Part shown: in pieces, positions 1-32,000 of the stretch
Layout of the letters: each line of letters begins with the position of its first letter
How positions within the stretch are numbered: position 1 is the first letter of the stretch
NCBI GenBank assembly: GCA_048882505.1
Contig: JBHLRO010000015.1
Coordinates: 1-32,000, forward strand
Reading direction: 5' to 3'
Origin: Candidatus Thorarchaeota archaeon
GTDB lineage: Archaea > Asgardarchaeota > Heimdallarchaeia > Hodarchaeales > Hodarchaeaceae
Length of the DNA: 32,000 nt
Notes under the pieces: generated by a model
What the model was told of the DNA's origin: nothing
Database searches by the model: none
Seen by the model: the letters and a program-made list of their open reading frames with translations, nothing else
Translations under genes and position numbers: made by a program

Positions 1-24
1 ATCTGCTATACTGGTGATTTATAA

Positions 25-462
25 ATGGCCTATGAACCCAAAAAGGTTGGAAGTATCAAGGTTGGACGCTATATCATCGATCCAGATTCTAATGAACCTT
101 GCAAGGTTATTTCAATTGATAAAAGTAAACCTGGAAAGCATGGATCAGCTAAAGCACGAATGATGATGGTAGGTTTATTCTCCGACCAAAAAAGACAGTT
201 TATAAGTCCTGTTGATCGACGCGTGAACGTTCCAATTATTAATAAGCGAGTTGGGCAGGTAACTGATATTGAGGCTGATACCGGCTTTGTTCATGTGATG
301 GATACTGAAACATACGAGACGTTTGTAGTCGAACCTCCCACCGAAGAGGAATTGAAAACACGCCTAAGTCAACTCCATAATGAGGGTAAAGGTATCGAAA
401 TCGATTACTGGGACGTCATGGATCGAAAAAAGGTTACCCAAGTCCGAGAACTAAGCATATAG
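25..462 (+). CDS. eif5a: Translation initiation/elongation factor 5A (aIF5A)
   Basis: Hypusine loop SKPGKHGSAKAR; GGTGA Shine-Dalgarno-like motif just upstream of the ATG. Confidence 0.97.
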   Translation: MAYEPKKVGSIKVGRYIIDPDSNEPCKVISIDKSKPGKHGSAKARMMMVGLFSDQKRQFISPVDRRVNVPIINKRVGQVTDIEADTGFVHVMDTETYETFVVEPPTEEELKTRLSQLHNEGKGIEIDYWDVMDRKKVTQVRELSI

Positions 463-498
463 AATTGCAGTTTCAAAGCTCAAAAGGTCGAAGAGTCA

Positions 499-1386
499 TT
501 GGAGAAAAAAGGGAGACTTTCGAGGATAGGAATCTTTTCTCAAGTCCTTAACGAAGGAACCGTGGAAGTTATCGGACAAGTTCTGTCTCTTGGAGAATCA
601 GAGAGCATTGCTTGGTTTTTAAATCCCGAATTGCGTCAATATTTGGACTCTCTTGCAATGACAAATAAAAGCACCTTTACAGCCTGTGTAAGCTCATCAC
701 TTGAGGAAATGCAAGTAGATGCCATAATCTGCATTGGAGGCGACGGTTCGATACTGAGAGTCGCGCGAACGAGACCAGATCTTCCTATTCTTTCGGTTAA
801 CAAAGGTAGAAAGGGTTTCATGACCGAGATCCATCCAAATGATGTTTCATCAAAAATTAAAGAGTTTCTCACAGGAAGATTCGTGCTCGAAGAACATACT
901 AAGATCGATGCTTTTCTAAAAACCAAATATTTGGGATCCTGTATTAATGAGTGCGTTATTACCTCAACAGATTTGCTTAAAACCATCGATTTTCAGTTGT
1001 TTGTTGATGAAATGCTCACTTCGCGATCCCTTGCAGATGGAATCATTATTTCCACTCCAATCGGTTCTACGGGGCATTGCCTTTCAAGTGGAGGAATCCT
1101 GATCGATCCTGCCCTGGAAAACTTTGAGGTCGTATGGATCAATCCAGTAGATTTGACGGTACGTCCCATTGTGCTTTCTTCAAAACGAAAAATAAAAATC
1201 ATTAGTACAACGCGAGTAAATCCGATTAAACTGGTGTTCGATGGACAAGATAGTGTGACTTTTGAAGAAACCCCTATTGAAATCGAGTTTCGTCCCTCTT
1301 TGGAGACCGTGAAGTTCTTACGTTCAAGTCACTTTACCTCCAGGTGGCGACGAAATTTCCATCCTGGCCTCCGTGACCAATCGTGA
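499..1386 (+). CDS. nadK: NAD(+)/NADH kinase family protein (TTG start)
   Basis: GGDGS motif, NE motif (INEC) and ADGIIISTPIGSTG matching the DG...TPTGSTAY signature, with substitutions. Confidence 0.88.
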   Translation: MEKKGRLSRIGIFSQVLNEGTVEVIGQVLSLGESESIAWFLNPELRQYLDSLAMTNKSTFTACVSSSLEEMQVDAIICIGGDGSILRVARTRPDLPILSVNKGRKGFMTEIHPNDVSSKIKEFLTGRFVLEEHTKIDAFLKTKYLGSCINECVITSTDLLKTIDFQLFVDEMLTSRSLADGIIISTPIGSTGHCLSSGGILIDPALENFEVVWINPVDLTVRPIVLSSKRKIKIISTTRVNPIKLVFDGQDSVTFEETPIEIEFRPSLETVKFLRSSHFTSRWRRNFHPGLRDQS

Positions 1387-1943
1387 GAAAGCAAGGCCTC
1401 CAGATTTATGTACTAGATTCTACGGCCTTTATCCGGCTTGACTTTCCTGATCTACTTTTTTGGGGGAAATCAACAACGATTGAGTTCTATACCACGCCTG
1501 GCATTGTTTCAGAACTAAAGGATTTCCGTTCACGAGTAAACCTAGACCTTTTGAGTCAATCAACAAAGTTCAGTGTTACTGAACCTTCATCTAGCCTTGT
1601 ACAAAAGGTTAAACAAGAGATTCAGGTTTTTGATCCACAAACCTCCCTTTCTCAAGTCGATATTGGAGTAATTAGTCTAACGCTCGAATTAAGAGACCGA
1701 TATAATGGGATGGTGGCCTTGATTACAAGCGATTACCGCCTCCAAAACGCTGCTGGCCATCTTAAAGTCCCTATTCACGCTTTGACCGACCAAAAAATTC
1801 TCCAGCTCCGCCGCTGGCAGCTCAAATGTAGAAGTTGTGGGGAGACAACTGATATTGGTGGACAGATCTGTCCGTCTTGTGGCGGACAATTATCAGCTGT
1901 CCGTCTTTCAGCATCAAGGGGAAATATCGGAGGCAAAGAATAA
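1383..1943 (+). CDS. nob1: Nob1-family PIN endonuclease with C-terminal Zn ribbon (SSU rRNA maturation)
   Basis: PIN motifs VLDSTAF, SQVD and TSDYRLQN; CRSC...CPSCGG ribbon; GTGA overlap with nadK. Confidence 0.9.
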   Translation: MRKQGLQIYVLDSTAFIRLDFPDLLFWGKSTTIEFYTTPGIVSELKDFRSRVNLDLLSQSTKFSVTEPSSSLVQKVKQEIQVFDPQTSLSQVDIGVISLTLELRDRYNGMVALITSDYRLQNAAGHLKVPIHALTDQKILQLRRWQLKCRSCGETTDIGGQICPSCGGQLSAVRLSASRGNIGGKE

Positions 1944-1996
1944 ATAAACTTTCAGAATTTCTCTGGTTCAAGCCAAATTACAACGAGGCCTATTGA

Positions 1997-2197
1997 ATGC
2001 CTGAAGAACTGAAGTCAAAGGAAGAATTCATGACGACATTGGAGCTAGCGTCTAGGTGTTATGTCAAACGTGTGAAAAATTCCAATATTGTAAAATTGAA
2101 ATTGAGGACAAAGAAACGGCTGTACACATTTAAGACAACACCGGAAGAGGCGAATAGAATTGTATCTAACCTTAACATAGAGGTTGTTGAGGTCTAA
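1997..2197 (+). CDS. rpl38e: Ribosomal protein eL38
   Basis: 66 aa basic protein; VKLKLRTKKRLYTFK matches the eL38 K(F/L)KVR...YLYT motif. Confidence 0.85.
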   Translation: MPEELKSKEEFMTTLELASRCYVKRVKNSNIVKLKLRTKKRLYTFKTTPEEANRIVSNLNIEVVEV

Positions 2198-2281
2198 CTT
2201 GTCGATTGCAGCCAATTTTCTCTAGAGAATAGAAAGGATTAAAGTATTAACGGAGACAGAAGGATGGGGAGAAGTAAAAGA

Positions 2282-2551
2282 TCAAGCTTCAGAGGAAATG
2301 GTCTCAAGGAGCGATAAAACGTTCCATATGGTCGTACGCGCGAAAAGAGGGCAGTTCGGATCCTGACTAATCTCATCTAAGATACTAATCGCTAAATTGG
2401 CCCTTACCTCTGGGGGATCGTCATCGGGAGTGTTTTTTCCTACGATAGCAGAAAGAGCTTCTTTGGCGGCCCGTCTAATATTCTTTGGTACACTGTGGTC
2501 GCTCGAAACTTGTTGTAATAGATTTTTAACGTTGTTAATTTTATCTTCCAT
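2282..2551 (-). CDS. UPF0147 family protein
   Basis: D.SVPKNIRRAA ... AISILDEISQDPNCP.FART.IW signature; GGTGA upstream on the minus strand. Confidence 0.9.
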   Translation of the reverse strand: MEDKINNVKNLLQQVSSDHSVPKNIRRAAKEALSAIVGKNTPDDDPPEVRANLAISILDEISQDPNCPLFARTTIWNVLSLLETISSEA

Positions 2552-2649
2552 GATTTCTCACCAAAATTAAGCAGATAGGCTATTTTAAGTGCAGATCCGG
2601 ATATTTCTTCGCCAGTTAACGGTAGAAAGGTTAGGAAATCTGTTAAGCC

Positions 2650-3255
2650 ATGCGTTATAATGTTGATTATTATGCTTATCCCCGTGTACGCTGGCATGCA
2701 AATAGATATATTTCTACTCAAAATCATCGCAAAATAAGTCACCTGACGGAAAGACGAGGAGAAATAAGGCAATTGGCCAGTGAAGAGCGCGAGATCGATT
2801 TATATATGATTTATGATCTTATGTTGCAAGGTGGTGGACTAATCTGTTCCCACTGCGGAGGAAACCTAGACATCGAGGATTTGATGCAGCAGAATATAGT
2901 GCTAGGCGATAATGAAGGGTACTTAAGTCATGTTGATTGCTTGATACAGTTTTTGATGCAAGCGGAGCCCATAATCTCATCAGGGCTCTCCTACGGACTT
3001 ATATCTGAAGACCAGGTACGTGATGCCTTGTTGTCTCAACCCTGGGAATCAGTTCTTTTGGATATTCGTAGAACTTGCTCTAAGAGGCAATTGACTCACT
3101 CTTTCCAAAAAGCCAAACAATTTATTGCCACGCAGGCTCACCATATCGAGGCCCGAAACGTTCACAATCTTGGGCTATTGGAAGACTACTTAGAAAGAGT
3201 AGAACAGCTCGCTTACCCCCTTGATCTGGCCTCTTTGTATTCTGATTTTAATTAG
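2650..3255 (+). CDS. Hypothetical protein with putative C-x2-C-x24-H-x2-C zinc finger; true start probably 2806 or 2821
   Basis: CSHC...HVDC followed by a helical region; TATA-like TTTATATA at 2799-2806 suggests a later start. Confidence 0.55.
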   Translation: MRYNVDYYAYPRVRWHANRYISTQNHRKISHLTERRGEIRQLASEEREIDLYMIYDLMLQGGGLICSHCGGNLDIEDLMQQNIVLGDNEGYLSHVDCLIQFLMQAEPIISSGLSYGLISEDQVRDALLSQPWESVLLDIRRTCSKRQLTHSFQKAKQFIATQAHHIEARNVHNLGLLEDYLERVEQLAYPLDLASLYSDFN

Positions 3256-3315
3256 TCGAACAAAGTATATATCTTATTCGTAAGTGTTTTTTACTTACAA
3301 GCACTGTGAAATGCA

Positions 3316-3567
3316 ATGAAGGTCGATCTCTCCGAAATCCCTAATGACGAAGTCCTTGATAACCTTGTTAATTACATTAAGGATAAAGAAGGCATTAAGG
3401 TCAAGAAAGAAGGAAAAACGCTCAACGTGCCCAAGATTTCCGCACGCAAGCTCAAATTCTATACTAAGAAAGTTCTACGAAAGATAGATCTTCCAGGTCA
3501 CTTCAAAGTGATTTCGAAAGGACCTGACGAAGGATTCATGGTATATTTTCGAGAATTTTCCCAATGA
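3316..3567 (+). CDS. rpl22e: Ribosomal protein eL22-like
   Basis: SARKLKFYTKKVLRKIDLPGHFKVIS aligns by eye with eukaryotic eL22 [26 protein letters not shown]. Confidence 0.75.
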   Translation: MKVDLSEIPNDEVLDNLVNYIKDKEGIKVKKEGKTLNVPKISARKLKFYTKKVLRKIDLPGHFKVISKGPDEGFMVYFREFSQ

Positions 3568-4685
3568 AAAACAAAAAGACTGAAACCTCTTGGGGGAGTA
3601 CCTATTCGGGACAACTCTCAAAAGGCTGTCGGCAATGTCATCGTGGAGAGAAGATGGTTGTTCTGGTATCCTCACTATGCAATAGCAAGTGTTTTTATTG
3701 CCCATTAAGCCAAGAGCGTCTGGCTTCTCCACATTCCTTCGCAAACGAGCGTCCAGTCATTAATATTAATGATTTAACAACTGAATCCATCTTGATGGAC
3801 GCAGCAGGAGCAAGTATGACGGGGGGGGATCCCTTCGAATCCCAATCATTCTCTAAAACTCTAGAATATTGTCGGACATTGAAGAACAATCAGAATCAAG
3901 GTTTTCACATCCATCTATACACCCGTGGTAAGGAAATTACACGTACCAAACTTGCACAAATTGTACCGTACCTAGATGAAATCCGGTTTCATGTCAAAAA
4001 TATTGACAAGGATTTACCTTCCATAGCTAAAGCTCTCGAATTTCCTCTAGATGTCGGAATCGAAGTTCCGGTCCTTCCTACAAAGACCTTGGAGTATTAT
4101 CAGGAAATGATTCTTCGTTTTGAAGCTATAATTCCAGAGAACGACCAATTCTATTTTGTAAACTTGAACGAGCTAGAATTTAGCGAAACCAATTATCGTA
4201 AGCTTATTGCACAAGGATTAAAATCGACTCAGTATAATTTAGCGGCTGTCAAAGGCAGTTTGGAACTCGGACAACAAATTGTAACTTGGGCCTCAGAGAA
4301 CTGCGGTATCCCTGTCCATTTTTGTGCATTAGCAACAAAGGATTCCATCCAATTGCCTAATCGCCTCCTACGAATTGCAAGGAATGTCCAATTGCCAGGC
4401 GACGTTATCATCGAGGAGGGGCCCGATAAAGGGTTGTTGTTACGTGGAATTATACAAACTCCAGAAAACAATCTTCCCTATGTTCGCAGGGTGTTGATAA
4501 ACAGTTTTCAGATTCCAGATGAGTGGATTCACCTAGATTATACGAATAATCGGCTATTAACTAATGCCGCCTTAATAGAGGAATTAAAAAACGAAATTAA
4601 GAACATTTTTCCCACGGTTTCGCTAGGTATCATCGAAGAATATCCGACACATGATAAACTCCAGACAATGTTTATCCCATTGTGA
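3564..4685 (+). CDS. Radical SAM protein, archaeal COG2108-like
   Basis: CNSKCFYC (CxxxCxxC), upstream GCRQC, MTGGDP, NLNELEFSETN; ATGA overlap with rpl22e. Confidence 0.88.
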   Translation: MKNKKTETSWGSTYSGQLSKGCRQCHRGEKMVVLVSSLCNSKCFYCPLSQERLASPHSFANERPVININDLTTESILMDAAGASMTGGDPFESQSFSKTLEYCRTLKNNQNQGFHIHLYTRGKEITRTKLAQIVPYLDEIRFHVKNIDKDLPSIAKALEFPLDVGIEVPVLPTKTLEYYQEMILRFEAIIPENDQFYFVNLNELEFSETNYRKLIAQGLKSTQYNLAAVKGSLELGQQIVTWASENCGIPVHFCALATKDSIQLPNRLLRIARNVQLPGDVIIEEGPDKGLLLRGIIQTPENNLPYVRRVLINSFQIPDEWIHLDYTNNRLLTNAALIEELKNEIKNIFPTVSLGIIEEYPTHDKLQTMFIPL

Positions 4686-4918
4686 AGTTTTCCGGATTAT
4701 TGTGAATAATTCTAATAAATGCTCTAATGCAAATATAGATTGTTAAAACCTCTTTCTACCATCACAAATGCCCATTTTGAAAAATAAATTACGAAAATAA
4801 CCCACATATTGAGAAGCAGCAGGTGTAACGATCTTAGTTCAGGTTTCAATGGTTGGAACGATTATTCAAGTAAAGAAAGCAACACTGTATCAAAGATTTT
4901 CCTTGACTTCACACTGCT

Positions 4919-6049
4919 TTAGGATACTTCTTGCCAATGAATACCTAATTGATCCGCATAAGCACGACTGCGTTCCATCTCCTGTCCCGTGATTCGCCGC
5001 CTTATTGATAAATATCTGGGATCCGTGTGTACTTTATGCTCTGGTCTATACTGTCCCATTATGTTCACAAATGCTTGCGGAATATTCTCAGCACACCATT
5101 CTAGGATGGGGAATGTATCAGCTTCAATCCGACCTGGCATAACCAGGTGGCGAACTATCATCTCAGTAGAACTGTTTTCATACGCCCATTTGATGTTGCG
5201 GGTTACTACCTCCCAATAATTCTTTGCCCGGGTCATTTTTTTTGCGAAATCATTATCGTGAAACTTCAAATCAGGTAACCAGAAGTCTATGACATCCTGT
5301 AGGAGTTCTATCCCTTCTATCGTCATGTACATGTCTGAATTCCAAAGTTGTGTTATATTATTACGAAAATGTGTCATAGATTCCAAAATATTGTGTATAT
5401 TCGGGATGGGGTCTCCTCCGACATAATTAATGTTCTTGCTTCCCTCAGATGCTAGTCTTTTCATGATTCTTGCTAGATCCAAAGGCGAGACAAAATATCC
5501 TTCGTTTAGGTCTTTGATCGTTCCCCATCGTTGGCTGATCGTCCAATTCTGACAAAAAACGCATTTAAAGACGCAGGATGCGAAAAAAATGGTTCCAGAT
5601 GGGATAAGCGGAGGTTCCTCACCAATATGTAGAAATGCAGAAGTCACCACGCTTCTATCATCTAGTCGACAAAATCCTAGCTTACCTGCCGAACGGTTTA
5701 TTCCGCAATTCCGTTCACAAAGGTTACATTTTTTTAATAATTCCCGAGCAATGTGTGTTTTCAAATCCAAAAAAGATACGGATGGAGTGCTTACCGTATT
5801 TATCCCAACCTTCCCCGTATCAAGGTTATGGAGCATATCCTCAAAGCTTTTTCGGGTCAACTGATGTAGAGGCCAAAGTTGATCTAGATCCAATGATCGC
5901 AAATCATCTGCTTTAACAGGGGTTTTTTTGGCCACCAGATACTTGGCAACCTTCTCCTGTTTTATTATTCCATGATATCGATGGAATCTTTGCTTAACTA
6001 TTTCGTTATTCCAAACTGCATCGGTATCCAAGCGTAGCAGCCTAAGCAT
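4919..6049 (-). CDS. Radical SAM protein, PflX/COG1313-like
   Basis: CNLCERNC...GFC auxiliary cysteines, SGTIFF.SCVFKCVFCQNWTISQ, VGGDPIP, VRHLVMPG, NIMGQYRP. Confidence 0.88.
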   Translation of the reverse strand: MLRLLRLDTDAVWNNEIVKQRFHRYHGIIKQEKVAKYLVAKKTPVKADDLRSLDLDQLWPLHQLTRKSFEDMLHNLDTGKVGINTVSTPSVSFLDLKTHIARELLKKCNLCERNCGINRSAGKLGFCRLDDRSVVTSAFLHIGEEPPLIPSGTIFFASCVFKCVFCQNWTISQRWGTIKDLNEGYFVSPLDLARIMKRLASEGSKNINYVGGDPIPNIHNILESMTHFRNNITQLWNSDMYMTIEGIELLQDVIDFWLPDLKFHDNDFAKKMTRAKNYWEVVTRNIKWAYENSSTEMIVRHLVMPGRIEADTFPILEWCAENIPQAFVNIMGQYRPEHKVHTDPRYLSIRRRITGQEMERSRAYADQLGIHWQEVS

Positions 6050-6295
6050 AGACTAGCTCCTTGAAGGAAACTTTGGTTATCTCGACTCAAAGCGAGGAAA
6101 AAACCGCCGTGAACGTGATTGGCGCGCATCCTCTAATAACAATGACCTTTATAAATTCAGAATCCCTTTACCAAATGAATCACAAACCAAAGCACAAATA
6201 ATATTACCGTGAAATCTCCCATCAGAATCAACCTTCAGCCCAACACTCATAGATCGAAAAACAATAAGAAATTCCATTTGGAGTATGTTTGAACA

Positions 6296-6532
6296 GTGGC
6301 GAAATGTCCTGAATGTGGCGGACTGGCAAAATGGCGAAGCCCCTTTTATGTCTGCACCGTCTGTGGTCTTGCCCTCCGAAGACGAGAGTATGAACAGATG
6401 CATGATCGTCAACGGGCAATGGTCATGGAGGCCCAGATAGATAGGGTCGAAAACGAAGCCGATTTTGGTGACCAACGCAAAAGAAAACGTAATAAGGAAT
6501 ATTTAGATTGGTACCTCGGTAAAAAAGGCTAA
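6296..6532 (+). CDS. Small Zn-ribbon protein (CPECGG...CTVCG) with charged C-terminal helix
   Basis: Two CxxC knuckles at the N-terminus; GTG start; ends KRKRNKEYLDWYLGKKG. Confidence 0.75.
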   Translation: MAKCPECGGLAKWRSPFYVCTVCGLALRRREYEQMHDRQRAMVMEAQIDRVENEADFGDQRKRKRNKEYLDWYLGKKG

Positions 6533-6761
6533 GTTAAACTCTAAGTGACTAGTTTCCGCTCAATATGATCAAGAAGAATAGTGTCTGACAGTAACCCAGA
6601 ACTATGTACCGCTCTTATCCCGTATTCCCTTCTCATCTGCCATATGGAAGATCCAATATAGTAAGTTTGGAGTTATAGCTCCACGAATTTTGTGTTAACC
6701 TAATTTTCCCAATACTTTTTTTTCAATTAGCTCCATCCCGACATCTCGAGGGATGTCAAAA

Positions 6762-6875
6762 CGGGCCCGATGGGATTCGAACCCATGGTCTCTGCGTTTC
6801 TCCAAAATCAAGTTCTCCGGAAGTTTCCGGAGCGCAGTACTCTTTCTGAAGTGATCCAGGCTAAGCTACGGGCCC
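6762..6875 (-). tRNA. tRNA-Arg(CCG) with two introns (10 nt in D loop, 6844-6853; 29 nt at 37/38, 6798-6826)
   Basis: Acceptor GGGCCCG/CGGGCCC, anticodon stem CTGCG/CGCAG, T arm ATGGG-TTCGAAT-CCCAT; both inserts have bulge-helix-bulge-like junctions. Confidence 0.9.
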
Positions 6876-6909
6876 TTACTAATATTAGGTCATTGATTTG
6901 GATATGTAA

Positions 6910-7046
6910 CGGACTCGGAGGGAATTTCCTGTTGCTGATCCCACAAGATCCGACATTTTGAACCCTCGATCACCTGCTCTCACCATTAACGCGTGCTGCG
7001 TTATTGATAGGAGGCAGGGGCTTTATCCAGGCTAAGCCACGAGTCC
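6910..7046 (-). tRNA. tRNA-Arg(CCT) with two introns (29 nt at 37/38, 6979-7007; about 33 nt in T loop, 6924-6956)
   Basis: Acceptor GGACTCG/CGAGTCC, D arm GCTT/AAGC, anticodon stem CCTGC/GCAGG, T stem GAGGG/CCCTC interrupted by an insert; exact T-loop junction uncertain by about 1 nt. Confidence 0.88.
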
Positions 7047-7064
7047 TTTTTTTCTATTCATATA

Positions 7065-7172
7065 TGGCGGATCCGGGGGGATTTGAACCCCCGATCTACG
7101 ACTTAGAAGGCCGTCGCTCGAGACCGAAACTAATATCCTAGGTTTCTTTTATCCAGGCTAAGCCACGGATCC
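7065..7172 (-). tRNA. tRNA-Arg(TCT) with a 30-nt D-arm intron (7119-7148, about position 22/23) and encoded CCA
   Basis: Acceptor GGATCCG/CGGATCC, anticodon arm ACGGC-CTTCTAA-GTCGT, T arm GGGGG-TTCAAAT-CCCCC, terminal GCCA; BHB central helix GGAU/GUCU. Confidence 0.93.
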
Positions 7173-7416
7173 AATGAATGCTGTTGACTGTTTAATTTGA
7201 AATACCCTTGAGATAATGAAGGCTATGTGCCCTTTAAAGATATTTCCGAACAGTAACATAAAGCTATTTCATGTAAACTTATATCGTCTGTAAACAAACA
7301 GGAGTTGGGTATGGGTGGAAAAAAAGCACTGTCATTGAATAGAAAGACAGAGTTGGCAGCTAACTGGGCGCTGCAACGACGACGTAAGATTTAGATAAGT
7401 CTCAGAGTGTGCTGGC

Positions 7417-9315
7417 CTACGCGGGGGTAGGTACGGCCGATACATGTTTGCTCTTGTCCCACCCCAGAAGCGCGTTTGATAGTACATCATCCAGGGTGCG
7501 AACAGGAATTACTTCGATTTTGTCTCGTATGCTATCATCTAAAACGACATCTTCAATATTTGCTGCTGGGATCAGCACGGTTGTGATCCCTACCTGTGCT
7601 GCACCTTCTATTTTGGCTGTGGTTCCGCCTACCGGGAGAACTTCTCCACGAACAGAGATTGATCCTGTCATGGCCAGGTCCTGTCTGACAGGGATATTCT
7701 CAATGTCGCTCATGATCGCGGTGGCAATTGTAACACTAGCACTATCCCCCTCCACACCATGTGCACCTAGAAATTGGATATGAACGTCCATTTTGGAAAT
7801 ATCTTTACCTGTGTACTTTTTGATAAGTGCAGATACGTTTTGAACAGATTCACGAGCAATAACCCGCAAGCTCCCAGTGGCTATGGTTTTGCCTCCCACA
7901 CCTTGGGCTGGAACAACATTAGCTTCAATTGGCATAATATGTCCGCCTCGGGCTCCACCAGTGGCATCTGATAGAACTGCAAGGCCATTTACACGCCCAA
8001 CCACTCCACCTTTTGTTTGGATTACTTGATATTCTTTCTTATGTTCGATTTGCTTGTCAGCAAGCTGGTTTTCCAAAGAACGTGCGAGGTCGCGCGCCCT
8101 GGAGACATGATCGGGCTGAGTGAGGGGCGCTCCCTCTTCTCGGGCAATATCGCCTGCTGCTCGGATGAGGCCTCCCAGATCTCGTAATCGAAGAGACAGC
8201 CGGTTTTTTCTATCAGCCCGTTTTTTCGCCTCAAGTATAACAGCAAGGACTGCAGATTTATCAAAATGAGGGATTTTCCCGTCTTTGTTAACCTCTTGAG
8301 CAACAAAACGAACAAGTTTACGACGATTTTCCATAGTATCGGGCATAGAATGGTTAACAGCGATTTCATAACCGTACCCTCGAATACGAGATCGGAGGGC
8401 AGGATGCATGCGGCGGACTGTATCAATGTTTCCTGATGCTACGAGGACAAAATCGCAAGGTACAGCTTCGGTCCTTACCATAGCCCCGCTGGAAAGTTCG
8501 GATTGTCCGGTGATGGCAAGCTGTCGATCCTGCATTGCGGTCAGGAGCTGTTGTTGGGTTTTCTGGTTCAAAGTAGCTACTTCGTCGATGTACAGAACAC
8601 CCTTATGGGCTTTATGGATCAGTCCAGCCTCAACCCGATCATGTGCCGGAGTTCCGAGTCCCCCAGATTGGAAAGGGTCGTGTCGAACGTCACCCAAAAG
8701 GGCTCCTGCGTGAGCACCAGTTGCATCGTTAAATGGAGCACTCGTACTTTCGGAGTTATCTACCAAGAGCTTTGGAACCAAATTCTCGCGACGGCTTCGA
8801 AATTGGCCTATAACAAAAAAAGCAACAAGGGCTACAAAGATAGAAAACAAAAATTCACCTGGGGCCAAAACCAGACCTAAGAGGATAATTAAAGCCGGGA
8901 TTCCTAATAGTAGGAAATTACGCCTTTGGTCAGCAGTTCGAGCCACCTGTTTGTAATGATCCACAATCTTTCGGCCTTCATGAGCAGGAACGGTCATAAT
9001 TCGAGGAGTATGGGAGTCATTTTGATTAGGTAGACATAAAATGTCTTCAAGCTCCTCTCGAGGAAGTAATTCTGCCAAGGCTTGACCCAACATGGATTTC
9101 CCTGTTCCTGGATCTCCTATTAAGAGCACATTTCGTCGTTGGATCGCTGCCTTCTTGATAATTTCGACTGCGGGATCTTGGCCTATCACTTGGTCGACTA
9201 GACGTGAGGGGATTGGTATTTCCTGCGTTGTACGAAAATCCATATCCACATTTATGACAGCACTTTTTAGGACTTTAGTTGCAGCTACGTTCATTGACTC
9301 ATCAGCTACTTTCAT
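7417..9315 (-). CDS. lonB: Archaeal membrane-anchored Lon protease (LonB)
   Basis: Walker A GDPGTGKS, hydrophobic insertion in the AAA+ domain, Walker B LYIDE, catalytic dyad motifs GDSAS and GGTTAK. Confidence 0.96.
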   Translation of the reverse strand: MKVADESMNVAATKVLKSAVINVDMDFRTTQEIPIPSRLVDQVIGQDPAVEIIKKAAIQRRNVLLIGDPGTGKSMLGQALAELLPREELEDILCLPNQNDSHTPRIMTVPAHEGRKIVDHYKQVARTADQRRNFLLLGIPALIILLGLVLAPGEFLFSIFVALVAFFVIGQFRSRRENLVPKLLVDNSESTSAPFNDATGAHAGALLGDVRHDPFQSGGLGTPAHDRVEAGLIHKAHKGVLYIDEVATLNQKTQQQLLTAMQDRQLAITGQSELSSGAMVRTEAVPCDFVLVASGNIDTVRRMHPALRSRIRGYGYEIAVNHSMPDTMENRRKLVRFVAQEVNKDGKIPHFDKSAVLAVILEAKKRADRKNRLSLRLRDLGGLIRAAGDIAREEGAPLTQPDHVSRARDLARSLENQLADKQIEHKKEYQVIQTKGGVVGRVNGLAVLSDATGGARGGHIMPIEANVVPAQGVGGKTIATGSLRVIARESVQNVSALIKKYTGKDISKMDVHIQFLGAHGVEGDSASVTIATAIMSDIENIPVRQDLAMTGSISVRGEVLPVGGTTAKIEGAAQVGITTVLIPAANIEDVVLDDSIRDKIEVIPVRTLDDVLSNALLGWDKSKHVSAVPTPA

Positions 9316-9532
9316 TGACTGTATTCATAACCGGCATGTAATAAGATTTGCTATCTTGAATTAAGCGTGTGAATAAAACGCGAATAGATTTTCGACCCAT
9401 TCTTTATTCGCTGAATCCCAGGTACTTTAAGTTTCTTCATGCTTTTAAATGACTAGGTTAACGGAACAGTAGTACGCCCATTACTTCGGATAAGGGGCAA
9501 ACAAGGTCTAGACCAGGTTCTATTCCTTCTCA

Positions 9533-10654
9533 TCAAGGCTTTTTCAGGATGAAGACCAAGATCTTGCGGGTCAGCGACTTGTGGATATATTGAAAAAATG
9601 TTTTATAGGTGGCATTCAAAATTCGGGCAGCTTGTTGTTCTATTTCTAAAGAGGAAGGTGTAGCCACAACAACACGACTTTGGGGTCGCAAAATGGGCTG
9701 GATTTCTCGGAAGAATTCTAGCAAGAGTTCATCCAAGCCTCGTCCTTTAGTAGACGCCGCGGATCCATAGGGTGGATCCGTGACCACTCCATCAATCGCC
9801 CACCTCCTTATTCCAAGGCGAATACCGTCAGCGAAAATAAGGTGCGTAAATGATTTTGTTTGCACATCCGATTGAAGATTCTGTCTGGCTCCCCAGATAA
9901 TTCGTCTATCGATTTCAATTCCCACAGAACGTATCCCTAATAGGGCTCCTTCTAATAGGGCTCCTCCAGTCCCGCAAAACGGATCTAACATCCAGTCTCC
10001 AGGTTTAAGCGAAGCAAGATTAATCATTGTCCGCTGCAAGATTGGATTCATTGCACTTGGATGGAAAAACGGGCGGCTATGAGCACTACGAAGGCGAACC
10101 TTCTTCCTGAATGAATCCCTCAAGTGTTTTCCTAACCACATTCCGTGTTCACTGATCAGAATGATGAATTGTTCCATAGGTACGTCTAAATTAACCCGTT
10201 TGCCTGGATTAAGTTCTTGGATGAGTTTCCCTACTAGCCCAGAAATCTCTAATGTTAATTCTCGGTTCCTGAACGGGGCAATAGGGCTTCCAATACGTTT
10301 TGTTGTAACTGCAAATGTGCTTTCCGGATCCATTCTCTGGAAAATTGCCTCCGGAATGGCGGTGACAAATTCCTCTCCTGATTTTGGAATCGAGGTACTG
10401 AAATAATCGATTTGAAATAAATTTTCACAGCAATAATGGGTAAGGGTGACTCGATCCATGATATTATCAAGGAAATCCATATCCTCATTGCATTTATTGC
10501 ATGAAGAAAACATAAGTTCAAAGATACGATTATCTCGACTTATTTGAATGCGGAACGGGGAATCGGTCAGAAGATGAACTAAACATTCTAGCTCGTATGT
10601 TGCGAGGCTGGGATTTTCCCCCGATAACAGAAAAAAAAAACCTTTAGATGACAT
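9533..10654 (-). CDS. trm11: tRNA (guanine10-N2)-methyltransferase, THUMP plus Rossmann MTase
   Basis: THUMP-like TFAV...RVNLDVP, RPFFHP, LDPFCGTG, TDPPYG. Confidence 0.88.
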   Translation of the reverse strand: MSSKGFFFLLSGENPSLATYELECLVHLLTDSPFRIQISRDNRIFELMFSSCNKCNEDMDFLDNIMDRVTLTHYCCENLFQIDYFSTSIPKSGEEFVTAIPEAIFQRMDPESTFAVTTKRIGSPIAPFRNRELTLEISGLVGKLIQELNPGKRVNLDVPMEQFIILISEHGMWLGKHLRDSFRKKVRLRSAHSRPFFHPSAMNPILQRTMINLASLKPGDWMLDPFCGTGGALLEGALLGIRSVGIEIDRRIIWGARQNLQSDVQTKSFTHLIFADGIRLGIRRWAIDGVVTDPPYGSAASTKGRGLDELLLEFFREIQPILRPQSRVVVATPSSLEIEQQAARILNATYKTFFQYIHKSLTRKILVFILKKP

Positions 10655-10690
10655 TAGAATTTCAATTTACGATTTTATTAATCTAATAGA

Positions 10691-11884
10691 TTATCCGTAA
10701 TGGGACAAAGGTTCTGGGGTGAACTTATGTTTCTCCATCATATTGATAACATTTTGCATTGTGATTTGAGTCTTGTCATTAAGGATTGCTGCATGAATTG
10801 CGTTCTTTATGATTCGCTCTTTGAGATCCCGACCAGACCATTCTCGGGTTTTTTGAGCGATTTCTCTCCAAGAAACCCCAATAAAGGGGATTGGAGAAAT
10901 CTCGGCATTCATCCGGAGAATTTGGACCCTTTCATTAACCGAGGGACGAGAGAATTCGATCATTTCTTCAAAACGTCCTAGAACAGCGGTATCGAGAATT
11001 GATGGTTGATTCGTACTCGCTATGGTAACTACACCTTGATTCCGGGTAATACCATCCATTTCTCCCAATAAGGCACTCACAATCTCGACAACATCGCCCC
11101 TGATGCTTTGGTAGTTTCTTTTGAGCGCAATGGCATCTAGTTCATCAATGAAAATGATGGCAGGAGCCTTCTTTCGGGCCTCCGTGAATAGGTTCTGTAT
11201 TTTACGTGCGCCATCTCCCACGTAAATCCCCAACAATTCGCTGGCTTTCACCAAGAACATCGGATGTTTCGTTTCGTACGATAGGGCTCGTGCAAGCATA
11301 GTTTTTCCACATCCAGGTGGGCCATAGAACAAAACATTTCTGGGAGCCCATGGCGAATCGATTAGCGATTCGTCATTTAGAAATCGTGCGATCACTTGGC
11401 ATTTTTCTTTTGCCTGCTTTTGTCCAACAACATCCTCAAATGTTACTTGAGCTGTGGATCGAGAAATCGGAGCCTCTGGCGGAGAGAAATCGATAAAAAG
11501 AGAAATTTTAGTGGTCTCCGAAATTCGTGAACCATCAGGTTCAACGGTGACCGCACGAAACGCATAATCAGGAAATAATAAAGAATCGAATAGAAAATTC
11601 CCCGTTCTCACCACACTCCCTGCCCATTGTTGGATTGCATAGTGTTGAAATAACGTTGGGTCATCAGTTGTTAATACAAAGGGTGTGGCTTCCTCCCCTG
11701 CCCCACCAGCCCGTAGAGGATATCCTACAGGGGTTAACACTAAAGATTTCATCTTAGGCGTTCGTTGACGCTGAAGGGGGTCTTTTTTTGACAGGATTTT
11801 CTGACCGCGCTCCATCTTCGTCTTCGTCTCGCTGGTTGTGTATCCAGACCCTTCAGGGGAAATCTCCTCTAAAGGTTTGTTCAA
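10691..11884 (-). CDS. Archaeal AAA+ ATPase (COG1223-like)
   Basis: GPPGCGKT, FIDELD, STN sensor, N-terminal PVGYP...QQW domain. Confidence 0.9.
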   Translation of the reverse strand: MNKPLEEISPEGSGYTTSETKTKMERGQKILSKKDPLQRQRTPKMKSLVLTPVGYPLRAGGAGEEATPFVLTTDDPTLFQHYAIQQWAGSVVRTGNFLFDSLLFPDYAFRAVTVEPDGSRISETTKISLFIDFSPPEAPISRSTAQVTFEDVVGQKQAKEKCQVIARFLNDESLIDSPWAPRNVLFYGPPGCGKTMLARALSYETKHPMFLVKASELLGIYVGDGARKIQNLFTEARKKAPAIIFIDELDAIALKRNYQSIRGDVVEIVSALLGEMDGITRNQGVVTIASTNQPSILDTAVLGRFEEMIEFSRPSVNERVQILRMNAEISPIPFIGVSWREIAQKTREWSGRDLKERIIKNAIHAAILNDKTQITMQNVINMMEKHKFTPEPLSHYG

Positions 11885-12106
11885 ACGAAAACATGGAACA
11901 TTTTTTTATCCAAGGATTTCGCCCAAGATCTAAACAGTCTGGAGCTGGGCCGTATCATTCAAGATCGTTTTCTTCAAAAAGTTGGAAAAACCATTTAGGA
12001 AAATCCAGATCTAAATCCATACGGCAAACTAGGGATATATATTTAGATAAACGGGAAAATAACTGGTAAATTGCCCAGAGATACCTGAAAATGCCGTGAA
12101 ACAAAA

Positions 12107-12180
12107 GGGTTCGTGGTCTAGTTTGGTAGGATCCGCGCCTGGGGCGCGCGAGCTCGGGAGTTCAAATCTCCCCGGACCCA
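12107..12180 (+). tRNA. tRNA-Pro(GGG), intronless
   Basis: Acceptor GGGTTCG/CGGACCC, anticodon arm CGCGC-CTGGGGC-GCGCG, T arm GGGAG-TTCAAAT-CTCCC. Confidence 0.95.
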
Positions 12181-12330
12181 TTTATCTCCCGTATTTATGG
12201 GATCAAAACGCCTAGCTGCACCCTTGGGGAAGGGAACGACTAGAAAAGAAGAGATTTTCTTGGTATTATCCCCATGTCATGACTTGTTTTGTATCGTTTT
12301 TGTCGAGAAGTCTTTAAAGACAGATGACGG

Positions 12331-13626
12331 ATGATTTGGCAGATGGGTTCGTTATTAGAACGTTTGAAAGAAGCAAGTGGGGCACTTGAAGAGAGTAGCC
12401 CTTTTTCGATCCAAAGTGGTCCAAAGTTTGATCGTGTTTCACAATTCACTCCTCCACAAGGGGTAGATCATGAAATTGCAGATGTCTTGACCGAGCGGCT
12501 GCCAAGGGTCCAGGTGATTGGTGTTGGTGGAGCTGGAAATAATGCCGTCTATAGATTGATGAATTCCGAGGTTGATGCAGAATGTGTTGCGGTAAACACG
12601 GATGCACAACATCTACTATCGACTCGTGCTCATCGTAAACTATTAATCGGCAAAGATAGTTCACGGGGTTTTGGAGCAGGGAATAATCCTGAAATTGGAG
12701 AAACAGCCGCCCGGGAGTCGTTAGAAGAAATCAAAAATGTTCTTCATGGAAACATGGTATTTATCACATGTGGACTCGGCGGAGGTACTGGAACAGGTGC
12801 TGCACATGTCATTGCAAAGCAGGCCAAAGAAAAAGGGGCGCTTACGGTGTCAATTTGTACCTTACCATTTCAGATGGAAGGAGTAAAGCGATATGAAAAC
12901 GCCCGAAGCGGTTTGAAGAAGCTGTATGAAGCCTCTGATACTGTAATCGTTGTTCCAAATGAGAAACTCCTGCAAATCTCAGAAGAAATCACAATGATGG
13001 CAGCGTTCCGAATCGCAGATGAAGTTCTCTTACGCGCGGTTAAAGCAATTACCGAACTAATAACAAAGCCCCAGCTCATCAATCTTGATTTTGCCGATGT
13101 ACGTAAGATCCTCACCGAGGGGGGAATGGCCATGATCGGTCTTGGCGAATCAGATCATCAAACGGTAAAAGTCGAAGAAGCAGTTTTCGAGGCATTAAAA
13201 AATCCGCTTTTAGATGATCTTGATATTAGTCGTGCAAAGAAGGGTTTAATCTGCGTTTCTGGCGGTGAAGGGCTTGCCCTCAAAGATGCTGAGGAAGCGG
13301 TTATGAAGATAGCTACTGAGATTGATAATTCGGCCGAAATTATTTGGGGCGCTACGATAAATCCTGATTTAGGTAATAGAATTCGAGTAATAGTAGTATT
13401 GAGTGACGTTCATTCTCCGTTAACAGGAAATGATGGACTTTACTATTCCAATAATGACTTAAGCGCGTTGCTACCGGATCTTGACACCCCATTCTCTGTT
13501 GTATCGATGCAAAAGTTATCAAATTCTAAGGAGAAGAAAAATATTCAGGCTTCTCCGTTTGATCTTGAAAATAAAATCCTAAACGAAACTAAAAAGACAC
13601 GAAAGAAATTTCTGGGTCTATTTTAG
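12331..13626 (+). CDS. ftsZ: Cell division GTPase FtsZ (start possibly 12343)
   Basis: IGVGGAGNN, AVNTDAQHL, GAGNNP, GLGGGTGTG, PF..EG..R, T7 loop INLDFADV. Confidence 0.96.
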   Translation: MIWQMGSLLERLKEASGALEESSPFSIQSGPKFDRVSQFTPPQGVDHEIADVLTERLPRVQVIGVGGAGNNAVYRLMNSEVDAECVAVNTDAQHLLSTRAHRKLLIGKDSSRGFGAGNNPEIGETAARESLEEIKNVLHGNMVFITCGLGGGTGTGAAHVIAKQAKEKGALTVSICTLPFQMEGVKRYENARSGLKKLYEASDTVIVVPNEKLLQISEEITMMAAFRIADEVLLRAVKAITELITKPQLINLDFADVRKILTEGGMAMIGLGESDHQTVKVEEAVFEALKNPLLDDLDISRAKKGLICVSGGEGLALKDAEEAVMKIATEIDNSAEIIWGATINPDLGNRIRVIVVLSDVHSPLTGNDGLYYSNNDLSALLPDLDTPFSVVSMQKLSNSKEKKNIQASPFDLENKILNETKKTRKKFLGLF

Positions 13627-13689
13627 CTTTATCATAAAGCAATCCTTTGTCTTTATGGCTATTCTTGTATTAGACATCTATCTTCGCTT

Positions 13690-14325
13690 TTGTTTAGCAC
13701 AACACCCAGTTCCTTTTTACTCAATTTCCATATTAATCCTGTTAAAACTGAAGAAAATTTAACTAGTATTGTTGTACTAGGGGAATTTATTTATCTAATT
13801 CGGAGAAATCTGTTTTCACACTCTGAGAGGATGAATATCATGTTCAGAAGTCGAAATTATGATGCAATGAAACAGTCATTTGATAAAATTGATACTTTTA
13901 TTTCCAAAACCATGAATGATTACGGGATTATCTTGCTTCGAATTTCTTTTGGGATTGTATTCATTTGGTTTGGGATCCTAAAACCGTTAGGTTTAAGCCC
14001 CGCCGAAACATTGGCAAGTGATCTCGTAGCTCAAGCTGGCTATTGGATTCCCCTAAACGAGTACCTATACCCCTTACTGGCCCTTGTCGAAGTTTCTATC
14101 GGTATTCTATTCTTGTTTAGACCAACTTTGCGGATAGCAATATTTCTATTAGCCATTCAGATGCCGTTAACTTTTATGCCACTAATCGTTCTTCCTGCAG
14201 CAACTTGGGTTACTTTTCCAATTGTACCTACCCTAGAAGGGCAATACATAATTAAGAACTTGATACTGGTAAGCGCAGCAATTGTCGTCGGAGGAACAGT
14301 TCGGAAATCTCAGGACAAACAATAG
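13690..14325 (+). CDS. DoxX-family membrane protein (start probably 13831 or 13840)
   Basis: LLRISFGIVFIWFGILK, several hydrophobic helices, EGQYIIKNLIL. Confidence 0.8.
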   Translation: MFSTTPSSFLLNFHINPVKTEENLTSIVVLGEFIYLIRRNLFSHSERMNIMFRSRNYDAMKQSFDKIDTFISKTMNDYGIILLRISFGIVFIWFGILKPLGLSPAETLASDLVAQAGYWIPLNEYLYPLLALVEVSIGILFLFRPTLRIAIFLLAIQMPLTFMPLIVLPAATWVTFPIVPTLEGQYIIKNLILVSAAIVVGGTVRKSQDKQ

Positions 14326-14396
14326 AAAATCTGGAAATCACCAGAGTGTCTGATTTGGCCAATACAAAGAAGGTATCTAGAGACATTCCATAAACG

Positions 14397-14897
14397 TCAT
14401 CTTACCAGACAATCAATTCGTTTGTTCTTAGCGTCCAGAGTGCAATGGAATTTTGCGCTCGTATAGGGCGGGTCAATTTGAACGCTGTCATTTTCCCAGT
14501 CCCAGGTCACTACTACCATTTGGCCTATAAGCCGCCCCTCTGCAAGATTGGGTTCCCCCTGCATAACAACCATGGAGTGATCCTCATAACTCACAAAAAC
14601 TACATTGTTCTGTTTAAGAGTGTCAACTACCCGATCGAGCGCATGGATCTCCTCACGAACTTCAAATCCAGTCGATATCCACTTGATTCGGGTACGTATT
14701 CCCCGTTCTACCTGTCGGAAGGAAATGACTCGAACTTCCGATAAAATAAACCCCACTTGGGACTCGGGAAGGTTTTGTCCAATGTCCTTGTAGCCTACAA
14801 CCTGGAACCCTTTCGTAGCCGGGGAACTCTGATTGCTACGAGTACAAACGATCCGTTGTGCAGCTATTCGACGGGGAGACACTGTTATCAACCACAC
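14397..14897 (-). CDS. Hypothetical protein
   Basis: 166 aa ORF filling an otherwise empty gap; TTTAATAT TATA-like box about 20-27 nt upstream; no recognised motif. Confidence 0.45.
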   Translation of the reverse strand: MWLITVSPRRIAAQRIVCTRSNQSSPATKGFQVVGYKDIGQNLPESQVGFILSEVRVISFRQVERGIRTRIKWISTGFEVREEIHALDRVVDTLKQNNVVFVSYEDHSMVVMQGEPNLAEGRLIGQMVVVTWDWENDSVQIDPPYTSAKFHCTLDAKNKRIDCLVR

Positions 14898-15140
14898 GTT
14901 TCATCGAGACTTAAAATATTAAAGGATACCGTGAATGGGAACTATCAAGTTGAGCTCTCTCAGAAGCTAAAAGGAGGGCTTTTACCTCGCTTTTACTTCT
15001 AAATCCTTCATCAACCTTTCCTACCTACCTGAAATGCTTTGGCTTTAAAACGCTACTTTTTGGTGTTATACTACCAATCGGGTTTACATCAAAGAAAAAC
15101 TTTTCTAGGATCTAAGGATTTTATCTCATCGGGCCATATC

Positions 15141-16184
15141 ATGGTGAATGTCCGTTTCATTTCAAATCAATTAGCAAAACATCATTCAAACGGTAGGTTC
15201 CATCCCGAATCCCCTAAAAGGATAGAAGTTCTTGAACATTGGCTCCAATCCCACCCAGATGAAAGAATAAGTTATGAGACGTGCAGTGAATCCGCTTCGG
15301 AGGCCGAGATTACTAGTGTACATAGCCCCAATCACTACCGTTTGGTGGAAAAAACACAAACAACAGAGGGATTTTTCCATTTCGATGGAGACACCGCCGC
15401 TAATCAATTTTCTTTTGAAGCTGCTCGTCAAGCTGTAGCAGTAGGCAAAAAAGCTCTTTGGGAAAGCGATCGTAGTAGTTCTATATTTTGTTTGACGAGA
15501 CCGCCTGGACACCACGCTACCCGTGGCGCTGCGCAAGGATTTTGTATCTTTAACAATATTGCTATTGCCACAGATCTTGCCATTCAAAACAAAAAATGCC
15601 ATCGTATTGCAATATTAGATGTTGACCATCATTTCGGCAATGGGACGGCATACATTCACGAAGAAAATCCCAACATCCTATATGCCAGCATACACGCGAG
15701 CCCTCGGATCGCATACCCTGGTACAGGCTTTGTCGATGAAATAGGAGAGGGAGAAGGCCGAGGATACAACATCTGTGTTCCACTGGGATTTCGGTCCACC
15801 GAAGCCGATTTCGGCCTTGCCTTTGACCAGCTTCTATATCCCATTGTCCATGAATTCAATCCCGATTTCCTTGCCATTTCCGTGGGCTTTGATGCCTATG
15901 AAAAGGATCCTATTGGTGTTCTTGGTGTTACAACCGAGGGATTCGGCCTGATTGGAAACTACCTACAGCAACTGGCATCTGAACTACAAATCCCCTGTGC
16001 ACACTTCTTAGAAGGAGGATACAACATTCCCATGCTCTCCGACCTACTGAAAGCTTATATCTCTCCCTTTCTTGACCCTGGGGAGAATCCCTCCAAATCA
16101 ATGACACGATTAACACCCAAACCACACACGGTGGCCATCCTAGAACGATCAAGCCAGCTTCTAAAAGACTATTGGGAACTTTAG
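15141..16184 (+). CDS. Histone deacetylase superfamily (Zn-dependent) protein
   Basis: HPESP.R, RPPGHHA, GFCIFNN, DVDHHFGNGT, GFDA...DP, LEGGY; ATG at 15141 preferred over the TTG at 15039. Confidence 0.93.
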   Translation: MVNVRFISNQLAKHHSNGRFHPESPKRIEVLEHWLQSHPDERISYETCSESASEAEITSVHSPNHYRLVEKTQTTEGFFHFDGDTAANQFSFEAARQAVAVGKKALWESDRSSSIFCLTRPPGHHATRGAAQGFCIFNNIAIATDLAIQNKKCHRIAILDVDHHFGNGTAYIHEENPNILYASIHASPRIAYPGTGFVDEIGEGEGRGYNICVPLGFRSTEADFGLAFDQLLYPIVHEFNPDFLAISVGFDAYEKDPIGVLGVTTEGFGLIGNYLQQLASELQIPCAHFLEGGYNIPMLSDLLKAYISPFLDPGENPSKSMTRLTPKPHTVAILERSSQLLKDYWEL

Positions 16185-16196
16185 ATATTGTGGATT

Positions 16197-17306
16197 TCAC
16201 GGGGTAGCTGAGGGGACTGACCACCTTAAGAGAGCAATAATTCCGCCGAACGTCTTCAATTTACCAGCAATTTCACTGCTAGATGGTACAATTGAAATTC
16301 GGCCCCTTATCCGTTCGATCTCGTGCAGTAAGTTGTTTATATGCTCGGGATGGATTTCCGCTGTCCCCTGTAACCAAGAATCGATAAGAACGACCGTTTC
16401 GATAGCTCCCGTGCCAGCTACTTCCTTTATCCCTTGAAATCCATAAGAAATGTCAGTACTCCCGTGATTTAGCCTTTTAAGAAACTCCTCGATTATCCGT
16501 TGATCTTCCAAATAACGAAAATCCTGCGCAAGCTTATCAATGGCCTCCATCTGTAATAATTCCGATAGGCCCACTCTATTTCCCCCACTCAAAGAGCCAA
16601 CAATCACGATATTTAGGGCTTCTTTGGGAAATTTCTCCTTCAATACAGTAGCCAGCCGCTCTTTAATAAATCCTGGCCCACCGATCACTATGTTTTTTGT
16701 TACTGGAATCACCTTTCGGTCGATAATTCCGATTATCATGTCAAAAAAACCTTGGGTCTGTCTAAGACGCGTTTTGTCTTTTGCAAGCTTCCGTGAAATG
16801 TGCGATTTCTCCTGCCCAAGAATATTTAATTTATAATTGTCTAACAGACCAATACAGGCTTCTGTTTTGTCTACCGCAATCAAACAAATTTGTGGCTTAC
16901 GACTAGCCTCCTCCGCCTCCTCAAGAAGTCTTAAGTAGTAGTTTGTCCATCCTTGAGGCTTAATCAAGGTTACTGTTTCTGTTAATTCTATATTAAGCGT
17001 ATGATATGTCCCTAGAGAGACGTGTTGCTCAGGCCCTCTATAGATTTTCCCCTTCACCCTCAACCGATTGCTTACCGAGCTATCCTGAAACGCAAAATCC
17101 TCAACTTCAATTCCGAGAGTCATGGTAATCCGCTGGCTCTCCTCTCCAGATCGGCCATCACTCCCTGATCGCCGAATTCTTCTACTTGTTTTCGCAACCA
17201 CTTGATCCCCAGGAGCGATAAGATTGGATAAGATATAAAGATCCGTGGAAGTTTCAATCCTCAAAACAATACGGTGATTCTTGAGATCTTTCTTAAGAAT
17301 GCGCAT
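16197..17306 (-). CDS. pelA: Pelota/Dom34 ribosome rescue factor
   Basis: DLY.LSNLI.PGD, RLRVKGKI, LGTYHTLNI, GPGF, FGGIIALLRW. Confidence 0.93.
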   Translation of the reverse strand: MRILKKDLKNHRIVLRIETSTDLYILSNLIAPGDQVVAKTSRRIRRSGSDGRSGEESQRITMTLGIEVEDFAFQDSSVSNRLRVKGKIYRGPEQHVSLGTYHTLNIELTETVTLIKPQGWTNYYLRLLEEAEEASRKPQICLIAVDKTEACIGLLDNYKLNILGQEKSHISRKLAKDKTRLRQTQGFFDMIIGIIDRKVIPVTKNIVIGGPGFIKERLATVLKEKFPKEALNIVIVGSLSGGNRVGLSELLQMEAIDKLAQDFRYLEDQRIIEEFLKRLNHGSTDISYGFQGIKEVAGTGAIETVVLIDSWLQGTAEIHPEHINNLLHEIERIRGRISIVPSSSEIAGKLKTFGGIIALLRWSVPSATP

Positions 17307-17325
17307 GAATCATCCCGTACTTAAA

Positions 17326-17682
17326 CTAGTATAGCTTGAGCGTTGATGTAATCTTCTCGACATCTTCTCTGACATGGGGCCCGATACCGAGAGCTGTAGT
17401 TGTCCCCGGTGGGAGTTGTGTCCTACCCGCATCATTGATCTTCTCAACGATAACTCCAGTGGATCGTAGTTGCTTCTCCAAATCCAATAACTCGGTTTCG
17501 GAATCGACCCCAAGAATAACTTTCATTTGGCCCGTCCTCCACCAGGCTTCGAACTGGTCTCGTTTTTCTCGTAGCACTTTTACCGCTGCGGCCACGCTGG
17601 CATGCGATGCCTGCGCCGCGGCCTTACCTCTCGACATCTTCAGGTCTTTTCGAAGGATGATAACTTGTTTTGGTTCTACCAT
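17326..17682 (-). CDS. pth2: Peptidyl-tRNA hydrolase Pth2
   Basis: KQVIILRKDLKMSRGKAAAQASHA, DAGRTQLPPGTTTALGIGP. Confidence 0.96.
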   Translation of the reverse strand: MVEPKQVIILRKDLKMSRGKAAAQASHASVAAAVKVLREKRDQFEAWWRTGQMKVILGVDSETELLDLEKQLRSTGVIVEKINDAGRTQLPPGTTTALGIGPHVREDVEKITSTLKLY

Positions 17683-17762
17683 TCTGTGATCCTTATTCAG
17701 TCATAATACTAGTACTACCCTAACGCCATCCCATAGACATAGATCTGCACAACTTCAGCAGT

Positions 17763-17870
17763 ATTGACAAGCTTTCGGTGAGGTACATGAACATCATTAA
17801 CTCCAAGCTCAAAGGTGTCCTAATCCGAGCTGGGCTTCAGTTTAGGTCAGTTTCGTCACAGCTTGTCAAT
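17763..17870 (-). ncRNA. Box C/D methylation guide sRNA (dual guide, 108 nt)
   Basis: 11-bp terminal stem; C GUGACGA (17853-59), 12-nt guide, D' CUGA (17837-40), 39-nt hairpin, C' AUGAUGU (17791-97), 12-nt guide, D CCGA (17775-78). Confidence 0.82.
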
Positions 17871-18010
17871 TGGCCCTTTCACTTAGAATGGTTTCTTAAG
17901 TTTGCCTTGAATAAAAAGCCCAGGTTCTCCACGAAGGAACCACGATATCTCCAAATCGGAGACCCAATGTCTTCCCCTCCAATTGATTCTTGTTTGATTC
18001 CAAAGGCCGT

Positions 18011-18529
18011 TTAGTTGAGTAATTCCATCCCTTTTGTGACCTTAATTCGGCAAGGCACTGGAAACTTGGCCTTGCCTCGACGTAAGGCATCTTTTGCAAC
18101 CTCTACATTCTCTAAATCTGTTCTGACAAAGAGAAGTCTCTGCCCTTCGTAAACTCTCGCCGCTACACTGATTACCTTACCAAAGGCCTTACGCATACCG
18201 TTCTGTATTCGATCCGCGCCAGCTCCAGTCATCATTTTATTCTCACGAATGCGATGATGCGGATAAACACAAATTCGATAGTGGTAACTCTCTCTACCGA
18301 GTTTTCGGGTCAGAAAACGGTTTACGTGGATACGTGCGGCTTCGAGAGCGTTGTGACTGATTTGGCAGCGTTCATCAGTGATGAGAGAGATTTCAATGGG
18401 GAAATCTTTACCTGGGTCTCCCAAGTCAAAGCTGCGGATTTTGGGGTCTGGGCCCCCTTTGATATACTTTTTTCGAGTGTAGGGAGGTCTGTCAACGCGA
18501 GTATAACACGATGCCGGTCGCTTGCCCAT
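18011..18529 (-). CDS. rpl10e: Ribosomal protein uL16 (L10e)
   Basis: MGKRPASCY, ALEAARI, YPHH.IRENKM.TGAGADRIQ.GMRKAFGK. Confidence 0.98.
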   Translation of the reverse strand: MGKRPASCYTRVDRPPYTRKKYIKGGPDPKIRSFDLGDPGKDFPIEISLITDERCQISHNALEAARIHVNRFLTRKLGRESYHYRICVYPHHRIRENKMMTGAGADRIQNGMRKAFGKVISVAARVYEGQRLLFVRTDLENVEVAKDALRRGKAKFPVPCRIKVTKGMELLN

Positions 18530-18708
18530 AAATATCGACTCACACAGTTGAATTCTGTCAGGGTGGGCGAACCAAGACTGAATTATAAAGTACTACTTGA
18601 AAAGCTGAATATTGGAGGAGGTAAAATCTGATGGATCCTTAAAAATCCCAGGCAGAATAGTAATCGAGCGGTTTTATGATTCTGACCGTCGTATGGGTGA
18701 CATAAGTC

Positions 18709-18924
18709 TTGGTTGAAATCCCCAATTCATCTGTTGATCGAATTATCAGGAAGGGAGGAGCATATAGAGTCTCCAAATCGGCGATTGAGATTTTACAGCA
18801 GGAACTAGAAGAATATGGGTTCAGAATCTCAAAATTAGCGGTTGAAATCGCGAGGCATGCGAAAAAAAAGACCGTAGAGGGCGACGATATTCGGTTGGCG
18901 ATTCGAAAATTAACCATCGGTTAG
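18709..18924 (+). CDS. Archaeal histone (HMf-like single fold, no N-terminal tail; TTG start)
   Basis: IP...DRIIRK.GA.RVS...A.HA.KKTV...DI.LA histone-fold signature. Confidence 0.92.
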   Translation: MVEIPNSSVDRIIRKGGAYRVSKSAIEILQQELEEYGFRISKLAVEIARHAKKKTVEGDDIRLAIRKLTIG

Positions 18925-19351
18925 TTGGTGTCTAGGGAAAATCCGTTCACCGAATTTTTAAGTGAGTAGAATGCCTGTGCTACACACAAGCTGTCGAAGC
19001 AAGCTTGAGTAAAATAAGATCATTTGACGAATCTTTCGAATTAACACAGGCCTGACAATTTAGAACTTAATTTCACACGCTATTGGTTGGTCTTGAGTAT
19101 GAACGACCAGGTTCCTTGACAGAAATTGATTGGGCTATTGGAGAAACGAATTAAAGACAAAAGAATTACTTCGGGTAAAAAGCTGGAACACTACATTCTC
19201 ATTATTATCTCATGCTTGATTACTTTATGCGATTAGTTACGGATTTCAAGAAAAGTCACATTTGCAGGGTGAAAAGGTTGGGGATCTTCCAACCAAATTC
19301 CTAGTGGATCGATTTTAACCACGATTCCAAGAGAGTACAAGGGATTCCGAG

Positions 19352-19398
19352 CTTATAATGGAATGATGCTTCCATACTTTTCAAATCCCCGGAGGTGA
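19352..19398 (+). promoter_or_regulatory. Putative dnaG TATA box and Shine-Dalgarno
   Basis: CTTATAAT at 19352-19359; GGAGGTGA at 19391-19398, 9 nt before the ATG at 19408. Confidence 0.55.
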
Positions 19399-19407
19399 AG
19401 ATAAAAA

Positions 19408-20646
19408 ATGAGTGAAACAGATATTGATACTAGTACAGTAAAATACCTCATCCACGAGAAATTTACCATCAATGGAGTTGCAGAAAAGAGTGATATCATT
19501 GGTGCTTTGTTCGGCCAAACAGAGGGTCTCATTGGGGAAGGTCTCGACCTCAGAGAACTACAAAAAACGGCGCGCATCGGACGGATTAGTGTTAAGCTTT
19601 CGTACCAGAAAAAACAACGCAAAACGACAGGAACGATTATCGTCCCATCCTCGTTGGATCGAGTAGAAACGGCCCTTCTCGCGGCGGCCCTTGAGACGGT
19701 GGATCGGGTTGGGCCATGTGTGGGGAAGATGGTCCTCCAGAAAATCGAAGACGTTCGTGAAAGTAAACGGCGACAGATTGTTTCCCGGGCTTCTCGCATT
19801 CTTAAGACGTGGGATCAAGAAGTTACCCCTGATTCGGTCTCCGTACTGGACGCCGTGTTAAAAGAGGCACGAGTTAGCATAATCCAAAAATACGGGAAGG
19901 AAGACCTTCCCGCGGGGCCTGGGATAGATGATAGCGACAATTTGATCCTTGTTGAAGGAAGAGCAGATGTAATGAATCTCCTGAAACATGGGTTTAGAAA
20001 TGTGCTAGCTGTTGAAGGAACAAATGTTCCAGCCGAGGTAGTGGAGTTGACCAGGAAGAAGGTTACCACCGCATTCCTTGATGGTGATCATGGGGGGGAT
20101 CTTATCCTCCGAGAGCTCATCCATCTTGCAGATCTTGATTTTGTTGCGAGAGCTCCCCCGAATCAAGAGGTAGAAGAGCTTAGTAGTAAGGAAATTCTCA
20201 AAGCTTTACGAGGAAAAATTCCGATAGAGCAGATATTGAAGGAGCTGAATATCACTCCTGAAGATCTCGAGGATACAGAGGAAATAGATCAGGGGGATAT
20301 TTCTGATACGGCCTCTAAGGATGTTTCCATCATTGTCCAAACGAAAGGAGACATATCGGGAAAGATACCTCAAGATTTAACAGCTTTTGTTGAGAATCTT
20401 TCTGAGCAAGAAGGGCTTTTATTAGGGCAAAACAAAGCCATTCTGAAGGAGAATATACCGATCAGTGAACTTCGCGATACCATTCTGGCGACTGATAACA
20501 TAGAAACTGTAATTTTTGATGGCATAGTCACTCAGAGGATTTTGGATGTTGCTAGCGAACGCGGGGTGAAAACAATTGTTGGTGCCAGAGAACACGAGGT
20601 TACAAAGAAACCAATGGACATTACCGTATATACTTTTGGCACCTAA
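19408..20646 (+). CDS. dnaG: Archaeal DnaG (TOPRIM; exosome-associated)
   Basis: VEKSDIIGALFGQTEGL, ELQKTARIGRI, LVEGRADV, AFLDGDHGGDLI. Confidence 0.96.
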   Translation: MSETDIDTSTVKYLIHEKFTINGVAEKSDIIGALFGQTEGLIGEGLDLRELQKTARIGRISVKLSYQKKQRKTTGTIIVPSSLDRVETALLAAALETVDRVGPCVGKMVLQKIEDVRESKRRQIVSRASRILKTWDQEVTPDSVSVLDAVLKEARVSIIQKYGKEDLPAGPGIDDSDNLILVEGRADVMNLLKHGFRNVLAVEGTNVPAEVVELTRKKVTTAFLDGDHGGDLILRELIHLADLDFVARAPPNQEVEELSSKEILKALRGKIPIEQILKELNITPEDLEDTEEIDQGDISDTASKDVSIIVQTKGDISGKIPQDLTAFVENLSEQEGLLLGQNKAILKENIPISELRDTILATDNIETVIFDGIVTQRILDVASERGVKTIVGAREHEVTKKPMDITVYTFGT

Positions 20647-20845
20647 TTAGGTTCAGTCGGAGGGAGTTTTCGGGCTTTCTTGAAAAGAACAGGAATGGAT
20701 CCAGTTCGAGAATCATTCCTTGATCCATTTAAAAGCCCTAAATCTTCAAGTTCAAAAGCGGTCAAGGTAGAGGGTGTTTAGTGACAACAGAGGAGGTCCA
20801 AGCTACTAACAAAGTTTTGCCATAAGTTATTGGGAACCCTCTAAG

Positions 20846-20906
20846 GTTTCTCAGACTGGGACGGCGTCGTCACGGACTTCGGTTAAATATTAATCATCAT
20901 CGAAAC
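20846..20906 (-). ncRNA. Box C/D methylation guide sRNA (61 nt), overlapping the 3' end of rnp2
   Basis: GUUUC-G-AUGAUGA-(11 nt)-CCGA-AGUCC-GUGACGA-(12 nt)-CUGA-GAAAC: canonical K-turn with a 5-bp terminal stem. Confidence 0.88.
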
Positions 20907-21288
20907 TTGATTTCCAATAATTATGAAAGATCTTGTTAAAAGCACTGGCACGGTGCAGGTGTCCGGTGCTCAACAGTTCCTCTTTAGCAGTTTTGAGAGT
21001 TCCACTCACATTTTCCGAATAAGCAAAAAAGGGATTTTGGTTCCATTTCTGAACAAAACACAATGCCCCTCTGACACGATGGATGTATTTATGGGCGACC
21101 CGGAAGATACCGCCCTGGGTTTTTGGGTCAAAGAATGCTAGAAAGAGACCTATGTCTGCCGCACCTACTGTCCCAACTAGACGTCTAATTTCAGAGGACA
21201 CAACATGCCACGCGTCCTTTTCTGTTAGTGAAGATTGACTAATCATCCGAATATTGATGTAGCGAACGCGTTCATCCATAGGAATCAC
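20890..21288 (-). CDS. rnp2: RNase P protein Pop5/Rpp14
   Basis: ERVRYI..., LVGTVGAA, GIFRVAH...VRGAL, VSGTLK; follows rpl15e-rnp3. Confidence 0.88.
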   Translation of the reverse strand: MIPMDERVRYINIRMISQSSLTEKDAWHVVSSEIRRLVGTVGAADIGLFLAFFDPKTQGGIFRVAHKYIHRVRGALCFVQKWNQNPFFAYSENVSGTLKTAKEELLSTGHLHRASAFNKIFHNYWKSSFDDD

Positions 21289-22031
21289 TCTTCTTCGAAT
21301 TTAGGTTGATTTGATGGATTAACTTTGAAAACTCCAGGGATAACATAATCTGGGGTAATTTTACGAAGGTTTTGAGTGAGAAGACTGTGAGGCGTCACGC
21401 TTAGAGCGTTTAGAGGAAGTTGGGTACTGTTCAATAGGATCTGCCCTAAGGATGCCAGTTCGCGTGGGGTTCGCAGGTGTTCAATATTGGCTGCACCAGA
21501 GGAGAAAATGTAGGAGACGTGTTTCCGGATTATCTCAGTAAAAGCATTTCTGATATTTCGGATAGCAGCGATGTGACTACGATAGGGAAGGGTATACAAA
21601 TCAGCCAAGGAAATTTCCAGACATTTATTATGGTTATTCATGAGTTTAGCTACCGATCGGGTGAGTAACTTGCCAATCTCAAAAGGACGGAACTTTAAAA
21701 TATCAATACGGTTATCTTGAGCTGCCCATGCGGTAATATCGGGAGTAGCACAAGTGATGGCGATTATAGGAAAGTGACGGCGTTTTTGTCGCAGAGTAGA
21801 TATTATTTTTGCTTTATCATTATCATTCAGCCCGATATCGATCCGTTGAAAAACTTTGGGGTATTTTAAGGTACTTGATTGCTTTAGGATATCCTTGGTG
21901 GCTTTTGTAGGATTACTAATCCATACCTGTGAAAACCCTAGGTATTTTGCAACCCTTAAGCATATCTCCAGTTCGTGCTCGGGAACCTCCGCGGAAAAAG
22001 AGTCGATAAACTTTCGAGGCAGGCCAAACAC
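21285..22031 (-). CDS. rnp3: RNase P protein Rpp30
   Basis: RIDIL, AKL...N.KCLEISL, FSSGA....LRTPREL; conserved gene order. Confidence 0.88.
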   Translation of the reverse strand: MFGLPRKFIDSFSAEVPEHELEICLRVAKYLGFSQVWISNPTKATKDILKQSSTLKYPKVFQRIDIGLNDNDKAKIISTLRQKRRHFPIIAITCATPDITAWAAQDNRIDILKFRPFEIGKLLTRSVAKLMNNHNKCLEISLADLYTLPYRSHIAAIRNIRNAFTEIIRKHVSYIFSSGAANIEHLRTPRELASLGQILLNSTQLPLNALSVTPHSLLTQNLRKITPDYVIPGVFKVNPSNQPKFEEE

Positions 22032-22139
22032 AACCTCTGATCGGATCGAGTTGATCTATTATCGGATTAATCTTCTAATAACACGGTGAAAAAGACAATT
22101 TCTGGATCATTGAAGAAAGCAAAGTCGCTAGGTACGTTA

Positions 22140-22703
22140 TCAACGATCATAAGCGGGTCGAAGATGCTCATAACCCTTTCCACGACCTCTAAGACCACGG
22201 CCTTTACGGCCCGCGGAAGTTTTTCCACGGAAAACGCGTCCCCGATGGCTTCGATCACAAATCCAATTGATTTTTGGATCGGATTTTATTTCAGGAGCAT
22301 GGGGGTCGACTAGGATTACTTCGAACCATCGAAATCTACCATCCTCTAGGACAGGATAGCTGTTAAGGATTTCTAGATTAGGAAATCGACGGGCTGTTCG
22401 CTCTTCTGCAATCCACTGACGGGATTTCTTTGGAGTTATTTTATTAATTCCCATTCGTCTGGAACGACGCCCACCCACGGGGCGGGATTTCCTACGGCCT
22501 CCTCTAGGAACACGAGTACGAGCAAGTATAAATCCCTTTTTTCGACGATATCCAAGTTTTCGTGCTCGATCTAATCTAGTAGGGAAGTCAATTCGAATAA
22601 CTGATGGTTGGCGCCGCCACTCAATCAATCGCGCAATACGTAGTTGCTTAAATTCAGAACTCCGTTCATTCCAGAACGCGGATATAAACTTGTAAGCATT
22701 CAT
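22140..22703 (-). CDS. rpl15e: Ribosomal protein eL15
   Basis: [57 protein letters not shown] at 22711-22718. Confidence 0.98.
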
Positions 22704-22882
22704 TTAAGTGACCTCCTTTAGGTTCTGCGGTACCGCAACATTCCACACGGAGATACGTAGGGAAGCCTTATTTTAAGAGATTAAAAATGTCTTTGATCTG
22801 TTAGCTAGGTTTATGTGACTGGCGATATGAGTGCGAAACGTCCGATTCCAGAAAGGATCAATGGCACTATGGGAGTATCCAT

Positions 22883-23836
22883 ATGAAAATACTAGTTTCT
22901 GATCCAATTTCATCCTCAGCGGTTACGGTATTGAAAAACGAATTTCATGTAGTGGAAAAACACTACAGTCCTGATGAACTCCTGCAGCAGATTGAAACTT
23001 TCGAGGCCATTATCGTGCGAAGTGCGACTCAAGTTTCCCGAGAAGTGGTAGAAAGGGGAATAAAGTTGAGAGTTATAGGACGAGCAGGTGTCGGTTTTGA
23101 TAACATAAATGTGAAGGCTGCAACGGAACGACAAATCTATGTAGTGAATTCGCCCCACGCTTCCACAATTTCAGTGGCTGAATTGACCATGGCTTATCTT
23201 CTTGCTTTGAGTCGAAAGCTTGTTCATGCCACGAACCAAACTAAAGAAGGATTATGGCCCAAGAAACAATTGAGCGGTACAGAGCTACATAACAAAATTT
23301 TAGGATTTGTAGGTTGTGGTCGGATAGGTGCAGAGGTGGTAAGACGCGCCCAGGCATTTGGCATGAGATGTCTGGTTTATGATCCCTATTTGCCAGCAGA
23401 TATATTCCAGAAAATCGGAGCGGAGCAAATTACCGAACTTCCGCATCTATTTGAAGTTTCTGACTTTGTTACTGTTCATGCCCTTCTAACCGAAGAGACT
23501 AGAGGAATGATTGGTACTCGCGAATTTGAAAAGATGAAAACGACTGCGTTCATAGTTAACTGTGCTCGTGGTGGGATCATTGATGAAGAAGCATTATATA
23601 TAGCACTTACTAAGAATCAAATTGCGGGGGCTGCCTTGGATGTGTTTACTGTTGAGCCTGCCAGAAAAAGCAAGCTTTTTGAACTAGAGAATCTTTATGC
23701 CTCCCCACATATTGCCGCTTCGACACAAGAGGCCCAAGATAGAGCGGGCCAAGTTATTGCGGAACAAGTTCGTTTGGTTCTTACGGGACAAAAACCTACA
23801 TCTTGTGTTAATGCTCGAGAACTAGGATTATCATGA
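22883..23836 (+). CDS. D-isomer-specific 2-hydroxyacid dehydrogenase (SerA-like, no ACT domain)
   Basis: RAGVGFDNI, GFVGCGRIG, VNCARGGIIDE, LDVF..EP, SPHIAAST.EAQ. Confidence 0.92.
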   Translation: MKILVSDPISSSAVTVLKNEFHVVEKHYSPDELLQQIETFEAIIVRSATQVSREVVERGIKLRVIGRAGVGFDNINVKAATERQIYVVNSPHASTISVAELTMAYLLALSRKLVHATNQTKEGLWPKKQLSGTELHNKILGFVGCGRIGAEVVRRAQAFGMRCLVYDPYLPADIFQKIGAEQITELPHLFEVSDFVTVHALLTEETRGMIGTREFEKMKTTAFIVNCARGGIIDEEALYIALTKNQIAGAALDVFTVEPARKSKLFELENLYASPHIAASTQEAQDRAGQVIAEQVRLVLTGQKPTSCVNARELGLS

Positions 23837-23868
23837 TTTTCCCAACCTAAGCATAGCGGTGTCGCTGA

Positions 23869-24321
23869 ATGCCCAAATCAAAGAAAGAGAAAGGTGTAAA
23901 AAAGGAATCGTCCTCGAAAATACCTCGTGAACAGATTGAAGTCGCTCCTCGGCTCTCGTTTGACAATTTCGAGGAACATTTTCCAGCCCTTTTCAATGAA
24001 ATTAAAGCAGAGAAAATGGCATTGGATCAAAAGCTGGAGGAAATATCAGATGCTGATCCCTTGACCAATTACTTTCCGGATGTCTTTGATTTTTTGGCTC
24101 GAGCGAAAACTGATCATGAAGGGCATGAAATCATCACGTTTCTTGAAAAAGATGGGCAAATTGGACCAGAACAAGCGGCTAATTTACGTGAACAATTATC
24201 AAATGATGGAATCCGTAGCTTCGGGCCCCTACGCACGAGAGATTTTTACTTCCGCAAAGCCGCTGAAGTTCGTCAGCGTAGATTGATCGAAAAACGTTAC
24301 AATGCCAGAAGACATGGGTAA
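23869..24321 (+). CDS. DUF2095-like archaeal protein
   Basis: FPALFNEI, Y.PDV.DFL.RA.T..E..EII.FLEK.G.I, GIRSFGP. Confidence 0.7.
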   Translation: MPKSKKEKGVKKESSSKIPREQIEVAPRLSFDNFEEHFPALFNEIKAEKMALDQKLEEISDADPLTNYFPDVFDFLARAKTDHEGHEIITFLEKDGQIGPEQAANLREQLSNDGIRSFGPLRTRDFYFRKAAEVRQRRLIEKRYNARRHG

Positions 24322-24346
24322 TGATTCACATTAACTCATCTAGAGC

Positions 24347-25546
24347 TTAGGCCGCGGCCTGGATTTTAATAATATCATTATCCTGAATTTCGTACTTTTC
24401 TGACAATTTTCGATTTGTACGGGCGTCAATTCCAAATAGGAAATGTTTGTAGAGGTCCTGATGCACAATTCTCGCTAATTCTTTAACACTAGTTCCCTTA
24501 GGAACAAGATAAACGTCAGGAAGGACGTTTCCGTCCTGATCACTGAGGTGCGATACATCGGCCACTGGATAAACGCAGATTAATCCCAAAACATCGAATA
24601 TTGCCGTATTTAGGGTAGTAAATATCCCCGTGTTTTTATACGGGACTAGGATTTCCCTCTGTATTTTTGTCACGATTTCCTCTTCCTTCGGAGATAATTG
24701 ACCCAGTGAGGTTAAATGTCCGCTTTCGGAAACGTATTTCACTTTTTCATTGGTTTCTAAATTCTTCAGAACTGTATCTGTCAAAGCTGAGGTTGGAATT
24801 ATTCTATTTCCAAACTCTTTCTTCAATCTTTGATAATTATCCTTAGCGGTTGGCCTGTCAATTTTATTAGCAGCCAAAATAATGGGTTTACCAATACTTT
24901 GGATTCGATTACTCAGTCGAAGGAGATCGGTTTCTTTCCACTCTTTGGCAGCGGCAGGATCTAGATCGGCCGTATTAATTGCCTGTAACACGTGTCCGCG
25001 AGAAATTTTTAATCCTGTCATTTTATCTGCAATGAACTCAATGATACTCTTTCGTTCGGTCTCCGCTTTTCGCACTGCTCGCTGCCAATCTTTTTTGAGG
25101 ATTCCAAGCATCCATTGGGCAATCTCATCCTCTAGGAAGTGAACATCTTTCAAGGGATCGTGACTTCCTGGATCTACGGGCTCTCCCTCTTCATTCAAGG
25201 ATCCAGAGATGTCTAAAACGTGGATTAAGATATCTGCCTGAGCTAGATCATTTAAAAATTGATTTCCCATACCCCGTCCCTCATATGCTCCAGGTACGAG
25301 TCCCGCTACATCGATTACCTTTACAGGGATCTTTCGTACACTGTCTACACACTCTGAATTACGTGGATTACAAATCACGTTGAGTTCCTGATGCACACAG
25401 GGTGTCGTGACAAAGCCTACCCCTTGGTTTGGATCAATAGTGGTAAATGGATAATCGGCCGTTTTTGCACTAGTACCGCAGAGAGCATTTAGAAAGGTGG
25501 TTTTACCAGAAGAGGGCTTACCAACGATGCCAACAAGCACGCCCAT
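24347..25546 (-). CDS. Obg-family NTPase, YchF/Ygr210-like with TGS domain
   Basis: [41 protein letters not shown]-terminal TGS; ATG at 25546 preferred over 25666. Confidence 0.92.
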
Positions 25547-25700
25547 ACTATACTTGACTCCTTTCTTTATTTTATGCGCATAGGATTCTTTAAAAGAATC
25601 CGTCTCACCTCTGGGTACAAGATTAATTAAATTTCGGATTTCGCACTCGTTCTTACCATAAGCCAAATTTTTTAATAATCCTCCGCGAACGCGGGAATTA

Positions 25701-27449
25701 GTGGAAAATAATATGCCTAAGCTTGCGTATCGCTTGGCTTATCCTACGGAGCTTGTCTATTTTAGGGATCTAATCGATAATAAATGGCAAGAAAAGATTT
25801 TTACTAGCCTCTCCGAGGTTAAACAAGAAGCTAACTTAAATATTTGGTATGAAAAAATCCGTGAACTCCTTTCACGAGAACCAGAAATTCCTTCTACAAT
25901 TTGGGCGCTGGCTGCAAAATTAGCATGGATTTTAACTGATATCCAATTCTTTAGGGACCACGCGGAACTGCTACAAAAACAATCTTCAAATGATCCACTA
26001 CTGCAATTTTGGCTGGCGGCGGGAATCGCAGAGTTTCTTGATAGTCAGGCTGGACTAGATCTGTTAAAGCTTGCACATGACAGGATAGTCTCAATGAAAG
26101 ATTGGCATGCGCTGGTTGACATTGCGGCTGTCTACGGATGCATTACCCTCAACTGTGATGCAAAAACCAATTTTCAGGAGAGTTATTTCACTGTTAAACA
26201 GGTTTTCGAGGAAGAATTGAATTCTGATCCAGCTTATCTTCATTTATTCATTCCCCTCCAGCTTTTCGCTAGAAATGCCAAATTAGAAACCACTGATTTA
26301 AATCCCGAGGGCGCTCTTGAAAAGATGAAGAAGTCGAATCATCGGCTTTACACAGCCTGGACCTATAATTTTCTGTCCAAAGATCTGGGTGAGGATGAAA
26401 CCCCTAGCTTTCTGGAAGCCTCTATAGCTGAGCTCCATAAAATTGATGCCAAATTTCGTCTTATTATCGCTTATACAAATCTAAGCCATTTCTTATTTGA
26501 AAAGGGTAAACGGAAAGAGGCAAAAAAGTACCTGGAAATTGCCCTCTCCTTGATTGATGAAAACGCACGTAATCAGCCTGACGCGCACGGGTTGTTCCTA
26601 TATACAGACACAACGAGTGCCTGGATGAATCTCGAACAGGGAAAGATCGAAGAAGCACGATCGCTTTTAGAGGAAGCTCAAAAGAGGGCTGAAGCCTATA
26701 AAAGTCCCTATTATCAAGTGAAAGTTGGTATTGGTTTAGCATATACAACATTCTTAGCGCTCCAATATGAAAGAACTCTTGAGTACATAGATCAAGTTTT
26801 GGAGGCAATAGAGTTCCTTCCCCCAGAGCAGCAGTCAATGGGCCTCTTTAAATGCATAGATCTCTTACTCGACCTGAATTTTTCTGACAAAGCGAGAAAA
26901 CTGCTTGATAAAATCGATTTTAGCCAGCTCCAGAAATGTGCCGTCCCTACCTATTATTACATTCGTGGAAAGTTCGAATTCAGCAGATACAATGTTGGAA
27001 TTGGCAAAGAATACCTGATCAAGGCAATGCAAGATGACAATCTGAAAGAGTGCAGGGATTTGGGTTCAGAGTTAAGGTTTCAGACTGCACAATGTTATCT
27101 TCAGGAGTTTAAACTCTCAGAAGATAAGAAGGTTCTTGTTAAGGCTCAAGAATTGATTGATGAAGGTTTAAAGGAGATTTCTGATGTACCTACAAAAGCA
27201 AAGGGCCTGTGCTTATCTGCAATACTTTTAACCGCCCAAGAACGATTTGAAGAGGCTGAAGAAATACTAGAACGAATTATCTCATCTTCAGAATTTGCTA
27301 TCCCCAGATTTCAAGAAATGGCCGAAAATATATGGGATAGTATAAGAGATGCACGTGCTGGAATGATCAACTCGCCCATCTCGCACTTTAAGGATATGGT
27401 TCGCTATGTGCGTGAAGCAAAAACCTTGATTGATGGTCGACCCCGCTGA
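25701..27449 (+). CDS. TPR-like alpha-solenoid protein
   Basis: Repeated helical units such as AYTNLSHFLFEKGKRKEAKKYLEIALSL and AWMNLEQGKIEEARSLLEEA. Confidence 0.7.
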   Translation: MENNMPKLAYRLAYPTELVYFRDLIDNKWQEKIFTSLSEVKQEANLNIWYEKIRELLSREPEIPSTIWALAAKLAWILTDIQFFRDHAELLQKQSSNDPLLQFWLAAGIAEFLDSQAGLDLLKLAHDRIVSMKDWHALVDIAAVYGCITLNCDAKTNFQESYFTVKQVFEEELNSDPAYLHLFIPLQLFARNAKLETTDLNPEGALEKMKKSNHRLYTAWTYNFLSKDLGEDETPSFLEASIAELHKIDAKFRLIIAYTNLSHFLFEKGKRKEAKKYLEIALSLIDENARNQPDAHGLFLYTDTTSAWMNLEQGKIEEARSLLEEAQKRAEAYKSPYYQVKVGIGLAYTTFLALQYERTLEYIDQVLEAIEFLPPEQQSMGLFKCIDLLLDLNFSDKARKLLDKIDFSQLQKCAVPTYYYIRGKFEFSRYNVGIGKEYLIKAMQDDNLKECRDLGSELRFQTAQCYLQEFKLSEDKKVLVKAQELIDEGLKEISDVPTKAKGLCLSAILLTAQERFEEAEEILERIISSSEFAIPRFQEMAENIWDSIRDARAGMINSPISHFKDMVRYVREAKTLIDGRPR

Positions 27450-27594
27450 AAGAATGAGGCAAATTCTACATACCAATGGAATATTTCTTCGGGTAAACTG
27501 GTTTGGCTAGGTATTGAGTGGAGCTCTTACCTTTTTGAAACGGGTTAATCTCTCTAATCCGAGTGGGCTTTAGATCAGCTGGTAACCAATCCAC

Positions 27595-28869
27595 CTATTT
27601 AGTGCGAGTTTTTTCGACATACCCAGATTGAGGATCCCAGTAAGCTAGAGTATTTTCGGGAATGTTCTTGGTGACTGGAGTATGGGCACCTATATGAGTG
27701 TGTTCTCCAATACATACTCCGGGCATAAAGGAAACATTGATTCCTGTCTTCACATTATCTCCCATGAAAATTCCGAGTTTTTTTCGTCCCGTTTTGACTT
27801 TTTGCCCCTTTATCGTCATGCAAATTTCGCTGCTGTCCAATTTAAGATTGGCAATTTTGGTTCCGGCCCCAAAATTACAATTTCTTCCTATGATGGAATC
27901 TCCTACGTAAGAAAGGTGCCCTATTGTTGTCTGGTCTAATATAATGCTATTCTTAATTTCGACTGCATTCCCAATACGAACATTCTTTCCGACATAAGTT
28001 CCGGGGCGAATAAAACAATTTGGTCCAATTAACGCGTTATCATCTATAACTGCAGGCCCTTGAATAAATGTACCTGGCCGTAAAATTGCTGTACTTGCGA
28101 TTTGAACAACCCCTTCAATGGTTACCCCTTGTAAGGAAATTTCTGATTTCAGTTTTGTCAGATGATCCATGCTTAGCTCATTTGCGCTAAGAATATGCCA
28201 GGGGTAACCAATATCAATCCAATAGTCCTTGATAGGATAAACGGTGAGTCTCCCCTTAGTCTGAATAAATCGATTGATGGCATCGGTTAACTCGATTTCA
28301 CCTCTAGGAGATTCGGCTGTTTTTGCTAGAAAATCGAACATACCAGAGGGGAGAATCATTACTCCAGCTGAAACTTGATTACTGGGAGGTTGAGACACTT
28401 TTTCATGAATTTTATATAATTGGCCCTCGCTAAATTCCAAACACCCATAATCTTCAGGATTTGGAACTGTTATTCCTGCTAAAACACCAGTCATAGGGTT
28501 ATAGCCCTTACTCATTTCGATCATGTTGTGAATTACTGTACGGGGTGTCAGAATGTCTCCAAAAACCATTAAAAAATGTGAAGAGGTAATATATGGCTGA
28601 CAAAGGCTGATAGCATGTCCTGTTCCTCGTTGCTCCTTTTGGGTAACATACTGGATTTTGAATGGAAGTTTTCTGTTAGCGATGCTCTGTTTGACGAGAT
28701 CAGCTTCATGCCCGATTACTACAAACACACGCTCTATGTTGGGAGGCAAGCTATCCAACAGGTGAAAAAGAAGTGGCCGCCCAGCGATCGGAATTAACGA
28801 TTTTGGGAGAGTCTTGGTAATAGGGTAAAGGCGTGTACCTTTACCAGCAGCGAGAATCACCGCTTCCAT
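27595..28869 (-). CDS. glmU: Bifunctional sugar-1-phosphate nucleotidyltransferase/acetyltransferase (GlmU-like)
   Basis: ILAAGKGTRL...PK, GTGHA, SPRGEIELTDA, hexapeptide repeats, HLSYVGDSIIG. Confidence 0.9.
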   Translation of the reverse strand: MEAVILAAGKGTRLYPITKTLPKSLIPIAGRPLLFHLLDSLPPNIERVFVVIGHEADLVKQSIANRKLPFKIQYVTQKEQRGTGHAISLCQPYITSSHFLMVFGDILTPRTVIHNMIEMSKGYNPMTGVLAGITVPNPEDYGCLEFSEGQLYKIHEKVSQPPSNQVSAGVMILPSGMFDFLAKTAESPRGEIELTDAINRFIQTKGRLTVYPIKDYWIDIGYPWHILSANELSMDHLTKLKSEISLQGVTIEGVVQIASTAILRPGTFIQGPAVIDDNALIGPNCFIRPGTYVGKNVRIGNAVEIKNSIILDQTTIGHLSYVGDSIIGRNCNFGAGTKIANLKLDSSEICMTIKGQKVKTGRKKLGIFMGDNVKTGINVSFMPGVCIGEHTHIGAHTPVTKNIPENTLAYWDPQSGYVEKTRTK

Positions 28870-29060
28870 GTTATAGACCTCAATCAATAAACCCTGTGTG
28901 ACTTAAATTGTCTCACGTGAATCAAGCTTTCGTAGATAAATTTCATTGAATCAAAATTTAGGAGTGACACTTAGTGGAACCTAGGTAGCTCCATGATTTA
29001 TTCCCAACAACAGACATCGATAATTGCCGTTTTTAGCCGTCTTTTGTTAGCATATGTTAA

Positions 29061-31034
29061 ATGATAATTTGGATGCGAAGAATAGTGACAACTAAGACAC
29101 AGTATTACAGAGAATTGAATTTTAAGGCTGGTATTGAAATACACGCGCAATTGACTTCCAATATGAAGCTATTTTGTCATTGTCCAGCAGTCCTAACCCA
29201 GGCTAAGCCCCGAGATATTGTCCAGAGGAAATTTCGCCCCGTAATTGGAGAAATGGGGCTTTACGATCCCGCTATGCTTATCGAGTTTAAGAAGGATAAG
29301 ACCATCTTCTATGAGGTGTTTGAAACTGTATGCACATATGAACTAGATGAAACGCCTCCTTTCCCTATAAACACTGATGCGCTTTATGAGGGCATCAAAC
29401 TGGCAAAAATGCTGAACTGTTACATCGTTGAAGAAACAAACGTGTGTCGTAAGAATTATCTGGATGGTTCAGTTCCAGGTGGGTTTCAGCGAACAACACT
29501 AATTGGCCATGATGGTTATATTACCTTTAAAACAAATAACACAGAAGGGAATGGTGAAAAACGCCTCCCCATAACGTGGTTTTATATCGAAGAAGATGCG
29601 GCGCGTAAGAACAATGTCCTAACGAAGGGTAAGGACGTGTACTTTAAACTTGACCGCCTTGGGATTCCTTTGATTGAAATAGTCACCTATCACAACTTAA
29701 AAACCCCCTTTGAGGTCGTTCAGGCGGCACGTACCCTAGGTATGTTGATCAAATCCTCGGGAAGTGTACGAAAGGGATTAGGGGCGCTTCGACAAGATAT
29801 CAATGTTAGTATTGAGGAAGGAGATCGTGTTGAATTGAAAGGAATACAGCAACTCCAGCTAATCCCCGATGCGATAGATTTGGAGATCAAACGTCAGATC
29901 GGCTTGGTGAAAATTAAAAAGGAGTTGGAAAAACGCCAAGTGAAACCTGAAGGTACGCCTCTTCGTCTCAGGGATATCACTGACGTTTTCAAGAAAACAA
30001 AATCAAAAATGGTCAACCTTGCCCTAAAAAGAAAGGAAAGGATATTTCTTCTCTCTCTTGAGGGATTTCAGGGATTGCTAGGCTTCGAACTCCAACCAAA
30101 TAAGCGATTTGGCACTGAGCTATCCGATCGGGTTCAAGCTTTTACCGATCTTAAAGGAATAATCCACAGTGATGAAGATCTAGGAAGTTACGGATTTTCA
30201 CAGGGAGAGATTGACGACATTCGGAAAGAGGCTTTCTCTAACGATTCCGCTTTTATTATTGTAATAGGTGAGGAAGAAGAAGCCAAACGAGCATTGACAT
30301 TCGTACATGATCGTATACTTGATGCCTTTAGAGGAGTTCCTCAAGAGACAAGACGAGTAAATGCTGAGGGTATTTCTACCTTTATGAGAGATCTTCATGG
30401 TCGAAGCCGCCTATATCCAGATACTGATCTGCCCCCCATTGTAATTGACCAAGAAAAGGTTTTGAAAATTGAGAAAAACCTTCCTGAACCCTTTTGGGAT
30501 AAGATCGAGCGAATTCGTTCCACTTATGGTATTTCGGGCAAGTTAGCGGAAGATCTGGTTTATGATGATAAAATCGAAGTCTTCGAAGAGTTAATCGCCC
30601 GAAACGCCCCTATAAAAACGGTAATAACAACATTGACGCAAACTTTGACTGCTTTATCACGAGACAAGGTTAATATCCATGCTATTCAAGATAGGCACCT
30701 TCTTGAAATGTTTGAAGCAATAAATCAAAAACAAATAGCAAAAGAAGCTATTCCAGATATTTTGACACTGATAGGAGAGAATCCCACTCGAAGTATTTCA
30801 GCAGTTATCACGGATCTAGGTGGAGGAATGTCCCAGGAAGACTTAGAGCGGCTTATCGAAGAGGTATTGGACAAATCAAACAAGTTAATCTTGGATCGGG
30901 GTATGGAAGCGCAATCCCCGTTGATGGGTTCGGTGATGAAGCAGGCAAGGGGAAAAATCGATGGCAAAGTTGTTAGTGAAACCTTACGACGGTTGCTTCA
31001 AGCTCGCTTAAAACACATTAATGAGGTGAAATAG
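29061..31034 (+). CDS. gatE: Glu-tRNA(Gln) amidotransferase subunit E
   Basis: KAGIEIHAQL, LYELDETPP-type motif (TYELDETPP), DGSVPGGFQRT, LDRLGIPLIEI, RQDINVSI, RLYPDTD; true start may be a few codons downstream. Confidence 0.97.
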   Translation: MIIWMRRIVTTKTQYYRELNFKAGIEIHAQLTSNMKLFCHCPAVLTQAKPRDIVQRKFRPVIGEMGLYDPAMLIEFKKDKTIFYEVFETVCTYELDETPPFPINTDALYEGIKLAKMLNCYIVEETNVCRKNYLDGSVPGGFQRTTLIGHDGYITFKTNNTEGNGEKRLPITWFYIEEDAARKNNVLTKGKDVYFKLDRLGIPLIEIVTYHNLKTPFEVVQAARTLGMLIKSSGSVRKGLGALRQDINVSIEEGDRVELKGIQQLQLIPDAIDLEIKRQIGLVKIKKELEKRQVKPEGTPLRLRDITDVFKKTKSKMVNLALKRKERIFLLSLEGFQGLLGFELQPNKRFGTELSDRVQAFTDLKGIIHSDEDLGSYGFSQGEIDDIRKEAFSNDSAFIIVIGEEEEAKRALTFVHDRILDAFRGVPQETRRVNAEGISTFMRDLHGRSRLYPDTDLPPIVIDQEKVLKIEKNLPEPFWDKIERIRSTYGISGKLAEDLVYDDKIEVFEELIARNAPIKTVITTLTQTLTALSRDKVNIHAIQDRHLLEMFEAINQKQIAKEAIPDILTLIGENPTRSISAVITDLGGGMSQEDLERLIEEVLDKSNKLILDRGMEAQSPLMGSVMKQARGKIDGKVVSETLRRLLQARLKHINEVK

Positions 31035-31036
31035 AA

Positions 31037-32000
31037 ATGTCCAAAGAGGAATACGCGGGATATCTGGGATCAGCACTGCTCTGGCTTCAAAACAACCAGC
31101 TTGAAGTGTGGGATGAAATTGAAGTTGTCAAAAGGGGTTCAACAATAAATGGCGTCATTCTTCCCCGGAATGAACTCGCCAATCCAGAATACGTTACCTT
31201 GAAACTTGCTACTGGCTATAACATTGGAATTAGTACAGGGGGAATTCAGTCAGTAAAAAAAACAGGTCGAAGAAAAGGAAAATATCGTGTTCCTCAGACC
31301 GATGCGCCTCTAAAAACTGATCTTCCGTTTATCCCAATTCTCGGGTGTGGAGGAACCATTGCTAGCCGTCTAGATTACGAAACTGGAGGAACCATTCCTG
31401 CCCTATCCCCCGAAGAACTGTTATCATCGTTTCCAGAAATTGCAGATTTGGCAAAAATAGAAACACGATTGCTTTTTGAGTTATTCTCCGAAAATATCGC
31501 ATTTGAGCATTATGCAAAGGTTTTAGCAGAAATAGAACAAATAATAAAGCAAAAAAAGGCGCAAGGAATTGTATTGACGCATGGCACTGATACAATGGCT
31601 TTTACAGCTGCAGCGCTCTCCTTTGCAATAACAAATTCCCCCATTCCTATAGTCATTACCGGTTCCCAACGATCTTCTGATCGCCCCTCGTCCGACTCAT
31701 TTTTTAATCTGTACCATTCCGTCATGTATGTTTCATCACCGGAGGCCAAGAAAGAAGTCGTAGTCATTATGCATGAAACATCCTCCGATACCGCATGCTC
31801 AATACATCAAGCAACACGTGTACGGAAGATGCATAGCAGTCGGCGGGATACATTTCAAACAATCGGCGCTGCCCCTTTAGGCCGAATTGAAGGCGGCAAG
31901 ATCGTGTACAACCAAGAAAGTACGCCCTTCTTACAAGATAAGGCCGCCGAAACGAGGAAATTTCAGATTAAAAAGAAGTTTGAGCCGATGGTGGCCATGT
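31037..32000 (+). CDS. gatD: Glu-tRNA(Gln) amidotransferase subunit D, truncated by the window end (missing from the ORF track)
   Basis: Own translation from ATG 31037: LKLATGYNIGI, GGTIASRLDYETG, THGTDTM, TGSQRSSDRPSSD, RVRKMHSSRRD; SD GAGGTGA upstream. Confidence 0.96.
   Translation, partial: MSKEEYAGYLGSALLWLQNNQLEVWDEIEVVKRGSTINGVILPRNELANPEYVTLKLATGYNIGISTGGIQSVKKTGRRKGKYRVPQTDAPLKTDLPFIPILGCGGTIASRLDYETGGTIPALSPEELLSSFPEIADLAKIETRLLFELFSENIAFEHYAKVLAEIEQIIKQKKAQGIVLTHGTDTMAFTAAALSFAITNSPIPIVITGSQRSSDRPSSDSFFNLYHSVMYVSSPEAKKEVVVIMHETSSDTACSIHQATRVRKMHSSRRDTFQTIGAAPLGRIEGGKIVYNQESTPFLQDKAAETRKFQIKKKFEPMVAM

Follow-up and report, generated by a model that had tools for sequence, protein, structure and literature searches.

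A probable box C/D sRNA from a Hodarchaeales archaeon, with guides complementary to both strands of 16S rRNA helix 34

The minus strand of positions 17763-17870 of the window (the whole 32,000-nt stretch of DNA analysed here) very probably encodes a methylation-guide sRNA of the box C/D type in a Hodarchaeales archaeon, aimed at the equivalents of E. coli positions 1051 and 1197 of the 16S rRNA. The two guides are complementary to opposite strands of helix 34 in the host's own 16S rRNA, and the two nucleotides that would be 2'-O-methylated coincide with sites that are modified in the small-subunit rRNA of yeast and humans. The locus is conserved across the genus of the host and recurs at the same chromosomal position in a second family of the order, and one of its guides changes in step with its target across three families. 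The RNA also carries a long internal hairpin between its two guide units, whose loop may provide a third contact with the 16S rRNA. An earlier examination of the letters of the window, referred to here as the sequence-only reading, had proposed such an RNA and ascribed it to an Asgard archaeon, an attribution that agrees with the placement of the host in the order Hodarchaeales.

Anatomy and genomic setting

A complete box C/D RNA can be read at the coordinates that the sequence-only reading had given for the locus: a terminal stem encloses two guides of 12 nt and the four boxes C, D', C' and D. The elements of the RNA, from its 5' to its 3' end, and the neighbouring genes are as follows.

17860..17870 (-): terminal stem (11 bp), 5' strand; perfectly complementary to 17763-17773 and base-paired in the predicted MFE structure
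17853..17859 (-): box C, GUGACGA; a RUGAUGA variant with C at position 5
17841..17852 (-): D' guide, AACUGACCUAAA, 12 nt; predicted to target the 3' strand of 16S helix 34
17837..17840 (-): box D', CUGA; invariant in 21/21 copies
17798..17836 (-): D'-C' spacer, 39 nt; a hairpin with covariation in its stem
17814..17820 (-): apical-loop heptamer GGACACC within the spacer; a candidate accessory antisense element of putative function
17791..17797 (-): box C', AUGAUGU; UGAUGU invariant in 21 copies
17779..17790 (-): D guide, UCAUGUACCUCA, 12 nt; predicted to target the 5' strand of 16S helix 34
17775..17778 (-): box D, CCGA; a CUGA variant with C at position 2
17763..17773 (-): terminal stem, 3' strand, 11 nt; separated from box D by one A
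18011..18529 (-): rpl10e (uL16), upstream; Pfam Ribosomal_L16, E = 1.2e-31
17326..17682 (-): pth2, downstream; Pfam PTH2, E = 4.4e-39
16197-17306: eRF1-family gene of three domains, after pth2; Pfam eRF1 domains 1-3

The predicted fold comprises the terminal stem and the spacer hairpin, with an energy of -31 kcal/mol and a z-score of -3.4 relative to dinucleotide shuffles. The GA dinucleotides of boxes C and D are both kept, and a k-turn with tandem G.A pairs is possible at this end of the molecule. Internal boxes C' (AUGAUGU) and D' (CUGA) are present, as is characteristic of archaeal C/D sRNAs. The Pfam matches to both flanking open reading frames bear out the proposed position between rpl10e and pth2 on the minus strand. 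The eRF1-family gene beyond pth2 may be pelota, a name that reflects our own reading of the eRF1-domain match rather than a family-level result.

Complementarity of the guides to helix 34

The rRNA of the host was drawn from contig C16, which carries a partial 16S rRNA, and from contig C57, which carries a full 23S rRNA; the 16S rRNA lies outside the window. Pairing of the guides with this 16S rRNA revealed complementarity at both sites. The best match of the D guide within the host 16S and 23S rRNA is GGAGGUGCAUGG (16S index 686-696, equivalent to E. coli 1048-1058 in helix 34), with which it forms 11 contiguous pairs, nine of them Watson-Crick and two G-U, at -17.6 kcal/mol. That of the D' guide is GGUAGGUCAGUA (16S index 842-850, equivalent to E. 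coli 1195-1203, likewise in helix 34), with nine Watson-Crick pairs at -14.4 kcal/mol and guide positions 1-2 unpaired. Both duplexes thus have the length and, in the D guide, the two G-U pairs that the sequence-only reading had anticipated, and each reaches the complementarity of at least 9 bp expected of a C/D guide. The N+5 pair is C-G for both guides, and alignment with E. coli K-12 rrsH places the N+5 nucleotide of the D guide on the G equivalent to position 1051 and that of the D' guide on the G equivalent to position 1197, again as foreseen. These two sites are separated by 155 nt in the host and by 146 nt in E. coli numbering, the latter being the spacing first proposed for them, on opposite strands of the helix.

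The correspondence with eukaryotic positions follows from a passage of PMC13231172 that equates C1274 and A1427 of yeast with C1054 and A1196 of E. coli, by which position 1051 equals yeast G1271 and position 1197 equals yeast G1428. Both are known modifications of helix 34 at the decoding centre, namely Gm1271, guided by snR40 and equivalent to human Gm1328, and Gm1428, guided by snR56 and equivalent to human Gm1490 (PMC2794176). The yeast and human numbering that the sequence-only reading had given is therefore right according to PMC2794176 and that passage of PMC13231172. The targeted nucleotides flank the A-site residues C1054 and A1196.

Guides with shuffled sequences matched the host rRNA as well as the genuine ones in 150 of 3000 cases for the D guide and in 236 of 3000 for the D' guide (5% and 8%, each guide taken alone), making a single guide match weak evidence. 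What lifts the case above chance is the double match to the two opposing strands of helix 34, taken with the conservation and covariation described below.

Conservation within the genus

Besides the host, the genus is represented by 21 species-level genomes. BLAST and the covariance model retrieved one orthologue from each of 20 of these, with E-values of 1e-12 to 1e-17; the single genome that yielded none is an assembly of 70% completeness. Counting the host, the 21 copies furnished the alignment A1 and the covariance model R1. The order rpl10e-sRNA-pth2, followed by the eRF1-family gene, is kept in 21/21 genomes of the genus, and with the syntenic copy in a second family these bear out the homologues that the sequence-only reading would expect in relatives of the host.

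The mean column identity of the 21-copy alignment is only 81%, yet the boxes and guides are nearly invariant, with 10 of 12 columns unchanged in the D guide and the same number in the D' guide. The first base of box C' is A in 20 copies and G in one (G010). The D' guide measures 13 nt rather than 12 in three genomes of the genus (G001, G010 and G013), and also in G022, the representative of the second family. By comparison, the flanks of the orthologues are unalignable and the spacer varies freely, and the long terminal stem is confined to the host species and G016, the other orthologues having 0-5 bp. The 16S target sequences are identical in all three other genomes of the genus with an assembled 16S rRNA. 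Inspection of the divergent, AT-rich regions upstream of the orthologues yielded no clear promoter consensus.

Box C reads RUGAUGA in 19 of the 21 copies of the genus, and a C at its position 5 is found only alongside the box D sequence CCGA, in the host (G000), G016 and G022. The combination of box C position 5 and box D position 2 is thus C/C in three genomes, U/U in 19 and mixed in none. These two positions face each other in the k-turn, at the U.U position (3b.3n). The C/C pair is also common in published sRNAs of Pyrobaculum and Methanopyrus, and is therefore regarded as an ordinary variant.

Relatives outside the genus

The G022 genome, from a second family of the order, possesses a C/D sRNA at the same position between rpl10e and pth2, where it was found by synteny. 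This RNA has a 5-bp terminal stem, a 27-nt hairpin spacer and the same double variant of boxes C and D as the host, and its guides UAACUGACCUGCU and GCGUGCACUACU retain the core and the N+5 register of the host guides with changed flanks. The 16S rRNA was not recoverable from the assemblies G022, G023, G088, G089 and G090, and the target of the G022 sRNA is accordingly read from its relatives.

A search of 83 genomes of the class with degenerate box-guide-box patterns found the 1197 guide only in two families of Hodarchaeales. The 1051 guide is more widely distributed and also appears, as a D' guide, in sRNAs of the families f3 (G044) and f7 (G069), where it is partnered with other D guides, that of G069 being aimed at about E. 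coli position 1078. The 16S sequence just 5' of the target differs between these lineages, reading GGAGG in the genus of the host, GGUAG in f3 and GCUGG in f7, and positions 2-4 of the guide carry compensatory changes such that each guide forms 11 bp with its own 16S rRNA and the N+5 nucleotide is held on the 1051 equivalent. Duplexes with the own 16S rRNA are 4.5-5.1 kcal/mol more stable than the cross-pairings; the host D guide, for example, reaches -17.6 kcal/mol on its own 16S rRNA compared to -12.7 and -12.9 kcal/mol on those of the other two families. The covariation of guide and target that would be expected if the proposal of the sequence-only reading were right is hence evident for the 1051 guide across three families.

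A phylum-wide pattern search of 268 genomes of at least 85% completeness further detected the 1197 guide in the families f24 and f11. In the f24 sRNA it serves as the D guide and has an unrelated partner. Family f11, which belongs to another class, encodes a compact sRNA with a 3-nt spacer in both of its genomes that passed the 85% filter, and the order of its guides is that of the host, with the 1197 guide first and a guide for the 5' strand of helix 34 second. The latter is displaced by one nucleotide and, on a 16S rRNA of the GGAGG type, would methylate the equivalent of position 1050, a target taken from relatives because f11 has no assembled 16S rRNA.

The covariance model R1, used at full length, returned no match in the class outside the genus because its hairpin makes the model too specific. 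Several other candidates were set aside. The BLAST matches L031-L033 outside the genus represent chance similarity to the region of box C', and occurrences of the exact D-guide pattern outside the genus, among 400 genomes of the phylum, are box-less and were read as chance, probably in coding DNA. Pattern matches in G077, G349, G360 and G030 were likewise put aside as apparently coding or box-less DNA. A seeming compensation in G285, at the third target position of the 1197 guide, was also discarded, as the guide forms only 8 bp with the 16S rRNA on that assembly, which has a contamination of 12%.

A long internal hairpin and its possible additional pairing with 16S rRNA

A short D'-C' spacer that folds into a k-loop is typical, albeit not defining, of archaeal sRNAs. 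The host RNA instead has a 39-nt hairpin, which closes the C'/D' motif with a stem, in the manner of a k-turn; this unusual feature goes unmentioned in the sequence-only reading. The spacer measures 35-37 nt in the remainder of the genus except G016, and 27 nt in G022. Paired bases occupy 93.4% of the cells of the spacer stem, and both sides have changed in seven of its eight pairs. Its covariation score was reached by none of 500 shuffles, and slid controls were paired in only 22-48% of cells.

Within the apical loop, GGACAC is invariant and the C that follows is present in 20 of 21 copies, the remaining loop bases being variable. The heptamer GGACACC is complementary to the 16S segment GGUGUCC, equivalent to E. 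coli 1081-1087 in h36/h37. This segment is situated 23 nt to the 3' side of the D-guide duplex, in collinear orientation. The energy of the loop duplex in the host is -18.0 kcal/mol. Complementarity grows to 9-11 Watson-Crick pairs in several sub-lineages, extending in differing directions, with shuffle p-values of 0.000-0.005 (64-nt window). Pairing is limited to the 7-nt core in roughly half of the genus (p of about 0.06), and for this reason an accessory pairing of the loop with 16S 1081-1087 is rated as plausible, somewhat short of an even chance, and not as established. The GGACACC core is absent as such from G022, where an unrelated spacer contains an 8-mer complementary to an adjacent 16S segment (index 727-734; p = 0.014). 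Two further complementarities were rejected, namely an alternative site for the loop, GUGUCCGA at 16S index 387-394, which is not conserved in the 16S rRNA of G001, and an 8-nt complement between the 3' strand of the hairpin and 16S index 738-745, which occurs in a subset of genomes only, lies within the covarying stem and was attributed to chance.

Elements for extra base-pairing to rRNA are known from yeast snoRNAs, snR40, snR55 and snR56 among them, and for the most part such elements are located between D' and C' (PMC3116282). An archaeal precedent for the long hairpin is provided by sR103 of Methanococcus maripaludis (Dennis et al. 2015 supplement), the D'-C' spacer of which, of about 34 nt, is read here as self-complementary; its guides and targets are unrelated to those of the Hodarchaeales sRNA. 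We know of no conserved loop element in that RNA.

Proposed mode of action

The protein partners of a C/D RNP are encoded in the host genome, with a fibrillarin gene (Pfam Fibrillarin, E = 1.3e-78), a Nop5 gene immediately upstream of it (Pfam Nop, E = 1.8e-64) and two matches to Ribosomal_L7Ae in the L7Ae family. Other recognisable C/D sRNAs are few, since five regex matches were obtained genome-wide and only two of these are credible. Box-guide-box half-units with rRNA complementarity were not enriched across the whole genome (29 compared to 26 in shuffles), and no further sRNAs emerged from them. The C/D system of the host thus appears sparse.

Once transcribed, the sRNA would form two k-turns, one of boxes C/D on the terminal stem and one of boxes C'/D' on the internal hairpin, which would recruit L7Ae, Nop5 and fibrillarin. 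The D guide would take up nucleotides 1048-1058 and the D' guide nucleotides 1195-1203, and hence the two strands of helix 34, and fibrillarin would 2'-O-methylate the nucleotide opposite guide base 5, counted upstream from each D-type box, that is, G1051 and G1197. The RNP would act on the nascent, unfolded 16S rRNA, for both guide duplexes exclude helix 34 and the particle would have to bind before the helix forms. It would probably also act as a chaperone that keeps the strands, 155 nt apart, in one particle until release, and the apical loop of the hairpin may make one more contact, of a non-guiding kind, at 16S 1081-1087, akin to the extra base-pairing of the yeast snoRNAs.

This scheme has to be weighed against readings in which only a part of it holds. 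The sRNP may be genuine and serve mainly or only as a chaperone or placeholder of helix 34, with one or both sites left unmethylated. Sequestration of the strands is intrinsic to the design, as both duplexes are mutually exclusive with the helix, and archaeal guides that pair without methylating have been described, along with proposed chaperone roles (Dennis et al. 2015, PMC4644070). Against this reading stand the Watson-Crick C-G pair found at both N+5 positions in every orthologue with a known 16S rRNA and the preservation of the exact 12-nt box spacing needed for methylation; moreover, the N+5 register survives the turnover of the guide flanks in G022, G044 and G069. A role confined to chaperoning or place-holding is therefore considered unlikely.

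Another reading grants function to the D guide alone, at position 1051, and views the match of the D' guide to 1195-1203 as weak or vestigial. Such a view draws on the shortness of the D' duplex, the 9 bp of which were equalled by 8% of shuffles, and on the fact that it is the 1051 guide that is widespread in Heimdallarchaeia, with differing partners. The D' guide is nonetheless conserved to the same degree as the D guide (10 of 12 columns invariant) and is kept in G022 with better predicted pairing. The 1197 guide recurs, in addition, in the sRNAs of f11 and f24, and sR32 of Pyrobaculum calidifontis is aimed at the same nucleotide according to our own pairing of published sequences, all of which renders a vestigial D' guide less likely still. 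The last reading, in which there is no RNA gene and the motifs arose by chance between genes or form a protein-binding k-turn in the 3' UTR of rpl10e or the leader of pth2, could appeal to the want of a match to any Rfam family and to the known binding of L7Ae to k-turns in mRNAs (PMC5539422), but it is highly improbable given that 22 genomes preserve all four boxes and the two guides between unalignable flanks, that the hairpin stem covaries and the guides covary with 16S rRNA, and that the full C/D pattern with good rRNA targets is matched in 4.3 Mb by just one further locus.

Comparison with known guide RNAs

The nearest parallels to a dual guide for helix 34 are sR17 and sR15 of Nanoarchaeum equitans, the D and D' guides of which address both strands of one long-range helix, h28 and h30, respectively (Dennis et al. 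2015, PMC4644070, Table 3 and Fig. 5). Like these, the Hodarchaeales RNA is a single sRNA directed to both strands of a single long-range 16S helix, and a role in methylation and in the joining of strands was proposed for them as well; the idea that double-guide sRNAs help rRNA to fold was thus already put forward by Dennis et al. 2015 (PMC4644070). In contrast to sR17 and sR15, which belong to a hyperthermophile, the present RNA is directed to h34 at the decoding site in a probably mesophilic Asgard archaeon, its targets coincide with Nm sites conserved in eukaryotes, and its D'-C' spacer is a long hairpin. Three aspects are new: the lineage in which the RNA occurs, the fact that its targets coincide with two LECA-conserved sites, and the long D'-C' hairpin with its possible extra pairing to h36/h37.

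Individual strands of helix 34 are also served in Thermoproteota. Published sequences paired by hand indicate that the D guide of P. calidifontis sR32 (Dennis et al. 2015 supplement), UACUGACCUGCG, is aimed at the same G, equivalent to position 1197. The D' guides of P. calidifontis sR49 and Ignicoccus hospitalis sR310 (Dennis et al. 2015 supplement), likewise paired by hand, are complementary to the same GGAGGUGCAU segment in a register one nucleotide to the 5' side, equivalent to position 1050 (G1026 of I. hospitalis in the numbering of Dennis et al.). These two species use separate sRNAs, whose second targets lie nearby, for the strands of the helix, whereas a single sRNA would serve both in Hodarchaeales.

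Among eukaryotic RNAs, U25/SNORD25/snR56 (Gm1490/Gm1428) and U32/SNORD32/snR40 (Gm1328/Gm1271) share the same two target nucleotides of helix 34. Eukaryotes, in contrast to the arrangement found here, employ two separate RNAs for these sites, and snR40 has further targets. No Rfam family matches the sRNA at gathering thresholds; at E-values up to 10 only generic C/D families appear, scoring 8-16 bits compared to cut-offs of 38-55, and neither the families of SNORD25/snR56 (RF00054, RF01188) nor those of SNORD32-33/snR40 (RF00133, RF01201) are among these matches. Since the sequence of a guide is forced by its conserved target, homology to U25 or U32 cannot be deduced from the shared guide. The SNORD25/snR56 and SNORD32/snR40 clans have themselves been traced to LECA (PMC3511168). 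Hoeppner and Poole assigned dozens of snoRNA families to LECA, and found a handful of position-equivalent archaeal sRNAs and no convincing homology (PMC3511168). A table in a 2024 review gives no counterpart in P. abyssi for Gm1271/Gm1328 or Gm1428/Gm1490 (PMC11542601). Within the literature searched, the scope of which excluded subscription journals, no description of C/D sRNAs of Asgard archaea was found.

Evolutionary reading and significance

The 1051 register is found in four families of Heimdallarchaeia, and the 1050 register in f11 and two species of Thermoproteota. The dual arrangement on h34 is common to Hodarchaeales and f11, and it is therefore either older than the order or arose twice. 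Guide combinations in sRNAs are known to be fluid, and the differing partner guides in f3, f7 and f24 fit this behaviour.

It is conceivable, albeit doubtful, that the dual helix-34 sRNA represents an archaeal forerunner of SNORD25/snR56 and SNORD32-33/snR40-55 that was later split. Such a history would place the forerunner in at least two Asgard classes and have Heimdallarchaeia shift to the eukaryote-type 1051 register, a course of events that is equally doubtful. The idea of an ancestral state is weakly supported because only a guide sequence dictated by the target links the sRNA to U25 and U32. Sister families pair the 1051 guide differently and the register of f11 gives position 1050, and both are caveats to simple ancestry. 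Hodarchaeales were reportedly placed closest to eukaryotes by Eme et al. in 2023. If the forerunner reading were true, eukaryote-like snoRNA traits would predate eukaryogenesis.

Loss of Gm1428 in yeast increases -1 frameshifting (PMC2794176), and as the A-site residues C1054 and A1196 are flanked by the two sites, the modification of these sites probably tunes decoding. The sRNA supplies concrete 16S positions for the mapping of methylation and a defined RNA for reconstitution. Its long hairpin, with the pairing that the loop may add, would amount to an early archaeal example of a snoRNA trait in the eukaryotic style. To the question of whether individual eukaryotic snoRNAs have archaeal ancestors, the Hodarchaeales contribute one conserved sRNA that is predicted, with the backing of guide-target covariation, to address two LECA-conserved sites.

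Helix 34 guides in other archaeal families

Guides of the 1051 type, which match the 5' strand of 16S helix 34, occur in compact box C/D sRNAs of two other Heimdallarchaeia families (f3 and f7), each placing in its D' position the guide directed to the equivalent of E. coli 1051, and a compact sRNA with guides to both strands of the helix is present in two genomes of family f11, which belongs to another Asgard class:

~1490-1570, minus strand, genome G044 (family f3): compact C/D sRNA L149, D' guide to the 16S nucleotide equivalent to E. coli 1051
~1499-1560, plus strand, genome G069 (family f7): compact C/D sRNA L150, D' guide to the 16S nucleotide equivalent to E. coli 1051
near 1501, minus strand, genomes G088 and G089 (family f11): compact dual helix 34 sRNAs L159 and L160, respectively

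The second guide differs between the first two, the D guide of L150 pointing to approximately E. coli 1078 and that of L149 being A-rich. The family f11 sRNAs have a spacer of 3 nt and keep the guide order of the studied sRNA, and the register of their D guide is off by one nucleotide, such that the predicted site would be 1050; the assemblies of this family yielded no 16S. In the sRNAs of family f24 (L161 in G285 and L162 in G290), it is the 1197-type guide, matching the 3' strand of the helix, that sits in the D guide position; their common D' guide is a different one and contains GCGCUCC.

A second C/D sRNA candidate and the rRNA genes

A genome pattern scan of the host returned only two full C/D patterns with a good rRNA match, namely the studied sRNA and a second, compact candidate in the window:

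20851-20900, minus strand: compact C/D sRNA candidate, recognized by its box-guide pattern

This candidate opens with AUGAUGA and CCGA enclosing a guide of 11 nt; a spacer of 5 nt comes next, followed by GUGACGA and CUGA around a guide of 12 nt. Its D' guide pairs with host 23S at index ~656 over 11 bp, 10 of them Watson-Crick. For its D guide, a target string at the P-loop G2251 was absent from the assembled 23S on C57 in a simple pattern search. The host rRNA assembly is fragmentary: the 16S is truncated at a contig end and begins near model position 385, and the 23S is present as one full copy along with several partial pieces on other contigs (contigs examined for both rRNAs: C16, C57, C38, C52 and C45). 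Alternative rRNA targets of the guides were therefore checkable only within the assembled pieces. Elsewhere, two 16S matches exceed the model of 1478 positions, spanning 2225 nt in G007 (L113; C9:1695-3919) and 1792 nt in G069 (L158; C111:3664-5455), which suggests insertions of ~750 nt and ~300 nt, respectively, each possibly an intron.

Gene neighbourhood of the studied sRNA

Immediately downstream of the gene for ribosomal protein uL16 lies the studied sRNA, in the following arrangement:

16197-18529, minus strand: uL16 gene, sRNA, Pth2 (peptidyl-tRNA hydrolase), eRF1-family gene

This order is kept in the host genome, in the 20 genus genomes bearing an orthologue and in G022, from a second Hodarchaeales family; the eRF1-family gene 3' of Pth2 is read as pelota. 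The sRNA, a predicted rRNA-modification guide, thus stands amid ribosome and ribosome-rescue genes.

Follow-up and report, generated by a model that had tools for sequence, protein, structure and literature searches.

The window analysed here is a 32-kb stretch of DNA (positions 1 to 32,000 of contig JBHLRO010000015.1, assembly GCA_048882505.1) from Candidatus Thorarchaeota archaeon (Hodarchaeales). Its minus strand carries rpl15e, rnp3 and rnp2 in that order, and rnp2 encodes the Pop5 protein subunit of RNase P (Table 1). Beyond the Pop5 domain, residues 106-132 form a tail with an FDDD end, and the open reading frame closes with TTC GAT GAT GAT TAA. A box C/D sRNA begins within the last Pop5 codons and continues past the stop codon.

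Table 1. Genes and sRNA parts at the rnp2 3' end, in window coordinates
Feature	Position	Strand	Remarks
rpl15e	22140..22703	minus	Pfam PF00827, 1.8e-73; upstream on the same strand
rnp3 (Rpp30)	21285..22031	minus	Pfam PF01876, 7.3e-19; 4-nt overlap with the Pop5 start
rnp2 (Pop5, RNase P protein subunit)	20890..21288	minus	Pfam PF01900 (Rpp14/Pop5), 4.6e-14, residues 9-105
Whole box C/D sRNA, 61 nt	20846..20906	minus	From sequence; unique strict motif; kept in 20 genus genomes
Terminal stem, 5' strand GUUUC	20902..20906	minus	Within Pop5 codons AGT TTC; pairs with 20846-20850
C box AUGAUGA	20894..20900	minus	Codes part of Asp-Asp-Asp; invariant in 20/20 orthologs
D' guide UUAAUAUUUAA, 11 nt	20883..20893	minus	Variable among orthologs
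Pop5 stop codon TAA	20890..20892	minus	Inside the D' guide; from the ORF list
D' box CCGA (CUGA variant)	20879..20882	minus	Aligned to the CUGA of most orthologs
C' box GUGACGA (RUGAUGA variant)	20867..20873	minus	Ortholog alignment columns 35-41
D guide CGCCGUCCCAGU, 12 nt	20855..20866	minus	Core CCGUCCCAG invariant in 20 orthologs
C within the D guide	20859	minus	Opposite the nucleotide predicted for methylation
D box CUGA	20851..20854	minus	Invariant among 20 orthologs
Terminal stem, 3' strand GAAAC	20846..20850	minus	Beyond the reading frame; covaries with 20902-20906

Read 5' to 3' on the minus strand, the element consists of GUUUC, G, AUGAUGA, UUAAUAUUUAA, CCGA, AGUCC, GUGACGA, CGCCGUCCCAGU, CUGA and GAAAC. 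The outer segments GUUUC and GAAAC form a 5-bp terminal helix that closes the C/D K-turn. The guide spacers are 11 nt (D') and 12 nt (D), the linker between the D' and C' boxes is 5 nt, and the internal boxes CCGA and GUGACGA each contain one change from the consensus, for a total length of 61 nt. The original prediction had claimed a box C/D architecture with a perfect C box supplied by the end of rnp2 and an overlap of 17 nt between sRNA and coding sequence; the sequence bears out the former, and the latter is correct since 20906-20890 is common to both. The layout of boxes and guides also stands, but the boundary between the D' box and its guide had been misplaced. The ortholog alignment sets the D' box at CCGA (20882-20879), and therefore the D' guide is 11 nt long.

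A strict motif (RUGAUGA, then 34-44 nt, then CUGA, flanked by 5 paired bases) occurs once in the window, compared to 0.003 times per shuffled window. At gathering thresholds, Rfam detects two tRNAs alone in the 32-kb window and assigns the element to no family. Below threshold, a 351-nt stretch gives 16 matches, of which 14 belong to box C/D families, and each of these 14 falls on the sRNA element; the best is Pyrococcus sR14 with 20.3 bits (threshold 38, E 0.002). The best matches of one ortholog (L011) are snoZ157 (24.5 against a threshold of 55) and SNORD31 (14.4 against 40), and the Rfam scan at the window's own sRNA locus returns no SNORD31 match. That the curated C/D families are not reached is to be expected, because their models encode the guides of particular families. 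The features of the box C/D class are nevertheless present: C and D boxes, terminal helix, internal boxes, spacers, size, guide pairing and partner proteins. In the genome to which the window belongs (the host), the gene for fibrillarin (1.3e-78) adjoins that for Nop5 (Nop, 1.8e-64) on contig C18, and there are two L7Ae-family genes. As judged from sequence, minus-strand 20906-20846 is confirmed as a complete, real archaeal box C/D sRNA.

Pop5 was found in 34 of 41 related genomes. In about 20 species (20 genomes) of the genus, the same RNA is found at the 3' end of Pop5, the identity of Pop5 itself being just 40-85%. Aligning Pop5 C-termini and the downstream DNA across relatives, a comparison suggested with the original prediction, shows that the boxes are conserved at the orthologous loci in these 20 genomes. 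The C box, D box and core of the D guide do not vary, while the D' guide and the C' box drift, the latter being degenerate across the genus (RUGNNGA). An exact copy of the 14-mer formed by guide and D box is found in 17 of 21 other genus genomes. The terminal stem is paired in 99% of cells of the 20-ortholog alignment, and four of its five pairs have changed on both sides; the compensated versions include UUUC/GAAA, CUUC/GAAG, CCUC/GAGG, UCUC/GAGA and ACAC/GUGU. None of 500 shuffles reaches this covariation, and slid controls are 23-69% paired.

The Pop5 stop codon moves relative to the RNA. It lies at six places counted from the C box (-14, +1, +8, +14, +20 and +23). Three genomes have it at -14, with the whole RNA downstream of it, and another three have it within the C box (A-UGA-UGA). 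Five genomes, the window's species among them, have it at +8, one has it at +14, six have it within the D' box (C-UGA) and one has it at +23. Since the stop codon takes six places, one of which is 14 nt upstream of the C box, the RNA and not the protein tail is the conserved unit. In those orthologs where the Pop5 frame runs on through the C box, it always reads GAU GAU GA-, which gives Asp-Asp-Asp/Glu; the G007 ortholog, for example, has the tail DDDIIPD*. A Phe/Leu codon lies in the 5' stem, and it varies in step with the base that it pairs with outside the Pop5 gene. This ortholog series fits the earlier suggestion that the acidic Pop5 tail is perhaps dictated by the RNA, and by this comparison the tail is whatever the RNA spells in frame.

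The same data bear on the reading that the element is a chance resemblance, or a product of constraint on the Pop5 tail, with no RNA gene behind it. This reading would account for the missing Rfam family at threshold. However, the strict motif is expected only 0.003 times per window, the compensatory changes join a coding position to a non-coding one, and the best-conserved part (D guide plus D box) always lies outside the reading frame, so that this explanation is hardly credible.

The alignment also contains a possible paired change in the internal boxes. In columns 27 and 39, the fifth position of the C' box is C (GUGACGA, AUGACGA) in six orthologs. The second position of the D' box is C (CCGA), clearly so in the two nearest genomes, the window's species and G016; the other four orthologs with this C' base also have a C in the D' box provided that the D' box is shifted one base earlier than in the alignment. 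In all orthologs with a D' box of CUGA, the fifth C' base is not C but U, A or G. These changes would fit a swap from U-U to C-C in the internal K-loop.

Conserved sequence continues downstream of the sRNA. Directly after the 3' stem is a motif that is conserved throughout the genus, AUUAAGGRUUCC in relatives and UUAGAGGGUUCCC in the window (20826-20840, minus strand), which may be a signal for processing or termination, and three relatives have a U-run within about 20 nt after the sRNA. A second conserved element is located about 30-90 nt downstream (L011:1970-2030 and, on the minus strand, L065:1410-1485, L020:1351-1426 and L014:1367-1442). Its stem is GAGUAG...CUACUC (in one genome GAGCAG...CUGCUC), ACAUUU comes next, and blocks of CACCUUU and CAACGGCAGCC are also conserved. 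It is H/ACA-like in look, but an Rfam search of this element in the relatives matches neither H/ACA nor any other family. The element is faint in the window (20760-20810, minus strand), and it seems to be degenerate there and in the closest relative.

The position of the sRNA suggests how it might be transcribed. No promoter of its own is evident, and the end of Pop5 contains the 5' stem, the C box and the D' guide; transcription as a message tail is therefore the most likely route. The alternative is that the sRNA is real and guides Gm2251 but is made from its own promoter inside the Pop5 frame and not released from the operon transcript. Own TATA-like motifs are known for about 20% of archaeal C/D sRNA genes (PMC7994747), and AT-rich runs are present upstream of the sRNA (TTTAAC at 20940-20935 and ATAATTAT at 20925-20918). 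These runs, however, do not lie at -26, where such a motif is usual, and they lack conservation in the orthologs, in which the upstream bases track Pop5 codons such as a conserved Trp codon. A scan of 20600-21000 for sigma-70 promoters and intrinsic terminators, with models that are not archaeal, found nothing. Given the lack of a conserved AT-rich box at a suitable distance, and since the upstream bases follow the Pop5 codons, transcription in the message tail is the likeliest route and a separate promoter is unlikely. The layout is also a familiar one: an upstream gene's stop codon lies within 25% of archaeal C/D sRNA genes, in half of these within the C box, and most such genes are without a promoter of their own (PMC7994747). 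Lui et al. (2018, PMC6009581) count 23 cases of a C box supplying the stop in Pyrobaculum.

The D guide is complementary to the 23S rRNA P-loop. Against ACUGGGGCGGU (helix 80 in the clade's native-type 23S) it forms 11 contiguous pairs with an energy of -20.9 kcal/mol; in the window's version of the duplex, nine of these are Watson-Crick and two are G-U pairs. The target string in the native-type 23S is ACUGGGGCGGUA, and the P-loop of the relative G004 reads GUACUGGGGCGGUAAG. This is the sole site with at least 11 of 12 matches in a composite of native 23S and 16S, and no predicted tRNA exceeds 9 of 12. In E. coli rrlH the target string spans A2247-U2257, which places G2251 opposite the fifth nucleotide counted from the D box. 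The proposed pairing of about 11 bp, with D+5 on G2251, thus holds on the native-type 23S of relatives, the P-loop of the host itself not being assembled. The D guide is predicted on this basis to direct 2'-O-methylation of the G2251-equivalent in the P-loop.

The native 23S of the host ends before the P-loop, and thus pairing in the host is expected from the relatives and from the invariance of the guide; its helix 80 would read ACUGGGGCGG. The string ACUGGGGCGGUA is carried by the native-type 23S of G004, which is 83.6% identical to the host gene on contig C38, and by nine metagenome contigs whose 23S, compared over 2.1 kb, has 78-84% identity to C38. Because these contigs were retrieved with a 23-mer spanning the target, they were in part bound to agree at that site; the variable region next to it differs among them, which shows that several species are represented. 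About one third of shuffled rRNAs also give an 11/12 match if the mismatch may fall anywhere. Therefore the weight lies on the contiguity of the pairing from the box, on the fact that the site is known, and on the invariance of the guide.

Two compensated forms of helix 80 occur in this Asgard class, ACUGGGGCGGU in family f1 and the sister family f3 and the eukaryote-like GCUGGGGCGGC in families f4, f5 and f7. Within the class, the guide-plus-D-box 14-mer CCGUCCCAGUCUGA is found exact only in f1 and f3, both of which have the ACU-form 23S (L053:1335-1345 vs L078-L110).

The target of the D guide might instead be some other RNA, whether tRNA, mRNA or a different rRNA site, or the guide might serve as a folding chaperone without methylation. 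Orphan guides are common in archaea, with 28% in Pyrobaculum (PMC7994747), and the host genome has sixteen 12/12 matches to the D guide. The sixteen matches are close to a rough chance estimate of about five, however, and no predicted tRNA or known rRNA contig contains any of them. The ten that were inspected are in ordinary-looking sequence, for example W-D-G codons, and the genome-wide matches were rejected as targets on these grounds. With the tRNAs at 9/12 or below and no other site at 11/12 in the composite 23S and 16S, action on another RNA is very improbable, and the P-loop is the preferred target.

The host bin has two very different 23S genes, which are about 65% identical to each other. 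One is on contig C38 (21 kb) and halts at model position 2078 at the contig end (compared span C38:1-2091). The other, on contig C57 (6.3 kb; L048:307-3242), is the only complete 23S in the assembly, and its helix 80 is GGUGGGGCGCCA. The D guide pairs poorly with the C57 P-loop (9/12), and no site with one mismatch or fewer is found for it in the full C57 23S. The contiguous 23S of G004 is about 65% identical to C57, far below its identity to C38, and it is the one genome among 22 of the genus in which a BLAST of 23S domain V finds a native-type P-loop. C38 is inferred to carry the native gene. C57 is probably a contaminant of the bin, derived from another archaeon, because its contig is only 6.3 kb long, its identity to C38 is about 65%, and the relatives (G004 and the nine metagenome contigs) follow the C38 type. 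G007 and G016, whose 23S segments are cut at the same model positions as C38, are counted with these relatives against C57 being native. The mismatch to C57 was therefore rejected as a refutation of the P-loop target. Checks of rRNA targets against C57 mislead, and C57 taken alone would wrongly have eliminated the P-loop.

Several other features of these rRNA contigs were observed. The stem of helix 80 in C57 has compensated changes (GGU...GCC). Two independent assemblies have the native 23S interrupted at model position 2078 (host C38:1; also G016:C9 and G007:C8), and the last 250 or so positions of 23S occur in the host as isolated copies without preceding rRNA (C52:7081-7391 and C45:1819-2129). 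On C31, 36 nt resemble the region that follows the P-loop; this match was rejected, as it sits in non-rRNA sequence. The host contig ends C11:63 and C15:94692 share ATAGGGACGGCG, which on C11 is beside a tRNA-Pro gene; by this sequence, C11 and C15 may abut or share a repeat.

The D' guide is a weaker case. In the window's species it is AU-only, and the earlier suspicion that it may be inactive is supported by a duplex of only -1.8 kcal/mol at the best collective site. It is therefore probably inactive or very weak in this species, judging from its pairing. That site, UUAGGUAGUUGU (E. coli 2235-2246), is the joint best of 17 orthologous D' guides, with z = 4.3 across about 4,300 rRNA positions. 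It lies directly upstream of the D target, and the fifth D' position would face G2239; the guide of G004 forms 8 contiguous pairs there (-9.7 kcal/mol). The D' guides are related by descent, so the collective fit amounts to one shared core (UACC), and G2239 as a D' target is suggestive only. Methanopyrus sR40 is listed with 23S G2508 (PMC4644070, supplementary file 1), which would be the G2239 position if the alignment is gapless between 2508 and 2520. Two other D' candidates were rejected: the 12/12 site at 651-662 of the C57 23S is on the probably foreign gene, and at the 11/12 site at 1142-1153 of the host native 23S, the rRNA of G016, the closest relative, is the same while its guide breaks the key fifth pair.

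Guides for the same P-loop nucleotide are known in other archaea. Methylation at alignment position G2520 (E. coli G2251) has been predicted in three archaea (Dennis et al. 2015, PMC4644070). An identical guide, AGCCGUCCCAGU followed by CUGA, occurs in Thermoproteus tenax sR107 and Pyrobaculum calidifontis sR36 (PMC4644070, supplementary file 1); their D guide, (A)GCCGUCCCAGU plus CUGA, is the same over 11 nt and contains the same G-U wobble. P. oguniense TE7 (CP003316.1) has a matching sRNA, whose C box likewise contains the stop codon of the gene before it. The Thermoproteales counterparts differ in having unrelated D' guides and other host genes, their upstream ORF tails being HAD-type hydrolase- or metallophosphatase-like by eye and not Pop5, and their hosts are hyperthermophilic Thermoproteota whereas the present one is a sediment Asgard archaeon. 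In a genome scan, the same guide plus D box turned up in further Thermoproteales, one Undinarchaeote and one Nitrososphaerales MAG, along with about 15 bacterial chance matches against a rough estimate of about ten. At these non-Asgard loci the well-defined upstream ORFs are other genes by eye, and the remaining loci are without a clear upstream gene. An ancient link to Pop5 was therefore rejected, on informal inspection by eye, since the sRNAs of Thermoproteales, Undinarchaeota and Nitrososphaerales have no Pop5-like upstream ORF. The Thermoproteales and Asgard guides may share descent or may have converged on a universal target.

The wider class of 3'-overlapping C/D sRNAs in archaea (Tripp et al. 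2017, as summarised in PMC7994747; PMC6009581) resembles the present case in its sense overlap, its stop codon inside the sRNA and its lack of an own promoter. In this class the overlapping guide is often an orphan, and members of one family differ in where the overlap falls, as here (PMC7994747, PMC6009581). The Asgard case differs in that the overlap with one gene, Pop5, is kept throughout the genus with the stop codon in six places.

Outside archaea, the claimed correspondence of the bacterial RlmB site Gm2251 with yeast Gm2619 (snR67) is stated in the literature, which adds human Gm4196 (U31) (PMC7600485). The RNAs snR67 and U31/SNORD31, RlmB and the mitochondrial MRM1/Pet56 all serve modification of this P-loop nucleotide, and the eukaryotic modification is guide-RNA-based as well (PMC7600485). 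RlmB and MRM1 are protein-only enzymes, however, and snR67 and U31 share no detectable membership of a sequence family with the Asgard sRNA.

A further example is found in a sister family. Genus g7 (G028, L055:1485-1555; G038, L056), from the same class of Asgard archaea, has a C/D sRNA with the same P-loop guide and the same target in its own 23S. It differs in that the guide is in the D' position and the gene is intergenic, about 6.5 kb from Pop5 on the other strand. Its terminal stem is GUGGC/GCCAC, and its D box is the variant AUGA, with another guide, CCCUACGACACA, in front of it.

L7Ae is a subunit of archaeal RNase P. The element could therefore be mainly a K-turn that recruits L7Ae to the 3' end of the RNase P protein message; there it would couple or regulate their expression instead of being released as a methylation guide. 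A C/D K-turn does lie within the Pop5 mRNA, and binding of archaeal L7Ae to mRNA K-turns is reported (PMC5539422, PMC6009581). A pure K-turn, however, has no need for an 11-nt guide that is invariant in 20 species and identical to published P-loop guides, and in three orthologs the whole RNA is downstream of the stop codon. It is thus quite improbable that this is the main role of the element, although a K-turn role and a guide role are compatible and not exclusive.

The guide RNA remains the preferred reading. Taken together, the best explanation, and a very probable one, is an archaeal C/D sRNA that guides methylation of P-loop G2251, is made as the tail of the rpl15e-rnp3-rnp2 message, is trimmed, and acts with a single guide. 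The sequence comparisons show the anatomy of the RNA, its conservation and covariation, its complementarity to the 23S of the clade and the presence of the partner proteins; its expression, co-transcription and processing, and the methylation of its target, are inferred. The sRNA would be transcribed as the tail of the rpl15e-rnp3-rnp2 message, and L7Ae, Nop5 and fibrillarin would assemble on it. The message would then be trimmed to the size of the sRNA, as the bound proteins protect it and the unprotected flanks are removed; trimming of a protein-bound transcript is the model for most archaeal C/D sRNAs (PMC7994747). The D guide would pair with the 23S P-loop (helix 80), and fibrillarin would 2'-O-methylate the G equivalent to E. 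coli G2251. Because the D' guide is decayed in the window's species, the RNA would act there as a single guide.

A broader proposal joins the D' observations and the K-turn to this mechanism. Most RNAs of the genus might be double guides that clamp a continuous 23 nt of helices 79-80 (E. coli 2235-2257), with D' directed to G2239 and D to G2251, both methylating the P-loop and chaperoning its folding. The window's species would be losing the D' half, which lies in or beside Pop5 codons, and the K-turn, kept in the Pop5 message throughout the genus, could tie the supply of RNase P protein to the availability of L7Ae. As a whole, this proposal is speculative and rather doubtful.

A resemblance to eukaryotic snoRNAs encoded in host genes had been put forward. 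The overlap with the stop codon is present, but the novelty was overstated and the layout is not special to this Asgard lineage. The target, an identical guide and a stop codon inside the sRNA have all been published for other archaea (PMC4644070, PMC6009581, PMC7994747), and therefore the snoRNA-like resemblance is not particular to Asgard archaea. With both the P-loop target and the overlapping layout already known, the find is solid but ordinary.

For the organism, the sRNA adds an unannotated methylation guide to the Hodarchaeales gene set, directed at a nucleotide that is universally modified and functionally central in the ribosome. Hodarchaeales are placed closest to eukaryotes in recent phylogenies. 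The P-loop Gm is predicted to be RNA-guided in Hodarchaeales, Thermoproteota and other archaea, as it is in yeast and human. The features of modest interest are the genus-wide overlap with Pop5, the series of stop-codon positions and a possible former two-guide clamp of helices 79-80. The genus series is a clean natural example of sequence common to an RNA gene and a protein tail.
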